Part shown: positions 1 to 32,000 of the stretch, one piece after another
How positions within the stretch are numbered: the first letter of the stretch is position 1
Layout of the letters: every line of letters starts with the position of its first letter
Assembly (NCBI GenBank): GCA_025839675.1
Contig: CP104013.1
Span: forward strand, 660,001 to 692,000
Reading direction: 5' to 3'
Source of the DNA: Candidatus Lokiarchaeum ossiferum
GTDB taxonomy: Archaea; Asgardarchaeota; Lokiarchaeia; Sigyniarchaeales; Promethearchaeaceae
Length of the DNA: 32,000 bases
Made by a program: the position numbers and the translations under genes
Notes under the pieces: model-generated
Told to the model about the DNA's origin: nothing
The model's database searches: none
Seen by the model: only the letters and a program-made list of their open reading frames with translations

Positions 1-418
1 CCTCATCATAGTTTTTTAAAATATTAATATAGTCAAAATAACCGTGAGATTTCAAAATACTATCTACATTCTTATGAAATGGATTAAAAGTACCAACATC
101 GCCATTAAAATTGGTCACTTTCTCCAAAAATAAATCTAAAAACGTATCTCTGATTTGAATCAGGATTTTTCGGATTATTTTTTCAAATTCTTTATCCTTT
201 GTTAAAATAACAAAAATTAAATCCTTATATCGATCAAAGATGTAAGTGGTTAAATTTAAAGTAATTTCTTCAATAACTTCCCCGCTTTGCCCTTTGGCAA
301 ACATATTTAAGGCTGTGAGAAAACCAGAGATCAAATTTGCATCCGAATCATCATCATCACTTGTCCATGTGAAGTAACTAATTCCCGCATCATTCATAAC
401 CAAAATTCGATCAATCAT
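1..418 (-). CDS. Longin/Roadblock-like small regulatory-domain protein, N-terminal part only (gene runs off the window start)
   Basis: Not in the supplied track because there is no stop in the window. A reverse-strand ATG at 416-418 opens an uninterrupted frame to position 1. I translated it manually: MIDRILVMNDAGISYFTWTSDDDDSDANLISGFLTALNMFAKGQSGEVIEEITLNLTTYIFDRYKDLIFVILTKDKEFEKIIRKILIQIRDTFLDLF... The strand-strand-helix-strand-strand-strand-helix pattern resembles longin/roadblock folds. The fold call is by eye only. Confidence 0.5.
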   Translation of the reverse strand, partial: MIDRILVMNDAGISYFTWTSDDDDSDANLISGFLTALNMFAKGQSGEVIEEITLNLTTYIFDRYKDLIFVILTKDKEFEKIIRKILIQIRDTFLDLFLEKVTNFNGDVGTFNPFHKNVDSILKSHGYFDYINILKNYDE

Positions 419-575
419 TTCTCAATTTAAGTTGATTTACCAAGATAAAAAGTTTGTTGCTTTCAATTAATATGATTTGTTTGAGTTTCCATTATCAATT
501 TTAGCTTTTATAATATTAATCATAGTTTGCAATTTCAAATCAAGATCCAAGTGAAAAGATTTTTTACATGAATAA

Positions 576-1652
576 GTGAATATTATTGAAAGAAATACGG
601 ATTTGAAAAACATGGGTTTATGGGTAGAATTATTAATTGTTCAAACAATTATTGGGTATTGCTTTGTTATGGCAAACGATTTGATAGGACTTTATAATAT
701 TAGAGATTTAAACAATATGAAGGGTGATATCACATTGGTAAAGGCACACAAGAGAATAGGCTGGATTGAAACAACCTTTTTCTATTGTATAACGATCCAA
801 TGTCTAATAATGGTTTTTATGGCTTTAGGAGGATCAGGCACACCTCCTTTTTTATCTATTGGAAATACAAGTGGTATTCATTTTATGATAGGTGGTATAG
901 TAGGAACGATACTTTTTTCGTTTAAATTTATTATCGCACATTTTAAAAAGAATATCATCTATAAATATGGTCAGTTCATCGGACCAATAGGGTTTGTGGG
1001 ATGGAGTTTAGCACATTGGACAAGCATGGTAAATTATTTCTTTTTTTATTCTGGAGAAACCATTTTTTTACCAAAGACTGCTTTTTCCTTCATAATTGCA
1101 GCCTTGATCTCATTTTCGATTGGAACAGCAATATTTTTAGGTGTTCTTGCTAGAAGAGGAGGAAGCACTACAAACAGTCGGTGGTCCGTCCATCAAATTG
1201 CATTCATTCTACATGGAATTACTTTTGGTTATGAAGGTGCGGCTAAAGATTTGTTAGGAACCCCAGCTTTATATAAATACGTCATACCGAAGACATATGG
1301 CTTTTTAGAGAAGATGTTGAAGGATGTTTTAGGTTTTGACCTGAAAGAATTAGAAGAGATGAATTTGAATAAAGCTTTAGAAGCTTTTACAAAAAAATCC
1401 GCCGAAATTGGTATGGCAGAAAAATTGAAGATTAAATGGGAATCCGATCATGTTTTTACCATCGAATCAGTAAATTGTTCCACCGCAAAGGTTCGAAGTG
1501 TTATGAAACCCGAGGAATTAACCAATGCAATCTGTCCATGGGCAATAATGGCTGCTGCGATAGTCAATAAAAGCACAGGAAAAGATCTTGAAATCGCTGC
1601 ATCAGAATTTAATGAAATCGGATCTTTAACTAAAGTTACTCTAAAAGAATAG
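576..1652 (+). CDS. Polytopic His-rich membrane protein with C-terminal V4R-like soluble domain
   Basis: Track ORF of 358 aa (GTG at 576; first in-frame ATG at 612). The N-terminal ~200 aa has about 6 hydrophobic helices carrying His residues (KAHKRIGW, GIHFMIGG, IIAHF, LAHWT, SVHQIAFILHG). The C-terminal ~130 aa is soluble. Its ICPWAIMAAAIVNKSTGKDLEI segment resembles the C-terminal half of V4R-type ligand-binding domains. The ORF ends in TAG. Confidence 0.6.
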   Translation: MNIIERNTDLKNMGLWVELLIVQTIIGYCFVMANDLIGLYNIRDLNNMKGDITLVKAHKRIGWIETTFFYCITIQCLIMVFMALGGSGTPPFLSIGNTSGIHFMIGGIVGTILFSFKFIIAHFKKNIIYKYGQFIGPIGFVGWSLAHWTSMVNYFFFYSGETIFLPKTAFSFIIAALISFSIGTAIFLGVLARRGGSTTNSRWSVHQIAFILHGITFGYEGAAKDLLGTPALYKYVIPKTYGFLEKMLKDVLGFDLKELEEMNLNKALEAFTKKSAEIGMAEKLKIKWESDHVFTIESVNCSTAKVRSVMKPEELTNAICPWAIMAAAIVNKSTGKDLEIAASEFNEIGSLTKVTLKE

Positions 1653-1818
1653 GAATCCAGTACAGTTTTTTTTTTGAAATCAATTCTTATCATACAAGAG
1701 ATGCCATTTGAAGATTTGATTAAATTAAGAGAATATTGAAATCATTTGCTACCAAGGTTAAATGTTCCAAATGAGTAATAGATCTTTGAGAATATCTTAT
1801 TAAGGGGAATATAAATGA

Positions 1819-2064
1819 ATGCAAAAATCTCGTCATCGTCGAATCCAGCAAAAATTTATAGAAGATCGAACCCATATTGACCATCTATTGAAATATGGGT
1901 GGACTTTGCTCGATAATACAAGTCAAATGACCCAACACTTTATGGAATTATTACGAGAATCAATTCTCCAACAACATCCAGAGTGGAATGAAGATCAAAT
2001 AATTCGTGAAATGAGAAAACGCACTTTGAATCAAAAAAAACATTCTAAAAGTGGAAACATTTAG
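1819..2064 (+). CDS. Hypothetical small basic protein (81 aa)
   Basis: Track ORF with AAGGGG about 10 nt upstream of the ATG. No family recognised. Basic and helical-looking (HPEWNEDQIIREMRKRTL). Ends in TAG. Confidence 0.35.
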   Translation: MQKSRHRRIQQKFIEDRTHIDHLLKYGWTLLDNTSQMTQHFMELLRESILQQHPEWNEDQIIREMRKRTLNQKKHSKSGNI

Positions 2065-2079
2065 GTTTGTACCTCAGAA

Positions 2080-2238
2080 ATGGCAGAAATGAGGGATATT
2101 TTCCAAAAATTAATCGCAACTTTTGATAAAAGTGATTTTTCATATGTAATTGTTGGGGGATTTGCTGCAAAAAAAGTCTCTGAGAAAGGTCTTGCCGATA
2201 CTTTGACTCGTTTATTGAACGTAGCGAATAATATTTGA
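2080..2238 (+). pseudogene. Possible truncated nucleotidyltransferase-fold gene remnant
   Basis: A 52-codon ORF that I translated manually: MAEMRDIFQKLIATFDKSDFSYVIVGGFAAKKVSEKG... The F-x2-L-x7-YVIVGGFAA start resembles the N-terminus of archaeal DUF2204/AbiEii-type nucleotidyltransferases. The expected catalytic hG..R.T.D.D segment is absent and the ORF stops early. Confidence 0.25.
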
Positions 2239-2561
2239 AATTAAAATATTTAATTCTCTTTAATAGGTTAAATCTTTTATATTTAAATTCTAAATTTAGA
2301 TATTACGAGAGATTTTATTATTAAAAAAATATGTTGAATAACTTTGGAATTTGATAAGAAGAAATTTTGAACATTGTAAAGTTAAATTTTTTTAATCGAT
2401 TTTCTTTGCTTTAGAGAAATTTCTATTGACATCGTACCTAATTTTTAACATAATTAGGAATTTAGTCAGATTTGGATAGAAAATGATACAGAATTAAAAG
2501 TCAAAATGACGGAAAGGCTATTTTCCAACAATCACTTTCTAAAAAAGATATTTTCATATGA

Positions 2562-2656
2562 CGCAACTAAAGTTAACATTTAAATACTCATATTACCTTA
2601 TTTAGTTCAGAGGCCAATAACCCGCAACTAAAATTAACATCTATCACATTTTAGTC
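2562..2656. promoter_or_regulatory. Candidate operator array: heptamer AACTAAA / TTTAGTY in alternating orientation, including two 18-bp direct repeats
   Basis: CGCAACTAAAGTTAACAT (2562-2579) and CGCAACTAAAATTAACAT (2623-2640) match at 17 of 18 positions. AACTAAA lies at 2565-2571 and 2626-2632. Its complement TTTAGTT is at 2601-2607, and TTTAGTC is at 2650-2656. The array sits 80-170 bp upstream of the ATG at 2735. Confidence 0.35.
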
Positions 2657-2734
2657 ATTGATATTCAAGTGATGATTCTATGGTTAATTTCAGTTAGGAC
2701 AATTGCTCTAAAAAAAAAAAGTGAAAAAAAAAAA

Positions 2735-3580
2735 ATGGAACACTCAAACTCTGAAGAAGAAGATCTTCAAGGAATTGATAAAGCTTACGTTAATCGTGCG
2801 ATGATTGGAAGTTTAATTGCTACTGTGTTAGTAAGTATTGGAATCTATTTGTTAGGATGGTTTATAGTCTGGGTAAGCTCAGATGAACCAAATCCAGTGG
2901 ATCAATCTAAAATGTGGCCGATCATATATCTCTCAATGGCAATATTTTTTGTAGTTGTGAATTGTTTGGTATATCTTGTTTCAAATTTATATGTGAACCA
3001 CTTTTCCTATTCGATATCAGATAAGTTCATTAAAATTCGTTATGGAGTATTCACACGAACAAAAACAACCATCCCATTTTCTCGAATTCAAAATGTAGCA
3101 GTTTTTCAAAATATTCGGGATCGCATCTTAAATATCTATACTGTCAAAATAGAAACAGCAGGAGCAAGTATTGCGGGATCTGGAGCACAAGGGGGTACAG
3201 TCCATCCTGAAGGATATATTCCAGCAGTTCGAAATCCTGAACACCTAGAATCACTTATTAACAAATTGGTTCACCAATATACTCAAGATATTTCGGGAAA
3301 TGTAAAAGAAAATGTGTTTACAGATAATAATGTGGCATTTGATGAATTTATTGCATATTTCTTATCTAAAATGCGAGAAAAAAATCAAATTCGAACAAAT
3401 GTTGAACAGCTAAGAACGCAAAGTGGAATGACCCAAGAAAAATTAGCAGAAATGGCAGGAGTGGCGGAAACAACTATCAAATATTTGGAAGATGGAGAAT
3501 ATGTGCCTTCACTGACTTTAGCTCTACGAATTGCACAAATATTCAAAGTATCAATAGAACAGATATTTCAACTCAACTAA
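2735..3580 (+). CDS. Membrane-tethered regulator: two TM helices + bPH_2 (YdbS/YdbT-type bacterial PH) domain fused to a C-terminal XRE-family HTH
   Basis: The track ORF starts at GTG 2669; I prefer ATG 2735 (MEHSNSEEED...). Two TM helices (AMIGSLIATVLVSIGIYLLGWFIVWV; WPIIYLSMAIFFVVVNCLVYLV) are followed by FSYSISDKFIKIRYGVFTRTKTTIPFSRIQNVAVFQNIRDRILNIYTVKIETAG, typical of PF03703-type bPH domains. The C-terminus LRTQSGMTQEKLAEMAGVAETTIKYLEDGEYVPSLTLALRIAQIFKVSIEQIF is a classic HTH_3/XRE. Confidence 0.8.
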   Translation: MEHSNSEEEDLQGIDKAYVNRAMIGSLIATVLVSIGIYLLGWFIVWVSSDEPNPVDQSKMWPIIYLSMAIFFVVVNCLVYLVSNLYVNHFSYSISDKFIKIRYGVFTRTKTTIPFSRIQNVAVFQNIRDRILNIYTVKIETAGASIAGSGAQGGTVHPEGYIPAVRNPEHLESLINKLVHQYTQDISGNVKENVFTDNNVAFDEFIAYFLSKMREKNQIRTNVEQLRTQSGMTQEKLAEMAGVAETTIKYLEDGEYVPSLTLALRIAQIFKVSIEQIFQLN

Positions 3581-3689
3581 TTTCTTTTTTCCTCCAATGT
3601 AATTCTGACTTAACACATTTGATAAAATAGTTCACAAGAAAGAAAATTGGATAACTAGCGATACCGAGAAGAATAGCGGAAGGTCAAGA

Positions 3690-3893
3690 ATGAAAAATCA
3701 AGTAAAAGAATTACGCATGGAAAAGAACATCACACAACAGGAATTAGCAACAGCAGTCAATGTTTCAAGACAGACCATATCATATATAGAAAACGGCGAA
3801 AAAAGTCCCAATATCATTGTAGCTTTGAAAATTGCTGAATATTTCAGAATGCAAGTTGATGAAATATTTGAATTAGAATCATCTGATAGATAG
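3690..3893 (+). CDS. Small XRE-family HTH transcriptional regulator (67 aa)
   Basis: VKELRMEKNITQQELATAVNVSRQTISYIENGEKSPNIIVALKIAEYFRMQVDEIFEL is a canonical HTH_3. GGAAGGT lies about 8 nt upstream of the ATG. It is roughly 45% identical by eye to the HTH of the preceding fusion protein. Ends in TAG. Confidence 0.9.
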   Translation: MKNQVKELRMEKNITQQELATAVNVSRQTISYIENGEKSPNIIVALKIAEYFRMQVDEIFELESSDR

Positions 3894-3964
3894 GAAAGAA
3901 TCTACAAATTGACCTTATGGACCCATAAGTACCCATCATTAAACATAGGAATTTATTTATTTTT

Positions 3965-3980
3965 TTATTAGTGCTAATAA
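3965..3980. promoter_or_regulatory. Perfect 7-bp inverted repeat TTATTAG-TG-CTAATAA upstream of the hydrolase gene (candidate operator)
   Basis: Read directly from the sequence. It lies about 73-88 bp upstream of ATG 4053 and directly downstream of the two XRE genes. Confidence 0.3.
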
Positions 3981-4052
3981 ATTTATTGAAAAGGTATAAG
4001 CCGAACCAATTATAAGGGTTTGGTTTATCGCCTACTCACTCAGGTTTTAACA

Positions 4053-6128
4053 ATGAAACAGAAATATCAATATCTTACAATAGTATTCATCACAATGTTC
4101 TTATTCGGAATAACGTTCAATCACAGTTCTGAGGATAAAACAATATCTTCTGAACATTCAGATTATATCCCGAATTCTGCCGCGGCTCACCCACCCCGAG
4201 ATATCAATAACATTTCCCAAATTGAAGAATTTTTAGATGAATTCATCCCAAACCAATTGGAAGAATCAAATATTGCGGGTGTCACCATTTCAATGGTTCA
4301 TAATGATAGTATTTCCTTAGTAAAAGGTTATGGGTATAGCGATATCAGCAAGGGTAAAAATGTTCAAGCAAATTCAACAATATTTAGAGTTGGATCGATC
4401 TCTAAATTATTCATTTGGACAGCAATTATGCAACTTTATGAGGAAGGAAAAGTGGATCTAAATACGGATATAAATAATTATCTCACTGCTTTTCAAATTC
4501 CGGATACTTTTGATGAACCCATAACATTAACACACTTAATGACGCATACAGCGGGATTTGAAGAAACACTCGCAAGAATTATTGATCCCGCGGATGTTTT
4601 TCCAGTTAGAGAACAATTCCTTCGTGAAAATTTACCTCCTCGATATTTTGAACCGGGAACAGTTCCATCATACTCAAATTTGGGATCTGAGCTAGCAGCA
4701 TTGATTGTTGAAGAAGTAGCCCAAACACCTTTTGAGGAATATGTTAAAAAAAATATTTTTCAAAAATTGAATATGTCGCGTAGCACCTTTCTTCAGCCAC
4801 TTCCAGTTAATGTATCTTCCTCAATGTCAAATGGATACTATTTTGAAAATGAACAGTTACAAGAAGGATTCTTTGAATATTTGAGCGTAGCGGCGGCTGG
4901 AGGGATGAGTTCGACCGCTGAAGATATGGCTCACTTTCTAATTGCTCAATTAAATAATGGAACCTATGGATCAAGTCAAATTTTAGCCCCAGAAACACTA
5001 TCCTTAATGCATACACCTCAATTTCAACCACATCCCGAATTTCCTACAATTCGATATGGTTTCTATGATCTTGATTTATTAGGACAAACATCGTTTGGGC
5101 ATGGTGGAGATACGTATTTTTTCCACAGCCAATTATCAATTTTTCCAGAATATAACTTTGGAATGTTTATTTCATACAATTCTCAGAACTCTACTGGACA
5201 AACTATAGCATTTCAAGCCAATTTTATGAAAGAGTTCATGGAAACTACCACAACATATTCTACAAATTTGACCCCTGTTGATAATTACCAAAAAAGAGTA
5301 ACACGATTTACAGGATACTATGAAACAACTCGAGTGCCTTATTCAACCCCAGATAAACTTTACTACAATTATTATGCTGATAGTGCCTTCAAACTCACAT
5401 CTAATGATGAAGGTCAGTTGGAAGGTTTTGGATTAACATTTTTAGAAGTTGAGGAAAATGTATTTCAAGATACACGAGGACTTGGAGTAAAACTTCTCTT
5501 TGTTGAAGATGCTACTGGAAATATCCGCTATATGTATACAAATGATGCAGTAGTTTCTGCTTCGATGAAATTTCAATGGTTTGAATATTCTTCCTTCCAA
5601 ATGTTCTTAGTAATAATTATTCCAGTTATCTTTGGTCTCAGTATAATATTTTGGATTGGAGAGGGTATTTGGAAACATGTTAAGAAAAAGAAACACCCAG
5701 TTATTGAACCCCAACAAACGACTAGAACCAACGATATATCCATTTCAAATGTATTCAAAGAAAAACCAAAATCAAAATGGGTGATAAATTGGCCCCGTAT
5801 TATTGTGTTAGCTCAGGTGTTATTGAGTGTTGTGTTTGTTGTCTTGGTAAGAATATTTCATGTGCTCCGTCTTTCATATATACTCCCCTATGATGATTTT
5901 TTTGATAGGATTCTGATTATCCCGTATTTCATTTTTCTCTTTATTGCGGCAACGGGGATTAATGCGATTTTGGAATGGTTTGGAAAGAATTTTCAACGAC
6001 CTTCAGATCAACCCTTGAAAGCTTGGGAGAAAGTGCATTTCAGTTTAGTGGCAGCTACCGGTTTATTATGGTTGTGGGTGCTCAGCTATTGGAACCTTTT
6101 AGGATTTAACTCAGGCGGAGTAATGTAA
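4053..6128 (+). CDS. Membrane-anchored serine hydrolase of the beta-lactamase / PBP (class C-like) fold with a C-terminal multi-TM domain
   Basis: The track ORF starts at TTG 4020; ATG 4053 (MKQKYQYLTIVFITMFLFG, signal/anchor) is more likely. S-x-x-K motif in VGSISKLF, Y-x-N motif in SYSNLG, HGG in FGHGGDT. The C-terminal ~180 aa contains about 5 hydrophobic helices. Confidence 0.85.
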   Translation: MKQKYQYLTIVFITMFLFGITFNHSSEDKTISSEHSDYIPNSAAAHPPRDINNISQIEEFLDEFIPNQLEESNIAGVTISMVHNDSISLVKGYGYSDISKGKNVQANSTIFRVGSISKLFIWTAIMQLYEEGKVDLNTDINNYLTAFQIPDTFDEPITLTHLMTHTAGFEETLARIIDPADVFPVREQFLRENLPPRYFEPGTVPSYSNLGSELAALIVEEVAQTPFEEYVKKNIFQKLNMSRSTFLQPLPVNVSSSMSNGYYFENEQLQEGFFEYLSVAAAGGMSSTAEDMAHFLIAQLNNGTYGSSQILAPETLSLMHTPQFQPHPEFPTIRYGFYDLDLLGQTSFGHGGDTYFFHSQLSIFPEYNFGMFISYNSQNSTGQTIAFQANFMKEFMETTTTYSTNLTPVDNYQKRVTRFTGYYETTRVPYSTPDKLYYNYYADSAFKLTSNDEGQLEGFGLTFLEVEENVFQDTRGLGVKLLFVEDATGNIRYMYTNDAVVSASMKFQWFEYSSFQMFLVIIIPVIFGLSIIFWIGEGIWKHVKKKKHPVIEPQQTTRTNDISISNVFKEKPKSKWVINWPRIIVLAQVLLSVVFVVLVRIFHVLRLSYILPYDDFFDRILIIPYFIFLFIAATGINAILEWFGKNFQRPSDQPLKAWEKVHFSLVAATGLLWLWVLSYWNLLGFNSGGVM

Positions 6129-6244
6129 AACTCATCAATTTTAATCACATTTTTTTCTCAATCTCTTTTCTTTTTTATTCCACCTTTTTTGTGATGGAAC
6201 TATCCCCCCCACTCAACTTAGGATTAACGACCAGGTAAAAAAAA

Positions 6245-7042
6245 ATGAATCTTATGAACGATATTATGTTAAAAGCCGAGAATATTTCCAAATCATTTGA
6301 AAATGTTCATGCTGTTAATGATCTCTCTTTTGAAATTAAGAAGGGAGAAATCTACGGATTATTGGGCCCCAATGGGGCTGGAAAAACTACGACAATTAAA
6401 ATGATTTTAGGTCTTTTAGAACCAGATCAAGGTGAGATTTCAGTGTTAGGTCTTCATCCGGAACGTGATGAAATTGAACTGAAAAATCGAATCGGTTATG
6501 TCTCAGAAGAGCCATTGATCTACAAATCCTTAACTCCCAAAGAATTATTTAACTTCATTGCTTCAATACGAAAATTAGATGGTGAGAAGGTAACAAAAAA
6601 GTTGGCAGAATACTTAGAAGGATTAAATGCTGTTGAATATTATGAACGGTTGATTTCAACCTTATCGAGGGGAAACAAACAAAAAATCCAAATTATTGCA
6701 GCAATATTGCATGATCCACAATTACTAATATTAGATGAACCTTTAGCAGGGTTGGACGCCAAATCGGTCAAGGTGGTGAAAGAAATTTTGGAATTGCACA
6801 CTCAACGGGGGGGTTCAGTCCTATTTTCAACCCACATTATGGAGGTTGCTGAAGATCTCTGCGATGTTATTGGAATAGTCAATCAAGGAAAATTAGTTGC
6901 TGTTGGAACTGTTGATGAATTACGCGAACGCGCCAACACACTTGGTGAAGATATGGACTTGGAAGATATATTCTTGAAACTTACTGATCAAGATGAATCA
7001 GTCAATCTGATTATAGAAAAGTTACGAGCATCAATCAATTAA
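6245..7042 (+). CDS. ABC transporter ATP-binding protein
   Basis: Walker A GPNGAGKTT, signature LSRGNKQK, Walker B LLILDEP, H-loop region STHIM. Confidence 0.93.
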   Translation: MNLMNDIMLKAENISKSFENVHAVNDLSFEIKKGEIYGLLGPNGAGKTTTIKMILGLLEPDQGEISVLGLHPERDEIELKNRIGYVSEEPLIYKSLTPKELFNFIASIRKLDGEKVTKKLAEYLEGLNAVEYYERLISTLSRGNKQKIQIIAAILHDPQLLILDEPLAGLDAKSVKVVKEILELHTQRGGSVLFSTHIMEVAEDLCDVIGIVNQGKLVAVGTVDELRERANTLGEDMDLEDIFLKLTDQDESVNLIIEKLRASIN

Positions 7043-7055
7043 GGAGACAAACACA

Positions 7056-8774
7056 ATGAATCGTCAAGAATTAATGACAATATCTAAATATTCCTATAAA
7101 GAAGCGTTCTTACAAGGCCAAATGGAACAAGCAGGAAGCAATTTATATTCGATTATGGAAAAAATGGAAAAAAATACAAAATATCTCCGCAATCAGAATA
7201 TTGCAATGAAAGTAGTAATGACAATCTACGTCTCTCTATTGATTTTTTCTCCGATTTCCGCATTTCTCAATGCGCGCGCATCCTTTGGTTTAGCATCCTA
7301 CCAATGGCGATTATTTTCAAGTGGCTTAGTAATGAACCTATTCTTTTTAATGCAATTTTTTTATATTCTGATGTTTGGCTTGTTTTTTGCATCTGGGATG
7401 TTGTCTGGTGAGGCATTTCGTTTCTTAAGTACACTCCCGATTCCAAAAAAGGATCTCCGAAAAATTAGTTATATGACTTTTCTTCGTGGAATCGACGCAC
7501 CTGCAATTGCACTATGTTTAGTCTTTCCATTTGCTGCGGCAATAATTACTCAAGATATATTTATTACTTTAATATGTTTGATTGTATCGATCTTGAATAC
7601 TATTTTCACTTTCAGTATTTTGATAATTATTGGAACCAAAATGCAAAAAATCCTTGCACCGAGTAATACACGTTCCCGAAAAGCCGATGTGATTCGAATA
7701 TTATGGTTAATTGGATATTTCATTGCAACAATAACATCAGCGGTCGGATTTCAGATCATATACGAAAATATAGAACCATTTTACTATACTGAGGGATTAA
7801 CTCTAATAACCACGACCATTTGGAATCAGATTCTACCTTGGATATCCTTTCCACTTAGCGGAGGATATTTAATCATGGAATTATTTATTGGCCCAACTCA
7901 CTTCTCTTTGCTAACTCTTGTTGCATCGATTGTTGGAGTGATTATTTTTGGAATATTAGATTATATTTTGACTCGTAAAGCCCTCAATATTTTAGATACA
8001 ATCGTGTATGGGAAAGATGGTGCTTTTGAAGAAGAATCTTATATAACCACTGTGGAGGATATTCAAATTACGATTGTATCACCGAAACAAGCTTATATTC
8101 GACGCGATATGAAATTAGTTCCTCGAGATATTCAGGTAATTATCATGAATATAATGCCCATATTATTTCCATTATTTGGGGTGATAATTGGAGCAGGTGT
8201 CGTGCGACCAGGAGATCCAGATGCAATCTTTGCAATTTTGGGTTTATCGCTTTTCTATTCAATCTTTGGTTCCATGATGGCTGCCATTGGGATGATGATG
8301 GTAGAATCCACGGGAACTACAATTATTCAATCTCTTCCAATTGTGGAGAGAGATCAAGCAAAAGCAAAGCTGCAATGGATTTGTGTAGTATTGCTAGCAT
8401 CTTTTGTCATCCCAGCAATTTCTATGATAGTGAGTCCGAATATGCGAGATTTGCTTAAATATATGGTCATTTTATGGCCATTGAGTTTCCTATTTGGCAT
8501 AGCAAATATAGAGTACTCGGCAGTAATCTTTGGAAAACTGAAATACAAGTATGTACTTACTGAAAAACCCAATATTCGCTACAAAACCTTGAAAACCGCA
8601 ACAATTTTTATACTCAATGCGATTTTTGCTATCGGATTAATTCTCGCTTCGATTGTAACAATTATGCATTTTGTCTACTGGCAATTTGCGTTAATATTCA
8701 TTGGAGGAGAAATAATTCTTCTATTTCTCTTGCTTCTTGGCTTCAATAAGCTATTTCCAAAGAAGAATTTTTGA
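7056..8774 (+). CDS. Large polytopic ABC exporter permease-like protein (572 aa, internally duplicated)
   Basis: Starts 13 nt after the ATPase stop, with GGAG 9 nt upstream (translational coupling). It has at least 12 hydrophobic helices. Two halves each carry an S-(x)-LPI-x3-D motif (LSTLPIPKKDLRK near aa 125; QSLPIVERDQAK near aa 428). Confidence 0.75.
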   Translation: MNRQELMTISKYSYKEAFLQGQMEQAGSNLYSIMEKMEKNTKYLRNQNIAMKVVMTIYVSLLIFSPISAFLNARASFGLASYQWRLFSSGLVMNLFFLMQFFYILMFGLFFASGMLSGEAFRFLSTLPIPKKDLRKISYMTFLRGIDAPAIALCLVFPFAAAIITQDIFITLICLIVSILNTIFTFSILIIIGTKMQKILAPSNTRSRKADVIRILWLIGYFIATITSAVGFQIIYENIEPFYYTEGLTLITTTIWNQILPWISFPLSGGYLIMELFIGPTHFSLLTLVASIVGVIIFGILDYILTRKALNILDTIVYGKDGAFEEESYITTVEDIQITIVSPKQAYIRRDMKLVPRDIQVIIMNIMPILFPLFGVIIGAGVVRPGDPDAIFAILGLSLFYSIFGSMMAAIGMMMVESTGTTIIQSLPIVERDQAKAKLQWICVVLLASFVIPAISMIVSPNMRDLLKYMVILWPLSFLFGIANIEYSAVIFGKLKYKYVLTEKPNIRYKTLKTATIFILNAIFAIGLILASIVTIMHFVYWQFALIFIGGEIILLFLLLLGFNKLFPKKNF

Positions 8775-8814
8775 GTTTTCTCGTATTTTTTTATCATTTC
8801 TATTTAATTTATCT

Positions 8815-8834
8815 AAAAGATGCGTTGATCTTTT
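8815..8834. terminator. Hairpin AAAAGAT-GCGTTG-ATCTTTT between convergent genes, preceded by oligo-T tracts
   Basis: A 7-bp perfect stem with a 6-nt loop, read directly. It sits between the permease stop (8774) and the stop of the minus-strand sensor gene (8833-8835). T-rich runs lie at 8786-8793. Confidence 0.35.
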
Positions 8835-10020
8835 AATCCAATTCATCCAATATCTTTTTTGAGCAATCTGGGCAATAACTATGTGTCAATTTTGCTTGAG
8901 AATGTTGGTCAATAAATTGTTCTAAATTATCCCAAGTTCCATCATCATTTCGAATTTTTTTACACGAAGCACACATGGGAAGAAAGCCAGAAAGAACTTT
9001 CATACGTTTTACGGTATCTTGGACTTTAACTTCCAAATTTTCAGTATAATCCTTCAACTGAAGTGTTATTTGGAAGCGCTCCGCCACTAAGGCCATTAAT
9101 AACAAATTTGTAAAAGCAATAATGAACAAATAAAATTGAGATAGAAGAACAGCCTGATCAATATCATTAGATGAGAAAGGAGCATCTCCATTGAGAATAC
9201 CATAAATCATTGATAAGGACACAAGAACCATATGATTAACAGCAATTTGCGGAGAAAAACGGAATACCGCCCAAATTATTAAAGGAAGAATTAAGTATTC
9301 AAAGTGATTAAAATCAATGGAAATTCCTACTCCAACTAAAATGATTAATTGAAAAACTATGCTTAGGCCTAAAAAGACGATCAATTCACCCACTTTGCGA
9401 TAATTATGCCAATCAATAGAGTTTGGATATGATTTTGTCAGAAATATTGGAGATATTATCAAAATTGCCGCCAGATCAGACAACCACCAACTAAACACTG
9501 ATGAAAAAAAAGCATCGACTGGTAGATAAGAGCCAAAAATTAATGCAGAACTGCCAATAATTCCTGCTGATAAACAAGAAAGTATAGCAACCAAAAGAAA
9601 TTTGATAAGAGATGACGGATGTATCAAAAAATCTTCCCTAATCCATTTCTTTTCAAAAGAAGTAGAAATAATAAATGGTTGAAGAGAATTACCGGAGGCA
9701 ATTAAAGCAACCACAATAATTAGTGAAAAGTTAATATTACCAATCATTGTCTTCATATTAACCAAGGCTTCGATGAACGTTCCAATCCAAATACCTATAA
9801 GATGAAATTTGGATTTCTTAAAAAGAAAAAGAAAAGTAAACCCGGCTGGCAAGTATAGTGGAAAAACAACATCGGTAGTGTCTTGAATTAAGATAAAACT
9901 AATCCTTCCAAGAAAAATGATGAATAAAGTGATAAAAATATTTGCTAAGACAATCTTCCCTGTTTTTGATAATTTCGTTTGATAAGAAATACGAATTTTG
10001 TTTAGCATAACAAGATCCAT
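8833..10020 (-). CDS. MASE1-like integral membrane sensor with short coiled coil and C-terminal Cys4 (CxxC...CPxC) motif
   Basis: About 10 TM helices. LPAGFTFLFLFKKSKFHLIGIWIGTFIEALVN and PLIIWAVFRFSPQIAVNHMVLVSL resemble MASE1 landmarks. The C-terminus is PMCASCKKIRNDDGTWDNLEQFIDQHSQAKLTHSYCPDCSKKIL. No kinase, GGDEF or other enzymatic output domain is present. Confidence 0.7.
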   Translation of the reverse strand: MDLVMLNKIRISYQTKLSKTGKIVLANIFITLFIIFLGRISFILIQDTTDVVFPLYLPAGFTFLFLFKKSKFHLIGIWIGTFIEALVNMKTMIGNINFSLIIVVALIASGNSLQPFIISTSFEKKWIREDFLIHPSSLIKFLLVAILSCLSAGIIGSSALIFGSYLPVDAFFSSVFSWWLSDLAAILIISPIFLTKSYPNSIDWHNYRKVGELIVFLGLSIVFQLIILVGVGISIDFNHFEYLILPLIIWAVFRFSPQIAVNHMVLVSLSMIYGILNGDAPFSSNDIDQAVLLSQFYLFIIAFTNLLLMALVAERFQITLQLKDYTENLEVKVQDTVKRMKVLSGFLPMCASCKKIRNDDGTWDNLEQFIDQHSQAKLTHSYCPDCSKKILDELD

Positions 10021-10275
10021 TGAATGAGGAAGCCTAAGTATATTTTTACTTGATAAAGATTTTTCAAATAGATCTTTTTACCGATGCTGGTATATGAAAT
10101 ACAGTACCATGTGAGTAATACACAATTGGGATGATCAAGAAAGTATGGAGAAATTATAAATCCCTATTTTCAGAACAACATGTCACCCATAATTTTTCAT
10201 GAAACAACGTATTCTCTTAATGACATCCACATCTTAATAAAAGCAAACATCGATTTTAGAGCGTTAAAAGCTAAA

Positions 10276-10920
10276 TTAATCCCAATTAGTAAATTTAGTA
10301 AATATTCCAAAGAATAGGTAGACCCAAAACTCAAACCAAAAGGTATTATTGGGAGGAGCAATCCCTTTAATCCTGCTTTCAAAAGCAGAAATCGTATTTC
10401 CAAAGAGATTCCCAAAGGTGATCATTTGGCAACAATTTAATATATCTTGGGCTTTATCTACACCATAAAATTTGATTATTGCATGTAAAGATTTGGAAGA
10501 TGGATGTTCATGGGATTCAGCATAATGCTGAGCAAAAGCTAAAGCAGGAGCTTCATCTATGGAAACTTCTTCAAAATCAAGACACGAAATTTGCCGTATA
10601 GATTCAGGATCAAGCCCCGATTCCAAAGCAACCTTAGAATGGAAATAATTACAGTAAACACACCCATTTACAGCTGTAACAGCCAGCATGATTTTTTCTT
10701 TAAATTCATCAGAAAGCCGGTTACCCTTCATTGTATCAAAGATGAGTTTTCTATGAGCAATAAAAGATTTCAAATAGTCCCGAAATGTCAAAAAACTGAA
10801 ATATCTCTTTGAAAACCTCGCTTTATTAATAATTGAGTTATTTTTCTGCAGAAGTATATTAGGAGGATTCAAACACCCAGGTTTTTGTAAAGGATCTTGA
10901 ATGAATTTTAGTGATTTCAT
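10276..10920 (-). CDS. Carboxymuconolactone decarboxylase / AhpD-like family protein with hydrophobic C-terminal tail
   Basis: KIMLAVTAVNGCVYCNYFHSKVALESGLD carries the CxxC..H core typical of the AhpD/CMD family. I prefer the ATG at 10920 (MKSLKFIQ...) over the track start at 10968. Confidence 0.75.
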   Translation of the reverse strand: MKSLKFIQDPLQKPGCLNPPNILLQKNNSIINKARFSKRYFSFLTFRDYLKSFIAHRKLIFDTMKGNRLSDEFKEKIMLAVTAVNGCVYCNYFHSKVALESGLDPESIRQISCLDFEEVSIDEAPALAFAQHYAESHEHPSSKSLHAIIKFYGVDKAQDILNCCQMITFGNLFGNTISAFESRIKGIAPPNNTFWFEFWVYLFFGIFTKFTNWD

Positions 10921-11221
10921 AGATTTCTCTAATACAAATAACTTTAAGACCATTAAAAAGCAGATCATTTTAAATTAAAAGTACTGTAACATATATGATG
11001 TAACATGCTAGGGAAAATTGTGCAGAATATCGGAACGAAAAGATGTAATATCTCCATGACATCGAATGTCGTGAAAGGATGGTTCTGCGACAAAGTAAGT
11101 ATCGTGGGATATCATCTGGAGACATAAGAAAGAAAGTTTGATGTTCTGATCATATATTTTTGAAAAATTAATGAAAAAAATCTCTCAAAGAATTTGTTGC
11201 ACTATTCAAGATAGAAAAAAA

Positions 11222-11812
11222 TTATGTCTTTCTACAAATAAATTCGCCTTTACCGATAGGAACGAGAATCGTATCAACTCTTTCATCAGATTCAGCAAAT
11301 TTTATCATAGGTTCAAGTGTTTCACGGTGATTGATCGCATTATCACAGACGAGTAATCCCCCAGGCACTAACTTCGGCACAATTTTGTTGTACACATCGA
11401 AATAGAGGTGTTTTTCGCAGTCTAAAAAGCAAAAAGCGACATTGTCGATAGATTCCAAATTAACTAAAGCATCTCCTTCCCGGAGATCTACCCACTTTTC
11501 AATCTTCGCAAGTTGAAACGTTTCTTTAGCCAATTCAATCTTTTCTTCCATTAATTCAAAAGTTATGATCTTTTGGTTTCGGATTTTTGCCGCGAGGGAG
11601 AGCCACATGGTCGAATATCCTGCACTCGTTCCCACTTCGGTTAAATTTCCTGCCGGTGAACTGCTCGCCATAATTGCCAAAAATTTCCCTGTTTCGGGTG
11701 GAATCTGGCGAAGTCGTTGTAATCGTGGAGTTCCATCTTCCCGATCAATGGCATCTTTTTCTTCTAAAACTTTCATTCGTGCCAAAATCTCTTCTGTGAT
11801 ATTGTGAAACAT
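11222..11812 (-). CDS. Class I SAM-dependent O-methyltransferase (family 3, CCoAOMT-like)
   Basis: The SAM-binding segment is [19 protein letters not shown], followed by [36 protein letters not shown], typical of O-methyltransferase family 3. Confidence 0.8.
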
Positions 11813-11837
11813 TTAATGACATTTAGATGAAAACGCC

Positions 11838-11845
11838 TTTATAAA
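11838..11845 (-). promoter_or_regulatory. Archaeal-type TATA box TTTATAAA about 26-33 nt upstream of the O-methyltransferase ATG
   Basis: A palindromic TTTATAAA read directly. The spacing to the ATG (11810-11812) fits a leaderless or short-leader archaeal promoter. It is embedded in the 7-bp inverted repeat ACATTTA...TAAATGT. Confidence 0.4.
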
Positions 11846-12048
11846 TGTTTAAGAAGAACTTAGCAAAATGTTCATGAAAAATTAACTAACCATCTAATAA
11901 TACGAAAATCAGAACGATACTTCCTTTATGATGAAAATTAAATCAAAAAAATGAGTTTGTGACTAAAAAAAAATGTAAAAATGATAAAAAGAACATTTTC
12001 ACGGAATTAATAAAAAAAAAAATCTAAATATGATTAAAAAGGGATTTT

Positions 12049-13059
12049 TTATGATTTTTCGATACGATGGATGGGTGGAGGCATATCGATATTTTCTTCT
12101 TGATACTTAATCATTATCCGTTTTACTAATTCATCCTTCAATTTTGAAACTGTTTTAAAATCCTTCGATTTTAAAATAATATTCAAATCAATTGTGAAAT
12201 CTCCAATATTCTCCCATAATACAGCTGAATCCTTCGAATTATCACTAAAATCACTATTTTTCTGTATATCGTCAGCTAATTCTTTAGTAATTGAATAAAC
12301 ACGATTGATATCTTCATTTTGTGAAATCCCAAGCTTTAAAGAAACAGATTTGGGAAGATTATTTAAACTATAATTGGTAATGGGGGATGATATGAACATT
12401 ATATTCGGAATGAAAAAATAGTCATTGGAATAGGATCTTAAACGTGTCCCAGTCCATTTTATATCATCTACAAATCCTTTCGACCCTCCAATTTCAATAT
12501 AATCACCAATCGAAACGGGTTTAGTGGCAATTACGTATAAACCAGATAAAAATGATTCTAATGGGGTTTTTATGGCCAAACCAATTGCAATGCTTGAGAT
12601 TCCTAATGTTGCGATAAGAGGCGTTATGTCTATGTTGAATGAAGAAAGTAACATCATGATAGCGATAATAAAAATGATGAATTTTCCTAGTTTCAAGAGA
12701 ATGTTTGGTGTTTTTGATAATTTCTGCTTATATTTCTGATTTCTTATCAAAAAGGTTTCAAAAAGGCTTGAAAAAATAAATGACGACATAACAAATATTA
12801 ACATCTTACCGATGTTTACCACTGTATTTTTAACGGTTTCATCCTCGAAGCTACTTGCAAAAAAGAGTATCGCAACTATAGAGCTGAGTATAATAATTTG
12901 AAATAAAAATTTGCGGAACATTGCAGTTAATTGCGGATTTTCTCCTTTAAAAATGAGCTTTCTACTTATAAGAATTATAACTATGCTTGATAAAACCAGA
13001 ATTCCTATTTTCATAAGAAATTCAATTTCGAGTAATGTATCCCAATTTATTGTGAGCAT
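12049..13059 (-). CDS. Mechanosensitive ion channel, MscS family
   Basis: Three N-terminal TM helices followed by ATKPVSIGDYIEIGGSKGFVDDIKWTGTRLRSYSNDYFFIPNIMFISSPITNYS, the MscS beta-domain signature. The track start at 13074 is TTG; the first ATG is at 13059. Confidence 0.85.
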   Translation of the reverse strand: MLTINWDTLLEIEFLMKIGILVLSSIVIILISRKLIFKGENPQLTAMFRKFLFQIIILSSIVAILFFASSFEDETVKNTVVNIGKMLIFVMSSFIFSSLFETFLIRNQKYKQKLSKTPNILLKLGKFIIFIIAIMMLLSSFNIDITPLIATLGISSIAIGLAIKTPLESFLSGLYVIATKPVSIGDYIEIGGSKGFVDDIKWTGTRLRSYSNDYFFIPNIMFISSPITNYSLNNLPKSVSLKLGISQNEDINRVYSITKELADDIQKNSDFSDNSKDSAVLWENIGDFTIDLNIILKSKDFKTVSKLKDELVKRIMIKYQEENIDMPPPIHRIEKS

Positions 13060-13193
13060 ATCGTAGTGCACCAAGAAACGAAGTTGATTTTTTACAACTT
13101 GTTACATCAGTATGAAAGCACAACTCTTTTAATACTTCTTGTGACATAGACAATAAGAGTGTTTTAAATAGAAAAATTGAATGTGTGCTTCTA

Positions 13194-14633
13194 ATGTGGC
13201 TATCAACTTTAATCATATCCCTATGTTTCCTTGCAGTGATAGTACTCTTAGTTCTTGAGAAAGGGAATCGCGTTATACTTGCTATTTCAGGTGCGTTAAT
13301 TTGTTATCTTTCACTCGTATTTATAGAGAAGGAAACAGATTTCACTCTTTTTGTGGGATTTTTATTCGGAACGAGTGAAGATGGTTTTGTAAATATTCAT
13401 TCCCTATTATTGATTTTTGGGATGTCATTTATTATCCAAATTGTAAATAAAGCTGGAGTTTTCAAGTTCCTCGCTTTCAAATTGGTATTATTAGTAGCAG
13501 ATAAACCTAAATACCTGCTTTTCATAATGTGTAGCATAACAATGATCCTTTCAGCAATATTGAATAATATTTTAACTGTTATGATCATTATCCCTCTTAC
13601 TATTACGATTTCTCGTATTTTAAATATTGATCCTGAGCCTTTTATAATATCACAAGCAATTCTAGTTAATATTGGAGGGACGATGTTTTCAATTTCTTCA
13701 ATTCCAAATATTTTAATTGCTACCACGGCAGGTATCTCCTTCAATGACTTTTTCCTTAATGTAGGTATCATATCTATTGTAGTTTTCTTCTTCACAGTAG
13801 GATTATTCTATTTAATATATGAAAAAAAAATCAGGATCCCTACAGAGAACATAAAAATATTAAAAGAATTTAATCCTTGGAACTTTGTTGCGGATAAAAA
13901 ACTATTATTCAAATCATCCATAGTCCTAATTATTGTGATAATTTGTTTTATGGCAATTCCATCGACAATCTTGGCACCTGATATTATTTCCTTAATAGGG
14001 GCAATGGTTCTGGCAGTTATCTCAAAACTGGATCAAGAAAAATTACTTCAAAGTATTGACATTGAAATAATAATGTACCTTTTAGGCATTTTTATAATAG
14101 CAGGCTCGTTAGAATACACCGGTATTTTAAATTACGTAGGGACGTTTATCGGAGCGATTGGACAAGGAAATTCCTTTTTTACAATCCTTTTAATTCTCTG
14201 GACATCTGCAATTCTGAGTTCGACTATTGATAACATTCCAATTACAAAAGTACTTATTCCGGTGGTTGGACAAATTGGAGCACAGAATTCTTTGATCATA
14301 CAAGATAAAATGTTTTATGCTTTATCCTTTGGTGCAAATTGGGGAGATAATTTGACCCCGATGGGCGACAATATCTTAGTTATGAATCTTGCTGCAAAAA
14401 ATAAACGACCTTTGCGAATGAAAGAATTTTGGAAAGTCGGATTTATTACGACACTTTTTCAGCTTTATCTCTTAACCAGTTATTATGTATTCTTCTTGAA
14501 TAAATTCATAAGCATCCTAATGCTTATATTATTAATAGTTTTCATATTTCTGGTATATCTAAGAGCATATAATCCAAAACTATTTTTAAAAATTAATATA
14601 TTCAAGAAAAAGCAAAAAATTGAGGTAAAATAA
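13194..14633 (+). CDS. ArsB/NhaD (CitMHS) superfamily ion/anion permease
   Basis: FIMCSITMILSAILNNILTVMIIIPLTITISRILNIDPEPFIISQAILVNIGGTMFSISSIPNILIA and FGANWGDNLTPMGDNILV match hallmark hairpin regions of CitMHS/ArsB-NhaD permeases. The start is GTG 13185 (track) or ATG 13194. Confidence 0.85.
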   Translation: MWLSTLIISLCFLAVIVLLVLEKGNRVILAISGALICYLSLVFIEKETDFTLFVGFLFGTSEDGFVNIHSLLLIFGMSFIIQIVNKAGVFKFLAFKLVLLVADKPKYLLFIMCSITMILSAILNNILTVMIIIPLTITISRILNIDPEPFIISQAILVNIGGTMFSISSIPNILIATTAGISFNDFFLNVGIISIVVFFFTVGLFYLIYEKKIRIPTENIKILKEFNPWNFVADKKLLFKSSIVLIIVIICFMAIPSTILAPDIISLIGAMVLAVISKLDQEKLLQSIDIEIIMYLLGIFIIAGSLEYTGILNYVGTFIGAIGQGNSFFTILLILWTSAILSSTIDNIPITKVLIPVVGQIGAQNSLIIQDKMFYALSFGANWGDNLTPMGDNILVMNLAAKNKRPLRMKEFWKVGFITTLFQLYLLTSYYVFFLNKFISILMLILLIVFIFLVYLRAYNPKLFLKINIFKKKQKIEVK

Positions 14634-14635
14634 GC

Positions 14636-15028
14636 ATGGTTTTAAGAAATATGAAAAGTATCAAAGATTTGATCCATGGAGTAATCCATATAATGATGTT
14701 TTACAATAATGGAATTGTTTTTCAGACAACTTTTCCTTCTGAGAAGAATATTCCTTTAATTGGAGAGAAATTGTCACTTATAGTCAATCAAATGCAAAAT
14801 TTGATGAAAATGTATGATGAAAACGAATTATCCTATAAGAAATTAATCTATGAAACTGATAATTATATCATCGCAATAATAAAATTAGGAGAAGAGAGTA
14901 ATTTAGCATTACTATTGGATAATAGCCCAACAGACTCTTTGGAATTAAAAAAAATCAAAAAATTTATTGATAAGTTAGAAGAACTGATTGACATGGACAA
15001 AGAAGAATTGGTTCACGAGAATGCCTAA
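14636..15028 (+). CDS. Roadblock/LC7 (MglB-like) domain protein, 130 aa
   Basis: The ATG lies 2 nt after the permease stop, with GAGGT at 14623-14627. IKDLIHGVIHIMMFYNNGIVFQTTFP ... LIYETDNYIIAIIKLGEESNLALLLDNS follows the Roadblock alpha-beta-beta-alpha-beta-beta-beta pattern. The fold call is by eye. Confidence 0.6.
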   Translation: MVLRNMKSIKDLIHGVIHIMMFYNNGIVFQTTFPSEKNIPLIGEKLSLIVNQMQNLMKMYDENELSYKKLIYETDNYIIAIIKLGEESNLALLLDNSPTDSLELKKIKKFIDKLEELIDMDKEELVHENA

Positions 15029-15507
15029 TGCTCTCATCGGTTCCCTCCACTTTTTGTATTCACTTTTATTTTTTTATAACCGCCTCATTTTTGAACATTC
15101 TAATATTACTGAGAACAATTTTTCTCTCATATTCTTAAAACTTCACATAATCCTGAGAAGAAATTCAAAATATTTAAATAAAAGTTCAATACAATAGAAT
15201 TCAAACTCGAGAAACATTTAAAGTGAAGTATTTATTCCTTAATTTGGTTATTTTACATAAAGCCTCAAAATATGAAAAAATATTCATTTTCGCTTAGTAA
15301 TTGATTTGAAATTAAAATATACATCTTTTTTTTATTATATAGGTTGTAAATTCGCCCTTCCCGATTCTCATTGTTCAATTTTGACTCCCAAATTCCCAAT
15401 AGGTCAACACTTTGGATAATATTTCGTGGTCGTGGTTAGAATGTTAGTGAAATACTCCCTTGTGGGATTTATATGAAGTTTGATTAATAAACAAAGATGA
15501 TTAAAAG

Positions 15508-16728
15508 TTGGAAATCCAAAATAATCGGCATAAAGTGCTTATCCCGAAATGGCTAAGAATTTTTGATATTTTATCTGGGATATTGTATGTGATAGTAGCT
15601 TGTCTTAGTATCATAAATTTAGACCATAAGCAAATAGCAAGGGTTTATCTTCTGGCAATTAATCTACTTCTTTTGGGATTTGTAAAAATTATTTCAGGGT
15701 TAAATTACAACAAAATTAGCAAAAAAATGTTGGTTCTAAATGCATTTATGGGTATTAGTATTATAGTTTTTGCAATTTACATCATTCTTATTCCAGATAT
15801 GATTTTTGAATCATTGGTTTTACTAATCTTAATTGCGATAATGGGTCAAGGAATATATCGCACTTTATTTGCAATTTTTAATAAAAAACTAAGTATTTGG
15901 GCCACATTTGTAAATTTGAGTATAGGAATTTTAATGATTGCAATTTCCACAATTGTATATCAGACCACAAATTTATCAATTGAGATATTAATAGTACTTT
16001 TATCAATCTCCTTTATAATTAATGCTATTGGAAGAATTTTATCGGGCATTTCCGGTTATTATAATAGTAGCAAAATTTTGACAAGATCACAACCTACACG
16101 AAAAAATTATAGATTATTTTTATGGATAATGACTTCAGTTATGCTTTTATCGATCGTTTTCGCAATCATATTTTATCCTGAACAATACCTTTGGAACGAA
16201 GAATACATTAGCAATTTGGGTCGCATTTCCAGCCGTTCTGGTCTTGAAAACACAACGTCCAGATTAATTTTTACAGTTGGATTCCTGTATGTTAGTGCGA
16301 GTATGTTTTTTCTATCTATATTCATATTATTTGATAAAAAACTAAATAAACTTGATGTTTCAAAAAGTATTTTTCTATTCTTATCGGGTGTTGGCTCTTT
16401 AGGCACTGCGGTACCAACGGGTTTACCAGAAACATCGTCCATTCACATTTGGGGAACCGCTTTGTTTATCTTTTCATTCATTGTCTTTTTAATTTTATCA
16501 CATTTTGTAAAATATAAAAAAACCAAACTGAATAAAAGGAAAAAAACAGATGATATTTTTGACAAATCATTTTCGTTTGTTGTAGTTATTTGCACTACAC
16601 TTTATTTACTTACCTTTCTTTTCAAGATAGAACAGTATGTTTACTTAGCACAGAAAATTGTATTTCTGCTTCTGATAATTTTAGTGCTTTTATTGGATAA
16701 AGAAGATTTTAGTGAATCCTTTAAGTAA
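15508..16728 (+). CDS. Membrane protein: N-terminal DUF308/HdeD-like domain fused to a DUF998-like C-terminal polytopic domain
   Basis: Residues 14-190 align at about 40% identity by eye with the 17274-17840 product (shared AIFNKK-x3-WAT, RILSG-x2-GY). The C-terminal half has an ISNLG motif after its first helix, as in DUF998. It must start at a non-ATG codon (TTG 15508 or GTG 15535), because the first ATG is codon 74, inside the conserved region. Confidence 0.7.
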   Translation: MEIQNNRHKVLIPKWLRIFDILSGILYVIVACLSIINLDHKQIARVYLLAINLLLLGFVKIISGLNYNKISKKMLVLNAFMGISIIVFAIYIILIPDMIFESLVLLILIAIMGQGIYRTLFAIFNKKLSIWATFVNLSIGILMIAISTIVYQTTNLSIEILIVLLSISFIINAIGRILSGISGYYNSSKILTRSQPTRKNYRLFLWIMTSVMLLSIVFAIIFYPEQYLWNEEYISNLGRISSRSGLENTTSRLIFTVGFLYVSASMFFLSIFILFDKKLNKLDVSKSIFLFLSGVGSLGTAVPTGLPETSSIHIWGTALFIFSFIVFLILSHFVKYKKTKLNKRKKTDDIFDKSFSFVVVICTTLYLLTFLFKIEQYVYLAQKIVFLLLIILVLLLDKEDFSESFK

Positions 16729-16785
16729 AATTTAATATTCTATGTTTTTTTCAAATTAGTAATTTAATCATTAGGCGAGTCTGAA

Positions 16786-17184
16786 ATGGTAAAAATATTC
16801 ATAAGCTTTCGTAAAAACGATGACGAATTTCGGCTAAAAATAAAAGAAGATTTAGAGAATAATCATTTCCATTTCTCTAGTGTATAGAAATACACAGCAG
16901 ACCATATCAACGAATTTAGTCCACTAAAAATAGAAAAAATAATTAAATCAAAGATGAAATCGTGTCAAATTGTAATTTATTTAGTTGGAAATGCTTCATT
17001 TAGAAGTAAATGGCAGGATGCAGAAATGAAGCTTGCTTTAAGGCAAAATTTGCCAATATTCCTAATTCGAATACCAAAAACAACAGGTCCAGTTCCACAA
17101 CCAGTTAATCATCTACATGCAATAAATTGGGAACCAAAATTAATAATAAGCAAAATTAAAGAAAAAACGAATTCTTTGAATTAA
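16786..17184 (+). pseudogene. TIR-like (DUF1863 / MTH538 / ThsB-like) gene interrupted by a single in-frame TAG at 16885-16887
   Basis: My manual translation from ATG 16786 is MVKIFISFRKNDDEFRLKIKEDLENNHFHFSSV*KYTADHINEFSPLKIEKIIKSKMKSCQIVIYLVGNASFRSKWQDAEMKLALRQNLPIFLIRIP... The track ORF 16954-17184 is the in-frame continuation (16954-16786 = 168 nt). The FISF..D start and the IVIYLVG-x3-F-x2-S-x-W-x3-E core match TIR-like DUF1863 landmarks. Confidence 0.6.
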
Positions 17185-17273
17185 TTGGAAATGGGAAAAA
17201 AAAACGCTATTGACGAAATAAAAAACAAATAAATTTTCCAATTATCAATTAAAAAAAAATTTTTTTACTTATC

Positions 17274-17840
17274 TTATTTCTGTTCCTGATCTAGTTTGAC
17301 ATACCCTTGAACACCAGATAGAATTCTTACAACTCCATTTAAGAGAAATATAATTGTAAGGATGACAATGAGAGATAAGAGAGCCAAATCTTGATAGAAA
17401 AAGACGAAAATACATATTCCCACTGCGAGTAACCCCACAATCAAATTCATTAAGGTTGCCCAAAATTTTATTTTTTTATTAAAGATAGCAAATAAAATTC
17501 TATATAATCCCTGAAGTAACAAACTTGCCCCTACAAGGACTAGTACACCAATTGTTCCCCAATCTGGATAAATAATAGTCAAAATACTTGCAGCAATAAA
17601 AATTAGACCTAGGAAGAAATTGAATAACATCCAGCCTTTTGAAACTAGCTTATAATTAATTCCATTCATAATTTTTGCAAAACCCATTAAAAACAAATTT
17701 GCGGCTAGAAAATAGACCAAAGTCAGTGTTTCTAATTGCAAATTATAAAATAATGCTCCCGAAATAAGTATATACAGCATACCAATAATTATATTAAATA
17801 CACGTAGCCAAGGAGGCATTTTAACACCGATTTTCACCAT
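17274..17840 (-). CDS. DUF308/HdeD-like membrane protein (paralog of the 15508-16728 N-terminal domain)
   Basis: Six hydrophobic helices. It is a clear paralog of the neighbouring convergent gene. ATG 17840 (MVKIGVKMPPWLRVF) or ATG 17819 is preferred over the track TTG at 17885. Confidence 0.75.
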   Translation of the reverse strand: MVKIGVKMPPWLRVFNIIIGMLYILISGALFYNLQLETLTLVYFLAANLFLMGFAKIMNGINYKLVSKGWMLFNFFLGLIFIAASILTIIYPDWGTIGVLVLVGASLLLQGLYRILFAIFNKKIKFWATLMNLIVGLLAVGICIFVFFYQDLALLSLIVILTIIFLLNGVVRILSGVQGYVKLDQEQK

Positions 17841-18217
17841 AATTTTCACTCCAAAAATTAGAGTAATTACAATATAGCATTGCAAACTTTATTAATGTGT
17901 TAGGAATTTTTTAATTGCAATTTCCAATATTGGCTATTGAAAAATAAGAAATCAAAAGCATAATAAATCAAAATAATGAATTAACTGAGAATTTTGCATT
18001 CTTAGATGATTATGTTGTAAAAATATTATTTGAAAGATTTCATCAAGCTGGAAAAAAAGAATAAAAGTTCAATTTAGTAAAAAAGTGTAAAAAACATAGA
18101 TTTCATGCAAATCGCCTTCAAGCCTCAGAACTCTCAGATTAAGGTCTTAGGATTGAAATAATTGACTTGACACTCCAAAATACCACAATCCTCCTATTTT
18201 TGTTCAGAAAAAAAAAC

Positions 18218-19285
18218 TCATTTCGAAAAGAAATTCTTACGCTTAAAATAATATATCATTAAACCTACAACAATAACCATGACGCCGATCAATATTGGAT
18301 AGGAGGGTTTCCAGTCCAGTTCAGGCATATATTTGAAATTCATACCATAAAAACCAGACATAAAGGACAATGGGATAAAAATGGTTGAAATAATCGTCAA
18401 AACTTTCATAATATCATTCATTTTATTACTTACACTGGATAAATAAAGATCAAACATGCCAAAAATAATATCTCGTTGATTATCAATAAGATCGGACAAT
18501 CTAAATATATGATCATATATATCTCGAAAATAAATTTCTAGTCCAGAGGAAAATAATGGAGATGCTTCTCGTTGAATTTTATTGATTACTTCTCTTAATG
18601 GCCATATTGATTTTCGAAAATCATTAACATCTCGTTTCAATCGGTAAATACTTTGTAACAATACCGGTTTAGGGTCATCAATGACAGGATCCTCCAAACT
18701 TTCTATGGAGGATTCAATTATATCTATGATGGAAAAGTAAGTATCAATGGTTATATCGATTAAACAATAGAATAAATAATCGGCAAGAGAACTTCGAACT
18801 TTACCTTTCGGCAAGGAAATACGCTCTAAAATAGGTAAAAAGAGATTTCCTTCGCGTTCTTCAAATGAGAGAACATAATTTTTTCCCAAGATTAAGCTCA
18901 CTTGATCATAAGTAATTTCATTCGATGGAGCATCCCAATAAATGTTTTTTAGAACGGTATAAATGTAGGTTCTATAGTCTTCATATTTAGATCTTTGTGA
19001 AGTAGCAAAGATATCTTCCATTACAAGGGGGTGTATTTCGAATAAATTTAATACCTGTGAAATTAGATCAATATTTTTTAAACCAATAATTCGAATCCAG
19101 CGAACGGATTGTTCAAAATGAGGAGCAACATCACATTTTTCTGTTGTAATTTCTCGGGTTTCAAAATTTTGTTCATTAAATTCGATTATATATGCTTGAG
19201 TTTCAAATGCTGCTTTTTCTCCACTATATACAAGAGTTCCAGGAGGTAATCCTTGTTTTTTTCCTTTTTTGTTTCTTTTAATCAT
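18218..19285 (-). CDS. corA: CorA-family Mg2+/Co2+ transporter
   Basis: C-terminal TM pair with the signature YGMNF (FMSGFYGMNFKYMPELDW) and a long cytoplasmic N-terminal domain. ATG 19285 is preferred over TTG 19306. Confidence 0.9.
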   Translation of the reverse strand: MIKRNKKGKKQGLPPGTLVYSGEKAAFETQAYIIEFNEQNFETREITTEKCDVAPHFEQSVRWIRIIGLKNIDLISQVLNLFEIHPLVMEDIFATSQRSKYEDYRTYIYTVLKNIYWDAPSNEITYDQVSLILGKNYVLSFEEREGNLFLPILERISLPKGKVRSSLADYLFYCLIDITIDTYFSIIDIIESSIESLEDPVIDDPKPVLLQSIYRLKRDVNDFRKSIWPLREVINKIQREASPLFSSGLEIYFRDIYDHIFRLSDLIDNQRDIIFGMFDLYLSSVSNKMNDIMKVLTIISTIFIPLSFMSGFYGMNFKYMPELDWKPSYPILIGVMVIVVGLMIYYFKRKNFFSK

Positions 19286-19434
19286 TAACCCATTATGGGT
19301 AGACAAATCAAATAAATCTTCATACTGATAAATCCAAAATTTAATTGGCTACAATTTCAAGAATGAAAAAAAAAACCGTGAAAAAAAGCAATTTACTGCG
19401 CAAAATCCAGTTTCATAAATCATTTTAAATAAAA

Positions 19435-19827
19435 ATGACGAGATATTATATTATGCCAGTCTCTAAAGAAAAATTTCCCAAATATGCAATTCCTTTATTC
19501 AACTCTTGGGTTGCATTGTGTAATTTCGCATTAATTATCATTGCTTCAATATGGTATGCAACAAACCCATCAAAACTTGGAAATAATCCAGAATTAGCGT
19601 TTGGATTAACAATTGGTATAAATATTCTTAGTTTATTAATGTTAGTCCCATTTCTCAAATTGGATGAAATTCCACGTTTCATTATTGGTGCAATTATCTG
19701 GTATATTATAGTTTCTATTGTGTATATAATACTTGGATTATATATTTTTGTCATTTTTGGAACAATTCAACTCATAGCAGATATCTGGCTTGATTTCAAA
19801 ATCATGAAAGTTGGTTCAAATAGTTAG
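19435..19827 (+). CDS. Hypothetical small membrane protein (4 predicted TM helices)
   Basis: Track ORF of 130 aa with four hydrophobic stretches. No family recognised. Confidence 0.55.
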   Translation: MTRYYIMPVSKEKFPKYAIPLFNSWVALCNFALIIIASIWYATNPSKLGNNPELAFGLTIGINILSLLMLVPFLKLDEIPRFIIGAIIWYIIVSIVYIILGLYIFVIFGTIQLIADIWLDFKIMKVGSNS

Positions 19828-19921
19828 GATTTTAGATCAATTTCAATGATCTTAGTTTTTTTCTACATTGGTCTTAAAACAGAGGGTTAAATAAATAATC
19901 CATACTTCAGATATTTTCTCT

Positions 19922-20239
19922 TTATGAAGTCCAACTACCAAACAAACTTAGCGATTTACGAACCAAAGTACTATACTTGTCTAATATGGAATACACTTTT
20001 TGTTCATTAATTAATTGAACTTGAAGCAAGTTTACTTTTACTAAATTTTGAAGACAATATCGAATGGTAGAAGTAGGGATTTGCTCATTATTAAAACAAA
20101 TTTCCTTCAATGTTCTAGAATTGTTAGAATTATCTAAATATTCTAAAATTATACGAAAATTTACTCGAAATAAGAAATACCCAACAATGATCTCTTCCCT
20201 ACTGACACCAAAACATCCAAAGATCTTCATACGTTTCAT
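19922..20239 (-). CDS. Putative winged-helix (ArsR/TrmB-like) transcriptional regulator
   Basis: RIILEYLDNSNNSRTLKEICFNNEQIPTSTIRYCLQNLVKVNLLQVQLINEQKVYSI fits a helix-turn-helix plus wing pattern. ATG 20239 (MKRMKIF) is preferred over the track start at 20305. Confidence 0.55.
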   Translation of the reverse strand: MKRMKIFGCFGVSREEIIVGYFLFRVNFRIILEYLDNSNNSRTLKEICFNNEQIPTSTIRYCLQNLVKVNLLQVQLINEQKVYSILDKYSTLVRKSLSLFGSWTS

Positions 20240-20388
20240 TTCAAGCGATTTAATAATCTTAAATTCCAAGACTACTTTTTCTATAGTAAAATTAAGATAA
20301 AACAATTGATCATTTATTTCTATCGAACATTTTCGTTTCTATGACAGAAGAGTTCAAGTTAGAAAATTCATGATTATAATATCATTTT

Positions 20389-20487
20389 TTAGAAATGTGA
20401 GTTCAAATAAAATGTTTCCTTGATACCGAACAATATTACATGCTTATCAATGATTGAATACACTGTTTGCTCGTTAAGAAGTTCGAA
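20389..20487 (-). pseudogene. Start-less C-terminal fragment paralogous to the adjacent wHTH gene
   Basis: My manual translation is FELLNEQTVYSIIDKHVILFGIKETFYLNSHF*. LLNEQTVYSIIDKH matches LINEQKVYSILDKY of the 19922-20239 product at 10 of 14 positions. There is no upstream start, and an in-frame stop lies at 20509-20511. Confidence 0.3.
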
Positions 20488-20512
20488 GAAAAAAAAACCC
20501 CCTTTGCATTAC

Positions 20513-21406
20513 TCAATTCTTTTTTTTAAATGATATTGGGATTAGAACAGGAGTATTCTTTTTATATTCTTCATAATCATCTTGTCCACCCCATTTCTTA
20601 TCTGCATAATCTTCTAATAGAGGGAGCCCACTTATCTTTGTTAATAGAAACAAGACAAAAAGTGGTGAAATTAAAGCAAACCATCTCCAACCTTGAAGGG
20701 TGGTAATTGAAATTAGTGCAATACCAACCCATAGAGTGATTTCACCAAAGTAGTTAGGATGGCGAGAAATGTCCCACAATCCCCCATGAATAAATTTTCC
20801 TTGATTGGCTGAATCTTCTCTAAATTTCTTTTTTTGGTGATCTGCAAGTGCTTCAAAGTAAAAACCAAGAATCCACAACAAAACACCAAGGATCATTGTT
20901 ATCCAATCCCAGATCCCATAATCCAGTTTTGGAGCAGTTAATGCTGCAAGTGCAGCAGCAGTAGTAAAACTGACCCATAAACCTTGAATATTCCATGCTC
21001 TGAAGAATTCAAGACCAGATTTTTTCATTTCTGTAAAGCGTTTATCTTCTCCTGCCTTCACAATTCTTTTAAATAGAAATAAACCAAGGCGTAAAGTCCA
21101 TATCAGCACCAATATCAAAATTATTATCGATCTAAAGTCAAAAGCTCCCACTAAAATTGTCGATAAAATAATAACTGTGATATATGTAAAAGATCCTGTA
21201 AGATCATAATATTTTTCTGTTTTAAAAATGAACGATGGGATAAAAACAATCCATTGGATACCAAAGGCGATGATTACCATCAATCCATAAATAGGAAAAC
21301 TACCAAAAACAGTCGTACCACCATAACTAACAGCAAATGCTAACCCCACAGCGATTAAACACACAATTAGATTTTGAAAAATTATATTCCAGTTTTTTTT
21401 TTCCAT
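20513..21406 (-). CDS. DUF1295 / steroid 5-alpha-reductase-like membrane protein
   Basis: Polytopic, with the C-terminal signature GGLWDISRHPNYFGEITLWVG typical of DUF1295/ICMT-like enzymes. Confidence 0.8.
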   Translation of the reverse strand: MEKKNWNIIFQNLIVCLIAVGLAFAVSYGGTTVFGSFPIYGLMVIIAFGIQWIVFIPSFIFKTEKYYDLTGSFTYITVIILSTILVGAFDFRSIIILILVLIWTLRLGLFLFKRIVKAGEDKRFTEMKKSGLEFFRAWNIQGLWVSFTTAAALAALTAPKLDYGIWDWITMILGVLLWILGFYFEALADHQKKKFREDSANQGKFIHGGLWDISRHPNYFGEITLWVGIALISITTLQGWRWFALISPLFVLFLLTKISGLPLLEDYADKKWGGQDDYEEYKKNTPVLIPISFKKKN

Positions 21407-21723
21407 TTCAATACTTCCAAAATTCTTAGCGATATCAAATGATAATCTGTATTATGAAGTTAAATTCCTTTACCAAATTTTTTATCAACGCTTTGTTTAT
21501 ACTGCTTTCTTTTTTGTATTTTTCAACAATTTGATTTTATAATATATAATTCTGGAAAGAAAATCAATACTTATCATTTCCAAAAGAAAATTGATTTCTG
21601 GTCCATTATGAGAAAAATCCTTTACTATGAATGATTGTTTTCTTTATAGATTACAAAATTTTAGTTGTAATAGATAATTTTGTGTCGAAAAATATTAATA
21701 GAAGTGTGAGTATAGTTTTTTTC

Positions 21724-22245
21724 ATGGTTGAAATTCGAAAACAATTTTGCTCATGCATATTATTAATCGTTGGTATTGGATGTTTTATCGGGATATTGTT
21801 TAACCAAAATAACAAGTATGATGAAAGTTTTGAATTTTTGGAAAGTGATCTTTCTATGTCTGGAATTTTAGAAATAGAAACTCCAGAAGAAAATAAAACA
21901 GAATATCTTATATCCAAACTAGAGATCACTATTAAATCAGAATCTATTGAAGATTTGAAAAATAGGTTTACTTATGATAATATTGAATTCCGTCTTCATA
22001 CTCTATGGGTTTTTAATAATAATTCCATGGACTGGATTTTTACTCCTAATACACTCATGTTAAATTTTACCAAAGCAAATCTCCCGACACTCAATGATAT
22101 ATGGTACTATAACATTTTTGCTGGAGATTATGAGCTTAGTGATCCTGAAGCGGATAATATTGAATTCAGTATTAGACTAAAAGATACAATTTCACCATAT
22201 GTTTATACATTTCCGGCAACAATATTGACCCCGATCTTAGTATAG
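21724..22245 (+). CDS. Hypothetical N-terminally anchored extracytoplasmic protein
   Basis: ATG 21724 (MVEIRKQFCSCILLIVGIGCFIGILF) gives a signal-anchor followed by a beta-rich-looking domain. No family recognised. Ends in TAG. Confidence 0.5.
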   Translation: MVEIRKQFCSCILLIVGIGCFIGILFNQNNKYDESFEFLESDLSMSGILEIETPEENKTEYLISKLEITIKSESIEDLKNRFTYDNIEFRLHTLWVFNNNSMDWIFTPNTLMLNFTKANLPTLNDIWYYNIFAGDYELSDPEADNIEFSIRLKDTISPYVYTFPATILTPILV

Positions 22246-22359
22246 TTCTTCAATTATAAGAATGTAGTTTAAAAAACGTTATCCTAATCATCTTAACAAT
22301 TTTTTTTTGTATAATTATAATTTGAAATGAATTCTGTAAATAGGATATGAAATATAACT

Positions 22360-23484
22360 ATGAAGCATTATATACCATTTTATCATAGTTACAGTATGTC
22401 ATCAGTAGAATCACATGAGACAGAAGAAGATGTAATCAAACCATCATCTTTTTCAAAAAAAATCAATTCTGCAACAATTGCGTTAATTGTGGGAATTGTT
22501 GTTAGTTTATTGCTTATTTTGGCAATTTGGTTATTAACGCCAAATCTTGCTCGTTTTGAGGACATATTACTCCCAGATCAAGGTGCAGCGTGGTATTTTT
22601 GGAAATTACCAGAACGAAATTCATGGATACTGTTATCGGCTTGGTTATTGTATGCTATTCACCAAATTTTCATTTGGGCAACCATCTTTCTTGCTCAGAA
22701 GAATAAATATAAAACAACATCCGAACTGAAGAAATTAAACTACTTTTCATTATTTGGAAATCTATTCTTCATTCTATTACATATTATTCACACACAATTA
22801 TTTTATGATAAAACAGCGCAAGACATGCCAGTATGGACCTCCCAAGGAAGTGTGATTTTGATGCTTTCTATTATTATAGTGATGGAAACCCCTCGAAGAG
22901 GATTCATATTGGGTAAAAAATTAAATTTTAAAAAGGAAGTTATAAAATTCTTCCGTAAATATCATGGATATTACATCTCTTGGGCATTAATTTACACCTT
23001 TTGGTTCCATCCTGCCACTGGAACTTTGGCTCATATTTGGGGATTCTTCTATATGTTCTTATTATTGCTTCAAGGGTCATTAATGTACACAAAAATTCAC
23101 ACAAATAAGTATTGGACGGTAATTTTGGAATCTTTGGTGGCAATTCATGGGGCTTTAGTAGCCGTCTGGCAAGCTCAAGCAGCAGGTATTGCCCTAAAAG
23201 ATAGTATGTGGCCAATGTTCTTCTTAGGATTTGCCGCTATGTTCGTGCTTGCCTACATGTATGGTTTAGGATGGCCAAAATATGTTCAAATAATCATTTC
23301 CAGCATCTATGTGCTATTTATGGTATGGCTCTATAGTAGCTGGGGATATGGTCGAGATTTTAGTAAATTGATTTCCTTTGAGTTCTTATGGATCCCAATC
23401 ATATTGTTTGGAATTGCCTTAGCATTTGGATATGGAGGAAATTTAATAGTTAAGTTGAAAAAATCTTCAAAAACGGAGGCTTAA
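22360..23484 (+). CDS. Hypothetical polytopic membrane protein, His/Trp-rich helices
   Basis: Track ORF of 374 aa with about 9 hydrophobic helices and intramembrane His residues (AIHQIFIW, LLHIIHTQ, FWFHPATGTLAHIWG, AIHGALV). No family recognised. Confidence 0.65.
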   Translation: MKHYIPFYHSYSMSSVESHETEEDVIKPSSFSKKINSATIALIVGIVVSLLLILAIWLLTPNLARFEDILLPDQGAAWYFWKLPERNSWILLSAWLLYAIHQIFIWATIFLAQKNKYKTTSELKKLNYFSLFGNLFFILLHIIHTQLFYDKTAQDMPVWTSQGSVILMLSIIIVMETPRRGFILGKKLNFKKEVIKFFRKYHGYYISWALIYTFWFHPATGTLAHIWGFFYMFLLLLQGSLMYTKIHTNKYWTVILESLVAIHGALVAVWQAQAAGIALKDSMWPMFFLGFAAMFVLAYMYGLGWPKYVQIIISSIYVLFMVWLYSSWGYGRDFSKLISFEFLWIPIILFGIALAFGYGGNLIVKLKKSSKTEA

Positions 23485-23514
23485 CTTTTTTTAATCATTT
23501 TATTACTATCAAAT

Positions 23515-24426
23515 TCAACATATTTTTACAACCACATTTCCCTTTTTGTGCCCTTTTTCGACATATTTATGAGCTTCGATTATATCCTCAAACGGATAAG
23601 TTCTATCTATGACAGGTTTTAATTTTCCCTCAATAATCAAATCTTTTAGAAAATTTAATTGTTCCACTTTCAGTTTACCTGAAGTTTTATGAATATCCAA
23701 ATAAACACCTGTTTTTTTAAGAAGTTTTTGTCCAATTTTAGGAGGAAGTTTGCTCACTGCATCAAAGATAACATCATATTGAAGACCTTGTTGGGTCAAA
23801 TCTTCTTTCGTATAATCAATGACTCTATCTGCTCCCAGAGTTTTTACCAGGTTTAAATTTTTAGTACTACAAACCCCAGTAACTTCCCCACCAAAATACT
23901 TCGCTAGCTGCACTGCATATGTTCCAGTACTTCCAGAAGCGCCATAAATTAATACTTTTTGACCTCTTTGAATCTTTGCCTTTCTTATATTGTGTAATGC
24001 AGTGAGTCCACCTCCAGGAACCGCAGCTGCTTCTTCAAATGACAATAATCTTGGTTTTATTGCAATAATCCCATTTTCTGAAAAGCACTTATATTCCGAA
24101 TACCCACCCATATTTTCATCAAATGTTGAAGCAAAAACTTGGTCTCCGATTTTAAATTTTGTCACTTCACTTCCAACAGCTTCAATTTCACCCGCTAATT
24201 CCATTCCAAGTATGGGACGCTTGGGTTTTTTGAAACCCAAATACATATGGGCCATCAATCCCATTCCCCGAGGAACTATAAAACTTCGCATCCGGATATC
24301 CCCAGAAGTTACAGTGGTAGCATGAATTTTAATTAAAACCTGATGTGCTTTAGGACGAGGTTTCTCAACTTCTTTTATCTCCAGAACTTCGGGAGCCCCA
24401 AATTTTGTATATATTATCGCTTTCAT
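23515..24426 (-). CDS. NAD(P)-dependent oxidoreductase, medium-chain dehydrogenase/reductase (quinone oxidoreductase-like)
   Basis: GroES-like N-terminus (VLIKIHATTVTSGDIRMR, ELAGEIEAVGSEV) and the Rossmann motif VLIYGASGSTGTYAVQLAK. Confidence 0.85.
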   Translation of the reverse strand: MKAIIYTKFGAPEVLEIKEVEKPRPKAHQVLIKIHATTVTSGDIRMRSFIVPRGMGLMAHMYLGFKKPKRPILGMELAGEIEAVGSEVTKFKIGDQVFASTFDENMGGYSEYKCFSENGIIAIKPRLLSFEEAAAVPGGGLTALHNIRKAKIQRGQKVLIYGASGSTGTYAVQLAKYFGGEVTGVCSTKNLNLVKTLGADRVIDYTKEDLTQQGLQYDVIFDAVSKLPPKIGQKLLKKTGVYLDIHKTSGKLKVEQLNFLKDLIIEGKLKPVIDRTYPFEDIIEAHKYVEKGHKKGNVVVKIC

Positions 24427-24572
24427 GTAAGGTTATCTCTATAAATTAATTTGATTGGAGTTTGATTAAAATATTTCTCTTTTTATAATCCTTTTCCATA
24501 TATCGATGGATTTCATCGATTATGTTGTATCAATAAGTTCTATTAGCAATAATTTTTATTAGTAATTCCAAA

Positions 24573-32000: not shown

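Follow-up and report, generated by a model that had tools for sequence, protein, structure and literature searches.

A bPH_2-XRE Fusion and a Small XRE Protein as a Predicted Membrane-to-DNA Signaling Pair with Exchangeable Neighboring Genes in Asgard Archaea

Genes and Predicted Proteins of the Locus

The window analyzed in this study was a 32,000-nucleotide stretch of the genome of Candidatus Lokiarchaeum ossiferum (contig CP104013.1, positions 660,001–692,000). The original prediction, made from the sequence alone, described a row of five co-directional genes, assigned domains to their products and considered an archaeal host. All of this was confirmed. Five open reading frames were found on the plus strand (2669/2735..3580, 3690..3893, 4020/4053..6128, 6245..7042, and 7056..8774; locus tags NEF87_000566 to NEF87_000570), and, taking 2735 and 4053 as the relevant start positions, they were separated by 109, 159, 116, and 13 nt, as originally described. 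The domains of all five proteins scored above the curated Pfam cut-offs. The window was also crowded with other membrane and transport genes unrelated to the cluster (MscS, CitMHS, CorA, and MASE1), and a degraded AbiEii-like gene pair was located at 1819–2238, just upstream of the cluster.

The product of the first gene (2735..3580, plus strand) is a predicted membrane-tethered transcription factor of 281 amino acid residues, as judged from Pfam matches, homolog alignments, an AF2 model, Foldseek, and hydropathy. The homologs share the start ATG at 2735, and both the longer open reading frame and the annotated 302-residue model were rejected on these grounds. Alignments of 15 and 71 homologs defined the domain layout. 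A transmembrane hairpin (residues ~17–48 and 57–89, from hydropathy and the AF2 model) was followed by a bPH_2 domain on the cytoplasmic side (residues 91–184), a disordered linker, a conserved helix AFDEFIAYFLSKMRE (residues 198–214), and an XRE helix-turn-helix (HTH) at the C-terminus (residues 223–277). The Pfam scores were 61.1 bits for bPH_2 (cut-off 22) and 46.2 bits for HTH_3 (cut-off 23), and the AF2 model had a pLDDT of 78. Its HTH matched the structure of CylR2 with a Foldseek TM score of 0.92 at 36% identity. The second gene (3690..3893, plus strand) encodes a predicted soluble, CylR2-like XRE regulator of 67 amino acid residues, which matched HTH_3 with 65.8 bits, contained the canonical recognition helix VSRQTISYIE, and was similar in sequence to the PDB entries of DR_2454 (9e-13) and CylR2 (2.4e-10). 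In fusions with such a partner, the recognition helices have diverged, and that of the partner XRE is always SRQ[TMA]. The fusions without a partner XRE (L014–L016, L018, and L019) retained a canonical V[ST]RQT helix.

The third gene (4053..6128, plus strand) encodes a predicted membrane-anchored, extracytoplasmic S12 serine hydrolase with a beta-lactamase fold (691 amino acid residues; Pfam Beta-lactamase PF00144, 176.9 bits; AF2 pLDDT 84). It consisted of an N-terminal anchor, a catalytic domain (residues 54–395), a beta-rich domain (412–506), and four C-terminal transmembrane helices (513–679, from hydropathy and the AF2 model). The SxxK, YxN, and HGG motifs that had been read from the sequence were indeed present (S115–K118, YSN 207–209, and HGG 350–352) and were invariant across 46 homologs. 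Foldseek matched the hydrolase to IS11 esterase, Pab87, the DL-peptidase Lip3, and SurE, and a sequence comparison with the PDB also gave hits, although the sequence identities with solved structures were only about 17–23%. Its score against the curated class C beta-lactamase model was 87.7 bits, far under the cut-off of 415. The family is very large and mixed, including esterases, D-peptidases, and cyclases. Among the closest folds, Lip3 is a lipopeptide-cleaving DL-peptidase and SurE is a D-specific enzyme (PMC12903863).

The last two genes encode an ABC transporter. The ATPase (6245..7042, plus strand; 265 amino acid residues; Pfam ABC_tran, 110.7 bits) is DrrA-like and of the ABC-2 exporter type. 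Its best NCBIfam match was drrA (TIGR01188) with 204.5 bits, under the cut-off of 312, and it resembled the DrrA, lantibiotic-protection, and PSM-export classes. The permease (7056..8774, plus strand; 572 amino acid residues) starts 13 nt after the ATPase stop codon and possesses about 12 hydrophobic segments by hydropathy. Its match to Pfam 12TM_1 (PF09847) was marginal (35.3 bits, cut-off 33.2). The internal duplication proposed for this permease was only weakly supported: an hhalign comparison of its N- and C-terminal halves gave a probability of 2%, with the motif SLPI..[KR]D occurring once per half in its favor. All permease homologs found were from Asgard archaea and were always adjoined by an ABC ATPase. 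Moreover, 12TM_1 paralogs were fused to or located beside CPBP/Rce1-like proteases.

Predicted Promoter and Operators, and a Second Conserved Block

The repeat claimed upstream of the first gene was real: CGCAACTAAARTTAACAT occurred twice, with 0.03 occurrences expected and none in 100 shuffles. The two copies form part of two predicted operators, both 16-bp pseudo-palindromes on the plus strand and both identified from repeat enrichment and from relatives. Operator O1 (2562..2577, CGCAACTAAAGTTAAC), whose reverse complement is GTTAAC-TTTA-GTTGCG, directly adjoins the upstream (BRE) side of a predicted archaeal TATA box (2579..2587, plus strand, TTTAAATAC) of a promoter termed P1. The position of this TATA box was predicted with the aid of relatives. 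In L009, L010, L015, L016, L090, and L095, the operators are bordered by the same element, TTTAAATA(C/T), and a TATA box of the TTTAAATA type borders them in every close relative. The inferred transcription start site of P1 would lie at about 2610–2615, and operator O2 (2623..2638, CGCAACTAAAATTAAC), 61 nt after O1, is located over or just downstream of it. Paired palindromes homologous to O1 and O2 precede the fusion gene in relatives, and the O1-TATA-O2 arrangement was also found in L095, L013, L008, L012, and L089. In addition, a third, weaker operator-like copy with one mismatch to the 13-mer core occurs in inverted orientation at 2683..2698 (minus strand; GTTAATTTCAGTTAGG on the plus strand), inside the over-long annotated open reading frame and in the inferred 5′ leader. 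This copy is also kept in L095.

Across 950 kb of fetched loci, the consensus GT[ACT]AA-N6-TT[AGT]AC had 55 matches, 41 of which were within 260 nt upstream of a fusion start, a region of about 1.7% of the sequence. The usual number of operators upstream of the fusion gene was two, and the motif was not found upstream of the XRE, hydrolase, or ABC genes of the fetched loci. The operators of the window are a diverged form of this consensus, and 13 of their 16 bases equal those of the L013 site in a by-eye comparison. Operator class varied together with the recognition helices. GTCAA-N6-TTGAC was paired with SRQTIN in the small XRE protein and SRTTV in the fusion, GCAAC-N5-GTTGC with SRQMIS and A[ED][ST]T, and the hybrid GTTAAC-N4-GTTGCG with SRQ[TA]IS and AETTI, respectively. 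Given that the HTHs of both proteins co-vary with the operator, either protein could be the binder as judged in silico.

The palindromes claimed before the hydrolase gene were likewise found. A TATGG-N2/3-CCATA palindrome (CTTATGGACCCATAAG) lies at 3914–3929 and a 12-bp hairpin at 3996–4028. The former is within a second conserved block, the putative cis element P2 (3900..3975, plus strand), which could be aligned between the XRE stop codon and the next gene in six loci: the window (W), L010, L090, L007, L009, and L011. P2 contains a CTACAA motif, further CCAT/ATGG half-sites, and an A/T-rich segment resembling a TATA box or T-run, and it is kept whether the hydrolase or the ABC ATPase gene comes next. 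No consistent RNA fold was found for P2. Since the operators are found at the fusion promoter only and the different P2 block stands before the cargo, transcription of the region is probably divided into two or more units. In the window, the fusion, XRE, and hydrolase genes each have a T-run after the stop codon, and these T-runs could serve as archaeal transcription terminators within the cluster. In distant clades, the spacers between XRE and ABC genes were 50–90 nt long, A-rich, and free of T-runs.

Conservation of the Pair and Exchange of Its Neighbors

An XRE gene was directly downstream of the full-length fusion gene in 53 of 58 Asgard loci, and in these searches the full-length fusion/XRE pair was essentially restricted to Asgard archaea. 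A lack of co-occurrence in relatives would have refuted the original prediction, but relatives did share the neighborhood: the five-gene order was found in five genomes or contigs, namely L. ossiferum, L095, L093, L090, and Promethearchaeum syntrophicum MK-D1, with hydrolase identities of 43–83%. The claim of a self-contained five-gene unit, however, failed. Against the conservation of the pair in 53 of 58 loci, an ABC ATPase and permease followed it in 19 of 50 loci and the membrane-anchored S12 hydrolase was present in 6 loci only. The loci are not independent samples, given that four of these six (W, L089, L093, and L095) are the window or finds of searches that started from window proteins. 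The ABC genes were in the same orientation as the pair and came from several Asgard lineages. Their permeases belonged to two families without detectable homology to each other (0.4% probability in hhalign), as would be expected if transporters had been recruited more than once.

The close relatives varied in the same way. For instance, L007, L009, and L011 contain the fusion, XRE, ABC, and permease genes and lack the hydrolase, L089 contains the pair and the hydrolase and lacks the transporter, and L008, L012, and L013 have the pair with neither. The metagenome-assembled genome (MAG) of L013 carries a hydrolase on a separate contig (L091). Apart from the pair and with other partners, the hydrolase was found in L091 and L092, and the ABC/12TM_1 module in L084, L086, and L087. 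Judging from these neighborhoods, the hydrolase and exporter genes are interchangeable cargo behind a conserved pair and not a fixed five-gene machine. In 31 of 50 loci, neither a transporter nor a hydrolase was downstream of the pair, so the primary target of the pair may lie elsewhere.

Related Systems and Interpretation

The closest analogs of the pair are CylR1/CylR2, BcrR, and YdbS/YdbT. CylR1/CylR2 of Enterococcus faecalis consists of an XRE repressor of ~66 amino acid residues and a small membrane protein, works without a phosphorelay, and controls the cytolysin operon, which includes an ABC exporter (PMC3709268). Similar to it, the Asgard pair combines a small XRE protein with a membrane partner and has inverted-repeat operators at the promoter. 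Resemblance to CylR2 extends to the sequence of the 67-residue protein and the structure of the fusion HTH. CylR1, however, has three transmembrane segments and neither bPH domain nor HTH, whereas the Asgard partner has a two-transmembrane/bPH_2 layout with its own HTH. Different from the cytolysin system, moreover, the L. ossiferum locus has no lantibiotic genes, it belongs to an archaeon and has a promoter of the TATA/BRE type, and the pair is co-directional with its cargo, whereas CylR1/CylR2 is divergent from it.

BcrR, also of E. faecalis, is a membrane-bound one-component regulator of the XRE family that adjoins the ABC exporter under its control (PMC3968067). Transmembrane transcription regulators are widespread, archaea included; Asgard archaea and bPH fusions are unmentioned in the survey of these regulators (PMC10269533). 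Similar to BcrR, the fusion is a membrane DNA-binding protein of the XRE family without a sizeable external domain and can be encoded next to an ABC exporter. In BcrR, the HTH is reportedly at the N-terminus, with four transmembrane helices at the C-terminus. The order of the fusion is the reverse, with the hairpin first, bPH_2 between, and the HTH last, and the fusion has a soluble paralog as partner, which BcrR lacks.

YdbS/YdbT of Bacillus subtilis belong to the sigma-W regulon and are linked to antimicrobial-peptide resistance (PMC3498285), and export of a leaderless bacteriocin requires the bPH proteins DdE/DdF of the enterocin DD14 cluster, beside which is encoded the ABC transporter DdHIJ that accounts for part of the export (PMC8657885). 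The link between YdbS/YdbT-type bPH proteins and the handling of antimicrobial peptides, raised in the original prediction, stands in the literature. The fusion shares with YdbS a membrane hairpin and a cytoplasmic bPH_2 domain (from the Pfam match and AF2 model). The bacterial proteins are paired and have no DNA-binding domain, whereas the Asgard protein has a single bPH_2 fused to an HTH, plus an XRE partner; no YdbT-like multi-bPH protein was found in the Asgard locus. The hydrolase, in turn, is similar to Pab87/CubicO, IS11 esterase, SurE, and Lip3/Lip7 in its SxxK/YxN/HxG motifs and in having a beta-rich domain after the beta-lactamase fold (PMC12903863), and to ClbP in combining an S12 domain with C-terminal transmembrane helices. 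Different from these, it has an N-terminal anchor and four C-terminal transmembrane helices, and an NRPS or prodrug context is absent.

We consider, with somewhat better than even confidence, that the locus is best explained by an autoregulated membrane-to-DNA signaling pair that controls exchangeable envelope cargo. A single dedicated operon, co-transcribed and evolved to work as a unit, would agree with the common order and orientation of the five genes in the five genomes or contigs and with the tight 13-nt ABC-permease gap; the losses of hydrolase, transporter, or both within the same clade, the hydrolase on another contig of the L013 MAG, the separate lives of both modules, and the splitting of the cluster by the promoter-like P2 block and T-runs make such an operon improbable. 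The pair might instead be a stand-alone regulator, of a dispersed membrane-homeostasis regulon or only of itself, beside which the cargo is incidental synteny. The 31 of 50 loci without downstream cargo, the confinement of operators to the pair's own promoter, and the many unrelated membrane and transport genes of the window (MscS, CitMHS, CorA, and MASE1) fit this reading. We regard it as rather unlikely, given that two unrelated ABC permease families lie directly downstream in 19 of 50 loci of several Asgard lineages, that spacers in distant clades are short and terminator-free, and that P2 accompanies the pair whichever cargo gene comes next.

Autoregulated small XRE proteins with palindromic operators are also typical of antitoxins and C-proteins. 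The pair could thus belong to a toxin-antitoxin, abortive-infection, or mobile-element immunity module, with the XRE protein as antitoxin or controller and the bPH protein as effector. Weak NCBIfam/PADLOC matches to HipB/Y4mF, RstR, C-protein, and CapH HTH models and the degraded AbiEii-like pair just upstream (1819–2238) would be in line with it. These matches, however, span the generic HTH only and are under the curated cut-offs, the membrane protein itself has an HTH, and defence-system models match neither the bPH part of the fusion, the hydrolase, nor the permease. Moreover, the occurrence in several Asgard lineages and the recurring flanking genes in related MAGs look vertically inherited, and no mobile-element genes were recognizable in the flanking sequences retrieved for the window and for related loci under a non-exhaustive annotation. 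We therefore regard an immunity module as very unlikely.

If the pair signals from membrane to DNA, both genes would be expressed from P1, with the two 16-bp operators flanking or following its TATA box. An XRE dimer would sit on the operators, which would place it on both sides of the TATA box and across the transcription start site, and its occupancy would block TBP, TFB, or RNA polymerase, making the pair its own repressor. Through its hairpin and bPH module, the tethered protein would sense either membrane state or a compound that acts on the membrane. The signal could then change operator occupancy in two ways: the tethered protein may bind DNA from the membrane, or it may titrate its soluble paralog through a shared C-terminal dimerization surface. 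Given that the operator is found at the pair's own promoter only, cargo would be controlled through read-through or P2. The cargo itself would provide hydrolysis outside the cell and export. For the combination in L. ossiferum, the proposed sequence of sensing, hydrolysis, and export is thus a reasonable functional guess, and the predicted proteins suggest that the cargo most likely serves inducible protection of the envelope against membrane-active or D-amino-acid-containing compounds from bacterial neighbors.

The fusion regulator and its partner

All five co-directional ORFs of the original prediction were present on the forward strand of the window. They encode a fusion of two transmembrane (TM) segments with bPH_2 and XRE domains (2735..3580), a small XRE protein (3690..3893), a hydrolase (4053..6128), an ABC ATPase (6245..7042) and a permease (7056..8774). 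The gaps between them were 109, 159, 116 and 13 nt, with the fusion and hydrolase genes starting at ATG 2735 and ATG 4053, respectively. The fusion protein was 100% identical to NEF87_000566 of a 6.03-Mb contig; NEF87_000570 and its neighbour were the matches for the permease and the hydrolase. The gene order of the window was also present in Logan assemblies of the enrichment culture. All domains previously assigned to the five proteins were borne out by Pfam scores exceeding the curated cut-offs, and NCBIfam contained no curated equivalog for any of them. An Rfam scan of the whole window gave no match.

The YdbS-type bPH_2 domain (PF03703) of the fusion scored 61.1 bits against a cut-off of 22 over residues 111-167. 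In an alignment of 71 homologues, its core TTIPFSRIQN...VKIETAG was invariant or nearly so. Hydropathy placed the TM segments at residues ~21-50 and 59-88, and the AF2 model (pLDDT 78) placed the corresponding helices at 17-48 and 57-89, followed by strands at 91-165 and a capping helix at 168-184. Thus, as in bPH_2 proteins, two TM helices directly preceded a PH-like beta-sandwich with a C-terminal helix, although the structural match to a bacterial PH protein of solved structure, 3dcx, was weak (E 0.033). Given that the loop between the TM segments consists of ~10 acidic residues, the bPH and HTH parts would be cytoplasmic. Xu et al. in 2010 reportedly described bPH domains as assembling into an oligomeric ring. 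The homologue alignment and the AF2 model further revealed a disordered linker after the bPH domain, a strongly conserved helix at 198-214 (AFDEFIAYFLSKMRE) and an HTH at 223-277. The HTH matched HTH_3 (PF01381) with 46.2 bits against a cut-off of 23, possessed the five-helix Cro/C1-type fold of XRE proteins and superposed on CylR2 with a TM-score of 0.92, the same value as Foldseek gave for DR_2454. The fusion is a transmembrane transcription regulator (TTR) by the definition in PMC10269533, as one polypeptide contains both the DNA-binding domain and one or more TM segments.

In a profile search of 1.84 billion representatives, the full 2-TM/bPH/HTH architecture was confined to only ~20 clusters (50% identity), and all named clusters were from Asgard archaea. 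TTRs are known in bacteria and archaea, and the TTR survey mentioned neither Asgard archaea nor bPH fusions (PMC10269533). Moreover, neither a bPH-XRE fusion nor the Asgard gene pair was found described in open-access papers and preprints. In four related loci from Lokiarchaeial MAGs (L059, L062, L063 and L065), ~199-aa versions of the fusion ended after the bPH domain (match position 10001-10582 or equivalent), with neither an HTH nor a partner XRE. Those of L062, L063 and L065 occupied the gene neighbourhood that holds the full pair in relatives. The short versions could have arisen by loss of a domain, or be artefacts of assembly or of a frameshift.

The 67-aa XRE protein matched HTH_3 with 65.8 bits against the Pfam cut-off of 23. 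It also matched CylR2, a repressor of ~66 aa, over residues 3-62 (E 2.4e-10) as well as a Deinococcus PbsX-family regulator. The length of the partner XRE ranged from 65 to 69 aa in the L. ossiferum/Promethearchaeum clade. In distant Asgard clades (L020-L067, e.g., L025:10905-11324), the partner was 116-140 aa long, with a degenerate second repeat, HTH_26-like, behind the XRE HTH.

Cargo proteins and conservation of the locus

The hydrolase scored 176.9 bits for PF00144 against a cut-off of 27, which places it in the beta-lactamase/S12 peptidase fold. Its SxxK (S115/K118), Y207-S-N209 and H350-G-G352 motifs were invariant among homologues. The AF2 model (pLDDT 84, pTM 0.83) comprised an N-terminal anchor, the S12 fold, a beta-rich domain at 412-506 and four C-terminal TM helices. 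This architecture is common, given that thousands of homologues of 620-720 aa with equal coverage exist in archaea and bacteria. The protein is currently annotated as 'putative D-alanyl-D-alanine carboxypeptidase'. It scored, however, 87.7 bits for the class C beta-lactamase equivalog NF033085 of NCBIfam, far below the cut-off of 415, so that the names beta-lactamase and DD-carboxypeptidase are unsupported on present evidence. The host is not known to make peptidoglycan. The closest folds were those of IS11 esterase, Pab87, the lipopeptide-cleaving DL-peptidase Lip3 and SurE (PMC12903863).

The ABC ATPase exceeded the Pfam cut-off for ABC_tran. Its best NCBIfam model was the DrrA-type TIGR01188 (204.5 bits, below the cut-off of 312.45), and its apparent kinship to the DrrA-type ABC-2 exporter ATPase is only a resemblance. 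The permease, with ~12 hydrophobic segments, matched 12TM_1 (PF09847) marginally, at 35.3 bits against a cut-off of 33.2, and its homologues carried precomputed PF09847 assignments. All homologues found were from Asgard archaea, and several were fused to CPBP/Rce1-like proteases. The permease had been described as internally duplicated; comparison of its N and C halves by hhalign gave a probability of 2.2%, with two 'SLPI..[KR]D' motifs as the sole aligned stretch.

A scan of one genome per species found relatives of the fusion encoded at 63 Asgard loci and, in addition, bacterial loci that matched its bPH part only; the loci were analyzed by tblastn, ORF clustering and motif extraction. Among these phylogenetically non-independent loci, an XRE gene was directly downstream of the fusion gene in 53 of the 58 in which the fusion is full-length and the sequence extends far enough downstream. 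Both cultured species, L. ossiferum and Promethearchaeum syntrophicum MK-D1, have the pair. An ABC ATPase gene and a large permease gene were immediately behind the pair in 19 of the 50 loci with at least 3.5 kb of downstream sequence. The permease was of the 12TM_1 type in 8 of the 19 and a 537-aa protein with no Pfam match in the other 11. A single ancestral transporter was not supported, as hhalign detected no homology between 12TM_1 and the 537-aa 'c5' permease (probability 0.4%). The hydrolase was found behind the pair in six loci, four of which (the window, L089, L093 and L095) are the window or were reached by searches seeded with its proteins.

The proposed five-gene order recurred in L095, L093, L090 and P. 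syntrophicum MK-D1, with the hydrolase of L093 interrupted only by N runs. It was, however, not constant within the clade of the window: L007, L009 and L011 contained fusion-XRE-ABC-permease, L089 contained fusion-XRE-hydrolase, and L008, L012 and L013 contained the pair alone. The hydrolase and the ABC/12TM_1 module were also each found elsewhere without the pair, for instance in L. ossiferum, where a set of ABC/12TM_1 paralogues is accompanied by a CPBP protease and an ArsR regulator. In L084 (6375-10144) and L087 (7185-10649), ABC/12TM_1 paralogues adjoined or were fused to CPBP/Rce1-like intramembrane proteases, and the L. ossiferum paralogue NEF87_002579 was followed by the ArsR-type regulator. 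ABC/12TM_1 with a CPBP protease constitutes a second 'membrane hydrolase plus ABC/12TM_1' combination.

Upstream of the five genes, ORFs of 81 and 52 aa at 1819-2238 resembled the remnant of an antitoxin-like gene and an AbiEii/DUF6036-type nucleotidyltransferase gene. The window copy of the latter was truncated, and a full 201-aa version with sub-threshold Pfam matches was found at L095:3108-3713. A MASE1-domain membrane sensor (8833-10020, reverse strand; 67.6 bits) is encoded convergently to the permease gene and is conserved at the corresponding position of L095; in this sensor, a short Cys-rich C-terminal tail (CASC...CPDC) replaces the usual kinase or cyclase output domain. A 439-aa protein encoded at 24573-25892 (reverse strand) matched Lip_A_acyltrans, the bacterial lipid A biosynthesis acyltransferase family (E 1e-11), which is unexpected in an archaeon. 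A surface protein is the probable product of 27903-31427 (reverse strand): it is 1174 aa long and combines a bacterial Ig-like domain with a series of right-handed beta-helix/NosD segments. The remaining genes of the window were mostly for membrane and transport proteins, including MscS, CitMHS, CorA and DUF1295.

Predicted promoters, operators and transcription units

The repeat predicted before the first gene was real: CGCAACTAAARTTAACAT occurred at 2562 and 2623, where 0.03 copies are expected by chance. These 16-bp palindromes (O1, 2562..2577; O2, 2623..2638) adjoin a TTTAAATA-type TATA box (2579..2587) in P1, the predicted promoter of the pair. A third, inverted and weaker operator-like copy at 2683 fell inside the extra 5' stretch of the public fusion model, which is 302 aa long and starts ~21 codons upstream of ATG 2735 (window 2672-2734); ATG 2735 is common to nearly all fusion homologues. 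Each close relative had two palindrome copies just upstream of the fusion gene and none elsewhere in the locus. The pattern GT[ACT]AA-N6-TT[AGT]AC matched 55 times in 950 kb of loci, with 41 of the 55 matches within 260 nt upstream of a fusion start. The window operators diverge from this pattern, reading GTTAAC-TTTA-GTTGCG on the reverse strand, and by eye share 13 of 16 bases with the L013 site. Both operators were just downstream of the TATA box in Promethearchaeum, L090, L015 and L016, and one was on each side of it in the window, L095, L013, L008, L012 and L089. From what is established about archaeal promoters, a repressor bound in this arrangement would prevent the pre-initiation complex from assembling. 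Direct control of the cargo by the P1 operator was rejected, as no close locus had it in front of the XRE, hydrolase or ABC gene. A scan for sigma-70 promoters and intrinsic terminators, which is inapplicable to an archaeon, gave matches at or below chance.

Three operator classes co-varied with the recognition helices of both HTHs, so that either protein may be the one that binds. The partner XRE always kept SRQ[TMA]. The fusion kept the canonical V[ST]RQT only where it had no partner and was diverged where a partner exists. This pattern suggests a duplication followed by subfunctionalisation, and is compatible with competition, heterodimerisation or separate targets. Asymmetric half-sites, conserved in the Lokiarchaeum clade (window, L095 and L093), would fit a heterodimer.

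A second conserved block, P2 (~3900..3975), lies between the XRE stop codon and the next gene. It was alignable among the window, L010, L090, L007, L009 and L011, whether the hydrolase or the ABC ATPase gene came next. Its sequence features are CTACAA, palindromes of the form TATGG-N3-CCATA with additional half-sites, a TTTATAAA element and a T-run. As evidence for P2, only this block-wide alignment is used; P2 may combine a terminator with a second promoter that has its own binding sites. TATGG-N2-4-CCATA was rejected as a specific motif, being too common at one mismatch (~1 match per 11 kb), and its apparent copies upstream of L015 and L016 overlapped the start of a divergent gene. An RNA structure for P2 was rejected as well, with z-scores of +0.2, -3.5 and -0.5 in three loci and no consistent fold. 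A 12-bp hairpin at 3996-4028 (-16.6 kcal/mol, z -3.8), with its end 24 nt short of the hydrolase start codon, is unlikely to be conserved, as the strong version of the window is weak in L095 and missing from L093. In distant clades, the spacer between the XRE and ABC genes was short, A-rich and without T-runs, consistent with their co-transcription.

Proposed membrane-to-DNA signalling with exchangeable cargo

Similar to CylR1/CylR2, which controls a lantibiotic operon (PMC3709268), the pair includes a CylR2-like XRE. CylR1, however, is a 3-TM protein without a DNA-binding domain, whereas its counterpart here is a 2-TM/bPH_2/HTH protein, and the window contained no lantibiotic precursor or modification genes. 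In BcrR, the XRE HTH is N-terminal and four TM helices make up the C-terminal part. Different from BcrR, the fusion has the reversed domain order and two TM helices only. In bacteria, bPH proteins are required for export of leaderless bacteriocins, to which a neighbouring ABC transporter contributes (PMC8657885), and they belong to the sigma-W regulon (PMC3498285). By analogy with these bPH proteins, CylR1/CylR2, BcrR (PMC3968067), the CPBP permease partners and the DL-peptidase-like hydrolase folds, the function may be defence against membrane-active compounds.

The composite reading with the best support, and one towards which we lean slightly, is that the pair regulates itself, signals from membrane to DNA and has exchangeable envelope cargo; our confidence in the regulatory core alone is higher. 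A fixed operon of all five genes, whose order does recur, is unlikely, as the T-runs, together with the conserved second promoter-like block, point to two or more transcription units. It is doubtful that the pair is a stand-alone regulator with incidental neighbours. Highly improbable is a toxin-antitoxin or defence module; PADLOC gave generic HTH and ATPase matches only, so that the region is no known defence system.

Beyond the signalling pair with exchangeable cargo, we tentatively suggest, as a possibility well short of an even chance, that the fusion and its partner are a previously unrecognised signalling device, found in full length almost only in Asgard archaea. In such a device, transcription would be controlled without a phosphorelay by a PH-like domain on the cytoplasmic side of the membrane. 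The diverged HTH of the fusion would act as a membrane-bound decoy or co-repressor that titrates the soluble paralogue on and off a shared operator, converting membrane state into gene expression, with envelope-protection genes as lineage-specific cargo.

Very little is known about sensing and regulation in Asgard archaea, for which the pair offers a compact circuit, defined by sequence, of two regulators, a promoter, an operator consensus with lineage variants and candidate targets. The fusion also links the poorly understood bPH_2 domain to a DNA-binding output and could help explain what bacterial YdbS/YdbT-type proteins sense. If the cargo is an antimicrobial-defence set, it would show wall-less syntrophic archaea shielding their membranes from the compounds of their bacterial partners. 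If the titration reading is true, membrane state would be coupled to transcription in Asgard archaea, the prokaryotes most closely related to eukaryotes.

Follow-up and report, generated by a model that had tools for sequence, protein, structure and literature searches.

A bPH-HTH membrane protein and a soluble CylR2-like XRE paralog as a candidate regulatory pair of Loki-type Asgard archaea

To our knowledge, mechanisms have been proposed for only a handful of Asgard transcription regulators, and membrane-linked regulators are rare across archaea. ArnR and ArnR1 of Sulfolobus are membrane-bound one-component transcription regulators. In Bacillus subtilis the activity of the XRE repressor SinR is set by paralogous or related partners (SinI, SlrR) through repressor titration, with no small ligand; these proteins heteromerise via separate C-terminal helical domains and every partner is soluble. 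CylR1/CylR2 of Enterococcus faecalis regulate cytolysin: CylR2 is a 66-aa domain that dimerises unaided (PMC3042103), the homodimer binds its own promoter, and induction depends on the membrane partner through a route that is not understood but involves no phosphorelay, with models depicting direct CylR1-CylR2 contact (PMC3709268). YdbS/YdbT-type bPH_2 membrane proteins have a functional link to the export of membrane-active peptides, and their genes lie beside those of ABC transporters (PMC8657885). The window analysed here (the whole stretch of 32,000 nucleotides, positions 660,001–692,000 of contig CP104013.1 of Candidatus Lokiarchaeum ossiferum) carries a gene pair that combines features of these systems.

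Gene 1 (2735–3580, + strand; 100% identical to NEF87_000566) encodes the tethered protein. The open reading frame spans 2669–3580 (+), and ATG 2735 was taken as the start because the resulting 281 aa fit homologs of 277–286 aa, all of which begin ME; GTGA and an A-run precede this ATG, as in relatives. Two hydrophobic segments (TM1, residues 21–50; TM2, residues 59–88) are followed by a bPH_2 domain (residues 89–184), a conserved connector helix (residues 198–215) and an XRE HTH (residues 223–277; reading head V-A-E-T-T), the latter matching Pfam HTH_3 (PF01381; residues 224–276, E 4.4e-12). Pfam, hydrophobicity and AF2 models agree on this arrangement, a TM hairpin, bPH_2 and C-terminal XRE HTH in one ORF, which had been proposed in a preliminary description of the locus. 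Averaged over the family, the N-terminus has 4.0 K+R residues, the segment following TM2 has 3.1 and the loop 0.6, which, by the positive-inside rule, suggests that the hairpin is N-in and that PH domain and HTH face the cytoplasm; the two hydrophobic segments and these counts support the earlier view that the HTH is tethered to the membrane, and place it on the cytoplasmic side.

The match to bPH_2 (PF03703; residues 89–145, E 1.1e-16) scores 61.2 bits against a Pfam cut-off of 22 bits, so that the PH-domain call survived the HMM test; the structural match is weaker. AF2 models give a PH fold of six to seven strands plus a helix (168–184). Whole-protein Foldseek searches were dominated by the HTH, and a PH-only construct was therefore modelled and searched separately: its best PDB matches are bacterial PH domains (3dcx, 3hsa), then eukaryotic PH/PTB domains, at TM 0.5–0.57 and E about 1e-2, weak yet consistent with a PH fold. 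The Gly/Ala stretch ASIAGSGAQGG (about residues 144–155), previously read as an interdomain linker, is according to alignment and models a low-confidence disordered loop between two beta strands of the PH fold, flanked by ETAG and PEG motifs that are invariant or nearly so, and its insertion displaces the part of gene 1 corresponding to the C-terminal helix of the bPH_2 profile. The actual interdomain connector is residues 185–222, which contain the conserved helix AFDEFIAYFLSKMRE and, in the family alignment, the invariant residues F195, F202, D203 and K212. The PH domain probably oligomerises; oligomeric rings have been solved for the related PF08000 PH family (PMC2817789).

Gene 2 (3690–3893, +) starts after a spacing of 109 nt and encodes a 67-aa soluble CylR2-like XRE HTH, with Pfam HTH_3 as its only domain (E 3.5e-18) and matches to DR_2454 (E 9e-13) and CylR2 (E 2e-10); the free-standing HTH paralog reported downstream of the fusion is thus real. 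The HTHs of gene 1 and gene 2 both have the five-helix XRE fold and HMM membership, and their closest structural neighbours in Foldseek are CylR2 (1utx) and DR_2454 (9k3w), at TM 0.91–0.93 and rmsd 0.6–0.9 Å, with 36–42% sequence identity. The two are paralogs (E 9e-18), their identity of 37% (23/62) being lower than the 45% or so estimated by eye. Gene 2 has the canonical reading head of CylR2 and DR_2454 (helix-2 T-Q and helix-3 V-S-R-Q-T; ITQQ...VSRQTI), which is absent from the tethered HTH, where V-A-E-T-T is found in place of S-R-Q-T. Since the reading heads differ in this way (A-E-T-T vs S-R-Q-T), recognition of related operators by the pair, as suggested in the preliminary description, is unlikely; membership of the fold holds for the gene-1 HTH, but its equivalence in DNA binding to canonical XRE domains is doubtful.

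The single-ORF architecture of gene 1 was found in 232 database proteins and 141 genome stretches, ruling out a sequencing, frameshift or missed-stop artefact, including the splitting of the ORF by a sequencing error that had earlier been named as a possible flaw. All named sources of gene-1 relatives are Asgard, and among Loki-type members of this group the fusion is both common and conserved. That it might be common and already characterised had also been considered: the former applies within this group, but no publication describing the bPH-HTH fusion or its Asgard family was found in a literature search. An XRE gene lies directly after gene 1, on the same strand, at 69 of 77 loci, a count that includes partner genes (ten) missed by ORF-based detection and recovered by a three-frame HMM search, while the outer flanks are variable. 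Solo relatives without a paired XRE also exist, and the L. ossiferum genome has such a second copy (L089). A neighbor-joining tree, drawn without support values, places the solo fusions as a basal grade, with pairing and divergence appearing to have arisen twice.

The helix-2 Gln and helix-3 Arg are kept in all soluble partners (56/56, counting four long partners that sit one alignment column off) and in all solo fusions (6/6); the head of the solo paralog in the L. ossiferum genome (P0135) reads VTRQT. Among tethered copies the helix-3 Arg is present in 0/58 of the big clade and 4/11 of the window clade, with S-R-T-T retained in those from Promethearchaeum. The diverged heads are well conserved inside clades (P-[LIV]-Q-T; [AS]-E-[ST]-T), a pattern that a new DNA specificity fits as well as a docking role does.

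Within the 32-kb window, the range covered, several copies of the O motif (GCAACTAAARTTAAC, alongside the consensus ATGTnAA-N5-7-TTnACAT) lie around the gene pair. O1 (CGCAACTAAAGTTAACAT; 2562–2579, +) abuts and overlaps the BRE/TATA of gene 1, which consists of the archaeal TATA box TTTAAATA (2579–2586, +) preceded by a BRE-like AACA. This assignment is backed by family conservation, the string AAC(A/G)TTTAAATA being conserved 5′ of gene 1 family-wide, and would put the start of transcription at about 2606–2614. The right half of O1, TTAACAT, is the family-consensus half-site, and relatives have perfect palindromes at the equivalent position. O2 (CGCAACTAAAATTAACAT; 2623–2640, +) is an exact repeat of O1 across 17/18 bases, 61 nt start-to-start, and lies about 37 nt past the TATA box, within the stretch that would be transcribed first. 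O3 (CTAACTGAAATTAAC; 2683–2697, −), a weaker inverted third copy with three mismatches to the O motif, is complementary to O2 at 92% over 13 nt and, taken alone, could be a chance occurrence. Across the family, the pattern TGTNA[AGT]-N4-9-[ACT]TNACA is found in 43/74 upstream regions vs 44/2124 control windows (2%), usually 2–4 nt after TTTAAATA and at both solo and paired loci; these palindromic operators are lineage-specific across many Asgard species. The window copies at 2562–2579 and 2623–2640 are asymmetric variants, and a consensus-type copy is found before gene 2. Their co-occurrence with the S-R-Q-T protein suggests that this protein reads the operators.

The stop codon of gene 1 is immediately followed by an oligo-T tract, TTTCTTTTTTCC (3581–3592, +), a candidate archaeal termination or attenuation signal; similar T-runs are found behind gene 1 in relatives. 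The operator pattern recurs 18 nt past the stop, where the consensus-type operator TGTAATTCTGACTTAACA (3598–3615) and then TATA-like TTTGATAAAATA (3618–3629) place a TTAACA half-site beside TATA in the same geometry as at O1, making 3598–3629 (+) a candidate separate promoter of gene 2. The palindrome TTATGGACCCATAA (3915–3928), inside a conserved block after gene 2 (about 3899–3945), may be a second operator type; TATGG/CCATA arrays occupy the equivalent position in Promethearchaeum loci and also occur 5′ of one solo fusion gene. A structured RNA in this TATGG-rich block was considered and rejected (consensus fold −10.9 kcal/mol, covariation about 0, one compensatory pair), and Rfam gave zero matches across the whole window at gathering thresholds. 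An AT-rich perfect palindrome 5′ of the next gene (TTATTAGTGCTAATAA; 3965–3980; like the oligo-T tract, read from the sequence) is of doubtful significance, as it is not conserved in the ortholog region of Promethearchaeum syntrophicum MK-D1.

This next gene (4020–6128, +; Pfam Beta-lactamase, E 8e-52), inserted between the pair and the ABC genes, encodes a membrane-bound beta-lactamase-fold serine hydrolase of 702 aa as listed, with ATG 4053 as the likelier start; an ortholog (41% identical) is found at the same position in MK-D1. It is followed by an ABC transporter ATPase gene (6245–7042, +; Pfam ABC_tran, E 1e-31), a conserved neighbour of the module: homologs lie directly behind gene 2 or a solo gene 1 at 19 other loci (up to 81% identity), and the ATPase comes directly after the module at 21 loci when the window and MK-D1 are included, although an ABC ATPase is seen in the flanks of no more than roughly 25–40% of loci. 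The 12-TM membrane partner of the ATPase, a putative exporter permease (7056–8774, +; Pfam 12TM_1, E 1e-8), has homologs after the ATPase at loci L009, L011 and L021. In the window, the ABC genes are behind a likely separate promoter bearing different palindromes. The TATA-box operators, the linked ABC exporter and the solo relatives, with the copy in the same genome, are features absent from the preliminary description.

Our preferred reading, to which we assign a probability of about 0.45, is that the soluble XRE represses and that the tethered protein serves it as sensor or modulator at the membrane, the pair controlling its own promoters and probably the ABC exporter genes. The bPH-HTH membrane protein and the CylR2-like XRE would then be the regulatory head of a conserved gene cluster of Loki-type Asgard archaea. 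The gene-2 protein would act as a dimeric repressor, occupying operators on and just past the TATA box; the gene-1 HTH has retained the fold and lost the ancestral reading residues. The PH domain and TM hairpin may register a membrane or transporter-related cue, in response to which the HTH-like domain may capture or release the soluble paralog through heterodimerisation, setting the level of free repressor. In solo relatives, a single tethered protein with an intact reading head would perform both jobs. Sequestration is favoured because paired tethered HTHs are without the canonical DNA-reading residues and their soluble partners have them. The preliminary description had suggested either sequestration or competition: regulatory interplay as such is supported, the loss of residues from tethered copies favours sequestration, and competition belongs to the alternative of two DNA binders discussed below. 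A more far-reaching version, which we consider unlikely as a whole, is that Loki-type Asgard archaea have a lineage-specific, phosphotransfer-free signalling device in which a PH-domain membrane protein holds at the membrane a decoy copy of a soluble repressor's own HTH and so captures or releases that repressor, that this device evolved twice from a one-protein tethered repressor via duplication and division of labour, and that it is a counterpart in logic, not a homolog, of the membrane sequestration of transcription factors in eukaryotes.

The most serious alternative, which appears somewhat unlikely, is that the two proteins bind DNA independently. The tethered HTH would be a functional transcription factor anchored in the membrane, like ToxR, CadC or ArnR, with a new operator specificity, e.g. 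for the TATGG/CCATA palindromes that separate gene 2 from the hydrolase and ABC genes, and the soluble paralog would keep the ancestral operator, the two acting in parallel or in competition. DNA binding by a tethered HTH of the family is made plausible by the solo relatives, whose head is intact and whose operators are the same, and both the conservation within clades of the diverged residues and the association of the module with a second palindrome type are consistent with this. However, with the Arg-to-Glu charge reversal, and with the helix-2 Gln missing from most paired tethered copies, residues are gone that are invariant in every presumed DNA-binding member. TATGG palindromes are also found 5′ of a solo fusion with an S-R-Q-T head only, and so do not track the diverged heads, and the second palindrome type is not seen before ABC genes in the big clade. 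Linkage to ABC exporter genes, the recurrent neighbour of the module, could instead indicate a transport accessory, the TM-bPH part working with the exporter as the YdbS/YdbT-like DdE and DdF do when leaderless bacteriocins are exported, and the fused HTH merely coupling the amount or assembly of this machinery to transcription of the operon. DdE and DdF are bPH_2 membrane proteins required for export of enterocin DD14 and encoded upstream of ddHIJ, which are ABC-transporter genes (PMC8657885), and a pore or transporter role has been hypothesised, from the PF08000 rings, for membrane-anchored PHb families including DUF304 (bPH_2) (PMC2817789). Many loci, including the second L. ossiferum copy, are nevertheless without nearby ABC genes and no gene for an exported peptide was identified. 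We regard this explanation as improbable; it is compatible with the preferred reading rather than mutually exclusive.

Regulated proteolysis, in which a cue leads to cleavage in the connector (185–222) that frees the HTH from the membrane, as in SREBP, ATF6 and anti-sigma cascades, is permitted by the architecture, and the connector is strikingly conserved. We judge it very unlikely: this conserved segment is predicted to form a helix, not the exposed loop expected of a cleavage site, no protease gene linked to the module was found in the locus neighbourhoods, and an HTH released at paired loci would be without canonical reading residues. Least probable, to the point of being almost dismissible, is a toxin-antitoxin, defence or mobile-element module in which the XRE would be the antitoxin and the membrane protein the toxin. 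XRE HTHs often serve as antitoxins or controller proteins, and weak generic HTH matches were obtained in PADLOC and NCBIfam, but these are limited to the HTH part and always below family cut-offs, so that assignment to a curated or defence family was rejected. Origin from a mobile element was likewise rejected, as searches of 72,556 plasmid and 50,697 phage records returned HTH-only matches and no full-length relatives. The neighbourhood comprises ordinary chromosomal transport and metabolism genes, and the family is conserved over many Asgard species, with lineage-specific operators.

The family is worth following: it is conserved, its operator can be read, its promoter geometry is defined and the ABC exporter offers a plausible target. 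It also represents a natural evolutionary experiment, DNA-reading residues having been kept by solo proteins and lost from paired tethered copies to the soluble paralog. Predictions are directly testable, since L. ossiferum and P. syntrophicum MK-D1, the two Asgard species in culture, both have members of the family. If capture of the soluble paralog by the tethered HTH is the true mechanism, it would provide an additional phosphorelay-free route from membrane to DNA, and a concrete mechanistic role for bPH_2, a domain that is widespread but little understood, as well as, by analogy, for CylR1/CylR2.

CylR1/CylR2 resemble the pair described here in being encoded on the same strand, with the membrane protein first and an XRE repressor of ~66 aa second. 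Among solved structures CylR2 belongs, in both sequence and fold, to the closest relatives of gene 2 and the gene-1 HTH, and gene 2 shares VSRQTI with it. Gene 1 can be likened to CylR1 by gene order, as an analogy only, for the architectures differ: CylR1 has ~94 aa and three predicted TM helices, and is without a PH domain or HTH, whereas gene 1 has two TM helices, a bPH domain and a paralog of the repressor. The target of the bacterial system is a lantibiotic operon, whereas the present pair belongs to an Asgard archaeon, has a promoter of the archaeal TATA/BRE type and neighbours an ABC exporter. Firmicutes XRE + DUF2178-like pairs offer a further parallel, a CylR2/YozG-like XRE gene (~70 aa) overlapping a small multi-TM gene (B. 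thuringiensis plasmid), but the order is reversed and the membrane protein lacks both PH domain and HTH; such a pair has yet to be characterised, and its DUF2178 match falls short of the cut-off. YdbS/YdbT-type bPH_2 proteins (DdE/DdF, LnqC/D) are built like gene 1 in having an intracellular bPH_2 domain behind a hairpin of two TM helices; described members are bacterial and lack a DNA-binding domain, and a peptide cargo of the kind they handle is not evident here.

As in ToxR and CadC, TM helices hold a cytoplasmic DNA-binding domain at the membrane. Membrane-bound one-component regulation is probably also the mode of action of the solo relatives, whose head is intact and whose own TATA box bears operators; these proteins (including NEF87_000646) combine a TM anchor with a domain that, on sequence grounds, should be competent for DNA binding, while gene 1 of the window, with its diverged head, is doubtful in this respect. 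Regulators of the ToxR/CadC/ArnR kind have an N-terminal winged-helix or other HTH and an extracytoplasmic or C-terminal sensor, whereas in the gene-1 family the XRE HTH is C-terminal, the outside loop has about 8–15 residues, the cytoplasmic PH domain is the candidate sensor and, in most members, DNA reading appears to have passed to the soluble paralog. In contrast to SinR/SinI/SlrR, the candidate interface here is the CylR2-like HTH itself, and the titrating partner would be anchored in the membrane.

The first of the two genes (gene 1; ORF 2669..3580, +) encodes 281 aa when read from ATG 2735, and the second (gene 2; ORF 3690..3893, +) encodes 67 aa comprising HTH_3 alone (Pfam, E 3.5e-18). 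The gene 1 protein matches NEF87_000566 of Candidatus Lokiarchaeum ossiferum at 100% identity (phylum Promethearchaeota, formerly Lokiarchaeota), for which the public gene model gives 302 aa starting at ATG 2672. Homologs are 277–286 aa long and begin ME.., both matching the product from ATG 2735, and GTGA plus an A-rich leader precede this ATG, as in relatives; ATG 2735 is thus taken as the start rather than ATG 2672. The 21 additional codons of the public model (2669–2734 region) overlap O3, a weak inverted candidate operator copy. Pfam matches in the gene 1 protein are bPH_2 (residues 89–145; E 1.1e-16, 61 bits vs a cut-off of 22) and HTH_3 (residues 224–276; E 4.4e-12). Judged by their alignment (E 9e-18), the HTHs of the two genes are clearly paralogs, as the preliminary description had proposed, although their identity (23/62, 37%) is lower than its estimate of ~45%. 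The architecture given there, a membrane protein with bPH_2 and a C-terminal XRE HTH followed by a free-standing HTH paralog, is borne out by ORFs, Pfam and structural model.

An AlphaFold model of the gene 1 protein (50-sequence family alignment as input; mean pLDDT 78) has two long helices (residues 17–48 and 57–89), beta strands (91–165), a strand-capping helix (168–184), an additional helix (198–215) and a five-helix HTH (223–277). Hydropathy places the TM segments at 21–50 and 59–88. Across the family, mean Lys/Arg is 0.6 in the short inter-TM loop, 4.0 at the N-terminus and 3.1 in the 25 residues past TM2, which by the positive-inside rule makes the PH domain and HTH cytoplasmic; the XRE-fold domain is tethered on this side of the membrane, in agreement with the predicted topology of TM-anchored PHb families (PMC2817789). 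A PH-only model had bacterial PH domains 3dcx and 3hsa as best PDB matches, then eukaryotic PH/PTB (TM 0.5–0.57), so that, with bPH_2 above its cut-off, the PH assignment passes both the HMM and the structure comparison on which the preliminary description had let it depend. The Gly/Ala stretch that had been read as an interdomain linker (residues 144–154) is, according to the model, a PH-domain loop: it is the sole low-confidence segment within the PH part, sits between two strands and is flanked by invariant E-T-A and nearly invariant P-E-G. The actual connector (residues 185–222) is unusually conserved, with F195, F202, D203 and K212 invariant. The gene 1 HTH superposes on CylR2 (1utx) and DR_2454 (9k3w) with TM 0.91–0.93 and 36–42% identity.

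Database searches matched 232 proteins to the gene 1 protein, and of the best 120 nearly all carry the two Pfam domains together. When 1.84 billion cluster representatives were searched by profile, only ~25–30 full-length fusion clusters emerged, below which came YdbT-like multi-bPH and multi-HTH proteins; in further clusters every named member was Loki/Promethearchaeota. With one genome per GTDB species searched, relatives were encoded in 141 stretches, and the 80 fetched were almost all from Promethearchaeota bins, plus one bin for each of the labels Hod-, Hermod-, Odin-, Thor- and Hel-archaeota and Bathyarchaeota. The lone bacterial match among them (L088, Parcubacteria bin, candidate phyla radiation) is bPH only: five successive bPH genes without HTH (452–3082; 157–168 aa each), a tandem array of YdbS-like genes. 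No full-length relative was found in plasmid or phage collections, no curated NCBIfam or PADLOC model fitted, and a literature search found no paper on a bPH-HTH fusion family. The fusion is thus real and, as the preliminary description had allowed, common, within Loki-type Asgard archaea, but uncharacterised; its architecture is undescribed and has so far been seen in Asgard archaea only. A sequencing artefact behind the fusion was considered and excluded.

The two genes form a conserved module: among 77 fetched loci with a complete fusion gene, the next gene downstream is a co-directional XRE gene in 69 (ORF plus three-frame HMM scans), while outer flanks are variable. The partner is a single HTH of 64–76 aa in the window clade (Lokiarchaeum, Promethearchaeum, Harpocratesius) and elsewhere a protein of ~130–147 aa with an HTH and a second, more or less degenerate one. 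Eight loci are solo, including a second L. ossiferum copy (NEF87_000646). In an NJ tree (without support values) solo proteins branch as a grade at the base, and each kind of pairing makes up a clade of its own; one solo (L073) is nested inside a paired clade. The solo HTHs are the group nearest to all others (48% identity to short partners, 45% to long ones), consistent with an origin of the partners by duplication of a solo-type HTH. Locus L025 (3959–6228) carries two tandem fusion genes (285 aa, and a 229-aa ORF with a degenerate-looking HTH end), then one long partner; the tethered gene is here locally duplicated. In NEF87_000646 (L089 4001–4867, elsewhere in the L. ossiferum genome than the window) the V-T-R-Q-T head is intact, and duplicated ATGTAAG-N5-CCTTACAT palindromes lie around the TATA box; the gene adjoins a convergent Condensation-domain gene, with no ABC genes nearby.

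The DNA-reading residues are divided between tethered and soluble copies. In XRE proteins, as established for the class of 434, lambda and SinR, the DNA contacts come from the helix-2 and helix-3 positions compared here. In an alignment of all HTH domains, the helix-2 N-cap Gln is present in 56/56 soluble partners and 6/6 solo fusions, vs 4/58 tethered copies of the other paired group (big clade) and 6/11 of the window clade; the helix-3 Arg (second residue of S-R-Q-T) is found in all 56 partners (four long ones offset by one alignment column) and 6/6 solo fusions, vs 0/58 and 4/11. P0135, the solo paralog of the same genome, has VTRQT, and V-S-R-Q-T-I is present also in CylR2 and DR_2454. Big-clade tethered heads are typically P-[LIV]-Q-T, and that of gene 1 is V-A-E-T-T, keeping the helix-2 Gln with charge reversed at the Arg position. 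Wherever a soluble paralog exists, the tethered copy appears to have given up the ancestral reading residues and kept the fold.

Common to the family upstream of gene 1 is a BRE/TATA-like (G)AAAC(A)-TTTAAATA, followed in most loci after 2–4 nt by a 19–20 bp palindrome (ATGTnAA-N5-7-TTnACAT), often duplicated. In loose form this pattern is present in 43/74 upstream regions vs 44/2124 control windows of the same loci and, after shuffling, a mean of 2.8/74; in a cruder test, any perfect 6+6 palindrome was found in 29/73 vs 17% in controls. The same type occurs at solo loci, with S-R-Q-T on the tethered protein, and at paired loci, with S-R-Q-T only on the soluble one, a co-occurrence from which we assign it to the S-R-Q-T head. 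In the window, candidate operator O1 (CGCAACTAAAGTTAACAT, 2562–2579) runs into the TATA-like TTTAAATA (2579–2586) and is a variant of the family palindrome; a copy at 2623–2640 is 17/18 identical, and the weaker O3 lies inverted at 2683–2697. The right half-site of the window copies is that of the family, and close relatives have perfect palindromes in the same places (TGCAAC-N5-GTTGCA or TGTCAA-N6-TTGACA); by sequence, the window candidates are an atypical variant of the family type. After the gene 1 stop, an oligo-T tract (3581–3592), a consensus-type candidate operator (TGTAATTCTGACTTAACA, 3598–3615) and a TATA-like TTTGATAAAATA (3618–3629) together suggest a separately repressible gene 2 promoter. 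Archaeal repressors on the BRE/TATA or over the start region block pre-initiation complex assembly, and we infer repression from these candidate operators. Ahead of the module lies an intergenic region of unusual length (~500 bp) that is very AT-rich; 2240–2560 holds several imperfect inverted repeats (e.g. 2270–2298 with 2339–2367) and no Rfam match.

The module is linked, in part of the loci only, to an ABC exporter, represented in the window by an ATPase (ABC_tran; 6245–7042) and its 12-TM partner (12TM_1; 7056–8774). Homologs directly follow gene 2 in 17 loci (81% identical in three Promethearchaeum, ~35% in many others) and a solo gene 1 in two (L007, L021), and lie just upstream on the same strand in ~7. 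Gene 2 and the ATPase are separated by the gene of a membrane-bound beta-lactamase-fold hydrolase (PF00144; 702 aa, 4020–6128, start more likely ATG 4053 than TTG 4020) in just two cases, L. ossiferum and P. syntrophicum MK-D1 (L012 5288–7444; 41% identity); the protein is anchored at its N-terminus and carries a multi-TM block at the C-terminal end. In the big clade, gene 2 and the ATPase lie a short A-rich stretch apart, in which no promoter is obvious, suggesting a single operon. The window and Promethearchaeum instead have a conserved block of TATGG/CCATA half-sites right after gene 2, found also upstream of a solo fusion gene and showing no RNA covariation (window 3899–3945, palindrome TTATGGACCCATAA at 3915–3928; L005 4133–4235, L009 5029–5135, L011 5105–5210, L012 5126–5225, L013 5120–5225; L004 ~3895–3920). 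Convergent to and just past the permease gene, 8833–10020 (-) encodes a 394-aa membrane protein made up essentially of a MASE1 sensor (E 1e-18), in which no output domain could be recognised. Elsewhere, 576–1652 (+) encodes a multi-TM protein of 358 aa whose C-terminal part is soluble and which has no Pfam match (best E 0.07), and 27903–31427 (-) a protein of 1173 aa, probably a surface protein, with six right-handed beta-helix/NosD repeats and Ig-like (Big_13) domains.

The module is very probably a genuine membrane-linked regulatory pair; its candidate operators can be tested, and its evolutionary signature is clear. The soluble CylR2-like protein would be a dimeric repressor of the module promoters, and autoregulation through these candidate operators is likely. 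In many lineages its control may extend to the co-transcribed exporter operon, which is slightly more likely than not. The tethered protein would act as a sensor or modulator in which the TM hairpin and PH domain respond to a membrane or transporter-related cue; PH domains related to bPH_2 form rings (PMC2817789). Its HTH-like domain may bind the soluble paralog, titrating it off DNA or releasing it; the 66-aa CylR2 domain dimerises by itself (PMC3042103). Capture by heterodimerisation is rated less likely than not. Solo relatives could be one-protein versions binding the operator directly at the membrane. We give this combined reading (repressor, tethered sensor or modulator, exporter and capture) a probability of about 0.45; the interpretation in the preliminary description is borne out in part.

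That both HTHs bind DNA, the tethered one with a new specificity, is rather unlikely: in its favour are the within-clade conservation of diverged tethered heads and the existence of a second palindrome type, but the latter is also found at a solo gene, and the residues lost from tethered copies are invariant in all presumed binders. It is improbable that the gene 1 protein serves chiefly as an accessory in transport, as DdE/DdF do, a role compatible with the repressor and tethered-sensor reading. Proteolytic release of the HTH is still less probable, no protease gene being linked, and a toxin-antitoxin or defence module least of all; the remaining window genes are of ordinary transport and metabolism, and no mobile or defence context was seen in the rest of the window.

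In working logic, CylR1/CylR2 is closest to the repressor and tethered-sensor pair proposed here, consisting of a membrane protein and a ~66-aa XRE repressor without phosphorelay, its mechanism unresolved (PMC3709268). The module HTHs are the closest relatives of CylR2 among solved structures; the membrane partner differs in kind from CylR1. The membrane part of the gene 1 protein is a bPH_2 family member like YdbS, YdbT, DdE and DdF, which are tied to peptide export and encoded beside ABC-transporter genes (PMC8657885); unlike it, their described members have no HTH. Solo forms resemble ToxR/CadC/ArnR-type tethered regulators in principle, but HTH class, domain order and sensor differ, and the idea of paralog titration recalls SinR/SinI/SlrR. 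The module thus belongs to membrane-linked XRE regulation, with an undescribed domain architecture.

Follow-up and report, generated by a model that had tools for sequence, protein, structure and literature searches.

What is a small Roadblock-like protein doing directly behind a transporter gene in Candidatus Lokiarchaeum ossiferum, a member of the Asgard archaea and thus of the phylum closest to eukaryotes among prokaryotes, and is the transporter itself its partner? Roadblock and longin proteins count among the eukaryote-like signature proteins of this phylum. A sequence-only reading of the 32,000 nucleotides analysed here (contig CP104013.1, positions 660,001 to 692,000 of the forward strand; hereafter the window) had proposed that a 130-residue Roadblock-like protein is co-expressed with, and directly partners, an ArsB/NhaD-type permease. 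Its supposition that the host might be an Asgard-type archaeon was correct, as the organism is a Lokiarchaeum.

A permease gene and a Roadblock-fold gene at one locus

The permease gene occupies positions 13194..14633 of the forward strand and encodes 479 amino acids, from an ATG at 13194 to a TAA at 14631-14633 (a GTG at 13185, upstream of this ATG, is likewise open). The gene of the Roadblock-fold protein (14636..15028, forward strand, 130 aa) starts with the ATG at 14636, and the junction reads ...AAA ATT GAG GTA AAA TAA GC ATG GTT, which confirms the 2-nt gap that had been noted between the permease stop and the second ORF. A GAGGT Shine-Dalgarno core (14622..14626, forward strand) lies within the final codons of the permease gene and precedes the ATG at 14636 by 9 nt. 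The proposal that this site serves the downstream gene holds up, since it is complementary to the 3' end (...GGATCACCTCC) of Lokiarchaeum's own 16S rRNA; from background frequency, the chance of finding a 5-mer of the anti-Shine-Dalgarno complement in the right span is about 4%.

Archaeal TATA boxes occur at a known spacing from the start, and archaea use oligo-T terminators. Given this spacing, the element TTTAAATA at 13163..13170 (forward strand), read from the sequence about 28 nt upstream of ATG 13194, is a candidate TATA box that would yield a leaderless or near-leaderless permease mRNA. Likewise, since oligo-T terminators are known in archaea, the oligo-T tracts (T5, T4, T7) at 15051..15075 of the same strand, 23-47 nt past the Roadblock stop, represent a candidate terminator that may close the two-gene unit. 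Together, the two elements would fit an archaeal transcription unit of two genes.

Pfam analysis of the permease returned CitMHS (1.7e-50; 172.5 bits, cut-off 31.9) and ArsB (5e-9; 36.4 bits, cut-off 22.2). Its best NCBIfam matches, MamN, ArsB and DASS, all fall far under their cut-offs: MamN, the best of them, scores 133 bits versus 500, and the two ArsB models score 85 bits versus 457 and 72 bits versus 415, so that the permease is not an ArsB equivalog by these models. An AF2 model calculated from 42 orthologues (pLDDT 85.9) has ArsB (10tp) as its best Foldseek match (E 3e-14, TM 0.78/0.86), followed by VcINDY, NaS1, NaCT and Pho90, which are dimeric elevator carriers. Judged by this model, the permease is an elevator carrier of the IT superfamily (ArsB/NhaD/CitMHS-type and MamN-like), with ArsB as its closest solved structure; its earlier designation as ArsB/NhaD-type is thereby upheld at the level of the superfamily. 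Beyond the ArsB-like core, an extra hydrophobic (TM) helix at residues 437-459 is followed by a strongly basic tail, and the loop ahead of the last helix pair is basic too. By the positive-inside rule, the basic tail and loop indicate that the C-terminus of the permease is probably cytoplasmic.

The permease family has 58 invariant columns, and the transport-domain motifs of the superfamily are strongly conserved. The best 120 homologues in 5.8 billion proteins are all Asgard wherever the source is named, and bear database names such as 'SLC13 family permease' or 'NhaD/arsenite permease-like'. The Lokiarchaeum genome encodes about eight further paralogues of the IT superfamily, at no more than 27% identity, and none has such a Roadblock neighbour. 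An earlier study reported one to five MamN-like ArsB-family carriers in each Asgard proteome analysed (PMC7997004).

For the 130-aa protein, the sequence evidence is marginal and the Roadblock call derives from structure. Its match to Pfam PF03259 (Robl_LC7) spans profile positions 13-90 of 91, at an E-value of 0.034 and with 14.3 bits, under the gathering cut-off of 23. Three of 27 family members match this profile (best E 0.0013), and the sole match of the family profile to PDB sequences is 9jue, the Roadblock3 of Prometheoarchaeum (E 0.019). When a broad family alignment (A3) was compared by hhalign with eight canonical Roadblocks of the same genome, 113 columns were found in register (probability 57%, E 1.1e-4). 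A profile search of 1.84 billion representative proteins recovered 69 clusters for the family, among which no canonical Roadblock family member was recognised; with 69 clusters only, the family is a narrow one. Its gene is present in single copy in the Lokiarchaeum genome.

The AF2 model of the 130-aa protein (pLDDT 76.9 overall, 78-96 in the core) displays the topology a1-b1-b2-a2-b3-b4-b5-a3, with elements H5-12, E16-23, E28-31, H39-60, E69-73, E77-83, E88-95 and H104-119. A Foldseek search, which had been proposed as a check of the fold, returned Roadblock, MglB, dynein LC7/Robl or MP1-p14 (LAMTOR) structures for all of the best 50 PDB matches, with a probability of 1.00, E-values of 8e-8 to 1e-5, and TM scores of up to 0.70 (query-normalised) and 0.83 (target-normalised); the best match is again 9jue (E 7.7e-8). 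On the evidence of this model, the protein is a member of a diverged Roadblock-fold family outside PF03259, and the fold assigned to it earlier is borne out by the predicted topology, the Pfam match staying below its threshold. Family-invariant motifs are located at the b1-b2 turn (FYNNG), at the b4-b5 turn (KLGE-SN) and at the end of a3 (ELIDMD), and strand b3 carries the family-invariant residues K69, I71 and E73. Roadblock homodimers form via helix a2 and strand b3.

The Lokiarchaeum protein ends soon after helix a3 (…ELIDMDKEELVHENA). In other lineages, a3 mostly extends into a charged heptad region, and most orthologues possess a C-terminal coiled coil of 70-430 aa that the 130-aa protein lacks. 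The length of this stalk is about 70 aa in the most common family and about 170 aa in some; in one family it reaches about 430 aa, so that the whole protein has 550-561 aa. Loci L040-L044 show that the long-stalk proteins are orthologues of the 130-aa protein. The long stalk contains 52% charged residues and has a dominant hydrophobic period of 3.45 residues, as expected of a coiled coil. Stalk-less forms are present in several lineages and retain their pairing with the permease, which places the conserved function in the Roadblock domain and its invariant motifs. Allosteric control of a simple kind would not require a long stalk, whose presence hints at an additional partner.

Conservation of the pair in Asgard archaea

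A survey of how regularly the two genes are paired elsewhere had been suggested as a check on the partnership. Of 400 Asgard genomes, 112 contain the Roadblock-fold partner and 121 a permease orthologue; the two occur together in 108, the pair being distributed over seven of the coded Asgard families. When one genome for each bacterial or archaeal species (GTDB) was scanned with a sequence pattern, 87 relatives were returned, 80 of which were listed and analysed. These 80 carry Asgard or 'uncultured archaeon' labels, with the exception of one contig of a Nanopelagicaceae MAG, which is probably mis-binned since it bears the same Asgard-type pair. As judged from these sequence matches, both proteins are subfamilies found solely under Asgard labels.

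Among the 80 matches listed, the two genes are adjacent and co-directional in 78 of 79 assessable species loci (one locus, at a contig edge, was left out). The permease lies directly upstream on the same strand at 75 of the 80 listed loci and directly downstream, also on the same strand, at three (from G257, G261 and G264). These three reversed-order loci form one clade on the permease tree, which points to a single rearrangement that kept the adjacency. The sole orphan Roadblock-fold copy among the 80 listed loci is N-terminally truncated and contains an in-frame TAG. The adjacency is far beyond chance, and the pair is indeed conserved as the suggested survey had sought to establish. The genes around the pair vary from locus to locus. 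In nearly all loci there is one Roadblock-like gene, and in L044 and L051 the pair is tandemly duplicated as a unit. Genes for MscS and CorA were repeatedly found close by: in the window, at L001 and at L078.

The permease is also encountered alone. Orthologues with 44-48% identity but without a recognisable partner are present in G279-281, G124, G126 and G127; at L009, L079 and L054, additional tandem copies of the permease likewise lack one. It follows that the carrier can exist without the partner and that the partnership is not obligatory. A deep-branching permease (L067, 37% identity) is accompanied by a diverged partner, which suggests an old association followed by losses. When permeases that have a partner were compared with those that lack one, no feature of their C-terminal tails was found to track partner presence, the tails being variable. 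The frequent ...IIR/K ending of the permease was considered as a partner-specific motif and rejected, because it is largely the product of the AGG-TGA Shine-Dalgarno overlap described below.

The junctions themselves are tight: over 43 distinct junctions the median intergenic gap is 7 nt, and in 36 of them it is at most 14 nt. Orthologous junctions share the conserved motif AGGTGA, which can base-pair with the 16S 3' end. It lies about 7 nt ahead of the partner start and often overlaps the last codon and stop of the permease (AGG TGA). The coupled expression that had been claimed for the Lokiarchaeum genes is supported by this arrangement, that is, by the 2-nt gap, the 16S-matching Shine-Dalgarno site and the retention of AGGTGA in orthologues. 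In the 80 listed species, the conserved first codon of the partner is ATG in 48, TTG/GTG in nine, and ATA/ATC/CTG in 20, and at the last-mentioned loci a stop codon is usually located just upstream in frame. Residues 2-20 of the partner are 72% conserved in the group with non-canonical starts versus 67% in the canonical group, and this equal conservation implies that the N-terminus is translated in the former as well. Non-canonical start codons also explain the database entries of 188-192 aa that begin at an internal MFYNNG. Such starts would fit initiation via a strong Shine-Dalgarno site or termination coupling to permease translation.

One 145-aa entry (P0092), in which a permease tail, a W and a Roadblock N-terminus are joined, was considered as a natural fusion and rejected, since it is most simply explained by a TGA that was translated as Trp on a short contig; its W sits exactly at the permease stop TGA of relatives, within GGGTGA (L078, L085 and L088 junctions). 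None of the 69 clusters recovered from the 1.84 billion representative proteins showed a full-length permease-Roadblock fusion.

The role of the Roadblock-fold partner

On balance, it seems somewhat more likely than not that the Roadblock-fold protein is a dedicated cytoplasmic accessory subunit of the permease, to which it would bind through a putative contact. This two-subunit reading derives from the near-absolute adjacency of the genes, its survival of an order inversion, expression signals that appear to rely on the gene upstream, and the decay of the only unlinked copy. Furthermore, the breadth over which the pair is conserved argues for a direct transporter-Roadblock partnership with a putative interface, and the pair points to an undescribed transporter-plus-adaptor unit in Asgard archaea. 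Against this reading stand the permease orthologues that have no partner, the failure to find a permease feature that tracks the partner, and the long stalk of other lineages.

The carrier's solved relatives form dimers with two-fold symmetry, and Roadblock domains, too, typically dimerise. The simplest model would, for this reason, be a 2:2 assembly on the cytoplasmic face. Both genes would be expressed as one unit; the carrier, a member of the IT superfamily, would work as a homodimer that moves ions or anions by an elevator mechanism, and the Roadblock protein would dimerise, as its fold normally does. The Roadblock dimer may then dock directly on the permease dimer from the cytoplasmic side, and might there adjust transport or exploit the carrier as a platform at the membrane, in a regulatory or scaffolding role. 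In most other Asgard lineages, the last helix would continue into a parallel coiled-coil stalk projecting into the cytoplasm, and the 130-aa version of Lokiarchaeum would represent a minimal, stalk-less form.

The alternatives turn on where the partner of the Roadblock protein is to be sought. A GTPase is the obvious candidate, as the characterised Roadblocks among the structural matches are all GTPase partners or parts of motor complexes, and the Lokiarchaeum genome is rich in Ras-like GTPases. A Roadblock dimer could thus act as an MglB- or Ragulator-like GAP/GEF platform for one of the approximately 68 remote Ras-like GTPases, with the permease providing membrane location and perhaps substrate sensing. 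The absence of a GTPase gene from the window, claimed earlier, was verified in so far as no GTPase domain was found in window ORFs of at least 100 aa, and, of the genome's 68 Ras-like matches, the closest lies at a distance of 20.9 kb from the locus. Around orthologous pairs, nine neighbourhoods annotated with Pfam are free of small GTPases and include one unrelated NOG1 only, and no conserved GTPase neighbour was found at roughly 90 loci examined. Canonical Roadblocks of the same genome, in contrast, are enriched beside or fused to Ras-like domains: six of 14 matches lie within 5 kb of one, three of these being fused to it, whereas random positions would give about 10%. The family has also diverged past Pfam recognition, and the canonical binding surface need not persist in it. 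Distance is nevertheless compatible with a GTPase partnership, since in strain MK-D1 a GTPase and its Roadblock or longin regulator are generally not encoded in one operon (PMC10933270). Taken together, we regard a GTPase platform at the transporter as rather unlikely.

Operon membership alone is no proof of contact, and the 130-aa protein might be a co-expressed but unbound member of the permease's pathway, for example a cytosolic ion sensor or handler, or a stress-response factor. The recurring MscS and CorA genes suggest an ion-homeostasis setting, and some permease orthologues do without the partner. Against such a loose association stand the 1:1 adjacency across at least seven Asgard families, kept through an inversion of gene order, partner starts that appear to depend on the upstream gene, and an only unlinked copy that is decaying, all of which are more typical of the subunits of one complex; the family, moreover, has no invariant Cys or His to suggest ion handling. 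We therefore give this explanation only a small chance. An ArsD-like metal chaperone was rejected on the same ground, the family being devoid of invariant Cys or His, and a defence system was rejected because neither protein has a PADLOC match and their distribution is single-copy and vertically conserved.

The stalk invites a different thought, namely that the stalked protein is the main product, a cytoplasmic tether or cytoskeletal link for which the permease-like protein serves mainly as an anchor. Longin SNAREs consist of an N-terminal longin domain followed by a coiled coil, and the combination of an N-terminal longin/Roadblock-type domain with a coiled coil of up to 436 residues, 52% charged and with a 3.45-residue hydrophobic period, recalls this architecture. 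The 130-aa protein and those of several other lineages are stalk-less yet still paired, and the permease retains its transport-domain motifs and 58 invariant columns, which makes a mere anchor unlikely; a tether of this kind appears improbable to us. Equally speculative is an Asgard-specific 'transceptor', in which the carrier would signal the presence of an ion or nutrient via its Roadblock subunit to small GTPases or to the cytoskeletal or membrane-remodelling machinery, most lineages doing so through a long coiled-coil stalk; this we consider a long shot.

Known systems and the significance of the pair

In fold and size, the 130-aa protein equals MglB, the bacterial Roadblock/LC7 protein that acts as GAP on the Ras-like GTPase MglA (3t1r, 6hjm, 1j3w; Foldseek E about 2e-6, TM 0.60-0.67), and each of the two is a small prokaryotic protein that stands alone. 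What defines MglB is its partner MglA; the 130-aa protein, by contrast, has no linked GTPase and has a permease as its conserved neighbour; unlike MglB, it also scores below the Pfam threshold, and most of its orthologues carry a coiled-coil tail. The best structural matches are the solved Asgard Roadblocks (9jue and 7yh1 of Prometheoarchaeum MK-D1, and 7f8m of Thorarchaeota; TM 0.65-0.70), which come from the same phylum and form homodimers. These belong to the canonical PF03259 family and share 14-18% identity with the 130-aa protein. The published account of Asgard Roadblocks reports no transporter linkage (PMC10933270).

Roadblock-fold proteins beside a solute carrier at a membrane are found in Ragulator (LAMTOR1-5) with SLC38A9, and MP1/p14 (1veu, 2zl1) is among the fold matches. 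The parallel that the sequence-only reading drew with this system does not stand as a relationship and is an analogy only: SLC38A9 is of a different transporter superfamily from the Lokiarchaeum permease, which belongs to the IT superfamily, and the 130-aa protein is no closer to LAMTOR than to MglB/LC7. Ragulator, furthermore, is built of heterodimers and a lipid-anchored subunit and acts through Rag GTPases, whereas the Lokiarchaeum locus has one gene and no GTPase. With one family copy per genome, there is no heterodimeric Ragulator-like set, and no Rag-like neighbour of the permease-Roadblock pair was found.

Other operons offer partial likenesses. ArsA alters how the ArsB permease works, and both are encoded in one operon. 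ArsA-ArsB thus combines an IT-superfamily permease, the closest solved fold (10tp), with a soluble cytoplasmic partner; ArsA is a P-loop ATPase rather than a Roadblock protein, and the Lokiarchaeum permease is not an equivalog of ArsB. The actinobacterial conservons (CvnA-D) encode the Roadblock protein CvnB in an operon with a membrane protein. In contrast to the Lokiarchaeum pair, they comprise a GTPase (CvnD), and their membrane protein resembles a sensor kinase, not a carrier. Within the ArsB family, the best NCBIfam match of the permease is MamN, of the TC 2.A.45.2 branch, although it lies far under the MamN cut-off of 500 and has no magnetosome context. We know of no partner protein described for MamN.

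No description of a Roadblock-permease pair was found in the searchable literature. Asgard Roadblock and longin proteins are rarely in operons with GTPases, and hence a partner is known for almost none of them (PMC10933270). Here, one diverged Roadblock family has a clear and conserved genomic partner, and this partner is a solute carrier, not a GTPase. An accessory subunit of the kind favoured here would, if true, constitute a new class for the elevator carriers of the IT superfamily. The transceptor, if true, would be a prokaryotic forerunner, or an independent invention, of the logic of lysosomal nutrient sensing by Ragulator and SLC38A9. The pair is, finally, a concrete two-protein system with which GTPase-independent, membrane-protein-directed roles of Roadblock proteins before eukaryotes can be tested.

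Overlapping signals at the gene junction

At orthologous junctions, the permease gene's final codon together with its stop (AGG TGA) often coincides with the Shine-Dalgarno site, AGGTGA, of the Roadblock-like gene that follows, as exemplified by the loci L092, L109 and L134 from other genomes (bases about 2477-2500). Some of what looks like conservation at the C-terminal end of the permease (...IIR) is thus conservation of nucleotides.

In about one quarter of the species, the Roadblock-like gene has a non-canonical codon at its conserved start position in place of ATG, TTG or GTG: ATA in 17 cases, ATC in two and CTG in one (position 2501 of each locus; L083, L088, L091, L097, L099, L100, L103, L106, L112, L113, L115, L127, L131, L133, L136, L138, L140, L146 and L147). 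These codons are preceded by the same AGGTGA site, mostly with an in-frame stop just before them, and residues 2-20 of the protein are still conserved. As a consequence of the non-canonical codon, gene callers cut the Roadblock-like proteins back to an internal Met; the database forms of 188-192 aa are proteins called in this manner.

Atypical copies of the pair

An Asgard-type permease-Roadblock pair also occurs under the label of an actinobacterial MAG, Candidatus Nanopelagicaceae bacterium (L138, DATKTW010000125.1). Its permease and Roadblock-like protein exhibit 54% and 42% identity, respectively, to those of the window, and the contig is probably Asgard and mis-binned. The sole Roadblock-like copy lacking an adjoining permease (L150 / L075; G216:C70:23050-23421) looks like a decaying orphan, since its first ~12 residues are missing and it carries an in-frame TAG.

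In P0092, a 145-aa metagenome fragment, a permease tail appears to be joined in frame to a Roadblock N-terminus. This is probably not a real fusion of the two proteins, and it was rejected as evidence for one: the linking Trp coincides with the TGA stop of its relatives, so the gene caller probably applied a code in which TGA=Trp.

Genomic surroundings and gene dosage

Within the window, genes for an MscS-type mechanosensitive channel (12049-13074) and a CorA Mg2+ channel (18218-19306), both on the reverse strand, lie near the pair, and such genes recur in two distant loci, L001 and L078, forming a loose ion-homeostasis neighbourhood. An ArsR-type HTH_5 regulator gene adjoins the permease at one Loki-type locus (L004, 2954-3376), directly upstream and on the same strand; the matching position in L007 holds a 137-aa gene without annotation.

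Elsewhere in the window, a reverse-strand ORF end (2-418), whose gene extends past the window edge, has a Pfam match to the first FUZ/MON1/HPS1 longin domain (PF19036, E 9e-7). A 76-aa forward-strand ORF (16954-17184) matches TIR_2 / ThsB_TIR weakly, at E about 2e-4. It is flanked by two convergently oriented genes for DUF308 membrane proteins, at 15508-16728 and 17274-17885.

Arrays with extra permease genes were found among L009, L079, L054 and L044, in the orders permease-Roadblock-permease-permease and permease-permease-Roadblock, and L044 holds a tandem of two complete pairs. Genes for the carrier and its partner thus do not always occur in a 1:1 dosage.

Follow-up and report, generated by a model that had tools for sequence, protein, structure and literature searches.

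A single in-frame TAG very probably marks a recent nonsense lesion in the only small ThsB/BcTir-type TIR-like gene of Candidatus Lokiarchaeum ossiferum

A gene for a small TIR-like protein in the genome of Candidatus Lokiarchaeum ossiferum is interrupted by one TAG codon within an otherwise intact frame, and the question raised by this locus is whether the codon marks an inactivated gene or is decoded to yield the full-length product. The window investigated here is the whole stretch of 32,000 nucleotides at positions 660001-692000 of the genome, a single contig of 6,035,313 bp with 33.6% GC, and positions are those of the window unless they are given for the genome. A preliminary description of the window had assigned the gene to the TIR-like (DUF1863/ThsB-like) proteins and had proposed either a very recent nonsense inactivation or a programmed read-through or recoding of TAG, latter of which would allow the gene to be switched on and off. 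The locus comprises the following parts:

16786..16884, forward strand: first 33 codons, MVKIFISFRKNDDEFRLKIKEDLENNHFHFSSV, of the TIR-like gene, predicted to fold into strand A, helix A and strand B (from the sequence)
16885..16887, forward strand: in-frame TAG at codon 34, the sole lesion of the gene (from the sequence and four read assemblies)
16888..17181, forward strand: codons 35-132, the stop-free rest of the TIR-like domain (from profile, alignment and open frame)
17182..17184, forward strand: natural TAA terminator (from the sequence; family members stop at the equivalent place)
16954..17184, forward strand: 76-codon open reading frame starting at an internal ATG, which is codon 57 (from the list of open reading frames and public protein databases)

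The translation of positions 16786-17184 on the forward strand yields one frame of 132 codons, consisting of 33 residues, a stop, 98 residues and the terminal TAA, with the joined product reading MVKIFISF...HFSSV, stop, KYTADH...TNSLN, terminal stop. The sole internal stop is the TAG of codon 34 in the context GTA TAG AAA, and neither a second internal stop nor a frameshift is found in this frame. The preliminary description is thus reproduced exactly, with respect to the frame that is unbroken from the ATG at 16786 to the TAA at 17182-17184 save for the TAG, to the claimed lack of frameshifts and further stops, and to the strings VKIFISF, IVIYLVGNASFRSKWQDAEMKLAL and PIFLIRIP, which are all found in the translated frame. 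Over these 399 bases, each of the other five frames contains 5 to 19 stops. A run of 98 stop-free codons 3' of the TAG was obtained in 16 of 200,000 shuffles matched to the local composition of 28.6% GC, with an analytic estimate of 1.7e-4, and the continuity of the frame is therefore far above chance. Gene callers treat the two sides of the stop as separate entities, with codons 1-33 called alone as a 33-residue product in Logan assemblies, and the 76-residue frame being the only piece of the gene that is listed publicly as a protein, besides an 84-residue variant that is also on record. The database entry of the 76-residue frame carries neither a name nor a precomputed Pfam domain.

The identity of the encoded protein becomes apparent once both parts are joined. 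The joined product matches the Pfam profile ThsB_TIR (PF08937, formerly DUF1863) with 44.1 bits at a cut-off of 21.2 (residues 5-99, profile positions 1-98 of 100) and the profile TIR_2 with 39.8 bits at a cut-off of 28 (residues 4-115). Both matches span the stop, and a six-frame search of the genome gives the same result. Among the models of PADLOC, ten matched, nine of which are ThsB models, with E-values down to 1.8e-8. A HMMER search of 1.84 billion cluster representatives retrieved 68 proteins, two of them the gene's own fragments and the other 66 distant relatives of at most about 35% identity, which are mostly stand-alone proteins of 110-145 residues. In an alignment of 26 of these relatives with the window protein (27 sequences), G68 and E80 are invariant and F5, S7, W76, G101 and P104 nearly so, and the window protein has kept every one of these conserved residues. 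They are distributed over both sides of the stop, with F5 and S7 located in codons 1-33, where the Pfam alignments to ThsB_TIR and TIR_2 begin at residues 4-5, and G68, W76, E80, G101 and P104 in codons 35-132, where the profile matches reach residue 99 (ThsB_TIR) and 115 (TIR_2). E80 is the conserved glutamate after an S-x-W motif, the position of the catalytic glutamate of TIR NADases. It aligns with the glutamate of the WVRYE motif in Bacillus ThsB (PDB 6LHY and 9B7D), which we take to be the catalytic E85 of this protein, a residue that Ofir and co-workers reportedly described as catalytic in 2021.

The same assignment is reflected in the comparison with known structures. When searched against the PDB, the profile of the family alignment detects 8FZ9 (3.1e-20), EcThsB (7e-12), Bacillus ThsB (BcThsB, 7e-10) and MTH538 (4.4e-5). 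An AlphaFold2 model of the joined product (pLDDT 89.2, pTM 0.83) is weakest at residues 31-40 around the stop and places 8FZ9 first in a Foldseek search (TM 0.75), followed by ThsB and the TIR domains of SARM1, MyD88 and TRR-2; model and fold search thus both display the flavodoxin-like TIR fold with its parallel β-sheet. Because profiles, model and fold search agree, the assignment of the joined product as a stand-alone TIR-like protein of the ThsB_TIR/DUF1863 family is solid, in full support of the preliminary description, which had left the fold of the joined 132-residue product to be settled by profile searches. What the locus does not offer is an uninterrupted coding sequence for the whole domain, owing to the TAG at codon 34.

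This TAG is a genuine feature of the DNA. Using the 76-residue C-terminal product, we retrieved Logan contigs and compared them with the window, and found the identical sequence including the TAG in contigs assembled separately from the four short-read runs SRR22273277 (a contig of 42 kb), SRR32148621, SRR32148622 and SRR32148623. Across the entire overlap of 0.9-6.2 kb, the four assemblies show no mismatch to the window. Three of the four contigs contain the whole gene and the fourth starts 33 bases 5' of the TAG, which is consequently present in all four; since such contigs drop minor variants, this agreement speaks for the majority allele. A sequencing or assembly error, with a sense codon at 16885-16887 of the true genome, had been raised as a concern in the preliminary description, and nothing specific favours it beyond the general risk that is inherent to closed genomes based on long reads. 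As four separately assembled contigs share identical bases over the gene, this explanation is essentially refuted and may be regarded as next to impossible. The four runs probably come from one culture lineage.

Codon 34 can thus be described as a real premature stop at a place where relatives carry sense codons. In the family alignment it occupies a variable column, in which none of the 26 relatives has a stop and in which those that have a residue vary, and it coincides with the part of the model that has the lowest confidence (residues 31-40, mean pLDDT 60). The comparison of this codon in orthologues, as suggested in the preliminary description, could be realized in part: the aligned residues of relatives are all sense, but these relatives are distant and none is an orthologue. 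Close orthologues were found neither through a word index of 5.8 billion protein clusters (90% identity), nor by HMMER in the 1.84 billion cluster representatives, where the best match shows 35% identity, nor in metagenome and genome contigs or in 40 related genomes, and an intact 132-residue allele is absent among the about 15 billion public proteins and the contig collections that were searched. A comparison of orthologous or empty sites within the same family and genus returned only paralog-level matches (25-35%) to the genes for membrane proteins that flank the locus. According to a profile search of the genome, the gene is its only one of the ThsB_TIR type, and two larger proteins with TIR_2 domains and one weak TIR-like protein are encoded intact elsewhere. 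Distant small TIR-like genes occur in four of 13 genomes from the same family, and none of these genes is an orthologue. One complete related genome (G010, contig C1, 2341073-2344447) holds a pair of intact ThsB_TIR genes separated by about 1 kb, in reading frames 368-847 and 1480-1962 of this segment, both on the reverse strand. An uncharacterised 149-residue protein is encoded between them and an uncharacterised 313-residue one beside them, and the pair may constitute a multi-ThsB cluster without recognisable ThsA.

Within the Asgard archaea, one class, the Sifarchaeia, is known to use pyrrolysine (PMC9723677), and a recoding of TAG therefore deserved a test in this genome. The best genomic matches to the profiles of PylS (TIGR02367, 22.7 bits at a cut-off of 178) and PylD (TIGR03911, 20 bits at a cut-off of 150) remain far below threshold, whereas the controls from Methanosarcina acetivorans for the former and from Methanosarcina for the latter pass. 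A tRNA with a CUA anticodon was detected neither by ARAGORN at its defaults, with or without introns, nor among the 35 matches to the Rfam tRNA model, in screens that also miss ordinary tRNAs. ARAGORN detects 34-47 tRNA genes and Rfam 35, and neither program finds several of the expected tRNAs, among them those for Phe, Glu(UUC), Ile(GAU) and Arg(UCU). Introns at the canonical archaeal position are present in many of the genes that were detected, and the missed ones probably carry non-canonical, multiple or unusual introns or are split. Since the detection is incomplete, a CUA tRNA may have escaped it as well. The proposed genome search for pyrrolysine genes and a suppressor has thus given a clear answer for PylS and PylD, which are absent, and a qualified one for the tRNA. 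Two further candidates were discarded in this context. A permissive run of ARAGORN (-ps80), aimed at a CUA tRNA that the defaults might have overlooked, gave false calls by the thousand and was dismissed as noise. An intron-containing gene designated 'tRNA-Stop(tta)' by ARAGORN (genome 2578576-2578681, forward strand; 50.6 bits for the Rfam tRNA model), considered as a potential ochre suppressor, becomes an ordinary tRNA-Lys(UUU), a species not otherwise represented among the detected tRNAs, when a canonical 37/38 intron is assumed; it is thus probably a mis-call, and even as called it would not read TAG.

The usage of stop codons throughout the genome leads to the same picture. TAG terminates 617 (17%) of 3659 long frames and TGA 610, a frequency of TAG that is incompatible with its efficient genome-wide suppression. 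The genome also holds dozens of frames with single in-frame stops of all three kinds. We have collected same-frame open segments that are split by one stop and across which a paralogous reading frame aligns, and found 24 such stops for TAA, 10 for TAG and 34 for TGA; as the procedure has false positives (e.g. the TAA at window position 6236, which is intergenic), only the ratios between stop types were used. For random single-base nonsense changes, the codon usage of the genome predicts proportions of TAA:TAG:TGA of 0.50:0.23:0.27, which are robust to the assumed transition bias. The observed TAG:TAA ratio of 1:2.4 is close to the expected 1:2.2 and TAG is thus not in excess, whereas TGA, with 34 observed as compared to about 13 expected relative to TAA, is about 2.6 times overrepresented. 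This excess of TGA fits the use of selenocysteine and, together with a tRNA-Sec gene at genome 228309-228401, it indicates a considerable number of selenoprotein genes. The ten TAG codons that are spanned by paralogs are located at genome positions 656231, 1244575, 1584435, 2317650, 2696732, 2796444, 3800920, 3831152, 3887743 and 3930962, and the respective frames are candidate TAG-broken genes, some of which may be false positives. At the locus itself, the 120 nucleotides that begin with the TAG fold no better than shuffled sequences (z = +1.14), with no indication of a PYLIS-like or read-through-stimulating RNA structure. Collectively, the genome shows no detectable machinery for decoding amber codons, and TAG is used throughout it as a normal stop. 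Of the two alternatives contained in the preliminary description, recoding has thus failed every test that was run, and an on/off switch based on a suppressible stop has found no support, whereas a very recent nonsense inactivation is compatible with all evidence.

We thus consider the gene very probably as a unitary pseudogene, the result of one recent nonsense substitution at codon 34 that disabled the only small stand-alone TIR-like gene of the ThsB/BcTir type in this genome. In this process, an intact ancestor would have encoded a TIR-domain protein of roughly 132 residues with the conserved glutamate, until the substitution broke the gene. Translation would now halt at the TAG and produce a 33-residue peptide that is presumably unable to form a TIR domain, and initiation at the internal ATG would provide at most a 76-residue fragment without the first half of the fold. 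The lesion appears recent because there is no second stop, no frameshift and no loss of a conserved residue; its recency, the loss of function and the ancestral role in immunity are features that we infer. The locus conforms in every respect to the class of unitary nonsense pseudogenes, with a single premature stop, an intact frame supported by homologues and no decoding machinery, and the frequency of such events in the genome corresponds to the mutational expectation. Besides the incomplete detection of tRNAs and the minor variants that contigs drop, some observations count against it: the frame following the TAG is perfectly kept (with a chance of about 1e-4), which would equally be expected if selection acted on a read-through product, and the TAG resides in a variable loop of low confidence, where an inserted residue would probably be tolerated.

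A rival idea holds that TAG is decoded in a programmed or regulated manner, by pyrrolysine, a suppressor tRNA or context-driven read-through, to make the 132-residue protein conditionally as part of an immune switch. This idea draws on the intact downstream frame with all its conserved residues, on the precedent in Sifarchaeia, on the incomplete detection of tRNAs and on the fact that the same genome recodes another stop, TGA, for selenocysteine, as reflected in its tRNA-Sec and the excess of in-frame TGA. It is opposed by the lack of PylS and PylD in searches whose controls pass and of a detected CUA tRNA, by the role of TAG as a terminator as common as TGA, by a number of in-frame TAGs that follows random expectation relative to TAA, by the unstructured sequence 3' of the stop and by relatives that never show a stop at codon 34, and we thus regard it as highly improbable. 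The only feature shared with pyrrolysine recoding in Methanosarcina and Sifarchaeia (PMC9723677) is that a TAG occurs within the frame of an Asgard gene, whereas all of its tested defining components, PylS and PylD, are absent, a CUA tRNA is undetected and TAG is a common terminator. A variant of this idea, in which near-cognate read-through, or a suppressor tRNA with an intron that the screens missed, would allow a low or conditional expression and keep a potentially self-harmful TIR enzyme throttled behind a leaky stop, appears very unlikely, a judgement that includes its milder version, where the lesion would have originated from laboratory enrichment under relaxed selection on immunity.

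Other readings relate to the population and to the fragments. A heterogeneous population, with TAG as the majority allele and an intact version in a minority or in the source sediment, might have emerged by loss during years of virus-poor cultivation. The available assemblies, which originate from runs that are probably derived from culture, and the concealment of minor variants in contigs are in line with this view, and an intact minority allele may be carried besides the TAG majority; still, the intact 132-residue version is missing from every public collection of proteins and contigs searched and two accession series (SRR22273277 and SRR32148621-23) share the TAG, and as a general account of the locus we find it unlikely. 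It is also scarcely credible that the truncated form is functional, either as the 76-residue frame from the ATG at 16954 alone or in combination with the 33-residue peptide. This fragment is predicted by gene callers and does retain W76, E80, G101 and P104, but in the AlphaFold2 model strands A and B of the central sheet are missing from it, as are helices A and B, it finds no counterpart in a family where nearly all of the 66 members are full-length with about 110-145 residues, and no start codon is found in codons 35 to 56. Judged from the model, the 76-residue fragment is unlikely to fold alone or to function.

An ordinary inactivation of a broken new member of a known TIR family is thus the most likely account, and its significance lies mainly in annotation. 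Where databases list only a nameless fragment of 76 or 84 residues, the locus would be better annotated as a ThsB/BcTir-type TIR pseudogene, which is the only gene of its subtype that this cultured Asgard archaeon carries. Our study also yields a clear negative result on amber recoding in Lokiarchaeum, where TAG acts as a normal stop and the excess of TGA is as expected from the use of selenocysteine. If other immune genes of the culture turned out to be freshly broken as well, this would be a modest hint towards relaxed antiviral selection in the enrichment culture.

The ancestral role of the protein may be considered in light of its closest known counterparts. By profile (3.1e-20) and fold (TM 0.75, rmsd 2.2-2.7 Å), the best match is BcTir (PDB 8FZ9), a stand-alone TIR protein of about 135 residues from the anti-phage pair BcTir/BcTpr of B. 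cereus (bioRxiv 10.1101/2023.05.26.542521), which shares with the window protein the motifs S-x-W-x3-E and P-x-x-x-R-x-x-x-T-x-G. The identity between both proteins is about 22%, and in contrast to BcTir, which acts with an adjacent glycosidase-TPR partner, the gene in the window is broken by the TAG and has no such neighbour. The resemblance to ThsB of Thoeris systems (PF08937; PDB 6LHY, 9B7D and 8WCF) is found in a profile match above the gathering score, in the ThsB models of PADLOC and in the alignment of E80 with the glutamate of the WVRYE motif. ThsB is larger, with about 190 residues and an extra C-terminal subdomain, whereas the window protein is shorter, its gene is interrupted and ThsA is not found nearby. 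The archaeal protein on which DUF1863 was founded, MTH538 of Methanothermobacter (PDB 1EIW), is likewise small and stand-alone, belongs to the same Pfam family and was detected by profile (4.4e-5) and fold, but this functionally uncharacterised protein is far more distant, and its profile match covers the C-terminal half only. By analogy with ThsB and BcTir, the ancestor might have processed NAD+ or taken part in signalling within an antiviral system.

The present neighbourhood bears no resemblance to such a system. The genes on either side of the TIR gene are:

15508..16728, forward strand: 379-residue polytopic membrane protein, upstream of the TIR gene
17274..17885, reverse strand: 188-residue membrane protein, facing the TIR gene

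In searches with Pfam and PADLOC, neither ThsA, SIR2, Macro, SLOG or TPR nor any other defence gene was found near the TIR gene. This includes the adjacent ThsA effector of Thoeris systems (with a SIR2-SLOG or TM-Macro architecture), which is absent within ±5 kb, and the N-glycosidase and TPR partner of BcTir/BcTpr, with no TPR or MilB-like protein beside the gene. Since no ThsA-type partner is adjacent, the gene is not part of a recognisable Thoeris system. Neighbours of the distant family members do not reveal a conserved partner either, on contigs that are short and with neighbours that are inconsistent. The TIR gene starts 58 nucleotides after the gene for the 379-residue protein on the same strand. 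The N-terminal half of this protein is 41% identical to the 188-residue protein, so that paralogous, convergent genes flank the TIR gene, and its C-terminal half belongs to a family of membrane proteins of roughly 220 residues that is found in most of the Loki-type genomes searched. We have considered the 379-residue protein as a transmembrane effector resembling those of type II Thoeris and rejected this role, as it is hydrophobic throughout, carries neither Macro nor SLOG and has family members in many Loki-type genomes without the TIR gene. Further out, the window encodes CorA, a permease of the CitMHS/ArsB type, a channel of the MscS type, a DUF1295 protein and small proteins without significant family match, that is, with no score above the curated cut-off. 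Two nucleotides after the gene for the CitMHS/ArsB-type permease, at positions 14636-15028 on the forward strand, a reading frame of 130 residues shows a weak match to Roadblock/LC7 (E = 0.034).
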